This document shows positions 1 to 31,757 of a stretch of 31,757 nt of DNA, one piece after another; the first letter of the stretch is position 1, and each line of letters begins with the position of its first letter. The stretch spans positions 1 to 31,757 of the forward strand of contig JAWODC010000035.1 in assembly GCA_046483495.1 (NCBI GenBank), read 5' to 3'. The position numbers and the translations under genes were made by a program. This stretch comes from Desulfobacterales bacterium (lineage in GTDB: Bacteria; Desulfobacterota; Desulfobacteria; Desulfobacterales; UBA5616). Below the pieces are notes generated by a model, which had not been told where the DNA came from, did not search any database, and saw only the letters and a program-made list of their open reading frames with translations.

Positions 1-1
1 C

Positions 2-257
2 ACGACGGACAAACTTGTCCGAGTCCATCCGTGCCATAACCTCGCCGTCCATCACCGCCACGGGGGCCAGGGCACACGAGCCCAGGCAGTAGACCAGCTC
101 CATCGTCAGTTCCCCATCCTCGGTGGTTTCACCAGGTTCGATGCCGAACGCGTCTCTGACGGCCTTGACCAGGCGAGGCGTGCCCTTGACGTGACACGCC
201 GTCCCGTCGCATAGATAGAGCTCGTGTTCGCCCCGCGGCTCGAGGTAAAACTGGGAG
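2..257 (-). other. C-terminal fragment of a NuoE/HndA/HoxE-like [2Fe-2S] thioredoxin-like subunit, running off the window end and joined out of frame to thiG
   Basis: Manual translation of 256->2: [25 protein letters not shown]...[42 protein letters not shown]. This has the Cx4C...Cx3C signature of the NuoE family. No start codon or N-terminal half is present, and the segment is visibly more GC-rich than its neighbours. Confidence 0.85.
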
Positions 258-849
258 CGCAGGCATGGGATGGCTTGCCGATACCGGCATCCACGATAAC
301 CGGCAGGTCAATCTCATCGATAATCATCTGCAGCATATCCTTGGTTTTTAATCCTTTGTTGGTTCCGATGGGGGCGCCTAAAGGCATAACGGCGCTTGCT
401 CCGGCATCAACAAGCTGACGGGCCACAACCAGATCCGCCTGAATGTACGGCAAGACGATAAAGCCTTCCTTCGCCAGAATTTCGGTGGCCAGAATGGTTT
501 CATGGCCGTCAGGCAGGAGATACACATTGTCCGGAATGGTTTCGATTTTGATCCAGTTGCCGCACCCGGCTGCCTTGGCCAGCCGCGCGATGCGAACGGC
601 CTCGGCCGAGGTTCTGGCTCCCGACGTGTTTGGCAGAAGCTGCATGTGTTCCGGAATATGCTTCATCACATTGTCCGTATCCGTATCGAAATCCACCCGT
701 CTCAGGGCAACGGTAATAATCTGGGCGCCGGAACTTTCGATAATATTTGGAATCAGTGCATCCGATGGATATTTTCCGGTGCCGATGAGCAGCCGGCTGA
801 TAAATGCCTGCCCGCCGATGCTTAGATAGTCTTTGTCTGTAGTGACCAT
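258..849 (-). CDS. thiG: Thiazole synthase ThiG, 3'-truncated at about 258
   Basis: Motifs [35 protein letters not shown] and [11 protein letters not shown]. Homology stops right after SHAC, where EAMEMG-type sequence would be expected. ATG at 849 has a GGAGG RBS that overlaps the end of thiS. Confidence 0.9.
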
Positions 850-850
850 A

Positions 851-1051
851 TTATCCTCCGCCGACAAATCGCAGTATTTCGACGTTATCCGATTCGCCGA
901 GCACGGTTTCGGTATACTTGTCGCGCTCGACGATCTCGAGATTGAGCTCCACCACCACCTTGTCGGGATCGAGCCGCCGTTGAGCCAGCAAATCCCGGAT
1001 GGTGATGCCGTTTTCGATGTGCTCCGGCTTGCCGTTTACAGTTAATTGCAT
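851..1051 (-). CDS. thiS: Sulfur carrier protein ThiS
   Basis: 66 aa, MQLTVNG...[10 protein letters not shown], with the C-terminal Gly-Gly. Lies directly upstream of thiG and downstream of a TPP riboswitch. Confidence 0.95.
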
Positions 1052-1112
1052 AAACATTCATTCCTATCGATTAAAGGTGACCAGGGAGAATCGCGGGTCG
1101 GGCGTTGATGAG

Positions 1113-1140
1113 AAAAAAAAGGCTTACCCCAGGGTAAGCC
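1113..1140 (-). terminator. Intrinsic terminator forming the expression platform of the TPP riboswitch
   Basis: Minus strand reads GGCTTACCC-TG-GGGTAAGCC followed by T8, between the aptamer and thiS. Confidence 0.85.
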
Positions 1141-1161
1141 GTATTGTGCAGTTTCCGGATG

Positions 1162-1254
1162 TGTGCTTCCCTACGGCAGTATTATCTGCATCAGGTTCAA
1201 GGGATCGGAGCATGACTCCATCTCAGCCCGGACCAAAGGGCTCTCCCAGCAATT
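1162..1254 (-). ncRNA. TPP (THI-box) riboswitch aptamer
   Basis: Minus strand reads GCTGGGAGAGCCC...GGGCTGAGA...ATCCCTTGAACCTGATGCAGATAATACTGCCGTAGGGAAGC, containing the canonical CTGAGA, GAACCTGAT, TAAT and CGTAGGGAA cores. It sits upstream of thiSG. Confidence 0.95.
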
Positions 1255-1261
1255 CGAATTC

Positions 1262-1290
1262 AGAGTATGCTCTAAAAAGGCCTTTGTCAA
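1262..1290 (-). promoter_or_regulatory. Putative sigma70 promoter for the thi leader
   Basis: TTGACA-17 nt-TACTCT immediately 5' of the riboswitch. Confidence 0.65.
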
Positions 1291-1485
1291 GAAATGTTCT
1301 AAAATAAATGCACATACCGTTCCCAAGGAGATCGGATAACCCACTGGGAGAACGTTCGAAGTTGCATGACACGGCTTGACATCGGCATCTCGTGCGAATA
1401 TTCTTTTGTTTGTTTTCCGGAAAACGAAGAAATGGAGTGGATCGGCGGTTTCTGGAAGGGCACTATTCAGGATTAGGCGGGTCAC

Positions 1486-2295
1486 ATGGACAAACAGCTC
1501 GTGCGGGACTATCGAAACCGGTTTTTTTCATATGTGCGTACATTTACATTCGATGATCCGGTCATCCAGCGCAATATCGACTTGAAGCTGCGGCATACAC
1601 TCCGGGTCTGCAGGGAAGTCGTCGCGATTGGAGCCGAATTGGGACTGAAGGAGAGGGATCTGAGCCTGTCCGAAACAACGGCGCTTTTCCACGATATCGG
1701 CAGGTTCGAACAATACGCCCGGTACAGAACATTTTCGGATTCCCGGTCGGTCAATCATGCCCGACTCGGTGCGGATATCCTTTTAGATCAGGGCATCCTG
1801 GACGGCTTGGAAGAAAAGGACCTCATTCTACGGATCGTATCATGCCATAATTGTGCCGTTCTGCCGTCTCATGAAGACGAAAATTTCCTTTTTTTCTCCA
1901 GGCTCCTGCGGGATGCCGACAAACTGGATATCTGGCGGGTGGTCACCGACTATTATCAGGAGAAGGAAAACGGGGTCCGTAATGGAACGATAGAACTTGA
2001 TCTTCCCGACACACCGGGGATTTCCAAAAAAATTCGCGATCGATTGATCAATGGTGAAACGATTCTGTTTCACAGCATGAAAAACTTGAATGATTTTAAA
2101 CTGCTGCAGGTGGGCTGGGTATACGACGTCAATTTTTCCCCCACCTTTAAACGGATCGAGGAAAGAGGAATTTTGGCTAAACTTCGGCGGTCACTTCCTG
2201 ATTCGGCCGATGTTCGGTTGATTTTCCAGGCCGTTGACACCTGGGTCGAAAATCAACTTCACATGACGCCTGAATCGAACCGCGGAAGGCGATGA
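1486..2295 (+). CDS. HD-domain metal-dependent phosphohydrolase
   Basis: H(TLRV)...LFHDIGRFEQY...NHA...CHN...RDADKLD pattern of metal ligands. Confidence 0.85.
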   Translation: MDKQLVRDYRNRFFSYVRTFTFDDPVIQRNIDLKLRHTLRVCREVVAIGAELGLKERDLSLSETTALFHDIGRFEQYARYRTFSDSRSVNHARLGADILLDQGILDGLEEKDLILRIVSCHNCAVLPSHEDENFLFFSRLLRDADKLDIWRVVTDYYQEKENGVRNGTIELDLPDTPGISKKIRDRLINGETILFHSMKNLNDFKLLQVGWVYDVNFSPTFKRIEERGILAKLRRSLPDSADVRLIFQAVDTWVENQLHMTPESNRGRR

Positions 2296-2336
2296 AATGC
2301 CGGCAAATGAATATCGTAAAACCACGGAGGAAAAAA

Positions 2337-3074
2337 ATGCAAAAATGGATGTGTTTTGTTTTTATCGCTTATTTGGGCCTTTTGCCGCATGCCTATGGCC
2401 AAGCCCCAGCGACCGAATGCAAAACACCTACGCTGAGGGTTCGAGGAAACGCGGAAGTATCGGCGGTTCCGGACAGGGCCGTCGTTCAGTTGGGTGCAGT
2501 TGCGCAAAGCGCAAATGCGGGTGATGCGCAGAAACAGGTCAATCGGATTGTAAGCGATGTTCTCGAAGCGATAAAAGCGATCGGTGACGGCATTGAATCC
2601 ATCACCACTACCGAATTAACGCTGACTCCGGTATACGAAAAAGACGGTAAGCGTCCCCGAATGGAAGATGGACGAATCATCGGCTATCGTGCCGGCAACG
2701 TCGTCCGGGTGGTAATCAAGCATATGAAAGATGTCGGAAGCGTGATCGATGCGGGCATCGGGGCCGGGGCGAACCGGCTTGAAGGGGTTTTCTTCGAGAT
2801 GAAGGATGACAGCGAACTTCGCAAGAGTGCCCTGCAACGTGCGGTTCTAAATGCCAGGGAAAAGGCCCTTGGCATCGCCGAGGCGCTGAGTCTTCGGCTG
2901 GTTCGGATTCAGCATATCGAACAGGAAGATGTTCATATGTTCCGCCCCGGATTTCAGAGCCGTCAAATGGCCGCAACCGCAGCGGAAGGTACGCCGATCG
3001 AGCCCGGCCGGATTCACATCGATGCGTCCGCAGTCATCCAATACCGGATCGAAGAGGCCGAAACGCGTCAATAG
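2337..3074 (+). CDS. SIMPL/DUF541 (YggE/Bp26-like) periplasmic protein
   Basis: Signal-peptide-like N-terminus, then motifs VRGNAEVSAVPDRA, IIGYRAGNVVRV, GANRLEGV, AVLNAREKA and PIEPG. GGAGG RBS precedes ATG 2337. Confidence 0.85.
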   Translation: MQKWMCFVFIAYLGLLPHAYGQAPATECKTPTLRVRGNAEVSAVPDRAVVQLGAVAQSANAGDAQKQVNRIVSDVLEAIKAIGDGIESITTTELTLTPVYEKDGKRPRMEDGRIIGYRAGNVVRVVIKHMKDVGSVIDAGIGAGANRLEGVFFEMKDDSELRKSALQRAVLNAREKALGIAEALSLRLVRIQHIEQEDVHMFRPGFQSRQMAATAAEGTPIEPGRIHIDASAVIQYRIEEAETRQ

Positions 3075-3107
3075 CCGGTAGTTGCATATACCCGGTCCGA
3101 AACCGGT

Positions 3108-3662
3108 TTATTGCCCTGGTGGGGGAAAACCGCAGGCCTTGATGCGATGCCCGATTTCTTCGGCCACATCCACCAGTCGCAAGATCCCCTCCACCTTGCC
3201 GTCCTGGGTAACGATCAGAAAATCGTGTCCCAGAACGACCAGTCGGTGAATGGCCATGTTCAGATTTTCTTCCAAATCGATATAGGCGTTTGCTTCGGGC
3301 GGCTGCATGATATCGTTGACTTTTATGCGGGCCGCTTTGCCGCATATATCGTCCAGCGGCTTTTGAAGGATGGAGACGTCCTTGGTGATGTATTCATAAA
3401 ACTTCTGCGAAAGGCCGAACCGGGAAAGCAGTTGAAAGTCGCCGTAATCCTTGTATTTTGAATCCAGTCCCTTGAGGATGTCCATAAGACACACGGTCCC
3501 GATGACGTGGTTTTTGTCGTCGCATACGAGCAGCGCCCGGTAATTGTGCGTCCTGTTTGCTTCGCGCGTTTTCTCCAATACCATTTGCGCATCTGCCAGG
3601 GTGTCTTCCGCGGAGAGGACGGCAAAATCGGATAAGGGTATCATCACATCTTTTATTTTCAT
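3108..3662 (-). CDS. CBS-domain pair protein
   Basis: MKIKDVMIPL...LLVCDDKNHVIGTVCLMDIL and KVNDIM...LIVTQDGKVEGILRLVDV form two CBS repeats. Confidence 0.8.
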   Translation of the reverse strand: MKIKDVMIPLSDFAVLSAEDTLADAQMVLEKTREANRTHNYRALLVCDDKNHVIGTVCLMDILKGLDSKYKDYGDFQLLSRFGLSQKFYEYITKDVSILQKPLDDICGKAARIKVNDIMQPPEANAYIDLEENLNMAIHRLVVLGHDFLIVTQDGKVEGILRLVDVAEEIGHRIKACGFPPPGQ

Positions 3663-3724
3663 TACTGAGCTCCAGTAAAAATATTGTTTTTACAGAAAAA
3701 AATTACCAGAACCACTCATGCATG

Positions 3725-5611
3725 TCAATGTAAAACGATCCTTGCGTCCGCAGGAATTGCGCTGATATCGGTGTGCTGAAGATCCCAATTCATGTCGATT
3801 CCGAGAACCGCCCATCTGCCCGGGGCATGCGCAAACCCCGCGTCCACATATGTTGCGTCGAACATGTTGGCGATATCCAGAAATATATTCCAGCGGCGGG
3901 TCGAAAACGTCACACGGGTATCGGCCACGACGTGTGTGTCGCCGTTCATCCGTTTTCCGTATCGTCCCGCAATGCTCTGGGAAAGGCGATTCGACCAGTG
4001 GACAAAGAGTGAGCCCTTTACCTGGTGCCGCAAGTGATCCAATGCGTATTTGGATTCGTATGGGCCCGTTTCGCGGGTGGTGTCCAGGAACGTATAGTTC
4101 AGGTTGAAGTTGATAGGATGAAATCGATTAAACAATATTCCGGGATAAAGATCGATGCCCAGCTCGAATCCGCGGGTATTCAGGCCCGCGATATTCATCA
4201 CCCGCCAGGTTGTGTCCTCCGGCGCCCGGACCCAGTCGATGATATTTTCCCCCTCCCGGTAAAAAACACCGGCATTCATGCCGAACCCGTCTGCCATGCG
4301 GCGAAAGCCGATTTCGTACGTCCAGGCCCTTTCCGGTTCAAGATCGGGATTTCCCACGTTGGCCGGCGTCGAGTAGTACAACTCCGTAAATGTCGGAACC
4401 CGTAATGATTCGGCGGCGGATGCAAAAAGCGTAAACCCTTCGCCCCATTCGACGGTGACGTCGGCACCAGTCCGGTCTTCCCAACCCCGGTTCGAGTATT
4501 TCACGGCGGAAGCGCCGGCCCCCAAGGACATACACCGAACAGGGGAAAAGCGATGCTCCAGGAAAAAGCCGAACCGGTTCCGGTCATGATCACCAAGGCT
4601 GGAGCTGTTCAGCCCCTCGGCTGCTGCTTCACCGCCGAAAACCGTCGTGCCCAGGATCGAGTCGAACCGGGAGTCCACAACAACGCCGTAGGTGTTCGTT
4701 CGGTGTTCATTCCGAAACAGGTTGCCGTCGATGGCAAGATCGAATGTGTCTTTGTTTCGCCGCCAGAAAAGATCGGGAGACAGGGTGATGTTTCGAAGCG
4801 GAATGTCCGCGTTTAAATAAGTAAAAAACGTCTCTGTATTTTCCCGCTGATCAGGATAAACATCGCTGTAGAATTTGTAGGCGCCAAAATCGTTTTTCGT
4901 GTATCCCATACCGACGGTGATCTCTTGATCGTCTCGTCTGACCATCCCCTTGTAAAACAATGTTTGTGATTCAAAATCCGTTGCTTCATTTTCGATGTGG
5001 CCCGACGAGGACCGTTTTGACAGGCTGATCCGGTTTGACACGGGCCCGATATTTCCCTGAAGGCCGCCGGCCGCGCGGTAATAATCATTTTGGCCGGCGT
5101 GAATCGCACCACTGACCCGGGGTCGAGCCGGATCTTTCGTAATGATATTGATCACACCGCCCATGGCATGATGGCCGTAAATTCCGGACCCGGGCCCCTT
5201 TATGATTTCGATGCGTTCGATATCCGATATGTTCACGGGCAAATTCATGTTGTGATGACCGGTCTGGGCGTCGCTTGCATTTATGCCGTCGACAAGTATC
5301 AGGGTCTGCTCGAACGAGCTGCCGCGAATGGCAACGTCGGCCTGCATTCCAAATCCGCCCCGTTGCCGGACATCCACTCCGCCGACCGTCTCCAGCAGAT
5401 CCGGAATGGCGGCGGCGGGCAGCTTTTCGATTTCCTCGCGACCGATCACCGTGACTGAGCGGGCCGTCGGTAGAAAAGGGTCGGGCATTCGGCTGCCTGA
5501 CACCATCACATCGTCGACTTCAACCAAAGGGGTGTTTTCATTGTCGGCCGATAAGGCGCAGGGGAGAAAAGAAGTGATGATAATTATGATTACTAAAATC
5601 GGCAGCTTCAT
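3725..5611 (-). CDS. TonB-dependent outer-membrane receptor (BtuB/CirA-like)
   Basis: Signal peptide MKLPILVIIII..., plug motifs IRGSSFEQTLILVDG and IERIEIIKGPGSGIYG...GGVINIITK, barrel motif GNPDLEPERAWTYEIG. Start placed at ATG 5611 rather than the ORF-track start. Confidence 0.88.
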   Translation of the reverse strand: MKLPILVIIIIITSFLPCALSADNENTPLVEVDDVMVSGSRMPDPFLPTARSVTVIGREEIEKLPAAAIPDLLETVGGVDVRQRGGFGMQADVAIRGSSFEQTLILVDGINASDAQTGHHNMNLPVNISDIERIEIIKGPGSGIYGHHAMGGVINIITKDPARPRVSGAIHAGQNDYYRAAGGLQGNIGPVSNRISLSKRSSSGHIENEATDFESQTLFYKGMVRRDDQEITVGMGYTKNDFGAYKFYSDVYPDQRENTETFFTYLNADIPLRNITLSPDLFWRRNKDTFDLAIDGNLFRNEHRTNTYGVVVDSRFDSILGTTVFGGEAAAEGLNSSSLGDHDRNRFGFFLEHRFSPVRCMSLGAGASAVKYSNRGWEDRTGADVTVEWGEGFTLFASAAESLRVPTFTELYYSTPANVGNPDLEPERAWTYEIGFRRMADGFGMNAGVFYREGENIIDWVRAPEDTTWRVMNIAGLNTRGFELGIDLYPGILFNRFHPINFNLNYTFLDTTRETGPYESKYALDHLRHQVKGSLFVHWSNRLSQSIAGRYGKRMNGDTHVVADTRVTFSTRRWNIFLDIANMFDATYVDAGFAHAPGRWAVLGIDMNWDLQHTDISAIPADARIVLH

Positions 5612-6071
5612 TCGGCATCCCGCATGTTTCGAAATTGTCGTTTGCAGCATCGTATATCCATTTTTCGCTGCTTCCTCTGAAACCTTCGGCGAAAATGCTC
5701 CACCAGAATGGTAAACCAGACCCATATAGTAGGTTAACGAATCTTTGTAAAGACTTTTTACACGGGCAACGCCTTGGGGCCAAAATGCTGGCGACGGGTG
5801 GCAGGAAGCCGGGGGCAACCGGTTTTTTTATCGGCTTTGTATATGCAAATACCCATCATACCCCATGCGCATTTGGTTGAAATCCGATATAATGAATTAT
5901 GAGGTTTACATGAAAAAGCTGGACGAATAGTTGAATTCATTTCATTACACCCGCGAAGAAATGGATGAATCAGCCATTTCTTGATGGGTACTATTTTACA
6001 TCGCCATGGCGAAAATTCAGGTACGGGAAAACCCGGCACCACTGTAATCCAATAAACGTGGAGGTCTGCTT

Positions 6072-7106
6072 ATGAACAGCTCTGACACTAAAGCCGCTTC
6101 AATCAAATCAGCGGCTGCGGCAACCGGCGGTCCGCCCGGCGGCAACGTTTTATACGAAGGGGTTTTCTTTTCCAATCCCCCGCCTACAACCCGCAAAGGT
6201 GATATGCTGTTTCGCACACTCGGGAGGACGGGTGAAACCGTATCCCTTATCGGCCTGGGCGGTCATCATATCGGAATACCGGAACAGGAATCGGAAAGCA
6301 TTAACATTATTCGCACAGCCATAGACAACGGCATTACCTTTATGGACAATTCGTGGGATTATCATGAAGGCCGGAGTGAAATGCTCATGGGTAAAGCGCT
6401 AAGGGACGGTTACAGGGAAAAGGTCTTCCTGATGACCAAAATAGACGGCCGGGACGAAAAAACCGCCGGCAAACAGATTGATGAATCGCTTCGACGCCTC
6501 CAAACAGATCGTATCGACCTGATGCAGTTCCACGAAATCATACGATTGGAAGGGCCGGATCTCGTTTTTGCCGAAGAAGGGGCATTAAAGGCAGCGCTCA
6601 AAGCCAAATCCGACGGGAAGATCCGCTATATCGGGTTTACGGGGCACAAGGACCCGCTGGTCCACCTGCGCATGCTCGAAATCGCCGCGGCAAACGGATT
6701 CCGCTTCGATACGGTTCAACTTCCCTTAAATGTGATGGATGCACACTTCAGGAGTTTTCAAAATAATGTCCTTCCCATCCTGGTGCGGGAGGAAATCGGT
6801 GTGCTCGGCATGAAGCCCATGGGTGGGGGCGTGATTTTAAACAGCAAAGTGGTCGAGCCGATCGAATGTCTTCATTATGCTATGAGTCTACCTGCATCGG
6901 TGGTAATTACGGGCATCGAAAATATGGCAATCCTGGAACAGGCTTTGAAGGCGGCACGGACGTTCTCCCCGCTGACCGCTTCTCAAGTGACGAACCTATT
7001 GGACCGCACCAAAGAAGCCGCTGAAAAAGGAGACCTGGAGCTTTTCAAAACTGCGACGATATTCGATGCCACTGCCCGTAACCCGCACTGGCTGGGCATG
7101 GCTTAA
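6072..7106 (+). CDS. Aldo/keto reductase family oxidoreductase
   Basis: RTLGRTGETVSLIGLGG, DNSWDY, TKID, SLRRLQTDRIDLMQFH and GKIRYIGFTGH. GGAGG lies upstream of ATG 6072. Confidence 0.9.
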   Translation: MNSSDTKAASIKSAAAATGGPPGGNVLYEGVFFSNPPPTTRKGDMLFRTLGRTGETVSLIGLGGHHIGIPEQESESINIIRTAIDNGITFMDNSWDYHEGRSEMLMGKALRDGYREKVFLMTKIDGRDEKTAGKQIDESLRRLQTDRIDLMQFHEIIRLEGPDLVFAEEGALKAALKAKSDGKIRYIGFTGHKDPLVHLRMLEIAAANGFRFDTVQLPLNVMDAHFRSFQNNVLPILVREEIGVLGMKPMGGGVILNSKVVEPIECLHYAMSLPASVVITGIENMAILEQALKAARTFSPLTASQVTNLLDRTKEAAEKGDLELFKTATIFDATARNPHWLGMA

Positions 7107-7122
7107 CCGATCGGCGCGATTG

Positions 7123-7144
7123 AATCCCGCTTTTCGCGGGTTTT
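7123..7144 (+). terminator. Probable intrinsic terminator after the AKR gene
   Basis: CCCGC-TTTTC-GCGGG followed by TTTT, within a larger ATCGGCG...CGCCGAT inverted repeat. Confidence 0.5.
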
Positions 7145-7273
7145 ATGAAATCGCCGATAGCTGCGCCGAATCCGTCGAAACGATTATGGAAGGAGAGACC
7201 AAAAGCCCCATTTCCGAAGAAGCCGGGTCTCTCCTTTCATGGTGAAAAGAAGTTCAAGGGTTCCGATCATGCT

Positions 7274-8482
7274 TTACGCATTGTACTTGCCGATAATAGC
7301 AACGGCTGCGACATTTCTGAAGGGTGCGCCCCCCAGGTTATGGGTCAGACCGAATTTGGGATTATCCAGCTGTCTTTCTCCTGCACGTCCATGAAGCTGG
7401 AGGTACATTTCATAGAGCATGCGCAGCCCGGAAGCGCCGATGGGATGACCGAAGCATTTCAATCCGCCGTCCACCTGGCAGGGCACACCACCGCCGTCAA
7501 GATCGAAAAATCCATCCAGCACGTCTTTTACCGCTTCGCCTCTTTTGGAGATCATCAGGTCTTCCATGGTAACCAGCTCTGTGATGGAAAAGCAGTCATG
7601 AACTTCCATCATGCTGATCTCCTCCCGCGGGTTGGTAATGCCGGCCTCTTCGTAAGCATTTTTGGCCGCCGTTTCCGTGGTTACGAAATGCTCTCCCTCC
7701 CATTCATTGAATTCCGACTCATACCCGTTTGAAACCGCGAGCTGAAGGGCTTTGACCGAAATCAGATCGGTTTTTCCCATCTTCTTGGCGATTTCAGGCG
7801 TGGTGACAATAGCGCAGGCCGCACCATCGGACACCCCGCAACAGTCGAACAGGCCCAGAGGGTCGGCGATGATCGGCGCCGCCATGATCTGCTCCATGGA
7901 AACGGCTTTTCGCAAATGGGCCTTGGGGTTTTTTGCCCCGTTTTGGTGACTTTTCCATGACACGTGGGCAATGGCCTCTTTGAGCAGATCCCGGGAGATG
8001 TTATACTTCGCTCGATAGGCGCTGGCCAGCTGGGCGAAGTTGCCCGGCGCCGTGCCGTTGGGTGCTGTCATATCATTTAAAGTGATATTTCCTGCCGGTG
8101 CCGGCAGTCCGCCATATCCCACATCCTTTAGTTTCTCGACGCCTAAAGCCAGGCAGATATCATAAGCTCCTGAAGCGACGGCATAAGTGGCCCCCCTGAA
8201 CGCTTCAGTGCCGCTGGCGCACATATTTTCGTTTCGGGTAACGGGAATATTCGGCAAACGGAGGGTCATATTCAACGGCAAAGCGCTCGTGCCCACGCCG
8301 AACTGCGGTGTGTTCGTACCCAGCCAGGCGGCCTGGATTTCATTCTTGTCAATACCGGCGTCTGCGAGGCACTCCATAAACGCTTCGACCATCAGATCTT
8401 CCCCGTTGCTGTCCCAGCGCTCGCCGAATTTTGAGCACCCCATGCCCAATATAGCCACTTTGTCTCTGATTCCTGTAGCCAT
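7274..8482 (-). CDS. Thiolase / acetyl-CoA acyltransferase (SCP2/archaeal, PhlC/BbsB-like subfamily)
   Basis: Nucleophile motif ENMCASG, plus DCCGVSDGA, EVHDCFS, GHPIGASG and HNLGG. Confidence 0.9.
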   Translation of the reverse strand: MATGIRDKVAILGMGCSKFGERWDSNGEDLMVEAFMECLADAGIDKNEIQAAWLGTNTPQFGVGTSALPLNMTLRLPNIPVTRNENMCASGTEAFRGATYAVASGAYDICLALGVEKLKDVGYGGLPAPAGNITLNDMTAPNGTAPGNFAQLASAYRAKYNISRDLLKEAIAHVSWKSHQNGAKNPKAHLRKAVSMEQIMAAPIIADPLGLFDCCGVSDGAACAIVTTPEIAKKMGKTDLISVKALQLAVSNGYESEFNEWEGEHFVTTETAAKNAYEEAGITNPREEISMMEVHDCFSITELVTMEDLMISKRGEAVKDVLDGFFDLDGGGVPCQVDGGLKCFGHPIGASGLRMLYEMYLQLHGRAGERQLDNPKFGLTHNLGGAPFRNVAAVAIIGKYNA

Positions 8483-8494
8483 TTATTTCTCCTT

Positions 8495-9955
8495 TTATTT
8501 TAATGTAGTGTTATCGATCGTTGCCTTCCAATAGTATCCGGTAAACCCGCGCTTGTCATCGTGATACTTTTTCCGAAAGGTCATCTTCATCTTTACTCCC
8601 ACTTCCACGTTGTCCTGCGAACAGTCGGTGAAATCAGTGAGTATGCGGCCCCCGCCTTCGAATTGTATCATACCGTAAATCACGGGCGGATCAAGAGATG
8701 CCGCCAGGTTGTCCGCGGTAAACGTGAGGACTCTCGCCGGCTTGTCCGCGAACTCGTATTCTTCGAGCGAGTCCACAGCCCCGCATTCCGGGTTGACGCA
8801 GATCCGCTTCGGCGGTATCTGGGGTGTGCCGCACGCCGTGCACTTGCCCCCCACAAAGCCGAGGATAAATTTGCGGTTTCGGTAGAGCGATGAAAGTCCG
8901 GTTCGCGTATCGACATCGCCCCGAGCGCCCAGATCGGTTTCGATAAGGCCGTTGTATTGAAGCCATTTTGTGTACATTTCAACGGGTTGCCGGTTTTCCA
9001 GACACCCGGAAATTCCCATGCGCGCCGGCAGGTTTGTGATATGGTCGGTGACACGGAACATCAGGGCGCCGGCTCCCTGCCCCAGTCCGGCAACCAGCAA
9101 AATGTCTCCGGGTTTGGCCGTTTCAAGCTCTTTGGCCAGCATGACCAGGGGATGAGCGGAACCGCACTCGCCCACATTCGCCTGAAGTGTATCGCTCAAC
9201 TGTTCCGGACCGGCGCCAACGGCGGAAGCGATTTTTGCCTGGAATCGACCGAAAATGCAGGGAAAAATTAATTTGGTGACATTTTCGATCGAGACGCCCG
9301 TTTTGTCGAGGACGCCCCGGAACACGTCGGGGTAGATTTTGGAAAAACCCTCGTCCCTGATCCAGCGCTGCTCCCAACTGTAATCGAATTTCGCATCGGA
9401 GCCGCGGTAATGATCCACAAAGTCGACGGAGACGGCATAACCGCCGAGGTACTCGGCAATGACATTCTCATTTCCAACGACCACCGATCCGGCTCCGTCT
9501 CCAAACAGCATTTCGTTGTTGGATGCCGCCTTGGTACGTCTTTTATCGGATGCGGCAACAAGAATCGTCTGTTTGTCCCCTCCCTTAACCGCTTCCAAGG
9601 CTGTCATTAATGCAACAGGTCCGACCTTGAGGGATGATGCAAAATCCGCCGTCAGAATACCATCGGGGAGGTTCAACGCGGCCTTGAGTACACCGGCGTT
9701 ATCCCGGTCGGCGAAGGGCAGCGTGGTCGACGCCAGGTAAACGGCGTCCAGTTTGGACTTGTCCATCCCCACGAGCGCATCCCGGCTCGCGGCAACCGCC
9801 ATGGTGAGGCTGTCTTCATCCCAGTTGGCCATGGAACGTTCGCCTTTTGCAGCACCGGCAAGGCCGGGTGAAAACCAGCTCATGTTCTTGGCGATAGCGG
9901 CCCGGCTGAGCCTTTTCTGGGGGATGTAACCACCATAAGAAACGATACCAACCAT
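8495..9955 (-). CDS. HMG-CoA synthase/KAS III-like domain fused to a DUF35 (Zn-ribbon + OB-fold) domain
   Basis: N-terminal GIVSYGGYIP...ANWDEDSLTMAVAA...GDGAG. C-terminal GKCTACG...KRICVNPEC Zn ribbon followed by an OB fold ending MTFRK...YYWKA. Confidence 0.85.
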   Translation of the reverse strand: MVGIVSYGGYIPQKRLSRAAIAKNMSWFSPGLAGAAKGERSMANWDEDSLTMAVAASRDALVGMDKSKLDAVYLASTTLPFADRDNAGVLKAALNLPDGILTADFASSLKVGPVALMTALEAVKGGDKQTILVAASDKRRTKAASNNEMLFGDGAGSVVVGNENVIAEYLGGYAVSVDFVDHYRGSDAKFDYSWEQRWIRDEGFSKIYPDVFRGVLDKTGVSIENVTKLIFPCIFGRFQAKIASAVGAGPEQLSDTLQANVGECGSAHPLVMLAKELETAKPGDILLVAGLGQGAGALMFRVTDHITNLPARMGISGCLENRQPVEMYTKWLQYNGLIETDLGARGDVDTRTGLSSLYRNRKFILGFVGGKCTACGTPQIPPKRICVNPECGAVDSLEEYEFADKPARVLTFTADNLAASLDPPVIYGMIQFEGGGRILTDFTDCSQDNVEVGVKMKMTFRKKYHDDKRGFTGYYWKATIDNTTLK

Positions 9956-10114
9956 AACTTTTCTCCTTTTTTTAATATTTTAGTGTTCTCATCATTCAGA
10001 ATGCGGTTTCGGCATTATTCCTGCCTTATGAAAGCTGTCCATCCGTAATCAACGAAAACTCGACCAGGTAAAGGATGTGCACCAATGAATCTGCTGCCGG
10101 ATGACAGGCCGTTT

Positions 10115-11299
10115 TTACGATTCAAATGATTCGCTCTGCCGGCCGATGATGTTGCGCTTCAGCAGGTGTTGAATTTCTTCCGAAGAAAACCCCCACGTTA
10201 ACAACCCCGATTCGGTATCGTCCCCAAAAAACGGGGGACCGGAAGGCGTTGCGGAGGGTGTTCGACTGAATCGGGGGGTCGGTCCCGGCTGAATGACACC
10301 ATCTACGTTGACAAAGCTTTGCCTGCTTTTCGTGTGGTAATGCTCCGGAGCCTCGGTAAATGACAGGACAGGAGCAAAACAGACATCCGATCCTTCCAGA
10401 ATGTCACACCATTCGGCCCGGGTCCTGGTCTTGAAAATCGCTTCGAATTTCTTGTGCATCATCGGCCATTGCGATTTATCCATTTGCGGCGGCAGCTCGT
10501 CCTGCCTCAATTGCAGCTTTTCCAGCAGCAAGGCATAAAATTTGGCCTCGATCGCCCCGATGGAAACAAACAATCCGTCCTTCGTTTCGTAGGTCCGGTA
10601 GAAGGGGGCACCGCCGTCCAGTATGTTGTCTTCCCGTTTGTCGGACCAGAGGCCGGCTGCTGTCAGTCCAAAATTTCCCGTAGCCAGATATGCCGCCCCT
10701 TCCATCATACAGCAGTCCACCACCTGCCCTTGCCGGGACTTTTGGGCTTCATAAACAGCCGCCATAATACCGAATGCCAGGAACATGGCGCCGCCCCCCA
10801 TATCAGCCGCCAAATTCAGGGGTGCCATCGGTTTATCTTCAGGCCCGATGGCGCTTAAAGCGCCGGACAAAGCCAGATAATTGATGTCATGTCCCGCTGC
10901 CGATGAAAGCGGACCGGACTGACCCCAACCGGTCATGCGCGCATAAACCAGCTTCTCATTGCGGGCAAAGCAGTCATTGGGCCCCAATCCCAGGCTTTCG
11001 GTTACGCCGGGACGAAACGGGTCGATCAGGACATCGGCCTGTTTGACCAATCGCAGAACGATTTCGCAGCCCTCCTCGACTTTAAGATCGATGGAAACCG
11101 AGGGGCGGTTCCGCCTTAAGATGTCGAATTTCGGCGGACGGGGCACTCCCAGTCCGGATGGTTTGTTCCGGTCGATGCGCAGTACATCGGCACCCATGTC
11201 CGCCAACAGCATGGCGCATAACGGTCCGGGGCCGATGCCCGGCAATTCAATGACTTTCAGCCCGACAAGAGGTCCGGCCGGTGTTTTTTCCCCTTCCAT
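10115..11299 (-). CDS. CaiB/BaiF family III CoA-transferase, alpha-methylacyl-CoA racemase-like
   Basis: GPLVGLKVIELPGIGPGP, FRPGV, GWGQSGP, GHDINY and ADMGGG (the AMACR His/Asp catalytic motifs). GAGGAG RBS precedes ATG 11299. Confidence 0.88.
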   Translation of the reverse strand: MEGEKTPAGPLVGLKVIELPGIGPGPLCAMLLADMGADVLRIDRNKPSGLGVPRPPKFDILRRNRPSVSIDLKVEEGCEIVLRLVKQADVLIDPFRPGVTESLGLGPNDCFARNEKLVYARMTGWGQSGPLSSAAGHDINYLALSGALSAIGPEDKPMAPLNLAADMGGGAMFLAFGIMAAVYEAQKSRQGQVVDCCMMEGAAYLATGNFGLTAAGLWSDKREDNILDGGAPFYRTYETKDGLFVSIGAIEAKFYALLLEKLQLRQDELPPQMDKSQWPMMHKKFEAIFKTRTRAEWCDILEGSDVCFAPVLSFTEAPEHYHTKSRQSFVNVDGVIQPGPTPRFSRTPSATPSGPPFFGDDTESGLLTWGFSSEEIQHLLKRNIIGRQSESFES

Positions 11300-11388
11300 A
11301 GAACTCCTCGTTGGATGCACCGGAGTTTTTCAAGTGCGGCACTTGCATCCTAACGTCGCCGCAATGCGTATTCGCCTCTTTTTTCCGC

Positions 11389-12231
11389 TCAGGTTTTCGG
11401 CTTCCATTCCTGGGTTGTAAGACCCTCTTTTTCGATCATCTCCTGCACATCCTTCTGGTAGTTTTCCCAAGTGAATGCCGTTTCCCACGTATGCGGCAGT
11501 TCGAAAATCTCTCCCGGGATTTTGGATGTCGTCAGGATCTTAAGGGTTGCTTTTAGAATGGAGCGCTGAAGATCCTTTTCAAAGGGTTTACCGCAATTCC
11601 GGCCCAATGGAAAATCGAGAAACACGCTTCTAGGCGCCTTGACCCGAGCCATCATGTCCCTGCAGGAGCCTAGGTAAACCGTGGGAAGACCGGCTTCTTC
11701 GATACCGCGGGCAATCAGTCCGACCGACTGATGATCCAAAGGTCAGGCGGCGATGAGAAGCACGGCATCGGCCCCCCGGTCTTTCAGAATGCCGGCAATT
11801 CGAGGCACGGTTTCCGTAACGAGGGCTGTGCGTTTGTAAAGCCTTCCCATGCCGAGGGTAATGGCCGGAGACGTCAGCCGGCCGATGAAGCCTTCCTGCT
11901 CGAATTCTTTCATTCGGTGAACAGGAAAAACGCAGTTGAAATCCTTGAGTGCGTCTCTGTGATCGAAATAATTATGATTCAGTCTCAGGCGCTCATAGGG
12001 CGTATCGACAGGGATCTGCCTGAAGCTCAAGTCATTCACCGCCCAGGGATCGAACGGCTTTTGATCCTCCCTGAAAATGCCTGCGGAACTGACCAGTGCA
12101 ATCGAACTTTGACTCAAGGGACGGTTAAAAGGTGCCCAGGGACTCGTGTCGTATTCCGACCATTTATAAGGCGGGAATCCCTGGGATTGGTACATGTGAT
12201 CGAGACATGCGACATAATTTATCCGGGACAT
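11389..12231 (-). CDS. GrdB/PrdB-family (glycine/proline reductase B-like) selenoprotein, 280 aa, with Sec encoded by TGA at 11745-11743
   Basis: The two ORF-track ORFs (11743-12231 and 11389-11739) are in frame across one TGA: ...AVLLIAA-U-PLDHQSVGLIARGIEEAGLPTV...APRSVFLDFPLG. The N-terminal half has IALVSSAG and D.NCVFP family motifs. A hairpin follows the TGA. Confidence 0.85.
11714..11732 (-). promoter_or_regulatory. Putative bacterial SECIS hairpin
   Basis: Minus strand ATCAGTC-GGTCG-GACTGAT is a perfect 7-bp stem. The loop begins with G at +18 after the TGA. Confidence 0.7.
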
Positions 12232-12353
12232 CTTTGAAATTCTCCTTTCAATAAGGCAAATCGAACGGCAGTTTTTTTATCCACCTTTGTTTAACACCGC
12301 TTCCAAAAAAGCGCCTTTTACCCTCGCGGCCGATTGCCCTTATCGGTGAACCC

Positions 12354-13739
12354 TTATTTGTTAAGAAAAAAAGGCTTGGGTCTCATGACGTTCAGCAGTT
12401 CGCTGTAGCTTAAGTTGTCGATGCGAAAAGGAGGCACTTCGAAGGTCATGCCTGAATAAAATTGAATCAGCTGCAAATAGCGATGCACCAGCTCTGTAAT
12501 CAGAAAATGCGAGCGAACGTGCTCCCTTCCGTTTTCACCCATTTTTCGACCTGCTTCGGGATTTTCGAAAAAGTAGTGCATTTTTCCGACAATGGCGTCG
12601 ACATCCATAGGATCGACCAAAAACCCGGTTTGACCAACGATCACCTGTTTGATTATTCCGCCGACGTTCGATCCGATTACCGGCGTACCTTGCCACATGG
12701 CTTCGGACACCACAAGGCCGAATCCTTCCCGGGTCGAAATATGGATGAAAAAATCAGCCACTTTAACCAATGAGCCGACGACTTGATCATTGTTTTCGAC
12801 ATTGACCCAGAATTTGATATCCGGATCTTCGCCGGCCTGGTTTCTGAGCTTTTCCAGCATTTCCTCGCCTTCCGGATCATCACTGGCTGTATTGCCCAAG
12901 AAGATCAGGTATGGGGCGGGATCGGGATGGTGGTCTTTTTTATATGCTTTAAAAGCCTCGATAATCGTTGCTTGATTTTTATGGATGTCATACCTGGAAA
13001 CAGCGGCGATTATCGGCCTTTCCGGGTCAATATTATCATCGTGAAACAAAGAAGACAAAACGGACAGGGCTTCTTGAGTCGATCGTTGCCGGTTTTTTTC
13101 AGCTATGGGGTTGATGCAGGGATAAATTTGGTAGAGAGGGACCAAAAGACCCGGTCCGATAAATTCAGGGATGGTAAAAACAGCCCCTGCACATTGATTG
13201 ATGTAAGGCAGTAAAAATCGCCATACGATCTCGTTCGGGGCTGAAGTGTCAATGTGGCATCGCCAAAGGATATTGCCGAAAATCAAACCATTCATGACCA
13301 TGGCAGCGGGTTGGGGATCGTGAATGATGATCAGATCAGAGGCTATAAAGGTATTTCTGGCATTTTCATCGATCGTATTCAAATAAGCATCGAATATTTC
13401 TTCCAAAGAAATGGGAAGATCGAGACCTTGAAGCATATTGTGAAATTTTTTGGTCACCTGAAAAAAATTGTGATTGCCCCGAATAACATGCCACTTGGCA
13501 TCGATTCCGAGACCCATGGCCAGAGGTACGGCGCTTTGCAGCATTTCGGCCACGCCTCCACCACTCAGGGTGGAATTGACATTTGTCCAGCCTTTGCCTT
13601 CGATTAAAGAAGCGGTCTTCTTCAATTGCTCGACTTTTTCCTTGCCGATATAGGATTCGAATTCTTCGGGTTGGAGGATACGGCTGGGTTGAAACGTTTC
13701 CAGAGAAATCACGTTGGTCGATTGAGAAATGTTTGGCAT
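12354..13739 (-). CDS. treT: GT4 glycosyltransferase, trehalose synthase TreT-like
   Basis: VNSTLSGGGVAEML, KKFHNMLQG, HDPQP, WRCHIDTS, SRYDIHK, DDPEG and EGFGLVVSEAMWQGTPVIG. The start codon is uncertain. Confidence 0.8.
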   Translation of the reverse strand: MPNISQSTNVISLETFQPSRILQPEEFESYIGKEKVEQLKKTASLIEGKGWTNVNSTLSGGGVAEMLQSAVPLAMGLGIDAKWHVIRGNHNFFQVTKKFHNMLQGLDLPISLEEIFDAYLNTIDENARNTFIASDLIIIHDPQPAAMVMNGLIFGNILWRCHIDTSAPNEIVWRFLLPYINQCAGAVFTIPEFIGPGLLVPLYQIYPCINPIAEKNRQRSTQEALSVLSSLFHDDNIDPERPIIAAVSRYDIHKNQATIIEAFKAYKKDHHPDPAPYLIFLGNTASDDPEGEEMLEKLRNQAGEDPDIKFWVNVENNDQVVGSLVKVADFFIHISTREGFGLVVSEAMWQGTPVIGSNVGGIIKQVIVGQTGFLVDPMDVDAIVGKMHYFFENPEAGRKMGENGREHVRSHFLITELVHRYLQLIQFYSGMTFEVPPFRIDNLSYSELLNVMRPKPFFLNK

Positions 13740-13850
13740 AAGTTTCCCTTTTCCAGCGCCTGTATTCGAATGTTTCTGAAAAATCGGTTTCCGCGCTGAT
13801 TGGATACACCGTTTCTTTTTTTCCCGGCTCATCGGTATCAATCGGCCGAC

Positions 13851-14948
13851 TCAGGGAAGATTCGGATTCTGACAGCACGTCATGCCGTTGCCGCTGTCGT
13901 TGCCGATGGAGAGAATGCATTCCAGGCAGTCGACGCAGTCGACGATCTGATCTTCGTTGCCGCTGAACGATTTTCGAATCAACCCGGGATCCGCCACAAG
14001 AGCACGCCCCATGGCCACGAGATCCGCCGCGCCTGAAGCAATGATTTCCTCCGCCCGAGCCAGGTTCTTGATATTTCCGACGCATATCACGGGTACATCG
14101 ACCCCCTTTTTTATTTCGGCGGCCATTTGGACGAATACCCCTTTGTTCATTGCCTCCAATCCCTTCTGGTTCATGCCTCCGGATACATGGATAAAATCCG
14201 CACCCTTTTGTGCCATCCAGCGGCTGAAAATTCCGGATTCATCGAGGCCGTAGCCGCCTTCGGCAAATTCGTCCGCGCCGATGCGCACCCCGACAATGTT
14301 GTCAGGACCCACCGCTCGACGTGTTTTTTCGATGATGTTCAAGGCAAACCGGGCTCTGTTTTCCAGAGATCCCCCGTACTCGTCCGTCCGCCGGTTGCTC
14401 AACGGGGAGAGAAACTGGTCGATCAGGTACCCGTGGGCGCAATGGATCTCGACCAAATCGGCTCCAGCTTCAAAGGCGCGTTCAGCACTTCCGGCAAAAG
14501 CTTCTTCCAGTATGTCAATGTCTTCTCGGGTGAGTGCAACGGCGGTGCCGCTGCCGTCCGGGTAGGGAACGGCGGAAGGGGCGACAAGCGGCCGTCCTCC
14601 GGTTCGTTCGGTATTGGTGGATACCCCGCAATGGTAAAGTTGAATGCCGGCGGCTGCCCCTTCGGCTTTGATTGCGTCAAAGAGATTTTTTAATCCGGAA
14701 ATGGCGTTGTCATTGTCTATCCGGGTGTTGCCCATCCAGCCCGTTCCATCGGGAGAGACGGCGGTGGCACCGACAATCACCAGCCCGGGACCTCCGGCGG
14801 CGATTTCCTTGTAGAATTTTACCTGGCGGTCGGTCACCATTCCATCGTTGCTCGAGTAACCGGTTACGAAGGGCGGAAAAACAATGCGATTTGAAAGGGC
14901 GAGTCCGCGTATGGCCGTATTTCGGTTGAGCAGGGCATATCGATTCAC
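13851..14948 (-). CDS. NADH:flavin oxidoreductase (Old Yellow Enzyme family) with a C-terminal Cys cluster
   Basis: NRIVFPP, IQLYHCG, EIHCAHGYLIDQFLSP..NRRTDEYGGSLENR, GRALVADP and CVDCLEC...CCQNP. GTG start at 14948 with an AGAGGG RBS. Confidence 0.88.
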   Translation of the reverse strand: MNRYALLNRNTAIRGLALSNRIVFPPFVTGYSSNDGMVTDRQVKFYKEIAAGGPGLVIVGATAVSPDGTGWMGNTRIDNDNAISGLKNLFDAIKAEGAAAGIQLYHCGVSTNTERTGGRPLVAPSAVPYPDGSGTAVALTREDIDILEEAFAGSAERAFEAGADLVEIHCAHGYLIDQFLSPLSNRRTDEYGGSLENRARFALNIIEKTRRAVGPDNIVGVRIGADEFAEGGYGLDESGIFSRWMAQKGADFIHVSGGMNQKGLEAMNKGVFVQMAAEIKKGVDVPVICVGNIKNLARAEEIIASGAADLVAMGRALVADPGLIRKSFSGNEDQIVDCVDCLECILSIGNDSGNGMTCCQNPNLP

Positions 14949-15027
14949 TGGTTCAATCCCTCTCTTTGGTTGATTGGGCGAATTAAACAATTGCGGGAAT
15001 AAAAATATTGACACCAAAAACCTGATT

Positions 15028-15056
15028 ATGATAAAAGGCGGCAAGCTTCATGTCAA
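15028..15056 (-). promoter_or_regulatory. Putative sigma70 promoter for the OYE gene and the leftward block
   Basis: Minus strand reads TTGACA-17 nt-TATCAT. Confidence 0.55.
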
Positions 15057-15080
15057 TATCAATATAGCAACAGGCAAATC

Positions 15081-15155
15081 ATGGCATATCAAACCGGCAG
15101 ACTCTATTTTTATTGGTACTATTTTTTTAGGACCGGTCTGCCTGTGGTTCGCTGA
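15081..15155 (+). CDS. Putative attenuator leader peptide rich in aromatic residues (MAYQTGRLYFYWYYFFRTGLPVVR)
   Basis: 24-codon ORF with 8 consecutive Tyr/Phe/Trp codons, directly upstream of tandem terminators and the aro operon. Confidence 0.8.
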   Translation: MAYQTGRLYFYWYYFFRTGLPVVR

Positions 15156-15173
15156 ATAAACCTAATAAAAAGC

Positions 15174-15249
15174 AAAAGCCGTGGGTAGATCGAAAGCCCG
15201 CGGCTTTTTTTGTTTTTTAAGGCCGCGGAATCCTCTTCCCGGCCTTTTT
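15174..15249 (+). terminator. Tandem attenuator terminators of the aro leader
   Basis: T1: AAAAGCCGTGGG/CCCGCGGCTTTT with a U-tract (15174-15211). T2: AAGGCCG(C)GGAA/TTCCCGGCCTT with a U-tract (15219-15249). Confidence 0.8.
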
Positions 15250-15272
15250 GCGATCACCAGGAGGAAATGACC

Positions 15273-16073
15273 ATGACGATTTTGGGCAAAAAGATTCGAA
15301 CGGAGCGCATCATCAACCGGAACACCCGTAAAACCATTATTGTTCCTATGGATCACGGCATGTCCGTGGGGCCGATTCCGGGCGTCATCGACATGAAGGA
15401 GGCCATCGACAAAGTATCTGAGGGCGGCGCCAATGCCATCGTGGAGCATAAGGGATTGGTTGAGGAGGGCCACCGGGGTGAAGGCAAAGACATCGGCCTG
15501 ATTATTCATCTATCCGCCTCCACCAACCTTTCCATTTACCCCCACGCAAAGACCCTGGTCTGCAGTGTGGAAGAGGCCATCAAACTGGGTGCAGACGCCG
15601 TGTCCATTCATGTCAACCTCGGAAACGGGCAGGAAAAAGAAATGCTCGGAGACTTCGGAAGGGTCGCTTACGAGGCGAGGACGTGGGGTATGCCCCTTCT
15701 GGCCATGGTGTATCCCAGAGGGGAGAAAATCAAAGATGAATATGATGTGCAAGTAGTAAAGCACGCGGCGCGCGTGGGCAGTGAAATGGGCGCGGATATC
15801 GTAAAAGTGTCGTACACCGGCAGCGCGGAAACGTTTCACGAGGTCGTTCAGGGGTGTTCGGTACCGGTGGTGATCGCCGGCGGGGAAAAAATGGAATCCG
15901 ATCGTGACATTCTGGAAATGGTAAAAGGCAGCATCGATGCCGGTGGGGCGGGGGTTTCCATCGGACGGAATGTCTTCCAGCATGAGGACCCTGCCAGAAT
16001 GGTTCGGGCTATCTCCGCCATCGTTAACGAAGGCAAGGATGTCGGTGAAGCCCTGCTGATATTGAACGATTAA
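15273..16073 (+). CDS. aroA': 2-amino-3,7-dideoxy-D-threo-hept-6-ulosonate (ADH) synthase, DhnA-type class I aldolase
   Basis: [45 protein letters not shown] and GRNVFQ. Adjacent to DHQ synthase II. AGGAGG RBS. Confidence 0.88.
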
Positions 16074-16084
16074 GGAGGGGCGCC

Positions 16085-17077
16085 ATGAGAAAGATCTGGG
16101 TGAGGGTGGATCCATGGGACAAGCAGATCGTAACCACGGCCTTAGAAGGCGGGGCCGACGGCATTATGGTTCCCAAGGGATTTTCCGAAAAAGTAAAACA
16201 ACTGGGACGAATTCAGACGATCGCCGAAGACGGGGACCTGGTTCTGGGAAAAGATGTGATTGCATTTCACATCACAAGCGGCGAGGATGAAGATGAGATC
16301 GCAAAACTGAGCCAAACCCGCACGGTTATCCTCGAAACAGCGGATTGGTCCATTATACCCCTTGAAAATCTCATTGCCAGGGGGGCCGATGTCGTGGCCC
16401 AGGTCGGCAGCCTGAGCGAAGCCCAAACCGCCTTCGGAATTTTGGAGAAGGGCGTCAATCATATTCTGTTCCATACCACCGATCCTTCCGAACTGAAGAC
16501 GGCGCTTGCAGCCCTTCGATCCTCTGCGGACAAGACGCCCCTCCAGGAAGCGGAAATTCTGGAAATAACGGCTGTGGGCATGGGGGATCGGGTATGCGTG
16601 GACACCTGCACATCCATGGCCCCGGGACAAGGCATGCTGGTGGGCAACAGCAGCAGCGGCTTGTTTCTGGTTCATGCCGAAAGCATCGCCAATCCGTATG
16701 TCACCCCACGGCCGTTCCGGGTCAATGCGGGGGCGGTCCACGCCTACACGCGGGTTCCCGAAGGAAAAACCCGGTATTTGTCCGAGCTTTGCGCGGGTGA
16801 TTCGGTATTGATCGTGGATCATGAAGGGAATACGTATCCGTCTATCGTGGGCCGGTTAAAAATAGAAAAGCGGCCCCTGATGCTCGTCCGGGCGGTGGTC
16901 GGCGACATGGAGGCCACCACCATTCTGCAGAATGCCGAAACCATTCGGCTGACCGATCCCGAAGGAAAGGCCGTGTCCGTGGTCAACCTTGCGGCCGGAG
17001 ACAAGGTGCTCGTCGCGGTGGAAAAAAGCGGCCGGCATTTCGGGATGAAAATCGATGAAACGATCACGGAAAAATGA
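16085..17077 (+). CDS. aroB': 3-dehydroquinate synthase II (archaeal-type)
   Basis: DWSIIPLENLIA, GDRVCVDTC, RPFRVNAGAVHAY, ILQNAETIRL and GRHFGMKIDETITEK. Confidence 0.93.
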   Translation: MRKIWVRVDPWDKQIVTTALEGGADGIMVPKGFSEKVKQLGRIQTIAEDGDLVLGKDVIAFHITSGEDEDEIAKLSQTRTVILETADWSIIPLENLIARGADVVAQVGSLSEAQTAFGILEKGVNHILFHTTDPSELKTALAALRSSADKTPLQEAEILEITAVGMGDRVCVDTCTSMAPGQGMLVGNSSSGLFLVHAESIANPYVTPRPFRVNAGAVHAYTRVPEGKTRYLSELCAGDSVLIVDHEGNTYPSIVGRLKIEKRPLMLVRAVVGDMEATTILQNAETIRLTDPEGKAVSVVNLAAGDKVLVAVEKSGRHFGMKIDETITEK

Positions 17078-17089
17078 GGCGCAACCGAT

Positions 17090-18346
17090 ATGATTGAAAT
17101 TCCCCCCATACGGATCGATACCGCCGCCGTGTCGGTGCCCGGATCGAAAAGTTACACCCATCGCATCCTCATCGCCGCCTCTCTTTCCGACGGCCTCTGC
17201 ACGGTGACCGGGGCCTTGAAAAGCGAGGATACGGATCTGACCCAAAACGGGCTGCGCCAAATGGGGGTCATGATCGAAGAAAAGAATGCTTCCGTAAACA
17301 TTCACGGGACCGGCGGACAATTGAAACCGGCCGGTAAGCCTATTTGCCTGGCAAACTCGGGCACTTCCATGAGGCTGTTAACCGGTGTGGCCGCCATCGG
17401 CAGGGGCGAGTATGAGCTGACCGGAACACGGCGGATGAAAGAGCGTCCCATCCAGGATCTGCTCGACGCGTTACGGCTGCTGGGGGTCGATGCCCATTCC
17501 AAAAACGATGACGGGTGCCCCCCCGTTATCGTCCGCGGCGGCGATGTCATGGGGGGAAGGACACGCGTTCGATGCCTTCTCAGCAGTCAATTTCTGTCGG
17601 CGTTGCTTCTCATCGCCCCATATACGGCATCGGGCATGACCATCGATGTAACAGAGGGGCCGGTTTCCAGGCCGTATATCGATATGACGGTGGACATCAT
17701 GGGGCAAATGGGGGTCGAAGTCCGGCGGTACGGTTATGACCGGTTCGATGTCGCCGGTGGTCGGATTTATGCATCCGGTGATTATGAGGTGGAACCGGAT
17801 TATTCACAGGCGGGGTATTTCTGGGGCGCCGCCGCCGTTTCCGGCACGGCCGTCAAAGTGATACGGACCACCCGGAATACGCGGCAGGGCGATGTCCGTT
17901 TCCTGGAAGTGCTTCAGAAGATGGGATGCAAGGTGATCGGGGAGCCGGACGGCATCACGGTCATCGGCAGGCCGCTCTCCGGGATCGAAGTGGATATGGC
18001 CGATATGCCCGACATGGTTCCCACATTAGCGGTGGTGGCGGCGTTTGCCTGCGGGGTGACCCGGATTAAAGGTGTGGCCCATTTGAGGGCGAAGGAGAGC
18101 GACCGTATTCACAGCGTGGTGACCGAACTTGAAAAGCTCGGCATCGATGCTCAGGCCCTGGATGATGGGATGCTCATTCAGGGCGGAACCCCCCGCGGCA
18201 CCCGTATCGACACTTACAACGATCACCGAATGGCCATGGCATTTTCACTTGCCGGTCTGATGGTGCCCGGAGTCTTCATAAACGATGAAACCTGCGTCCG
18301 CAAATCCTTTCCCGATTATTGGGAGGTTTTAAAAAAACTCTGCTGA
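17090..18346 (+). CDS. aroA: 3-phosphoshikimate 1-carboxyvinyltransferase (EPSP synthase)
   Basis: PGSKSYTHR, NSGTSMR, SSQFLS, KESDR, DHRMAM and KSFPDYW. Confidence 0.95.
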   Translation: MIEIPPIRIDTAAVSVPGSKSYTHRILIAASLSDGLCTVTGALKSEDTDLTQNGLRQMGVMIEEKNASVNIHGTGGQLKPAGKPICLANSGTSMRLLTGVAAIGRGEYELTGTRRMKERPIQDLLDALRLLGVDAHSKNDDGCPPVIVRGGDVMGGRTRVRCLLSSQFLSALLLIAPYTASGMTIDVTEGPVSRPYIDMTVDIMGQMGVEVRRYGYDRFDVAGGRIYASGDYEVEPDYSQAGYFWGAAAVSGTAVKVIRTTRNTRQGDVRFLEVLQKMGCKVIGEPDGITVIGRPLSGIEVDMADMPDMVPTLAVVAAFACGVTRIKGVAHLRAKESDRIHSVVTELEKLGIDAQALDDGMLIQGGTPRGTRIDTYNDHRMAMAFSLAGLMVPGVFINDETCVRKSFPDYWEVLKKLC

Positions 18347-18450
18347 GTCATGGGAAGACTCATCCGCACCCATGGTGAAGCGATGGAAATCGAGGGCCGT
18401 TTTTCGGCTCCAAGGACATACGCAAAAAAACTAAAACCAAGAGAAACATC

Positions 18451-19539
18451 ATGTCCAGTTCGTTCGGCAGCATATTCAAGGTGACCACTTTCGGAGAATC
18501 CCACAGCCGGGGTGTGGGGGCGGTGGTGGACCATTGCCCGCCGGGGCTCGTTGTAAGTGAGGCGGATATCCAGCGGCAGCTTGACCGGCGGAAACCGGGA
18601 CAGAGCCGGATGACGACACAGCGCGATGAAAAAGATAAGGTGACGGTGCTGTCCGGGATCGAAAACAACCGGACGCTGGGAACACCCATCGCCCTGATGA
18701 TCGCCAATACGGACCACAGGCCGTCGGATTACACCCACCTGCGCCGTGTTCCGAGACCGTCGCACGCGGATTATACGTATCAGGTGAAATACGGCATGCG
18801 ATCCGCCAGCGGCGGCGGCCGCGCAAGTGCGCGTGAAACAGCCGGCCGGGTGGCCGCGGGGGCGGTGGCAGACATTTTTTTAAAAGAAGTTTACGGCATC
18901 GATATCATTGCCTGGGTCAGTGCCGTCGGATCTCTTTCGGCACCACCGGTGGATATGGAGACCATAACGCGAACCGAGGTGGATCGATCGCTGGTGAGAT
19001 GTCCGGATGAAGAAGCCTCCCAAAAAATGGTGGAGGCCGTGGATGCGGTGAAGGCCGCCGGCGATTCCATCGGGGGAATCATCACCTGTATTTGCCGCGG
19101 GGTTCCCGCCGGTTGGGGAGAGCCGGTATTCGACAAGATGGAAGCAAAACTGGCCCATGGCATCATGTCCATCCCCGCCGTCAAAGGCTTCGAAGTCGGA
19201 TCGGGTTTTGCCGGATCCCGAATGACCGGTTCGGCTCACAACGATCGCTTTGTCAAAAAAGGAAACCGTCTCGGCACTGCCACAAATTTCAGCGGCGGAA
19301 TTCAGGGGGGGATTACGAACGGGGAAATGGTCACGTTCAATGTCGCGTTCAAGCCTACGGCCACCATCGGGCTGACTCAGATCAGCGCCGATTTTGACGG
19401 GAATTCCGTTGAAATTGAAGGCAAAGGGCGGCATGATCCGTGTGTACTTCCCCGGGCCGTGCCCATTGTGGAAAGCATGGCCGCGCTGGTCCTTGCGGAT
19501 ATGGCGTTGATTCAACAAACGAGGATGCAAAAAACATGA
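18451..19539 (+). CDS. aroC: Chorismate synthase
   Basis: [37 protein letters not shown] and GRHDPCV. Confidence 0.97.
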
Positions 19540-20291
19540 TCGGCATTATTGGATTTGGACGATTTTCTGCGCTGATGGTCCGGTATCTTAGAGATGAAGT
19601 CGCCATTCGCATATCGACGCGGCGGGACAAACGGGAAGAAATAACATCACTCGGGGCATTGCAGGTTCCCTTCGAAGAAGTATGCCGCCTGCCGGTCGTT
19701 ATTCTGTCGGTACCCATATCGGCGATGGAAGAAACACTGCACCGGATGGCGCCTTTGGCCCGGTCCGACGCACTGGTCATCGACGTGTGCTCCGTAAAAA
19801 CCTACCCGGTCAAATGGATGAGGGAAATACTGCCGGAATCGACGTCACTGCTTGCCACGCATCCCATGTTCGGTCCGGACAGTGCGGCGGATTCCCTGTC
19901 GGGCAGAAAAATCGTGGTGTGCAGGGAGCGCATCGGCCGTGAGCGGTATGGGAAGATCAAGGATTTTCTCACATCAAAGGGACTCATCGTAATGGAGACA
20001 TCGCCGGAAGAACACGACAGGCAGATCGCCGCAAGTTTGTCGCTGACCCACTTTCTCGGCCGCAGCCTTGCGGAATTTGGTGCGGCCCCGCTTGACATCG
20101 ATACGGAAGGTTATAAACGATTATTGCGGATACTGGAAGTGACTCAGCACGATACCTGGGAGTTGTTCCGTGACATGCATGCGTATAATCCGTATGCAAA
20201 AGGTGTCCGATCCGACTTTATGGGGGCGATTGAAAAAATCAATGACCTGCTGGAGGGAAAACGGCCGTTGCCCTTTGAAAAAAACGATTGA
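19536..20291 (+). CDS. tyrA: Prephenate/arogenate dehydrogenase
   Basis: Rossmann motif IGIIGFGRF, plus [15 protein letters not shown] and EEHD. ATGA overlap with the aroC stop. Confidence 0.88.
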
Positions 20292-20316
20292 CAACGGGCG
20301 AAAAAAAGAACACTAT
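20288..20316 (+). promoter_or_regulatory. Putative sigma70 promoter of the trp leader
   Basis: TTGACA-17 nt-CACTAT about 30 nt upstream of the leader ATG. Confidence 0.55.
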
Positions 20317-20347
20317 TCGAAAAAAATCGTTACCGGGGAATAATACG

Positions 20348-20446
20348 ATGTTCTGCAACTTATTGAAGACTTCCACAAACAATGCATGGTGGTGGTGTGC
20401 CTGGAGAATACGGCATGCCGACGGACCACTGTACCGATCGCCGTAA
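20348..20446 (+). CDS. trpL: trp operon leader peptide (MFCNLLKTSTNNAWWWCAWRIRHADGPLYRSP)
   Basis: 32-codon ORF containing WWWCAW, upstream of tandem terminators and trpE. Confidence 0.85.
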   Translation: MFCNLLKTSTNNAWWWCAWRIRHADGPLYRSP

Positions 20447-20466
20447 CGTTGATGACATAAAAAACG

Positions 20467-20542
20467 AAAACCGTGGGCAGCCGAAACGCCCGCGGTTTTT
20501 TTTGGAGTAGAGGGCCGCGGGAAAAAACGCGGCCCTTTTTTT
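20467..20542 (+). terminator. Tandem attenuator terminators of the trp leader
   Basis: T1: AAAACCGTGGGC/GCCCGCGGTTTT with T8 (20467-20503). T2: AGGGCCGCG/CGCGGCCCT with T7 (20511-20542). Confidence 0.85.
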
Positions 20543-20574
20543 ATACGCAATACAAAACGAAAAGGAACAGGCAT

Positions 20575-22074
20575 ATGCGGTTACATCAGTTTCCCGATCA
20601 GCAGCGGTTTAAAGCGCTGTCCGCCGACCACAACGTTATACCGGTTTGTGTGGAAATCCTGGCCGATACGGAAACGCCGGTGACCTTGCTGAAAAAGTTT
20701 TACCGCGGCAATGGCGCGGTTTTTCTGTTTGAAAGCGTGGAAGGCGGCGAGCGGTGGGGACGGTACAGCTTCCTGGGGACGTCCGCCCGGTCGGATATCC
20801 GGGTCTATGAGGATGTCGTAGAAATTTCCGGAAACGGGGAGATCCGGCGGATTCCGCACCAGCACGATCCCCTGCCGGTTTTGAGAAGCATCATGTCCGA
20901 ATATGATCCCGCCGAAATCAAAGAGATGCCGAGGTTCTGGGGGGGCATGGTCGGTTACGTGACGTATGAGATGGTTTCGTTTTTCGAGGATATACCCCAT
21001 AAACTGCCGAAAAATTCGCCATTGGCACATTTCATCATTGCCGACGAGCTGATCATTTTCGACAACCTGAAGAATTCGCTTCTGGCGGTTGCCATTGCGT
21101 TTCTGGACGAAAATACATCCCCTGATGCGGCGTACCGGAATGCCGTGCAGCGTGTCGACGGGCTGCTTTCCGTTATGGCAAAACCCGTTTCTTTTGAACC
21201 GGAATATTCAGGGGAGCTCTATCGGCTCGAACCGCGATTGGATCCGGAAGTATACCGGCAATCCGTTTCCAGGGTAAAGGCCTACATTCGCGATGGTGAA
21301 ATTATTCAGGCCGTTGTTTCACAGCCGTTCACCTGCAGCAGTGTTCCGGATCTCTGGATGCTGTACCGGACGCAACGCTACATCAACCCGTCTCCCTACC
21401 TGTTTTTCCTTCACCTTGGGAATACGGCGCTTGTCGGATCGTCACCGGAAACCATGGTCCGTTTGGAAAACCGGGTGGCGACGCTGAGGCCCATTGCCGG
21501 AACGCGTCCCAGGGGGGCAAATGAGCAGGAGGACCGGCATATGGCGAATGAACTGCTGCAGGATGAAAAAGAAAAAGCCGAGCACCTGATGCTCGTGGAC
21601 CTCGGGCGAAATGACCTGGGACGGGTGGCCGTGACAGGGACGGTTCAGGTCACGGATCTGATGTTTGTCGAACGGTATTCCCATGTTATGCACCTGGTAT
21701 CCAATATTACCTGTGATGTCGAAAGCGGGTGCGATGCGTGGGATCTGCTGCGGGCCACGTTTCCGGCGGGAACCCTGTCGGGCGCTCCCAAGGTAAGGGC
21801 TATGGAAATCATCGCTGAAATGGAAGAAACACCGCGGGGGCCGTATGGCGGCGCCGTGGGGTATGTATCATTCAGCGGGAACATGGATCTGGCCATCACG
21901 ATCCGAACCGCCGTCGTGGAAAACGGGCGGCTTACCGTTCGAGCCGGCGGCGGCATCGTGGCCGATTCCGATCCGGAAAAGGAGCGTATGGAAACCGTCA
22001 ACAAGTCCAGGGCGCTGGAAAAGGCGCTTCTGCTCGTGCAACATGCATCGGTGAAAAAGGAGGATCAGCCATGA
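20575..22074 (+). CDS. trpE: Anthranilate synthase component I
   Basis: ADTETPV, LFESVEGGERWGRYSF, NPSPY, GSSPE, PIAGT, EHLMLVDLGRND and FPAGTLSGAPK. ATG 20575 follows an AAGGA RBS. Confidence 0.96.
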   Translation: MRLHQFPDQQRFKALSADHNVIPVCVEILADTETPVTLLKKFYRGNGAVFLFESVEGGERWGRYSFLGTSARSDIRVYEDVVEISGNGEIRRIPHQHDPLPVLRSIMSEYDPAEIKEMPRFWGGMVGYVTYEMVSFFEDIPHKLPKNSPLAHFIIADELIIFDNLKNSLLAVAIAFLDENTSPDAAYRNAVQRVDGLLSVMAKPVSFEPEYSGELYRLEPRLDPEVYRQSVSRVKAYIRDGEIIQAVVSQPFTCSSVPDLWMLYRTQRYINPSPYLFFLHLGNTALVGSSPETMVRLENRVATLRPIAGTRPRGANEQEDRHMANELLQDEKEKAEHLMLVDLGRNDLGRVAVTGTVQVTDLMFVERYSHVMHLVSNITCDVESGCDAWDLLRATFPAGTLSGAPKVRAMEIIAEMEETPRGPYGGAVGYVSFSGNMDLAITIRTAVVENGRLTVRAGGGIVADSDPEKERMETVNKSRALEKALLLVQHASVKKEDQP

Positions 22075-22643
22075 TCGTCGTAATCGACAACTATGATTCG
22101 TTTACGTATAACCTGGTTCAGTACATGGGCCAAATCGGTGCGGACATACAGGTTTTCAGAAACGATACGATTTCCGCTGTAGAGGTCGCGGCGTTGAATC
22201 CGTCCGGCATCGTCATATCCCCGGGCCCGGGAAGGCCCGAATCCGCCGGGATCTCCGTTTCGGTGATCGAATTGCTTTCCGGAAAAATTCCTATTCTGGG
22301 CGTCTGTCTGGGCCATCAGTCCATTGCCTGTGCGTTCGGAGGAAGCATCGTATCGGCGCGCAGCCTGATGCACGGCAAAACGTCCATGATCGACGCCGAT
22401 GGAAAGGCCGTTTACAAGGGGATTACCAGGCCCTTTCAGGCGATGCGCTACCATTCACTGGCCGTAAACGAAAATAATCTACCGGAGTGCTTCGATATCA
22501 GTGCGCGTTCCGAAGACGGTGAAATCATGGGCATACGCCATAAGTCGCATCCCACGGAAGGTATACAGTTTCACCCGGAATCCATTATGACGCCGCTCGG
22601 CAAACGCATTCTGAGAAATTTCTTAACCATGTCGCAGGTCTGA
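22071..22643 (+). CDS. trpG: Anthranilate synthase component II (glutamine amidotransferase)
   Basis: IDNYDSFTYNL, SPGPG, GVCLGHQ and QFHPES. Confidence 0.95.
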   Translation: MIVVIDNYDSFTYNLVQYMGQIGADIQVFRNDTISAVEVAALNPSGIVISPGPGRPESAGISVSVIELLSGKIPILGVCLGHQSIACAFGGSIVSARSLMHGKTSMIDADGKAVYKGITRPFQAMRYHSLAVNENNLPECFDISARSEDGEIMGIRHKSHPTEGIQFHPESIMTPLGKRILRNFLTMSQV

Positions 22644-22683
22644 ACAGACGTTACCGAAAACGATTTATTCAAGGAGAAAAAAA

Positions 22684-23703
22684 ATGGCATTTCGAGAGAG
22701 TCTTTCTAAAATTGTGAACAGAACCGATTTAAGCGAAGCGGAGATGGGTGAGATGCTGTCCGATATCTTCAACGGGAAGGCGACCGACGCCCAGATCGGT
22801 GCTATGATGGGGGCCCTGGCGACGAAAGGCGAAACCTTCGAAGAGCTCGCCGGTGCGGCGCGGGTTATGAGACGAAAAGCCCTGCGCATTCAGTCTTCGG
22901 CCGAGACCGTTCTGGACACCTGCGGCACCGGAGGGGACGGCGCCGGAACGTTTAACATTTCCACGACGACCGCTTTTGTGGTGGCCGGTTGCGGCGTTTG
23001 CACGGCCAAGCACGGAAATCGCTCCATATCCAGCCGGTGCGGCAGTGCCGATTTGTTGGAGGCGTTGGGGGTCAAGATCGATACGGACCCCGAAATCGTA
23101 GAGGAGGCGCTGCAGGAAATCGGCATCGGTTTCATGTTCGCACCGGTTTACCACGGGGCGATGCGGTTTGCCGCAACGGCCAGGAAAGAGGTGGGGCTGC
23201 GGTCCATTTTCAATATGCTGGGGCCATTGACCAATCCGGCTGCGGCCAATTGCCAGCTGGTGGGGGTGTATGCGCCGGAGCTCACCGAAATGTTTGCCGC
23301 CGCATTGAACCTGCTGGGAGTGAAGCGGGCTTTTGTGGTTCACGGCCACGACGGGCTCGATGAAATTTCCGTATGCGCCCCAACCCGGGTTTCGGAATTA
23401 AAAGACGGCCTCGTTCGTACATACGATATCTCGCCGGAACAATTTTTTGACAGGCAGGCGGACCCGGAAGAACTCGTCGGGGGGGATCCGGAGGTAAACG
23501 CCCAAATCACCCGCAGTATTTTGCAGGGAGAAAAAGGCGCCCGCCGGGACGTGGTCGTCCTCAATGCAGCGGCTGCGCTGGTGGCTGCCGGCAAGGCCCA
23601 AAGCACCAAAAGCGGTATTGCCCTGGCTGAAGCCGCGATCGACGGCGGGGGTGCAATGGAGAAGTTAAATGCATTGATTCAGTATACCCGGGAAAACGGA
23701 TAA
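22684..23703 (+). CDS. trpD: Anthranilate phosphoribosyltransferase
   Basis: DTCGTGGDG, NISTT, KHGNRS, GSAD and GLDE. Confidence 0.96.
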   Translation: MAFRESLSKIVNRTDLSEAEMGEMLSDIFNGKATDAQIGAMMGALATKGETFEELAGAARVMRRKALRIQSSAETVLDTCGTGGDGAGTFNISTTTAFVVAGCGVCTAKHGNRSISSRCGSADLLEALGVKIDTDPEIVEEALQEIGIGFMFAPVYHGAMRFAATARKEVGLRSIFNMLGPLTNPAAANCQLVGVYAPELTEMFAAALNLLGVKRAFVVHGHDGLDEISVCAPTRVSELKDGLVRTYDISPEQFFDRQADPEELVGGDPEVNAQITRSILQGEKGARRDVVVLNAAAALVAAGKAQSTKSGIALAEAAIDGGGAMEKLNALIQYTRENG

Positions 23704-23708
23704 ACGCC

Positions 23709-24521
23709 ATGACAAAGGATTTTCTGACCACCATCGTGCAGGCGAAGAGGGATCGGGTTGCCGCTGCAAAGAAAAGAATATCCGAAAGCGATCTGTACCA
23801 CAATTTCGGCGGGGGGAGAGTAAAGCGGCCCTTTTTTCACAACCTGTCGGTCCCCGGCGCAGGGGGTCTCAACATTATTGCGGAAATCAAGCGGGCATCC
23901 CCCTCAAAGGGACCTATTCGAGAGGACCTGGATCCGGCCCGGTTTGCAAGCTCCTACGAAAAAGGCGGTGCTGCGGCGGTATCCGTGTTGACGGACGAGC
24001 GGTTTTTCAACGGCAGCCTGGCGGATTTGCGGCGTGCACGTGCGGCGACAACCCTTCCCGTGCTCCGTAAGGACTTCATTATTTCTTCCTACCAGATCCA
24101 TGAGGCGTATGCCGCCGGCGCGGATGCCGTTTTGCTGATCGCTCGAATCCTCGACCGGGAAATGCTCAAAGACTTTATGGATATCTGCAGGGATATCGAT
24201 ATGGATACACTGGTTGAAATTCACCGGGAAAAAGACATCGAAACGGCCGCGCTTGCCGGTGCCGAACTGATCGGGATCAACAACCGTGATCTGAGCTCGT
24301 TTAAGACGGATATCCAAACGGCGTTCCGATTAGCCGCTATGCTGGCCCCCGGTCAGATACCCGTAGCGGCCAGCGGAATACGTTCACGGGAAGATATCGT
24401 ACGCACCAAAAAAGCCGGAATCTTCAATTTTCTCATCGGGGAAAGTCTGGTGCGGGCGGAAAACACAGAAGCATTTTTGAAAAGCCTTTTGGGTGCACAG
24501 GCGGAAAATGGGGCCTTATGA
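23709..24521 (+). CDS. trpC: Indole-3-glycerol-phosphate synthase
   Basis: IIAEIKRASPSKG, SVLTD, LRKDF and GINNRDL. Confidence 0.96.
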   Translation: MTKDFLTTIVQAKRDRVAAAKKRISESDLYHNFGGGRVKRPFFHNLSVPGAGGLNIIAEIKRASPSKGPIREDLDPARFASSYEKGGAAAVSVLTDERFFNGSLADLRRARAATTLPVLRKDFIISSYQIHEAYAAGADAVLLIARILDREMLKDFMDICRDIDMDTLVEIHREKDIETAALAGAELIGINNRDLSSFKTDIQTAFRLAAMLAPGQIPVAASGIRSREDIVRTKKAGIFNFLIGESLVRAENTEAFLKSLLGAQAENGAL

Positions 24522-25183
24522 GTACAGAAGCAGCTCCCCAGGTGAAAATTTGCGGCATTACCCGGATCGAGGATGCTCTTTCATGTGTCCGATGCGGAGC
24601 GGATGCGCTGGGATTCGTTTTCTTCCCGAAAAGTCCGAGATGCGTATCCGTCGAAACCACCAAAGCCATCATCAGCCGCCTGCCGAAAACGGTAACGACG
24701 GTCGGCGTGTTCGTCGACGCCTCGTTTAACCACATAAAGCGCAGCGTCGAAACATGCGGGCTTGACGCCGTACAGCTGCACGGGCGGGAATCACCGGAAA
24801 TGGTCCGCCGGCTGGGCGCTGAAAACCTGATCGTCATCAAAACGCTTTTTTCGAAGCGGCCCCCGTATATCGACGAGATGCTCGACTTCGACGCCTCGGC
24901 GGTTCTGGCGGAATGCGGAAGAGGTGACTTACCGGGGGGAAACGCGCTTGCCTGGAACTGGTCCGAAGCAGGCAGGCTCAACCGTCACCATCCCCTTATC
25001 CTGGCCGGCGGGCTGACCCCCGAAAATGTCCGGCAGGCCGTTCGTGATGCCCAGCCGGATGCCGTGGACGTCAGTTCGGGCGTTGAACTGCTGCCGGGGC
25101 GAAAAAACCCAGAAAAGATAAAGGCATTTGTCGAACGGGTCAGAGATGTGCGAGTCCTTTCGCCGAAGAAAATATTCGGATAA
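24518..25183 (+). CDS. trpF: Phosphoribosylanthranilate isomerase
   Basis: VKICGIT, SPR, VQLHG, LAGGLTPENV and VDVSSGVE. Confidence 0.95.
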   Translation: MSTEAAPQVKICGITRIEDALSCVRCGADALGFVFFPKSPRCVSVETTKAIISRLPKTVTTVGVFVDASFNHIKRSVETCGLDAVQLHGRESPEMVRRLGAENLIVIKTLFSKRPPYIDEMLDFDASAVLAECGRGDLPGGNALAWNWSEAGRLNRHHPLILAGGLTPENVRQAVRDAQPDAVDVSSGVELLPGRKNPEKIKAFVERVRDVRVLSPKKIFG

Positions 25184-25219
25184 CGGGCGTTTTCTTGTGT
25201 TCACCTCCTGCTACTGCAG

Positions 25220-25981
25220 TCACCGAAGACTTCTGATGAAGGCCCCCACGGCATCGACACCCTCGCGATCGAAAACCCGGATGGCTTCCGATCCGACGAC
25301 GGCGATATCCGCCTTGCCGCGCAAAAAATCGACTTCGGTTTTATCTTTTACACCGAATCCGACTGCAAGCGGAAGCCGGGTATTTCTTCGGCATGCGTTA
25401 AGGTAGTCGGCAAGCTCCTCTGAAAAAGCCGTTTTTTCGCCGGTCACCCCTTTTCGGGCAACGCAGTAAATGAATCCATCGGCCCGGCTGTCGATGAACC
25501 CCATTCGTTTTTCCGGTGTTGTCGGCGAGAAAATGTAAATAGGGGCCAATTGGTGGTTTTTCATAGCGGTCTGGTATTCATCGGCTTCCTCGGGTGGAAG
25601 GTCCGGAACGATCGCCCCTTTTACACCGGCCGCGGCCAACCCGGAAACGAACCGGTCCACGCCGGACGCAAAAAGAATATTGTAGTACGTCATGATCAAA
25701 AAAGGGATATCGAACAGCTCCGTCACCTTTCGGGCAAACGCCATGCAGGCCGACACCCGGGTGCCGTTGGCAAGCGCTTTCTGATTGGCGTTGAGAATCA
25801 CCGGCCCGTCCGCAATCGGTTCCGAAAACGGAATCTGCAGCTCCATGAGATCGACACCGGCATTGACCATGGCCGAAACAACGGCGAGTGAATCATCGAA
25901 GGACGGATATCCCATCACGATATGGGTCATGAGCAGAATGTCTTTTTCTTCCAATCTTTTCCGGATATCGTTATCCAGCAT
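25220..25981 (-). CDS. trpA: Tryptophan synthase alpha chain
   Basis: ELQIPFSEPIADGPVI, MTYYN, PDLPPEE, GVTG, VGFG and VVGS. Confidence 0.95.
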   Translation of the reverse strand: MLDNDIRKRLEEKDILLMTHIVMGYPSFDDSLAVVSAMVNAGVDLMELQIPFSEPIADGPVILNANQKALANGTRVSACMAFARKVTELFDIPFLIMTYYNILFASGVDRFVSGLAAAGVKGAIVPDLPPEEADEYQTAMKNHQLAPIYIFSPTTPEKRMGFIDSRADGFIYCVARKGVTGEKTAFSEELADYLNACRRNTRLPLAVGFGVKDKTEVDFLRGKADIAVVGSEAIRVFDREGVDAVGAFIRSLR

Positions 25982-27200
25982 GATAGTCCTCCGCCTTTTT
26001 CATGATGAACCGTTTCCAGCCGGGATCGTCAAATGCATCGGCAATGGTAAAAATGTCTTTGTCTCCCCTTCCGGACTGATTGATGACAACGACTTCATCG
26101 GGGCCGAGTTGCGGCGCTTCCTTGAAGGCCTGGACAAACGCGTGGGCGGATTCCAGAGCCGGAATCAGGCCCTCTTTTCTCACGGTCAAGGCAAGGGCGT
26201 CCACCACCTCCCGGTCCGTTGCCGCCTCGAACCGGACACGCCCGGTTTCCTTCAGTTGGGACAAGATCGGCGAAACCCCCACGTAATCCAATCCGGCGGC
26301 GATGCTGTGGGTCTCCTTCATCTGGCCGTCTTCATCCTGGAGAAAATAGGACTTGTAGCCCTGGGCCACGCCGATGCCGCCGTCTTTGGATTTCAGCCGG
26401 GAAGCATGCGATCCCGTATCGAGACCCTTTCCGCCGGCTTCCACCCCTACCAGCTCGACCGGATCGGTCATGAACCCCTGGAAAATCCCCATGGCATTGG
26501 AGCCGCCGCCCACACAGGCATAAACCCGCGCCGGCAGTTTGTTTTCGGTATTCAGGATTTGCTCCCTTGCTTCTTTTCCGATGATGGACTGAAAATAGGA
26601 CACCATCTCGGGGAAGGGATGGGGGCCGCTGGCCGTTCCCAGCACATAATGGGTGGCGGCCATGTTTCTTGCCCAATCCCGAAAGGCTTCGTTGATGGCG
26701 TCTTTTAAAATGCGGGTGCCGTCCGTAACCGGTATCACCTCGGCTCCCAGCCGTTCCATCCAGAACACGTTGGGCCGCTGCCGAACGACATCCGTTTCAC
26801 CCATGTAAATGGTGCAGGCAAAACCGAACTTGGCCGCCATGGTTGCACAGGCCACGCCATGCTGGCCGGCCCCTGTTTCGGCGATCACCCTTTTTTTGCC
26901 CATACGTTGAACCAAAAGGCCCTGTCCCATGACATTGTTGGCCTTGTGCGCTCCGGTGTGGTTCAGATCTTCACGTTTGATGTAGATTTTGGCGCCGCCG
27001 AAATGCCGGGTTAAATTCTCGGCATAGGTCAGGGGTGTCGGACGGCATGAATAGGTCGACATGATGGATTCATAGGATGACCAGAAATGGGGATCATGTT
27101 TTGCGGCTGTAAACGCGGCTTCCAGTTCTTCGAACGTCGCTGTGAGTATTTCGGGGATGAATGCGCCGCCGAATCGGCCGTAGTAGCCTCTAGTTTTCAT
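25971..27200 (-). CDS. trpB: Tryptophan synthase beta chain (TrpB1 type)
   Basis: KREDLNHTGAHK (PLP lysine), AETGAGQHG, CVGGGSNA, AGLDY, PALESAHA and SGRGDKD. Confidence 0.96.
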   Translation of the reverse strand: MKTRGYYGRFGGAFIPEILTATFEELEAAFTAAKHDPHFWSSYESIMSTYSCRPTPLTYAENLTRHFGGAKIYIKREDLNHTGAHKANNVMGQGLLVQRMGKKRVIAETGAGQHGVACATMAAKFGFACTIYMGETDVVRQRPNVFWMERLGAEVIPVTDGTRILKDAINEAFRDWARNMAATHYVLGTASGPHPFPEMVSYFQSIIGKEAREQILNTENKLPARVYACVGGGSNAMGIFQGFMTDPVELVGVEAGGKGLDTGSHASRLKSKDGGIGVAQGYKSYFLQDEDGQMKETHSIAAGLDYVGVSPILSQLKETGRVRFEAATDREVVDALALTVRKEGLIPALESAHAFVQAFKEAPQLGPDEVVVINQSGRGDKDIFTIADAFDDPGWKRFIMKKAEDYHAG

Positions 27201-27924
27201 CTTGAATTCCTCCGAGTTTCTGGGAGAAGACGAACCGGTCCGTACGGCAGAAAAGGTCCGAGTAGACGCCGTTTGGGACGTCGGGAAAATCGATGAACCG
27301 GTTCAGCGCCAAAACGGGCGTTTCCTTCGATACGCCCAGCAGTCTGGCCCTTGCGGCATTGGGATATGCGATTCTGAAATGCTGTCTTCCACCGGTCGGC
27401 TTTAGATAGAAATAATCCGATACGATCTGTGAAAGGGACCGGCCGGTGAGGTCGAATTTGTCAATGCCGGAAAACAGTCCGGGATGGAGATAAATATCTT
27501 CCAGCAGGACGGGTTCATTGTCGACCCGGCTGACCCGTGGAAAAAAATAGGCGTTTTGATCGAAGAAAGGATTGGCGGCATCCTGATGCACCGTAATCAG
27601 GCGGATACGATTCACGATGTGCGATACGACGGATATGCCCTTTTTCTGAAAGGAGGAGAGGGTTCCAGCCAGACTGAACAGATCCACTTCGCGATGCTCG
27701 TTCTGCACAAACGTGCCGGCGCCCCGCTTTCTACGAAGCACGCCTTTGCGGACCAATACTTCCGTGGCCTGCCGGACCGTTGGCCGGCCGATGTTGTAGT
27801 GTTTTGCCATCTCGTGTTCGGAAGGAAGCCGGGTACCCGGCGGATAGTCGCCATTGATGACTTTTTCGCTGATGATATCGGCCAGTTGTTGATACAGCGG
27901 CAGTGGTGATGTTGTGTTCAGCAT
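27190..27924 (-). CDS. GntR-family (HutC/UTRA subfamily) transcriptional regulator
   Basis: wHTH PLYQQL...LPSEHEMAKHYNIGRPTVRQA...RKRGAGTFV followed by a UTRA-like C-terminal domain. Its stop overlaps the trpB start. An alternative GTG start lies at 27957. Confidence 0.9.
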   Translation of the reverse strand: MLNTTSPLPLYQQLADIISEKVINGDYPPGTRLPSEHEMAKHYNIGRPTVRQATEVLVRKGVLRRKRGAGTFVQNEHREVDLFSLAGTLSSFQKKGISVVSHIVNRIRLITVHQDAANPFFDQNAYFFPRVSRVDNEPVLLEDIYLHPGLFSGIDKFDLTGRSLSQIVSDYFYLKPTGGRQHFRIAYPNAARARLLGVSKETPVLALNRFIDFPDVPNGVYSDLFCRTDRFVFSQKLGGIQDEN

Positions 27925-28002
27925 CGTTATATTCCTGTAAAGCAAGGTTGCGGGCACGGCCGATCTCCCTGTCGTGGATCCAGCCGCCCCTTTTTACAGT
28001 TG

Positions 28003-28045
28003 AGACTATCTAAAATTGGTAAAGTTGTCAATACAAATTTAGATA
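28003..28045 (-). promoter_or_regulatory. Putative gntR-trpBA promoter with an overlapping palindromic operator
   Basis: Minus strand TTGACA(28031-28026)-17 nt-TAGTCT. The palindrome TTGT-CAAT-ACAA (28025-28036) covers the -35 box and is flanked by TATCTAAA...TTTAGATA. Confidence 0.6.
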
Positions 28046-28202
28046 AAGCTTGTTTTAAATTTTCCTGCCGGGCGCTTCGCTCAAGCAGTCCTTTTCGGGT
28101 GAGTTTGTTCGGCGGCAACCCTTGGCCCGGTCCACTCCGCCATGAACGCAAGTTAAAATATATTGACCCGCCCGAGCATTACATGATAGACAAAACAGCT
28201 TA

Positions 28203-28290
28203 GGAGGGATGGCCGAGTGGTTTAAGGCGGCGGTCTTGAAAACCGTTGAGTGTCAAAGCTCCGTGGGTTCGAATCCTACTCCCTCCGCCA
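28203..28290 (+). tRNA. tRNA-Ser (anticodon TGA)
   Basis: Acceptor stem GGAGGGA/TCCCTCC with GCCA end, D-loop AGTGG, anticodon arm GCGGT-CTTGAAA-ACCGT, long variable arm, T-loop GGTTCGAATCC. Confidence 0.97.
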
Positions 28291-28317
28291 CATCAGCATT
28301 CGACACCGTCCGATTTC

Positions 28318-28340
28318 AAAAAGCCCTCATGGGTTTTTCT
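28318..28340 (+). terminator. Terminator after tRNA-Ser
   Basis: AAAAAGCCC-TCAT-GGGTTTTT. Confidence 0.6.
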
Positions 28341-28572
28341 ATTTCTATTTGTCCGACACCGTTTTACAAAATCAATTGACATATTCCTCATGCACATCCC
28401 CGGGTATGCAGATTTCTCAGCATTCTGAAAATCGCACTTCATACTTTTCATAACCGGAGTGCTGAAGAGTGATTGAGCGGCGGTTCCGCGAGTCAGGCTT
28501 GGTTATCAGGAAAGAGTACCGTAATTATCTTGACGATTTCGGGTGCAGATAATAGTTTTTATGCAAAATACC

Positions 28573-28720
28573 TAGAAGCGGTTTCAAAACCTTCAATCAG
28601 GTCCAAGATCAAGGCGGGAGGAAGGATTCAAGCGCAGGAATACATAACGTATTTTGAGCATTGAATCCTTCATTCCAACGCCGATATTGGGCCTGAGAGG
28701 AGGTTTTGAAACCACTTCTA
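28573..28720. mobile_element. 148-bp MITE-like palindromic element with 20-bp terminal inverted repeats bounded by TA
   Basis: Left end TAGAAGCGGTTTCAAAACCT and right end AGGTTTTGAAACCACTTCTA match 19/20 as an inverted repeat. The interior is also self-complementary, and no recognisable coding sequence is present. Confidence 0.75.
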
Positions 28721-28751
28721 CGAAAAAATGCTTGGTAATGGAAGGTAAAAA

Positions 28752-29303
28752 ATGGCTGAAAAAAAAAATGAAACCGTATTTTCCCTGGGTAAAAAAATAA
28801 AGAAGTTGAGAACCGGGAAAAAGATCACCTTGAATCAGTTGGCCAATGAGACAGGTTTTTCAATCGATAAAATAAAAAAAATCGAATCCGGCAAAGAACG
28901 ACCGCCGGTGGGGGCACTCCTGCAGATATCGAAGGCTTTGGAGGTGGATTCCAGTTTTTTGCTGAAGGAACAGGCTGCTGTCTCCAAAAAAAGGATCAAG
29001 GCATTTGTTGAACGTACAGAAGATTATGCCTACAGGACCTTGACACCAGGCGCTGAAAATAAACATCTTAAGGCGTTTGCCGTCACCATCGAGTCTATGC
29101 AGGAGCATAAAGGCGTTTCGTATCAGCACGAGGGGGAAGAATTTGTTTATGTGCTGTCCGGAAAGATCGAGGTCACCGTAGGAGAACACGTCACCTCACT
29201 GAAAAGCGGAGAAACCCTGCATTTCAATTCAGGCATCCGGCACAAATTGAAAAACACCGGAAAAGAAGACGCGGAACTGCTGGTGGTGCTCTATGTACCT
29301 TAA
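28752..29303 (+). CDS. XRE-family HTH regulator with a C-terminal cupin domain
   Basis: HTH LGKKIKKLR...LANETG...KIESGK, and cupin HEGEEFVYVLSG...GETLHFNSGIRH. Confidence 0.9.
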   Translation: MAEKKNETVFSLGKKIKKLRTGKKITLNQLANETGFSIDKIKKIESGKERPPVGALLQISKALEVDSSFLLKEQAAVSKKRIKAFVERTEDYAYRTLTPGAENKHLKAFAVTIESMQEHKGVSYQHEGEEFVYVLSGKIEVTVGEHVTSLKSGETLHFNSGIRHKLKNTGKEDAELLVVLYVP

Positions 29304-29341
29304 ATTTAAGGATCGAAGAAAAATATAGAAGGATCAACGCA

Positions 29342-30496
29342 ATGCCGTCTCATCTGACGCAAGAACAGCTCATGGTACAGTACATGGTACGGGAATTCTC
29401 CAGGAAAGTCCTTGCCGAAAGTGCCATGGAAAGGGATAAAACCAAAGCATTTCCAAAAGAAAACGTAAAAAAAATGGCCGATCTCGGGCTGATGGGCATG
29501 ATGATCCCCACTGAGTACGGGGGTGAGGGTGCCGATACGGTCAGCTATGTGCTGGCGTTGTCTGAGGTCGCCTACTCCTGCGCATCCACCGCTGTCGTGA
29601 TGTCGGTTCATAATTCCATAGTCTGTGAAAGCATCCTGGGGTTTGGAACCGAGCGCCAGAAAAAAACCTTTCTGCCTGAACTTTGTGCAGGAAATATGAT
29701 CGGTGCATTTGCCCTGACCGAGCCTCATGCCGGATCCGACCCGGTAGCCCAGTCCACCACCGCAGTAAGAGATGGTGACCAATACATCATCAACGGAACC
29801 AAGCGGTTTATTACCAGCGGAAAAAACGCCGGTCTCGTCGTTGTTACGGCCAAAACCGATGAGTCAAAACGCCATAAAGGCATCAGTGCTTTTATTGTGG
29901 AAAAAAATCGATCCGGCCTTATTGTAGGCGAGGCTGAAGATAAAATGGGGTTGAGGGCTTCGGACACAACCGACCTGATATTCAACGACTGCCGGGTTCC
30001 CGTTGAAAATCTTCTGGGCAAAGAGGGGGAAGGGTTCAAGCTTGCCATGACCGCTTTGGACGGCGGTAGAATCGGAATCGCCGCCCAGTCCGTAGGCGTT
30101 GCCTCTGCGGCGTTGGACGAAGCGATTAAATATGCAAAAAATCGTGACCAGTTCGGGCAACCCATATCCAAATTCCAGGGGCTGCGCTGGATGATAGCGG
30201 ACATGGCCACGGAAATCGAGGCGGCCCGACAATTGATGCTCTCCGCAGCAACCATGAAAGACCGTAAGGAAAATTTCACCACCCAGGCCTCCATGGCCAA
30301 ACTCTTCGCTTCGGAAATGGCCAATCGTGTGACGGAAAAAGCCTTGCAGATTCATGGCGGCTATGGGTTTACCAAGGACTACACTATAGAAAGACTTTAC
30401 CGGGACGCTCGCGTATTCACCATTTACGAAGGGACATCAGAAATCCAGCGAATTGTCATTTCTAATCATATGATTAAAGATAAGCGGAAGCTTTAG
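29342..30496 (+). CDS. Short-chain acyl-CoA (butyryl-CoA-like) dehydrogenase
   Basis: FALTEPHAGSD, NGTKRFIT, KMGLRAS, LDGGRIGIAAQ, QIHGGYG and IYEGTSEIQR. Confidence 0.93.
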   Translation: MPSHLTQEQLMVQYMVREFSRKVLAESAMERDKTKAFPKENVKKMADLGLMGMMIPTEYGGEGADTVSYVLALSEVAYSCASTAVVMSVHNSIVCESILGFGTERQKKTFLPELCAGNMIGAFALTEPHAGSDPVAQSTTAVRDGDQYIINGTKRFITSGKNAGLVVVTAKTDESKRHKGISAFIVEKNRSGLIVGEAEDKMGLRASDTTDLIFNDCRVPVENLLGKEGEGFKLAMTALDGGRIGIAAQSVGVASAALDEAIKYAKNRDQFGQPISKFQGLRWMIADMATEIEAARQLMLSAATMKDRKENFTTQASMAKLFASEMANRVTEKALQIHGGYGFTKDYTIERLYRDARVFTIYEGTSEIQRIVISNHMIKDKRKL

Positions 30497-30815
30497 GCCT
30501 TATTTGAAACCCATCATTCTATGTTGGTGAGTGCGAGAAATTTTTAATCTGGATGCGCACTCCTTGCCATGTTTCACGCTGAAAGATTTTGCGGACTACA
30601 CAATTCCTTCTTATTAAAATCGTTTTGAAATATGGTGTTACTATTACCATTTCCAAGGTCCGGTTGTCGGTTTTTTTCGAAATGAGATCAGGAAAACATA
30701 AAGCCGGCCAATATTTGTGATATCCTCCAAAAAGGGGATATATCAGAATAGGCAAAAGCCTGTGATATGTCTGACGATTGGCATTTCTAAAACTGCCCGT
30801 TTCACTTCTGACTGA

Positions 30816-31247
30816 TCAGGCAGTGCCGGTGACGGTCACCTCGATGCTCCGGTTGCGCGGGCGGTTGTCATGATTGACGGCAACGACCTGCTGCCAGGTT
30901 CCTAGTTTTAGAACACCGTTTCTAACGGGCAGCGTTATCGACGGGCTCATCAGAGCCGCCTGGACGTGACTGTGGCCATTTCCGTCATGCCATGCTTTTT
31001 CATGGGCGTATTCGATATCGGGCGGAGCCAACCGATCGAGCGCGGCTTTTAAATCTTCGATTACGCCGGGTTCGTATTCGATGGTCGTCAAAGACCCGGT
31101 GGACCCGACCATGCAGGCGTTGAGAACGCCGGTGGTTATTTCCGAAGCCTGCACGATTCGATTCAATTCTGAGGTAACATCCATGATATCCGGTCCTGTT
31201 TTCAGTTTAACCTCCAGGGTACGACAAAAAATCGAAACCGAGTTCAT
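30816..31247 (-). CDS. yjbQ: YjbQ/UPF0047 family protein (secondary thiamine-phosphate synthase family)
   Basis: GSTGSLTTIEYEPG, HDGNGHSHV and LGTWQQV. Confidence 0.88.
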   Translation of the reverse strand: MNSVSIFCRTLEVKLKTGPDIMDVTSELNRIVQASEITTGVLNACMVGSTGSLTTIEYEPGVIEDLKAALDRLAPPDIEYAHEKAWHDGNGHSHVQAALMSPSITLPVRNGVLKLGTWQQVVAVNHDNRPRNRSIEVTVTGTA

Positions 31248-31380
31248 ACTTTTATTGCCTCCATTTCCAGATACTATTCAATGCCGGTGATTTCCAAATC
31301 CATATGGTTATGCGCATCTCTCCATGGGATAATTCAAATGGAGCATTCTTTAAAATTCTATAACCATAAGGAGGTAAGCT

Positions 31381-31757
31381 ATGAAAATTTCAAACGCTGT
31401 AAAACTTTATCTTGACTATCACAAATCCCATTCCAAGGAAAACAGTGTGAGGGCCTATACGCTGGTGCTTACAAGGCTTTGTCAGGAATTTCAAGACGAG
31501 GACATGAACGTTATAACCACTGAAAGGATCCTCCCATTCCTGAATTCAATCACTGAAGGTAAAAAACAGCAAACTAAAAAGACTCGATATTCCCATCTTT
31601 TAGCCTTCTTTAATTTTGTAAGGATCAATCTCGACCCGAAGTTTCATAACCCCTGTGATACCCCAATGCTGAAAAAACTGTTCAGGGCTAAAACAAATTT
31701 TCATTGGAACATCATCGATAAAGAAACCGTTGATGAGATTATTTTTAGGACATCCAA
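31381..31757 (+). CDS. Tyrosine recombinase/integrase, N-terminal core-binding portion (runs off the window)
   Basis: Manual translation MKISNAVKLYLDYHKSHSKENSVRAYTLVL...KKQQTKKTRYSHLLAFFNFVRINLDPKFHNPCDTPMLKKLF...IIDKETVDEIIFRT is open to the window end. It matches the integrase SAM-like pattern (S/T-x-R-x-Y...L..FF.F...NP). AGGAGGT RBS. The catalytic domain is not visible. Confidence 0.7.
   Translation, partial: MKISNAVKLYLDYHKSHSKENSVRAYTLVLTRLCQEFQDEDMNVITTERILPFLNSITEGKKQQTKKTRYSHLLAFFNFVRINLDPKFHNPCDTPMLKKLFRAKTNFHWNIIDKETVDEIIFRTS

Follow-up and report, generated by a model that had tools for sequence, protein, structure and literature searches.

The aromatic amino-acid operon in the window, the whole 31,757-nucleotide stretch of Desulfobacterales DNA that was analysed, is very probably controlled by a ribosome-mediated transcription attenuator. 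On the evidence of sequence comparison and modelled RNA folding, this element would sense the charging of Tyr and Phe tRNAs, and perhaps of Trp tRNA. An earlier note on the same DNA had proposed a leader-peptide attenuator of the common aromatic pathway, and conservation, frame-keeping, two-sided changes and geometry lend that proposal strong support. Leader-peptide attenuation is a mechanism forty years old. The case described here very probably follows that classical mechanism, but its layout is a variant in which the aromatic codons are mixed and a second terminator is linked to the first. It points to a likely form of control for entry into the archaeal-type shikimate pathway in sulfate-reducing bacteria. 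The elements of the leader and the genes downstream are collected in Table 1. NCBIfam models bear out the gene order aroA'-aroB'-aroA-aroC-tyrA given in the earlier note, the last being a prephenate dehydrogenase-like gene that scores under the curated cut-offs and is here called tyrA-like. The only match to the DAHP-synthase family in the same genome is a KDO8P synthase.

Table 1. Features of the probably attenuated region and their basis (two-sided changes count sequences, not events)
Feature	Position	Strand	Basis
Likely sigma-70-type promoter	15008..15037	+	TTGACA 15008-15013; weak -10 region ~15032-15037
Leader ORF	15081..15155	+	24 codons; ORF listing; conserved in relatives
Control codons 9-16, YFYWYYFF	15105..15128	+	translated ORF
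Segment 1 (protector or pause helix 1:2)	15096..15102	+	84.9% of cells paired; 4/7 pairs with two-sided change
Segment 2, partner of 1 or 3 (antiterminator 2:3)	15136..15149	+	91.5% paired; 5/9 pairs with two-sided change
Segments 3 and 4, terminator-like hairpin 1 and U tract	15177..15218	+	90.4% paired; 5/9 with two-sided change
Helix 4:5, predicted second antiterminator	15198-205 with 15221-28	+	90.8% paired; 3/9 two-sided
Segments 5 and 6, terminator-like hairpin 2 and U tract	15219..15249	+	96.6% paired; 6/10 with two-sided change
Genes under predicted control: aroA' (ADH synthase), aroB' (DHQ synthase II), aroA, aroC, tyrA-like	15273..20291	+	NCBIfam
Paralogous Trp leader before trpE, built on the same hairpin pair	20348..20541	+	hairpin-pair profile, E 3e-11
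trpE-trpG-trpD-trpC-trpF	20575..25183	+	NCBIfam; continues the same gene run

The leader RNA can be divided into six segments, which pair as 1:2, 3:4 and 5:6 in the off set and as 2:3 and 4:5 in the on set. When amino acids are plentiful, the ribosome would reach the stop codon and cover segment 2; helices 3:4 and 5:6 would then form and transcription would end at one of the two terminators. Without translation, 1:2 would form and the outcome would likewise be termination. A ribosome stalled at codons 9-15 would cover segment 1 only, in which case the emerging segment 3 would be captured by segment 2, the freed segment 4 would pair with segment 5, and neither terminator would form. Since segment 4 can pair with either 3 or 5, freeing it would break the second terminator, and one stall is predicted to disarm both. 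The earlier model contained the switch of terminator 1 by helix 2:3, and this part is supported, but it left the passage of terminator 2 unexplained; helix 4:5, absent from its description, would supply the explanation. A relay of two terminators of this kind would be a compact design for tight control. A second attenuator of like build before trpE would add control by Trp only.

The leader ORF is unannotated and encodes the 24-residue peptide MAYQTGRLYFYWYYFFRTGLPVVR, with the aromatic run of four Tyr, three Phe and one Trp codons that had been read from the sequence initially. Among 3476 regions upstream of long ORFs in the same genome, eight aromatic codons in 10 are unique to the aroA' leader; seven in 10 are found in three regions and six in 32. 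Aromatic-rich ORFs were sought upstream of aroA' orthologues, as the earlier note had envisaged, in two sets that may overlap and were counted apart: 30 loci from a genome set including the window's own, and the 80 best among 474 named matches, most of which carry a Desulfobacterales label. A leader was scored as a short ORF with at least six aromatic codons in 10, at loci with at least 450 nt upstream; one locus of the genome set and four of the named set were too short and were left out. Leaders were found at 72 of 76 named loci from the best 80 matches (shuffles, 24/1520; reverse strand, 6/76) and at 28 of 29 loci of the genome set (shuffles, 13/580; reverse strand, 3/29). The four named misses comprise two loci with clear leaders when all frames are read by eye (L037, L062), one with a five-codon run and one with none. 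No leader is seen within 420 nt upstream at L067, and L096 is doubtful. Among cultured species, Desulfonema magnum has the leader (L048). A phylum-wide sample yielded leaders at 20 of 26 further loci, including 18 of 24 from other orders, and two of the six misses have less than 170 nt upstream. The locus L124 has a longer ORF, containing an FYFYDW run, that begins just past the upstream gene and extends into the terminator before aroA'.

Several features of the leader ORF are indirect signs of its translation, read from start codons and frame-keeping. Its ribosome-binding site is weak (AGG at 15072-74). Among 68 distinct leaders, which as kin are not independent, a start codon lies 4-11 codons ahead of the run in all (ATG 54, GTG 8, TTG 6), and an SD-like 4-mer is present in 58. 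Between segments 1 and 2, aromatic codons make up 515 of 648 codons in frame, compared with 180/645 and 167/587 (28%) in the other frames. For 58 of 70 leaders, the spacing from segment 1 to segment 2 belongs to a single class modulo 3, with peaks at 38, 41, 44 and 47, and the spacing from segment 2 to segment 3, past the stop codon, falls into one class in only 35 of 70; these spacing and frame counts leave out 11 loci whose patterns were unmatched and treat related leaders as if independent. An overlapping 61-codon ORF (14974-15159) was set aside as a leader candidate, as it lacks the aromatic run. The ribosome-binding region of the leader, 15070-15078, is complementary to segment 2 at eight of nine positions as read from the sequence, and segment 2 might block re-initiation on the leader by this route.

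These observations bear on whether the ORF is incidental, with control exerted instead at the level of translation or by a protein or small molecule, for example through hairpin 2 near the aroA' ribosome-binding site or through the U-rich loop as a protein site. The run is indeed very U-rich, and letter-shuffled runs still yield 37% aromatic codons. Such control is very improbable in view of the frame-keeping and start codons described above. Moreover, the AGGAGG of aroA' (15259-64) lies outside hairpin 2, and in several relatives aroA' starts 200-400 nt further downstream. No T-box or known riboswitch model of Rfam matched at the leader, and leader codons vary with the downstream pathway, as described below.

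The pairing evidence favors the attenuator. The fold of the leader region has a z-score of -5.4 against 200 shuffles. In an alignment of 59 leaders, comprising the window and 58 of 72 candidates, pairing reaches 91.3% in the off set, where 15 of 26 pairs show two-sided change, and 91.1% in the on set, where 8 of 18 do; such changes count sequences rather than events; slid-register controls are 33-56% paired. A second alignment, of 52 hairpin pairs, gave 95.2% pairing for helix 4:5, with three of eight pairs changed on both sides. The pairing of 15137-15149 with 15177-15189 over 13 bp, claimed initially, holds at each of the 13 positions, five of which are G-U pairs. The resulting antiterminator 2:3 is exclusive with the terminator and overlaps the 3' part of the ORF. 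Helix 1:2, which the earlier note had not listed, joins 15096-102 to 15136-42. The two U-tailed hairpins reported after the ORF are likewise evident from sequence and pairing, so that predicted terminators, each a hairpin with a U run, lie between the leader and the first gene. The stem of hairpin 1 pairs 15177-85 with 15197-205, and that of hairpin 2 pairs 15219-28 with 15237-46 with one mismatch, each followed by its U run. Duplex energies in the window are -17.0 (1:2), -21.7 (2:3), -23.8 (3:4), -19.2 (4:5) and -17.5 (5:6) kcal/mol.

Segment 2 also encodes the conserved GLP of the leader peptide, which raises the question of whether the peptide itself acts, either in the ribosome tunnel as in TnaC-like arrest or in trans. 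A tail of the form (S/T)GLPxVR is conserved 8-9 codons past the run in 59 of 75 leaders, as such an action would have it. However, the bases of segment 2, which encodes this tail, are constrained by pairing, and leaders with a different RNA have a different or shortened peptide tail. An acting peptide is the least probable of the readings considered here.

Folding with a ribosome on the leader gave a divided result: prefix and greedy folds switch, whereas the equilibrium fold of the full leader is never on. At equilibrium the off state prevails whatever the ribosome position (-52.3 kcal/mol, against -44.7 for the on state), and E. coli trpL, folded as a control, also stays off. Because this known attenuator fails too, equilibrium folding with a ribosome mask was rejected as a test, and the equilibrium off state is weak counter-evidence. 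The present leader shares with trpL a four-segment core as well as this behavior, but trpL has a single terminator and its Trp codons number two. When prefixes of increasing length were folded, 2:3 was favored with the ribosome at codons 7-15, and with the ribosome at codon 16 or beyond 3:4 wins after segment 4 emerges. A greedy co-transcriptional fold of the window, a crude method, gave 2:3 and 4:5 with no terminators for a stalled ribosome and two terminators for a ribosome at the stop codon; by the same method, full switching was seen in 49/72, 23/28 and 10/20 leaders of three sets. In silico, a ribosome on the control codons thus frees segment 2 and a ribosome at the stop codon covers it.

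The role of the second hairpin deserves separate consideration. Only terminator 1 might be switched, with hairpin 2 serving as a constant brake or as a processing or stability hairpin and 4:5 arising as a by-product. Segments 3 and 5 are near copies, and 4:5 could in part simply result from duplication. With 2:3 fixed, 5:6 is more stable than 4:5 at equilibrium by about 2 kcal/mol in the window, and hairpin 1 stands alone in several lineages (L113-115, L117-119, L122). This arrangement is nevertheless unlikely. Helix 4:5 is 91-95% paired and carries two-sided changes, and a constant second terminator would cap induction. In addition, five loci of one well-supported clade in a quick tree (L125-127, L129, L130) have a hairpin 1 without a U run and combine a perfect 2:3 of 11-12 bp with a 4:5 of 8 bp ahead of a sole terminator. 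As their first hairpin lacks the U run, this sole terminator is reachable only through 4:5. In these five loci 5:6 is again better than 4:5, by 2-6 kcal/mol, and the greedy fold switches one of the five. Because 5:6 is the more stable helix, a relay that switches both terminators must be kinetic.

The layouts seen among relatives recall a known design. The enterobacterial hisL leader has six segments in a chain of alternative helices, three formed in the off state and two in the on state, and only its last hairpin is a terminator. The present leaders resemble hisL in this chain and in the numbers of helices, but in most members both 3:4 and 5:6 carry U runs, with one family his-like. Pattern-based labels assigned 61 leaders two terminators, 17 the first only, 10 a first hairpin without U run and five none; these labels contain visible mislabels, and the variants relied on here are those read by eye.

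The identity of the sensed amino acids was addressed by an alignment-free codon count, a count by fixed alignment columns having been dropped because the run aligns poorly. Among 75 distinct runs, a set that includes one false ORF (L037), Phe is present in all 75, Tyr in 74 and Trp in 57. The joint sensing of tRNA-Tyr, tRNA-Phe and tRNA-Trp claimed in the earlier note is therefore well supported for Tyr and Phe, and weaker for Trp. An attenuator responsive to Tyr and Phe alone, or chiefly to one of the two, with the Trp codon retained for RNA pairing, has somewhat less than an even chance of being correct. Trp is missing from 18 of the 75 runs and single in 50, and in a quick tree the leaders without Trp are spread across several branches. 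Trp mostly falls in an NGG slot that can also pair in the RNA (TGG 56, GGG 9, CGG 8, AGG 1), with an ACC partner downstream for 62 of 80 TGG. The same genome also has a separate Trp leader. Furthermore, the Phe-Tyr-Phe leader aroR of Corynebacterium glutamicum responds to limitation of Phe and not of Tyr, according to the passage of PMC11802643 that summarises Neshat et al. 2014. In favor of a role for Trp, TGG makes up three quarters of the slot codons although CGG would pair better, some leaders shift Trp outside the slot or have two, and the Trp codon is mid-run, where a stall gives 2:3.

The hairpin pair is not confined to aroA'. A covariance model of segments 3-6 was searched in 61 genomes of the order and matched 60, with 1-9 matches each, reverse-strand echoes included. 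The 88 loci examined comprise those returned by the search and 60 chosen among the listed matches, most of them at sites other than aroA'. Mixed Tyr/Phe/Trp leaders precede aroA' (18 loci) and AroFGH-type DAHP synthase (8). Trp runs precede trpE at 28 of 30 loci by eye, the others being one without upstream DNA and one without Trp, and also occur before trpD (4) and seven of nine DAHP synthases of another type. Phe-rich leaders with the same hairpin pair precede paaK/phenylacetate-CoA ligase (8: L174, L192, L195, L203, L212, L218, L224, L225), importer binding proteins (3: L190, L217, L221) and an ACT protein (1: L219), which suggests a role of these genes in Phe supply. Ala-run leaders lie before class I aminotransferase (2: L194, L199), a Leu-rich leader before a leuA-like gene (1: L222) and a Tyr leader before aroA (1: L210). 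Summed over the last 24 residues, the counts are Y74 F68 W12 before aroA' (18 loci), Y37 F29 W6 before AroFGH-type DAHP synthase (8), W89 before trpE (29 of 30 with a leader) and F60 W0 before paaK (8). Leader codons match the downstream pathway, so the mixed leader tracks the first pathway step, whichever enzyme performs it. As the amino acid sensed can be read from the leader codons, the module could be used to assign genes to pathways, as with the Phe leaders before paaK and the importers and the Ala runs before the aminotransferase.

A broader reading of these patterns is possible but somewhat doubtful. It would make the leader a three-amino-acid gauge set on a two-terminator relay, in which a single ribosome stalled at a codon for any of the three would open two terminators in series. 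The module would have spread through the order by copying, with codon changes directing it to Trp, Phe, Tyr, Ala or Leu. The variants with one terminator, with two, and with a first hairpin lacking the U run would then illustrate interconversion of trp-type and his-type attenuators.

Within the genome of the window, control appears to follow one logic in three tiers: mixed codons for the trunk, Trp for trpE, and Phe for a second aroA' together with pheA. The Trp leader ORF (20348-20446), which the earlier note did not mention, has 32 codons with a WWWCAW run and lies inside the same gene run; it is kept in all three named loci that reach trpE. Strong scores of the hairpin-pair profile in this genome are confined to the two leaders of the window. 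On contig C82, a Phe/Gly-rich leader of 29 codons with one terminator (L227, 132-275) precedes the second aroA' copy and a prephenate dehydratase gene, and was missed by that profile. No leader was seen in the genome before paaK, leuA or a third aroA' copy.

Rfam gave nothing at gathering level at the leader; the best weak match, Phe_leader RF01859, scored 27.2 bits against a gathering score of 55, which places the leader outside that family. Lopatovskaya 2010 is said to cover deltaproteobacterial attenuators. A full-text literature search, which took in neither Lopatovskaya et al. 2010 nor Vitreschak et al. 2004, returned no description of the leader family, and the main text of PMC2965389 had no match for search terms on such leaders. 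A motif from Desulfobacteraceae is reported in PMC11109978, and the supplement of that paper may bear on novelty. A mixed aromatic leader is not without precedent, given C. glutamicum aroR-aroF. As presented in PMC11802643, that system too has a leader with mixed aromatic codons, placed ahead of the enzyme that opens the common pathway, and uses ribosome-mediated attenuation, a likeness of function only; the present leader differs in its eight codons with Trp, in preceding ADH synthase instead of DAHP synthase, and in its two linked terminators. Shewanella aroF is listed as a Tyr-tRNA attenuator in an entry of PMC2659441. For Desulfobacterium autotrophicum, a possible pheL before pheA is noted in a passage of PMC3082878; the pheL-pheA type shares with the present leader a Phe-codon run and the logic of 1:2, 2:3 and 3:4, but not the mixed codons, the control of the common pathway or the second terminator. 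In another phylum, uORFC-13-1 before Acholeplasma aroF is similar in being a predicted uORF attenuator before the first shikimate-pathway enzyme, with at least one Phe codon and one terminator, as described in PMC8632094; the survey reported there included a Thermodesulfobacterium genome.

Transcription of the leader likely starts from the promoter listed in Table 1, which a consensus promoter scan of the window did not list. Of 73 leaders, 70 have a TTGAC no more than 170 nt ahead of the run, mostly at a distance of 79-107 nt. An 11-of-12 sigma-70 match on the opposite strand (15028-15056), for the divergent flavin oxidoreductase gene (13851-15044, minus strand), overlaps the likely -10 region of the leader promoter. 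RNA contigs identical to the window come from four runs of three studies (11, 5, 8 and 6 of 30 bins covered) and bear on presence rather than on starts, ends or levels, with no meaning attached to uncovered parts. They cover the leader in three of the four runs at a depth of 2.6-3.6, crossing both hairpins with no end seen. In one run, an insert of 101 nt (20343-20443), flanked by adapter at either end and at a depth of 75, matches the Trp leader ORF; it may be one amplified molecule. Elsewhere in the window, trpA and trpB (25220-27957, minus strand) are convergent with trpF and lie behind a GntR-family regulator gene, and a TPP riboswitch (1151-1257, minus strand) and a tRNA gene (28203-28287, plus strand) are present.

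Follow-up and report, generated by a model that had tools for sequence, protein, structure and literature searches.

The window, i.e., the whole stretch of 31,757 nucleotides that was analysed, contains two operons for the biosynthesis of aromatic amino acids, each headed by a leader of similar layout (Table 1). Each leader comprises a putative promoter, a short open reading frame (ORF) with a run of control codons, two regions numbered 1 and 2, and two successive hairpins built from arms 3 and 4 (hairpin T1) and from arms 5 and 6 (hairpin T2), both followed by a run of U residues. All five helices, namely 1:2, 2:3, T1 (3:4), 4:5 and T2 (5:6), fold individually in both leaders.

Table 1. Features of the aro and trp leaders and of the genes downstream of them; terminators and promoters are predictions.
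Feature	Position	Strand	Basis
aro leader, putative promoter (-35 TTGACA at 15008-15013; -10 poor)	15008..15037	+	sequence
aro leader ORF, 24 aa (control codons YFYWYYFF, 15105-15128)	15081..15155	+	
aro region 1 (predicted partner of region 2 when the ribosome is absent)	15092..15102	+	fold 1:2, -19.0 kcal/mol
aro region 2, candidate antiterminator 5' strand (within ORF, directly 5' of stop)	15135..15150	+	fold 2:3, -21.1 kcal/mol
aro hairpin/predicted terminator 1, arms 3 + 4 (U7, 15205-15211)	15174..15211	+	fold, -21.1 kcal/mol
aro putative relay helix 4:5 (arm 4 15198-15204 with arm 5 15222-15228)	15198..15228	+	fold, -17.6 kcal/mol; covariation
aro predicted terminator 2, arms 5 + 6 (U5, 15245-15249)	15219..15249	+	fold, -16.1 kcal/mol
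aro operon (aroA'B'-aroA-aroC-tyrA)	15273..20291	+	NCBIfam
ADH synthase	15273-16073	+	NCBIfam
DHQ synthase II	16085-17077	+	NCBIfam
aroA	17090-18346	+	NCBIfam
aroC	18451-19539	+	NCBIfam
Prephenate dehydrogenase-like (tyrA)	19533-20291	+	NCBIfam, score under curated cut-offs
trp leader, putative internal promoter (TTGACA, 17 nt, CACTAT; overlaps tyrA stop codon)	20288..20316	+	sequence
trp leader ORF, 32 aa, WWWCAW (Trp codons 20387-20395 and 20402-20404)	20348..20446	+	
trp region 1	20386..20401	+	fold 1:2, -19.6 kcal/mol
trp region 2, candidate antiterminator 5' strand	20411..20424	+	fold 2:3, -21.9 kcal/mol
trp hairpin/predicted terminator 1 (U8, 20496-20503)	20467..20503	+	fold, -20.5 kcal/mol
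trp putative relay helix 4:5 (arm 4 20489-20495 with arm 5 20515-20521)	20489..20521	+	fold, -20.3 kcal/mol; covariation
trp predicted terminator 2 (U7, 20536-20542)	20510..20542	+	fold, -21.5 kcal/mol; promoter/terminator scan
trpEGDCF genes	20575..25183	+	NCBIfam
trpE	20575-22074	+	NCBIfam
trpG	22071-22643	+	NCBIfam
trpD	22684-23703	+	NCBIfam
trpC	23709-24521	+	NCBIfam
trpF	24518-25183	+	NCBIfam

The TTGACA hexamer is similarly placed in most orthologous aro leaders. The promoter/terminator scan, which is limited to loops of 3-8 nt, returned neither of the T1 hairpins and neither of the two proposed promoters. Among metatranscriptomes, eight runs were compared of ten with small shares; since neither transcript ends nor strand nor level can be read from the assembled contigs, matches to them are not counted as evidence. 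Exact contigs occur within the trp leader in three runs of one study (20323-20445, 20320-20455 and 20343-20443), two of which begin near the predicted start at about 20323 while all stop before T1, and contigs spanning both aro hairpins occur in four runs.

Likeness and rarity of the two modules

The first-pass annotation of this DNA had described the two leaders as near-homologous modules, in which the 3' arm of the first hairpin is complementary to the 5' arm of the second, and the leader ORF beyond the control codons is complementary to the 5' arm of the first. The sequences and coordinates it quoted are all present in the window, exact to the base, and both complementarities occur in both leaders. 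The likeness of the two modules is equally real, their alignment score of 83 comparing with 26.6 ± 9.5 (maximum 62) in 2000 dinucleotide shuffles. When the 585 terminator-like sites of the genome are compared with the aro module, the trp module scores 80 and the next best site 54. Tandem pairs number only three among these sites, two of them being the aro and trp leaders and the third a low-complexity repeat on another contig.

A generic repeat scattered at gene ends, the possibility that would have undone the earlier proposal, is not borne out, only the aro and trp leaders scoring as full modules in the genome. A dispersed, REP-like repeat was similarly rejected, with two full copies, both located in leaders. 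The same genome also possesses a single-terminator leader ahead of ilvD (L065). A comparison of 14 genomes gives no support to the idea that the aro and trp modules of a genome evolve in concert, the within-genome similarity score of 74.6 against 71.2 across genomes being reached in 1371 of 20000 permutations; by type, similarity reaches 86.5 for aro-aro and 81.7 for trp-trp pairs.

Conservation and covariation among relatives

Among the best 30 loci of each search, which covered 61 genomes and took in the window itself, both hairpins are kept in 29/29 assessable ADH-synthase (aro) loci and in 27/29 assessable trpE loci. An aromatic-rich leader is present in all 29 assessable orthologous aro loci, and Trp-rich leaders were seen in the orthologous trp loci. 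Six loci (L009, L044, L045, L051, L053, L060), being truncated at a contig end, divergent, interrupted or of the single-hairpin type, were excluded from all statistics, and two in which arm 6 was set by hand (L004, L005) were omitted from alignment A1.

The pairing of arm 4 with arm 5 was compared throughout with that of arms 3 and 6, its mirror image. When partners are swapped among the modules (29 of the aro and 25 of the trp type), 4:5 shows a clear preference for its own partner (z -5.7 for aro, -3.3 for trp), whereas 3:6 shows none (z -0.4 and -0.9). In alignment A1 (52 rows), 4:5 is paired in 95.7% of the cells, a value matched by 0/500 shuffles, as against 80.1% for 3:6, matched by 29/500. 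The independent alignment A2, composed of 61 covariance-model matches that were not used in building the model, gives 94.3% for 4:5, with both-sided changes in 8/10 pairs vs 3.9 expected, and 72% for 3:6. In A2 the control 3:6 also exceeds the column shuffles (0/500) and the all-against-all swap (z -3.8), so these two controls alone cannot separate pairing from kinship; the swap within families yields z -5.9 for 4:5 and z -0.4 for 3:6. The covariation between the 3' arm of T1 and the 5' arm of T2, proposed earlier as a check, is found in both alignments, while the mirror pairing lacks own-partner preference within families. Region 2 likewise prefers its own arm 3 over swapped ones (z -4.5 for aro, -3.5 for trp).

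These figures bear on the idea that T2 is a duplicate of T1, acting as a constitutive dampener or back-up. Arms 3 and 5 have a common core CCGYGG, so that 4:5 complementarity would follow from duplication as a by-product of their likeness; moreover, all four arms change together in whole families, and T2 beats 4:5 at equilibrium. However, duplication predicts that 3:6 should equal 4:5, and it falls short in paired cells (72-80% vs 94-96%), in energy (-10.6 to -11.4 vs -14.8 to -17.0 kcal/mol) and in own-partner preference within families. In addition, if a terminator of -16 to -22 kcal/mol were not regulated, essential biosynthetic operons would presumably be blocked. Taken as a whole, duplication is improbable.

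Folding of the leaders and the proposed relay

Equilibrium folding of the whole leaders always gives T1 together with T2, in aro as in trp, and the method cannot reveal the switch. When 2:3 is enforced, the equilibrium probability of 4:5 against T2 is 0.11 for aro and 0.01 for trp, and in the trp leader T1 outcompetes 2:3 once arm 4 is complete; since 4:5 and 2:3 both lose at equilibrium, a relay would depend on kinetics. Folding at the stage of hairpin nucleation, a model that reproduces the E. coli trp switch and fails to recover the D:E antiterminator of the E. coli his leader, gives 2:3 and then 2:3 + 4:5 in both window leaders with a stalled ribosome; a ribosome at the stop codon, or none at all, leads to T1 + T2 as soon as both arms have emerged. 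The exception is the trp leader with the ribosome at the stop codon, where 4:5 is favoured over T1 at the second nucleation point. Among the homologues, the same model with a stalled ribosome forms 2:3 in 29/29 aro and 24/24 trp leaders and 4:5 in 28/29 aro and 16/24 trp leaders, being absent in 8/24 of the latter, and with the ribosome at the stop codon it forms T1 in 53/53. Free folding, i.e., without translation, yields T1 + T2 in 28/29 aro and 20/24 trp leaders. The computed barrier for the refolding of 4:5 into T2 amounts to 14-15 kcal/mol.

Our main reading, to which a probability of roughly 0.7 is given, is that each leader is a ribosome-stalling transcription attenuator with a domino release of two serial terminators. 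A stall at the control codons would free region 2, which would capture arm 3; arm 4, left free in turn, would capture arm 5, and neither terminator would form. With sufficient charged tRNA, the ribosome would travel on as far as the stop codon, where it covers region 2 and allows T1 to form, and in untranslated RNA region 2 would be locked in helix 1:2 with the same outcome. Transcripts escaping T1 would then meet T2, which could form because arm 4 is already taken. Such a scheme presupposes a kinetic order in which 2:3 and 4:5 form first and persist. The domino disabling of both terminators, as the first-pass annotation had put it, is supported by the conservation and the covariation of the arms, with 3:6 serving as internal control; the tighter repression that it also foresaw is a possible consequence.

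The same relay might contain a single real terminator, with no gain in tightness: hairpin 1 would act mainly as a relay, like C:D of the his leader, and T2 as the stop, while in some lineages the roles might be exchanged. The U-tract of T1 (at least 6 T in 8) is kept in 48/54 and 55/61 modules, most of which thus carry 6-8 T after hairpin 1, and that of T2 in 42/54 and 52/61; both are retained together in 38/54, and the U7 and U8 of the window follow stems of about -21 kcal/mol as in textbook intrinsic terminators, all of which speaks against a single terminator. On the other hand, the U-run after arm 4 also lengthens helices 3:4 and 4:5, in which it partly pairs, so its conservation is no proof of termination. 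Hairpin 1 is followed by at most 4 T in 8 in 4/54 and 2/61 modules, and it appears U-poor by eye in several of the phylum matches (L270, L274, L277, L279, L296, L303). Four leaders (L025, L026, L028, L059) have no U-tract after hairpin 1 yet retain region 2 and 4:5, which is sensible only if hairpin 1 is a relay. Conversely, T2 is weak or absent in L057, L060, L286 and L289, and the occurrence of single-terminator versions (L060, L286, L289, L065) indicates that some leaders can do without the second hairpin. As hairpin 1 is U-less in some leaders and hairpin 2 absent in others, the relay is better supported than the presence of two working terminators. A single working terminator is nevertheless unlikely as a general account, albeit one to be reckoned with, and the domino release of two terminators remains the preferred reading.

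Known attenuators and distribution of the cassette

Both leaders share with the classical trpL-type attenuators a cognate codon-run ORF, a predicted intrinsic terminator that separates this ORF from the first gene, a 1:2 hairpin that, according to folding, would give termination without translation and, by folding only, an antiterminator freed by the stall and covered at the stop codon (53/53 leaders at T1 nucleation). E. coli trpL and pheL display the same cognate codon run and the same logic of 1:2, 2:3 and 3:4, but possess one terminator and no extension by 4:5 and 5:6; the aro leader further differs from them in its single mixed Phe/Tyr/Trp sensor ahead of an archaeal-type ADH/DHQ-II entry into the shikimate pathway. 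The alternation of 1:2, 3:4 and 5:6 with 2:3 and 4:5 corresponds to a hisL-type chain. In E. coli and Salmonella, hisL similarly combines a leader peptide with a chain of alternative hairpins relaying the stall to the terminator, and the domino topology is therefore already known from the E. coli his leader. The segments of the latter were reportedly labelled A to F by Johnston et al. in 1980. Their computed folds are -11.9 (B:C), -14.0 (C:D), -13.3 (D:E) and -24.7 kcal/mol (E:F), with arms C and E alike, as are arms 3 and 5 in the aro and trp modules. E-F is the terminator, according to PMC11805395. The his leader has one terminator and no U-tract after C:D, in contrast to the middle hairpin of the aro/trp cassette, which usually carries 6-8 U; there is no sequence match between them, and the cassette, unlike the his chain, serves many sensors. 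The aro and trp leaders contain no His codon run and give no match to the Rfam His_leader at E 5. Phe_leader (RF01859) is reached with 27.2 bits, under its gathering score of 55, Trp_leader gives no match at E 5, the trpB motif (RF04312) is reached with 25 bits, under its gathering score of 59, and 14 related loci yield no match to these families. The cassette is a real variant of classical attenuation whose middle hairpin, unlike that of the his chain, usually has its own U-tract.

The 2010 survey by Lopatovskaya, Seliverstov and Lyubetsky is said to have included delta-proteobacteria. According to PMC4833913, the survey extended the concept of attenuation to 'chains of RNA helices'. It may have predicted the present layout in silico. 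The trpB motif, as described in PMC11109978, consists of a hairpin, an antiterminator and a terminator before amino-acid genes of Firmicutes and Fusobacteria, with one terminator against two in the aro/trp cassette; the survey took in a Desulfobacteraceae genome, and its supplement may list these leaders. Two terminators or attenuators in one leader are described for rimP in some Gammaproteobacteria, the available portion of the account mentioning neither an amino-acid leader nor an arm-to-arm relay (PMC2965389). The tandem attenuators of Salmonella mgtCBR (PMC3641672) involve two separate ORFs, whereas a single ORF precedes the two interlocked hairpins of the aro and trp leaders. The alanine-rich uORF of whiB7, which senses alanine starvation, offers a precedent for an Ala version of the cassette but controls a transcription factor (PMC10274678). 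No publication describing the cassette was found in the literature searched, in which subscription journals are thinly covered.

Across the phylum, the covariance model matches the cassette in 71/141 genomes, and a codon-run leader, read by eye, precedes 58/61 and 40/40 of the examined matches. The proposal that the module is reusable and its sensor exchangeable is upheld, the cassette occurring behind Trp, Phe/Tyr/Trp, Phe, Leu, Ile/Val and Ala leaders with matching genes, and in these six sensor classes the choice of control codons matches the downstream pathway. Of the further operons that had been anticipated, those with Leu and Ile/Val leaders were found, while His and Thr were not seen among the matches examined. 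The core CCGYGG of the arms is conserved beyond the needs of pairing across these differing sensors, a feature left unexplained by the relay and fitting a site for a protein antiterminator, or a dispersed repeat, to which the leader ORFs would be incidental. A factor of the ANTAR, TRAP or LicT kind might be imagined here. The loops, however, are variable, the control codons follow the downstream pathway, region 2 pairs preferentially with the arm 3 of its own leader and the only two full copies in the genome both lie in leaders, so that such a site is very improbable.

Classical attenuators that respond to different amino acids are commonly regarded as separate inventions sharing a logic. The cassette, which begins with arm 3 and extends through the second U-tract, is probably one ancestral module reused behind different sensors. 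The most far-reaching reading, the odds of which we put somewhat below even, would make it an ancient, undescribed plug-and-play cassette in which one stall frees two working terminators, with a leak below that of one terminator alone. Throughout a phylum of sulfate reducers and syntrophs, it would have been re-wired to no fewer than six amino-acid sensors. In Chloroflexota, it would be connected to leaders sensing something else, possibly ribosome-targeting drugs, before GNAT, DrrA-type ABC and MFS genes. The sensor codons would also tell the jobs of orphan genes, assigning a PaaK-like ligase and LivJ-like binding proteins to phenylalanine supply and identifying PRK06855 as an alanine aminotransferase and PRK06836 as an aromatic aminotransferase. 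In the Chloroflexota matches, the duplex between upstream sequence and arm 3 (-14 to -25) is no better than in chance-like matches (-14 to -22) and hence lends no support to an antiterminator there.

With one cassette recurring behind sensors for Trp, aromatic residues, Phe, Leu, Ile/Val and Ala, hypotheses on how attenuators arose and spread can be tested comparatively, and the covariance model is useful for the annotation of such leaders in a phylum for which Rfam includes none of them. If both terminators fire, the cassette would also be a naturally occurring RNA switch with a single input and low leak. Finally, sensor codons predict the substrates and metabolic direction of poorly known genes, e.g., a Phe sensor before a phenylacetate-CoA ligase would fit phenylalanine made from phenylacetate.

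The aro and trp leaders

The sequences and coordinates quoted for both modules in the first-pass annotation are correct on re-check of the window, where one cassette precedes the aro operon and the other trpEGDCF. When the pairing arms are numbered 1 to 6 from 5' to 3', folding returns five helices per leader, of comparable energies in aro and trp, namely 1:2, the antiterminator 2:3, the first hairpin T1 (3:4), the relay helix 4:5 and the second hairpin T2 (5:6). The near-homology noticed between the two modules holds, with an alignment score of 83 vs 26.6 +/- 9.5 in shuffles; the aro module scores 80 against the trp module, and at most 54 against all other terminators of the genome. Among 585 terminator-like sites scanned in the 4.19-Mb genome only three tandem terminator pairs occur, two of them being these modules.

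Features of the aro-trp region in the window
Feature	Position	Strand	Description
Divergent promoter	15028-15056	minus	strong; TTGACA, 17 nt, TATCAT; 11/12; serves an OYE-family flavoenzyme; overlaps aro promoter region
aro leader ORF	15081-15155		24 codons, eight consecutive aromatic codons; followed by ADH synthase, DHQ synthase II, aroA, aroC, prephenate dehydrogenase-like gene
tyrA end to trp leader	20288-20446		tyrA stop overlaps -35 box of putative trp promoter; no terminator seen between tyrA and trp leader
trp leader ORF	20348-20446		32 codons, WWWCAW; followed by trpEGDCF
trpA and trpB	25220-27957	minus	convergent with trpF; immediately follow an ORF resembling, by reading of the sequence, a GntR-type regulator
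Terminal ORF	31381-31757		leaves window end; gives the impression of a tyrosine recombinase N-terminus

Since no terminator is seen ahead of the trp promoter, aro transcripts would enter the trp leader, and aro-trp would constitute one unit with two attenuators in series. Being located on the opposite strand, trpA and trpB fall outside this attenuated unit.

Folding and known attenuators

At equilibrium the whole leaders always adopt T1 and T2 and, with 2:3 enforced, the relay helix still loses to T2 (probability 0.11 and 0.01 in the two window leaders). The nucleation-stage fold takes in only such RNA as has emerged from the polymerase by the time a terminator has to nucleate. Under this fold, a stalled ribosome would in both window leaders let 2:3 form first, followed by 2:3 together with 4:5, while a ribosome at the stop codon, or none at all, would leave T1 and T2 once the arms are complete. 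As equilibrium favours T1 and T2 and the nucleation-stage fold gives the relay, we infer that the relay would be kinetic, as in classical attenuators; the computed barrier from 4:5 to T2 amounts to 14-15 kcal/mol. The E. coli trp leader behaves alike, its antiterminator forming at nucleation and its terminator in the full-length RNA, whereas this fold did not return the D:E helix of the E. coli his leader. In the stalled fold of homologues, 2:3 forms in 53/53 leaders and 4:5 in 28/29 aro and 16/24 trp leaders. A U-tract is mostly kept after T1 (48/54 aro and trp modules, 55/61 further modules) as well as after T2 (42/54 and 52/61), and both hairpins are likely to be working terminators, which might make repression tighter. 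In some leaders, however, the first hairpin lacks its U-tract with 2:3 and 4:5 intact, and in some others only the first hairpin occurs.

In every feature that could be tested by sequence and folding, the cassette behaves as a classical leader-peptide attenuator does. It shares the chain topology of the E. coli his leader, in which the segments B:C, C:D, D:E and E:F all pair; however, the his leader is devoid of a U-tract after C:D, whereas one is usual here after the first hairpin. The survey of Lopatovskaya and co-workers reportedly included delta-proteobacteria. Lopatovskaya et al. 2010 are credited in PMC4833913 with outlining chains of RNA helices. Taken together, these two points make it quite possible that the cassette had already been predicted in silico in that work. 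The cassette belongs to no Rfam family, and no published description was found in the literature searched, including the consulted portions of PMC11109978, PMC2965389, PMC11805395, PMC3896937, PMC10274678, PMC3641672 and bioRxiv 10.1101/2022.04.13.488163.

Relay helix and mirror helix

The 4:5 complementarity could be the by-product of a copied hairpin, and arm 3 does resemble arm 5, as hairpin copying would give. Duplication predicts, however, that the mirror helix 3:6, an internal control with equal kinship, should pair as well as 4:5. When own partners are compared with swapped ones, 4:5 yields z values of -5.7 (29 aro modules) and -3.3 (25 trp modules), whereas 3:6 exhibits no own-partner effect (-0.4 and -0.9); such values are overstated, as kin are not independent, and the evidence resides in the contrast between the two helices. 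On alignment A1, comprising 52 of the 54 aro and trp modules, 4:5 is 95.7% paired with 0/500 shuffles as good, compared with 80.1% and 29/500 for 3:6.

A covariance model, R1, was built on T1 and T2 only, without 4:5. Alignment A2 gathers 61 matches that were not used to build R1, the best-ranked of those away from the known ADH-synthase and trpE loci; a further 211 weaker matches rank below them. On A2, 4:5 is 94.3% paired, with both sides changed in 8/10 pairs, and 3:6 is 71.7% paired. Against the relay, the control too outperforms shuffled columns on A2, since entire families alter every arm; swaps restricted to gene families, assigned by hand, remove this effect, with z of -5.9 for 4:5 but -0.4 for 3:6. 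Sequence variation leaves G-U pairs in 4:5 but mismatches in 3:6. The domino pairing proposed between the 3' arm of T1 and the 5' arm of T2 is accordingly supported by covariation on both alignments, the control being without within-family effect, and the relay has a probability of about 0.9, counting a version with only one real terminator.

Sensors and occurrence

In the own genome, R1 recovers full modules at the aro and trp leaders only (72 and 70 bits), which speaks against a generic repeat. The next match (33 bits; L065, G000:C69, about 92968-93031, minus strand; L-numbers denote individual loci) precedes ilvD, with an Ile/Val/Leu-rich leader and a lone terminator that is similar to hairpin 1 in its outer arms and is followed by no second hairpin.

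By reading, a codon-run leader precedes 58 of the 61 further matches; downstream genes were identified by scanning 36 proteins and otherwise by likeness. Trp sensors precede AroF-type DAHP synthase, trpD or trpE; mixed aromatic sensors AroG-type DAHP synthase, aroA or ADH synthase; Phe sensors PaaK-like ligase, LivJ-like binding protein or DAHP synthase; Leu sensors a LeuA-like gene; and Ala sensors the PRK06855 aminotransferase. At the phylum level, 71/141 genomes contain a match at E 1e-6 or better, and 40 of the listed matches, from 12 genomes with several, possess a codon-run leader (40/40) and two hairpins (38/40). New among them are Ile/Val ahead of ilvB, Leu ahead of leuB, Ile ahead of an acyl-CoA dehydrogenase and Phe/Tyr ahead of PRK06836. 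Of the further amino acid operons expected, those for Ile/Val and Leu do occur, His and Thr being absent from the matches examined, and the idea of a reusable module with an exchangeable sensor is supported, one cassette occurring behind Trp, aromatic, Phe, Leu, Ile/Val and Ala leaders. We regard the cassette as real, a relay attenuator that is conserved, covaries and takes different sensors. Modules are closer within the aro and trp types than between them, and two modules from one genome show no clear gain in likeness over modules from different genomes, which fits an ancient split of a single cassette better than continuing conversion. Matches L127 and L129, the latter before an RsgA GTPase, display twin hairpins without a clear sensor leader.

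Some sensors hint at the function of the downstream gene. A poly-Ala leader with both hairpins lies upstream of the PRK06855 PLP aminotransferase (L250, L251, L252, L255), in 4/6 of the closest homologues (>=70% identical; of the remaining two, one runs into the end of its contig) and in none of 11 more distant ones, and predicts that the leader would sense alanine. Phe-rich leaders before PaaK-like phenylacetate-CoA ligases (L080, L100, L104, L106, L108, L110, L113, L118, L121, L123; three of the ten were scanned and scored below the curated cut-off over 330 aa) would be consistent with phenylalanine being made from phenylacetate. Those before LivJ-like ABC binding proteins (L097, L112, L126, L281, L285, L288 and at least 12 Syntrophales-type pattern matches) suggest aromatic rather than branched-chain substrates. 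Other leaders are Ile-rich before acyl-CoA dehydrogenase (L270, L277), Phe/Tyr before PRK06836 aminotransferases (L293, L295, L298, L307), Phe before metallo-beta-lactamase-fold proteins (L161, L191) and Trp before a UbiD-family decarboxylase (L299).

Within the order, 61 genomes were searched (the window's own, one of the same genus, four more of the family and 55 of other families), and the best 30 loci per first gene were compared. An aromatic-rich leader with both hairpins precedes ADH synthase in 29/29 loci with enough upstream sequence. For trpE, one of the 30 is cut off; among the 29 assessable loci, 25 were parsed automatically and two others show both hairpins on visual inspection; an insert interrupts hairpin 2 in one, and one has a single terminator. 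Palindromic inserts of 100-250 nt separate the cassette from the first gene in L016, L018, L023, L035, L041, L051, L053 and L058, that of L053 breaking hairpin 2. Named records that carry near-identical modules are mostly Desulfobacterales and other former delta-proteobacteria, which suggests that lineage for the loci compared.

GTDB genomes were scanned for the exact pattern over 18/64 parts (about 430 stretches estimated), which gave at least 118 loci; by tblastn, 74/119 matches in these parts precede trpE, ADH synthase, LivJ-like, trpD or DAHP synthase genes. Among the record titles (bins can be mislabelled) are Desulfobacterales, Desulfatiglandales, Syntrophales, Syntrophobacterales and Desulfohalobiaceae, together with a few bins of Spirochaetota, Aquificales and Deferribacteres; 16 Chloroflexota records have the pattern ahead of genes that are unrelated (L138, L153, L160, L165, L174, L175, L183, L189, L203, L215, L216, L219, L220, L243, L247, L249). 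Nine of the matches resemble chance. The Chloroflexota matches share the arm pattern and, in most, the second hairpin; the duplex of upstream RNA with arm 3, their putative antiterminator, is no stronger than in chance-like matches. Their leaders are non-aromatic, several ending in a common CRSAPxGRLT-like motif, and lie ahead of GNAT acetyltransferases, DrrA-type ABC ATPases, an MFS and a HAD protein; here the cassette might serve to sense drugs or stress.
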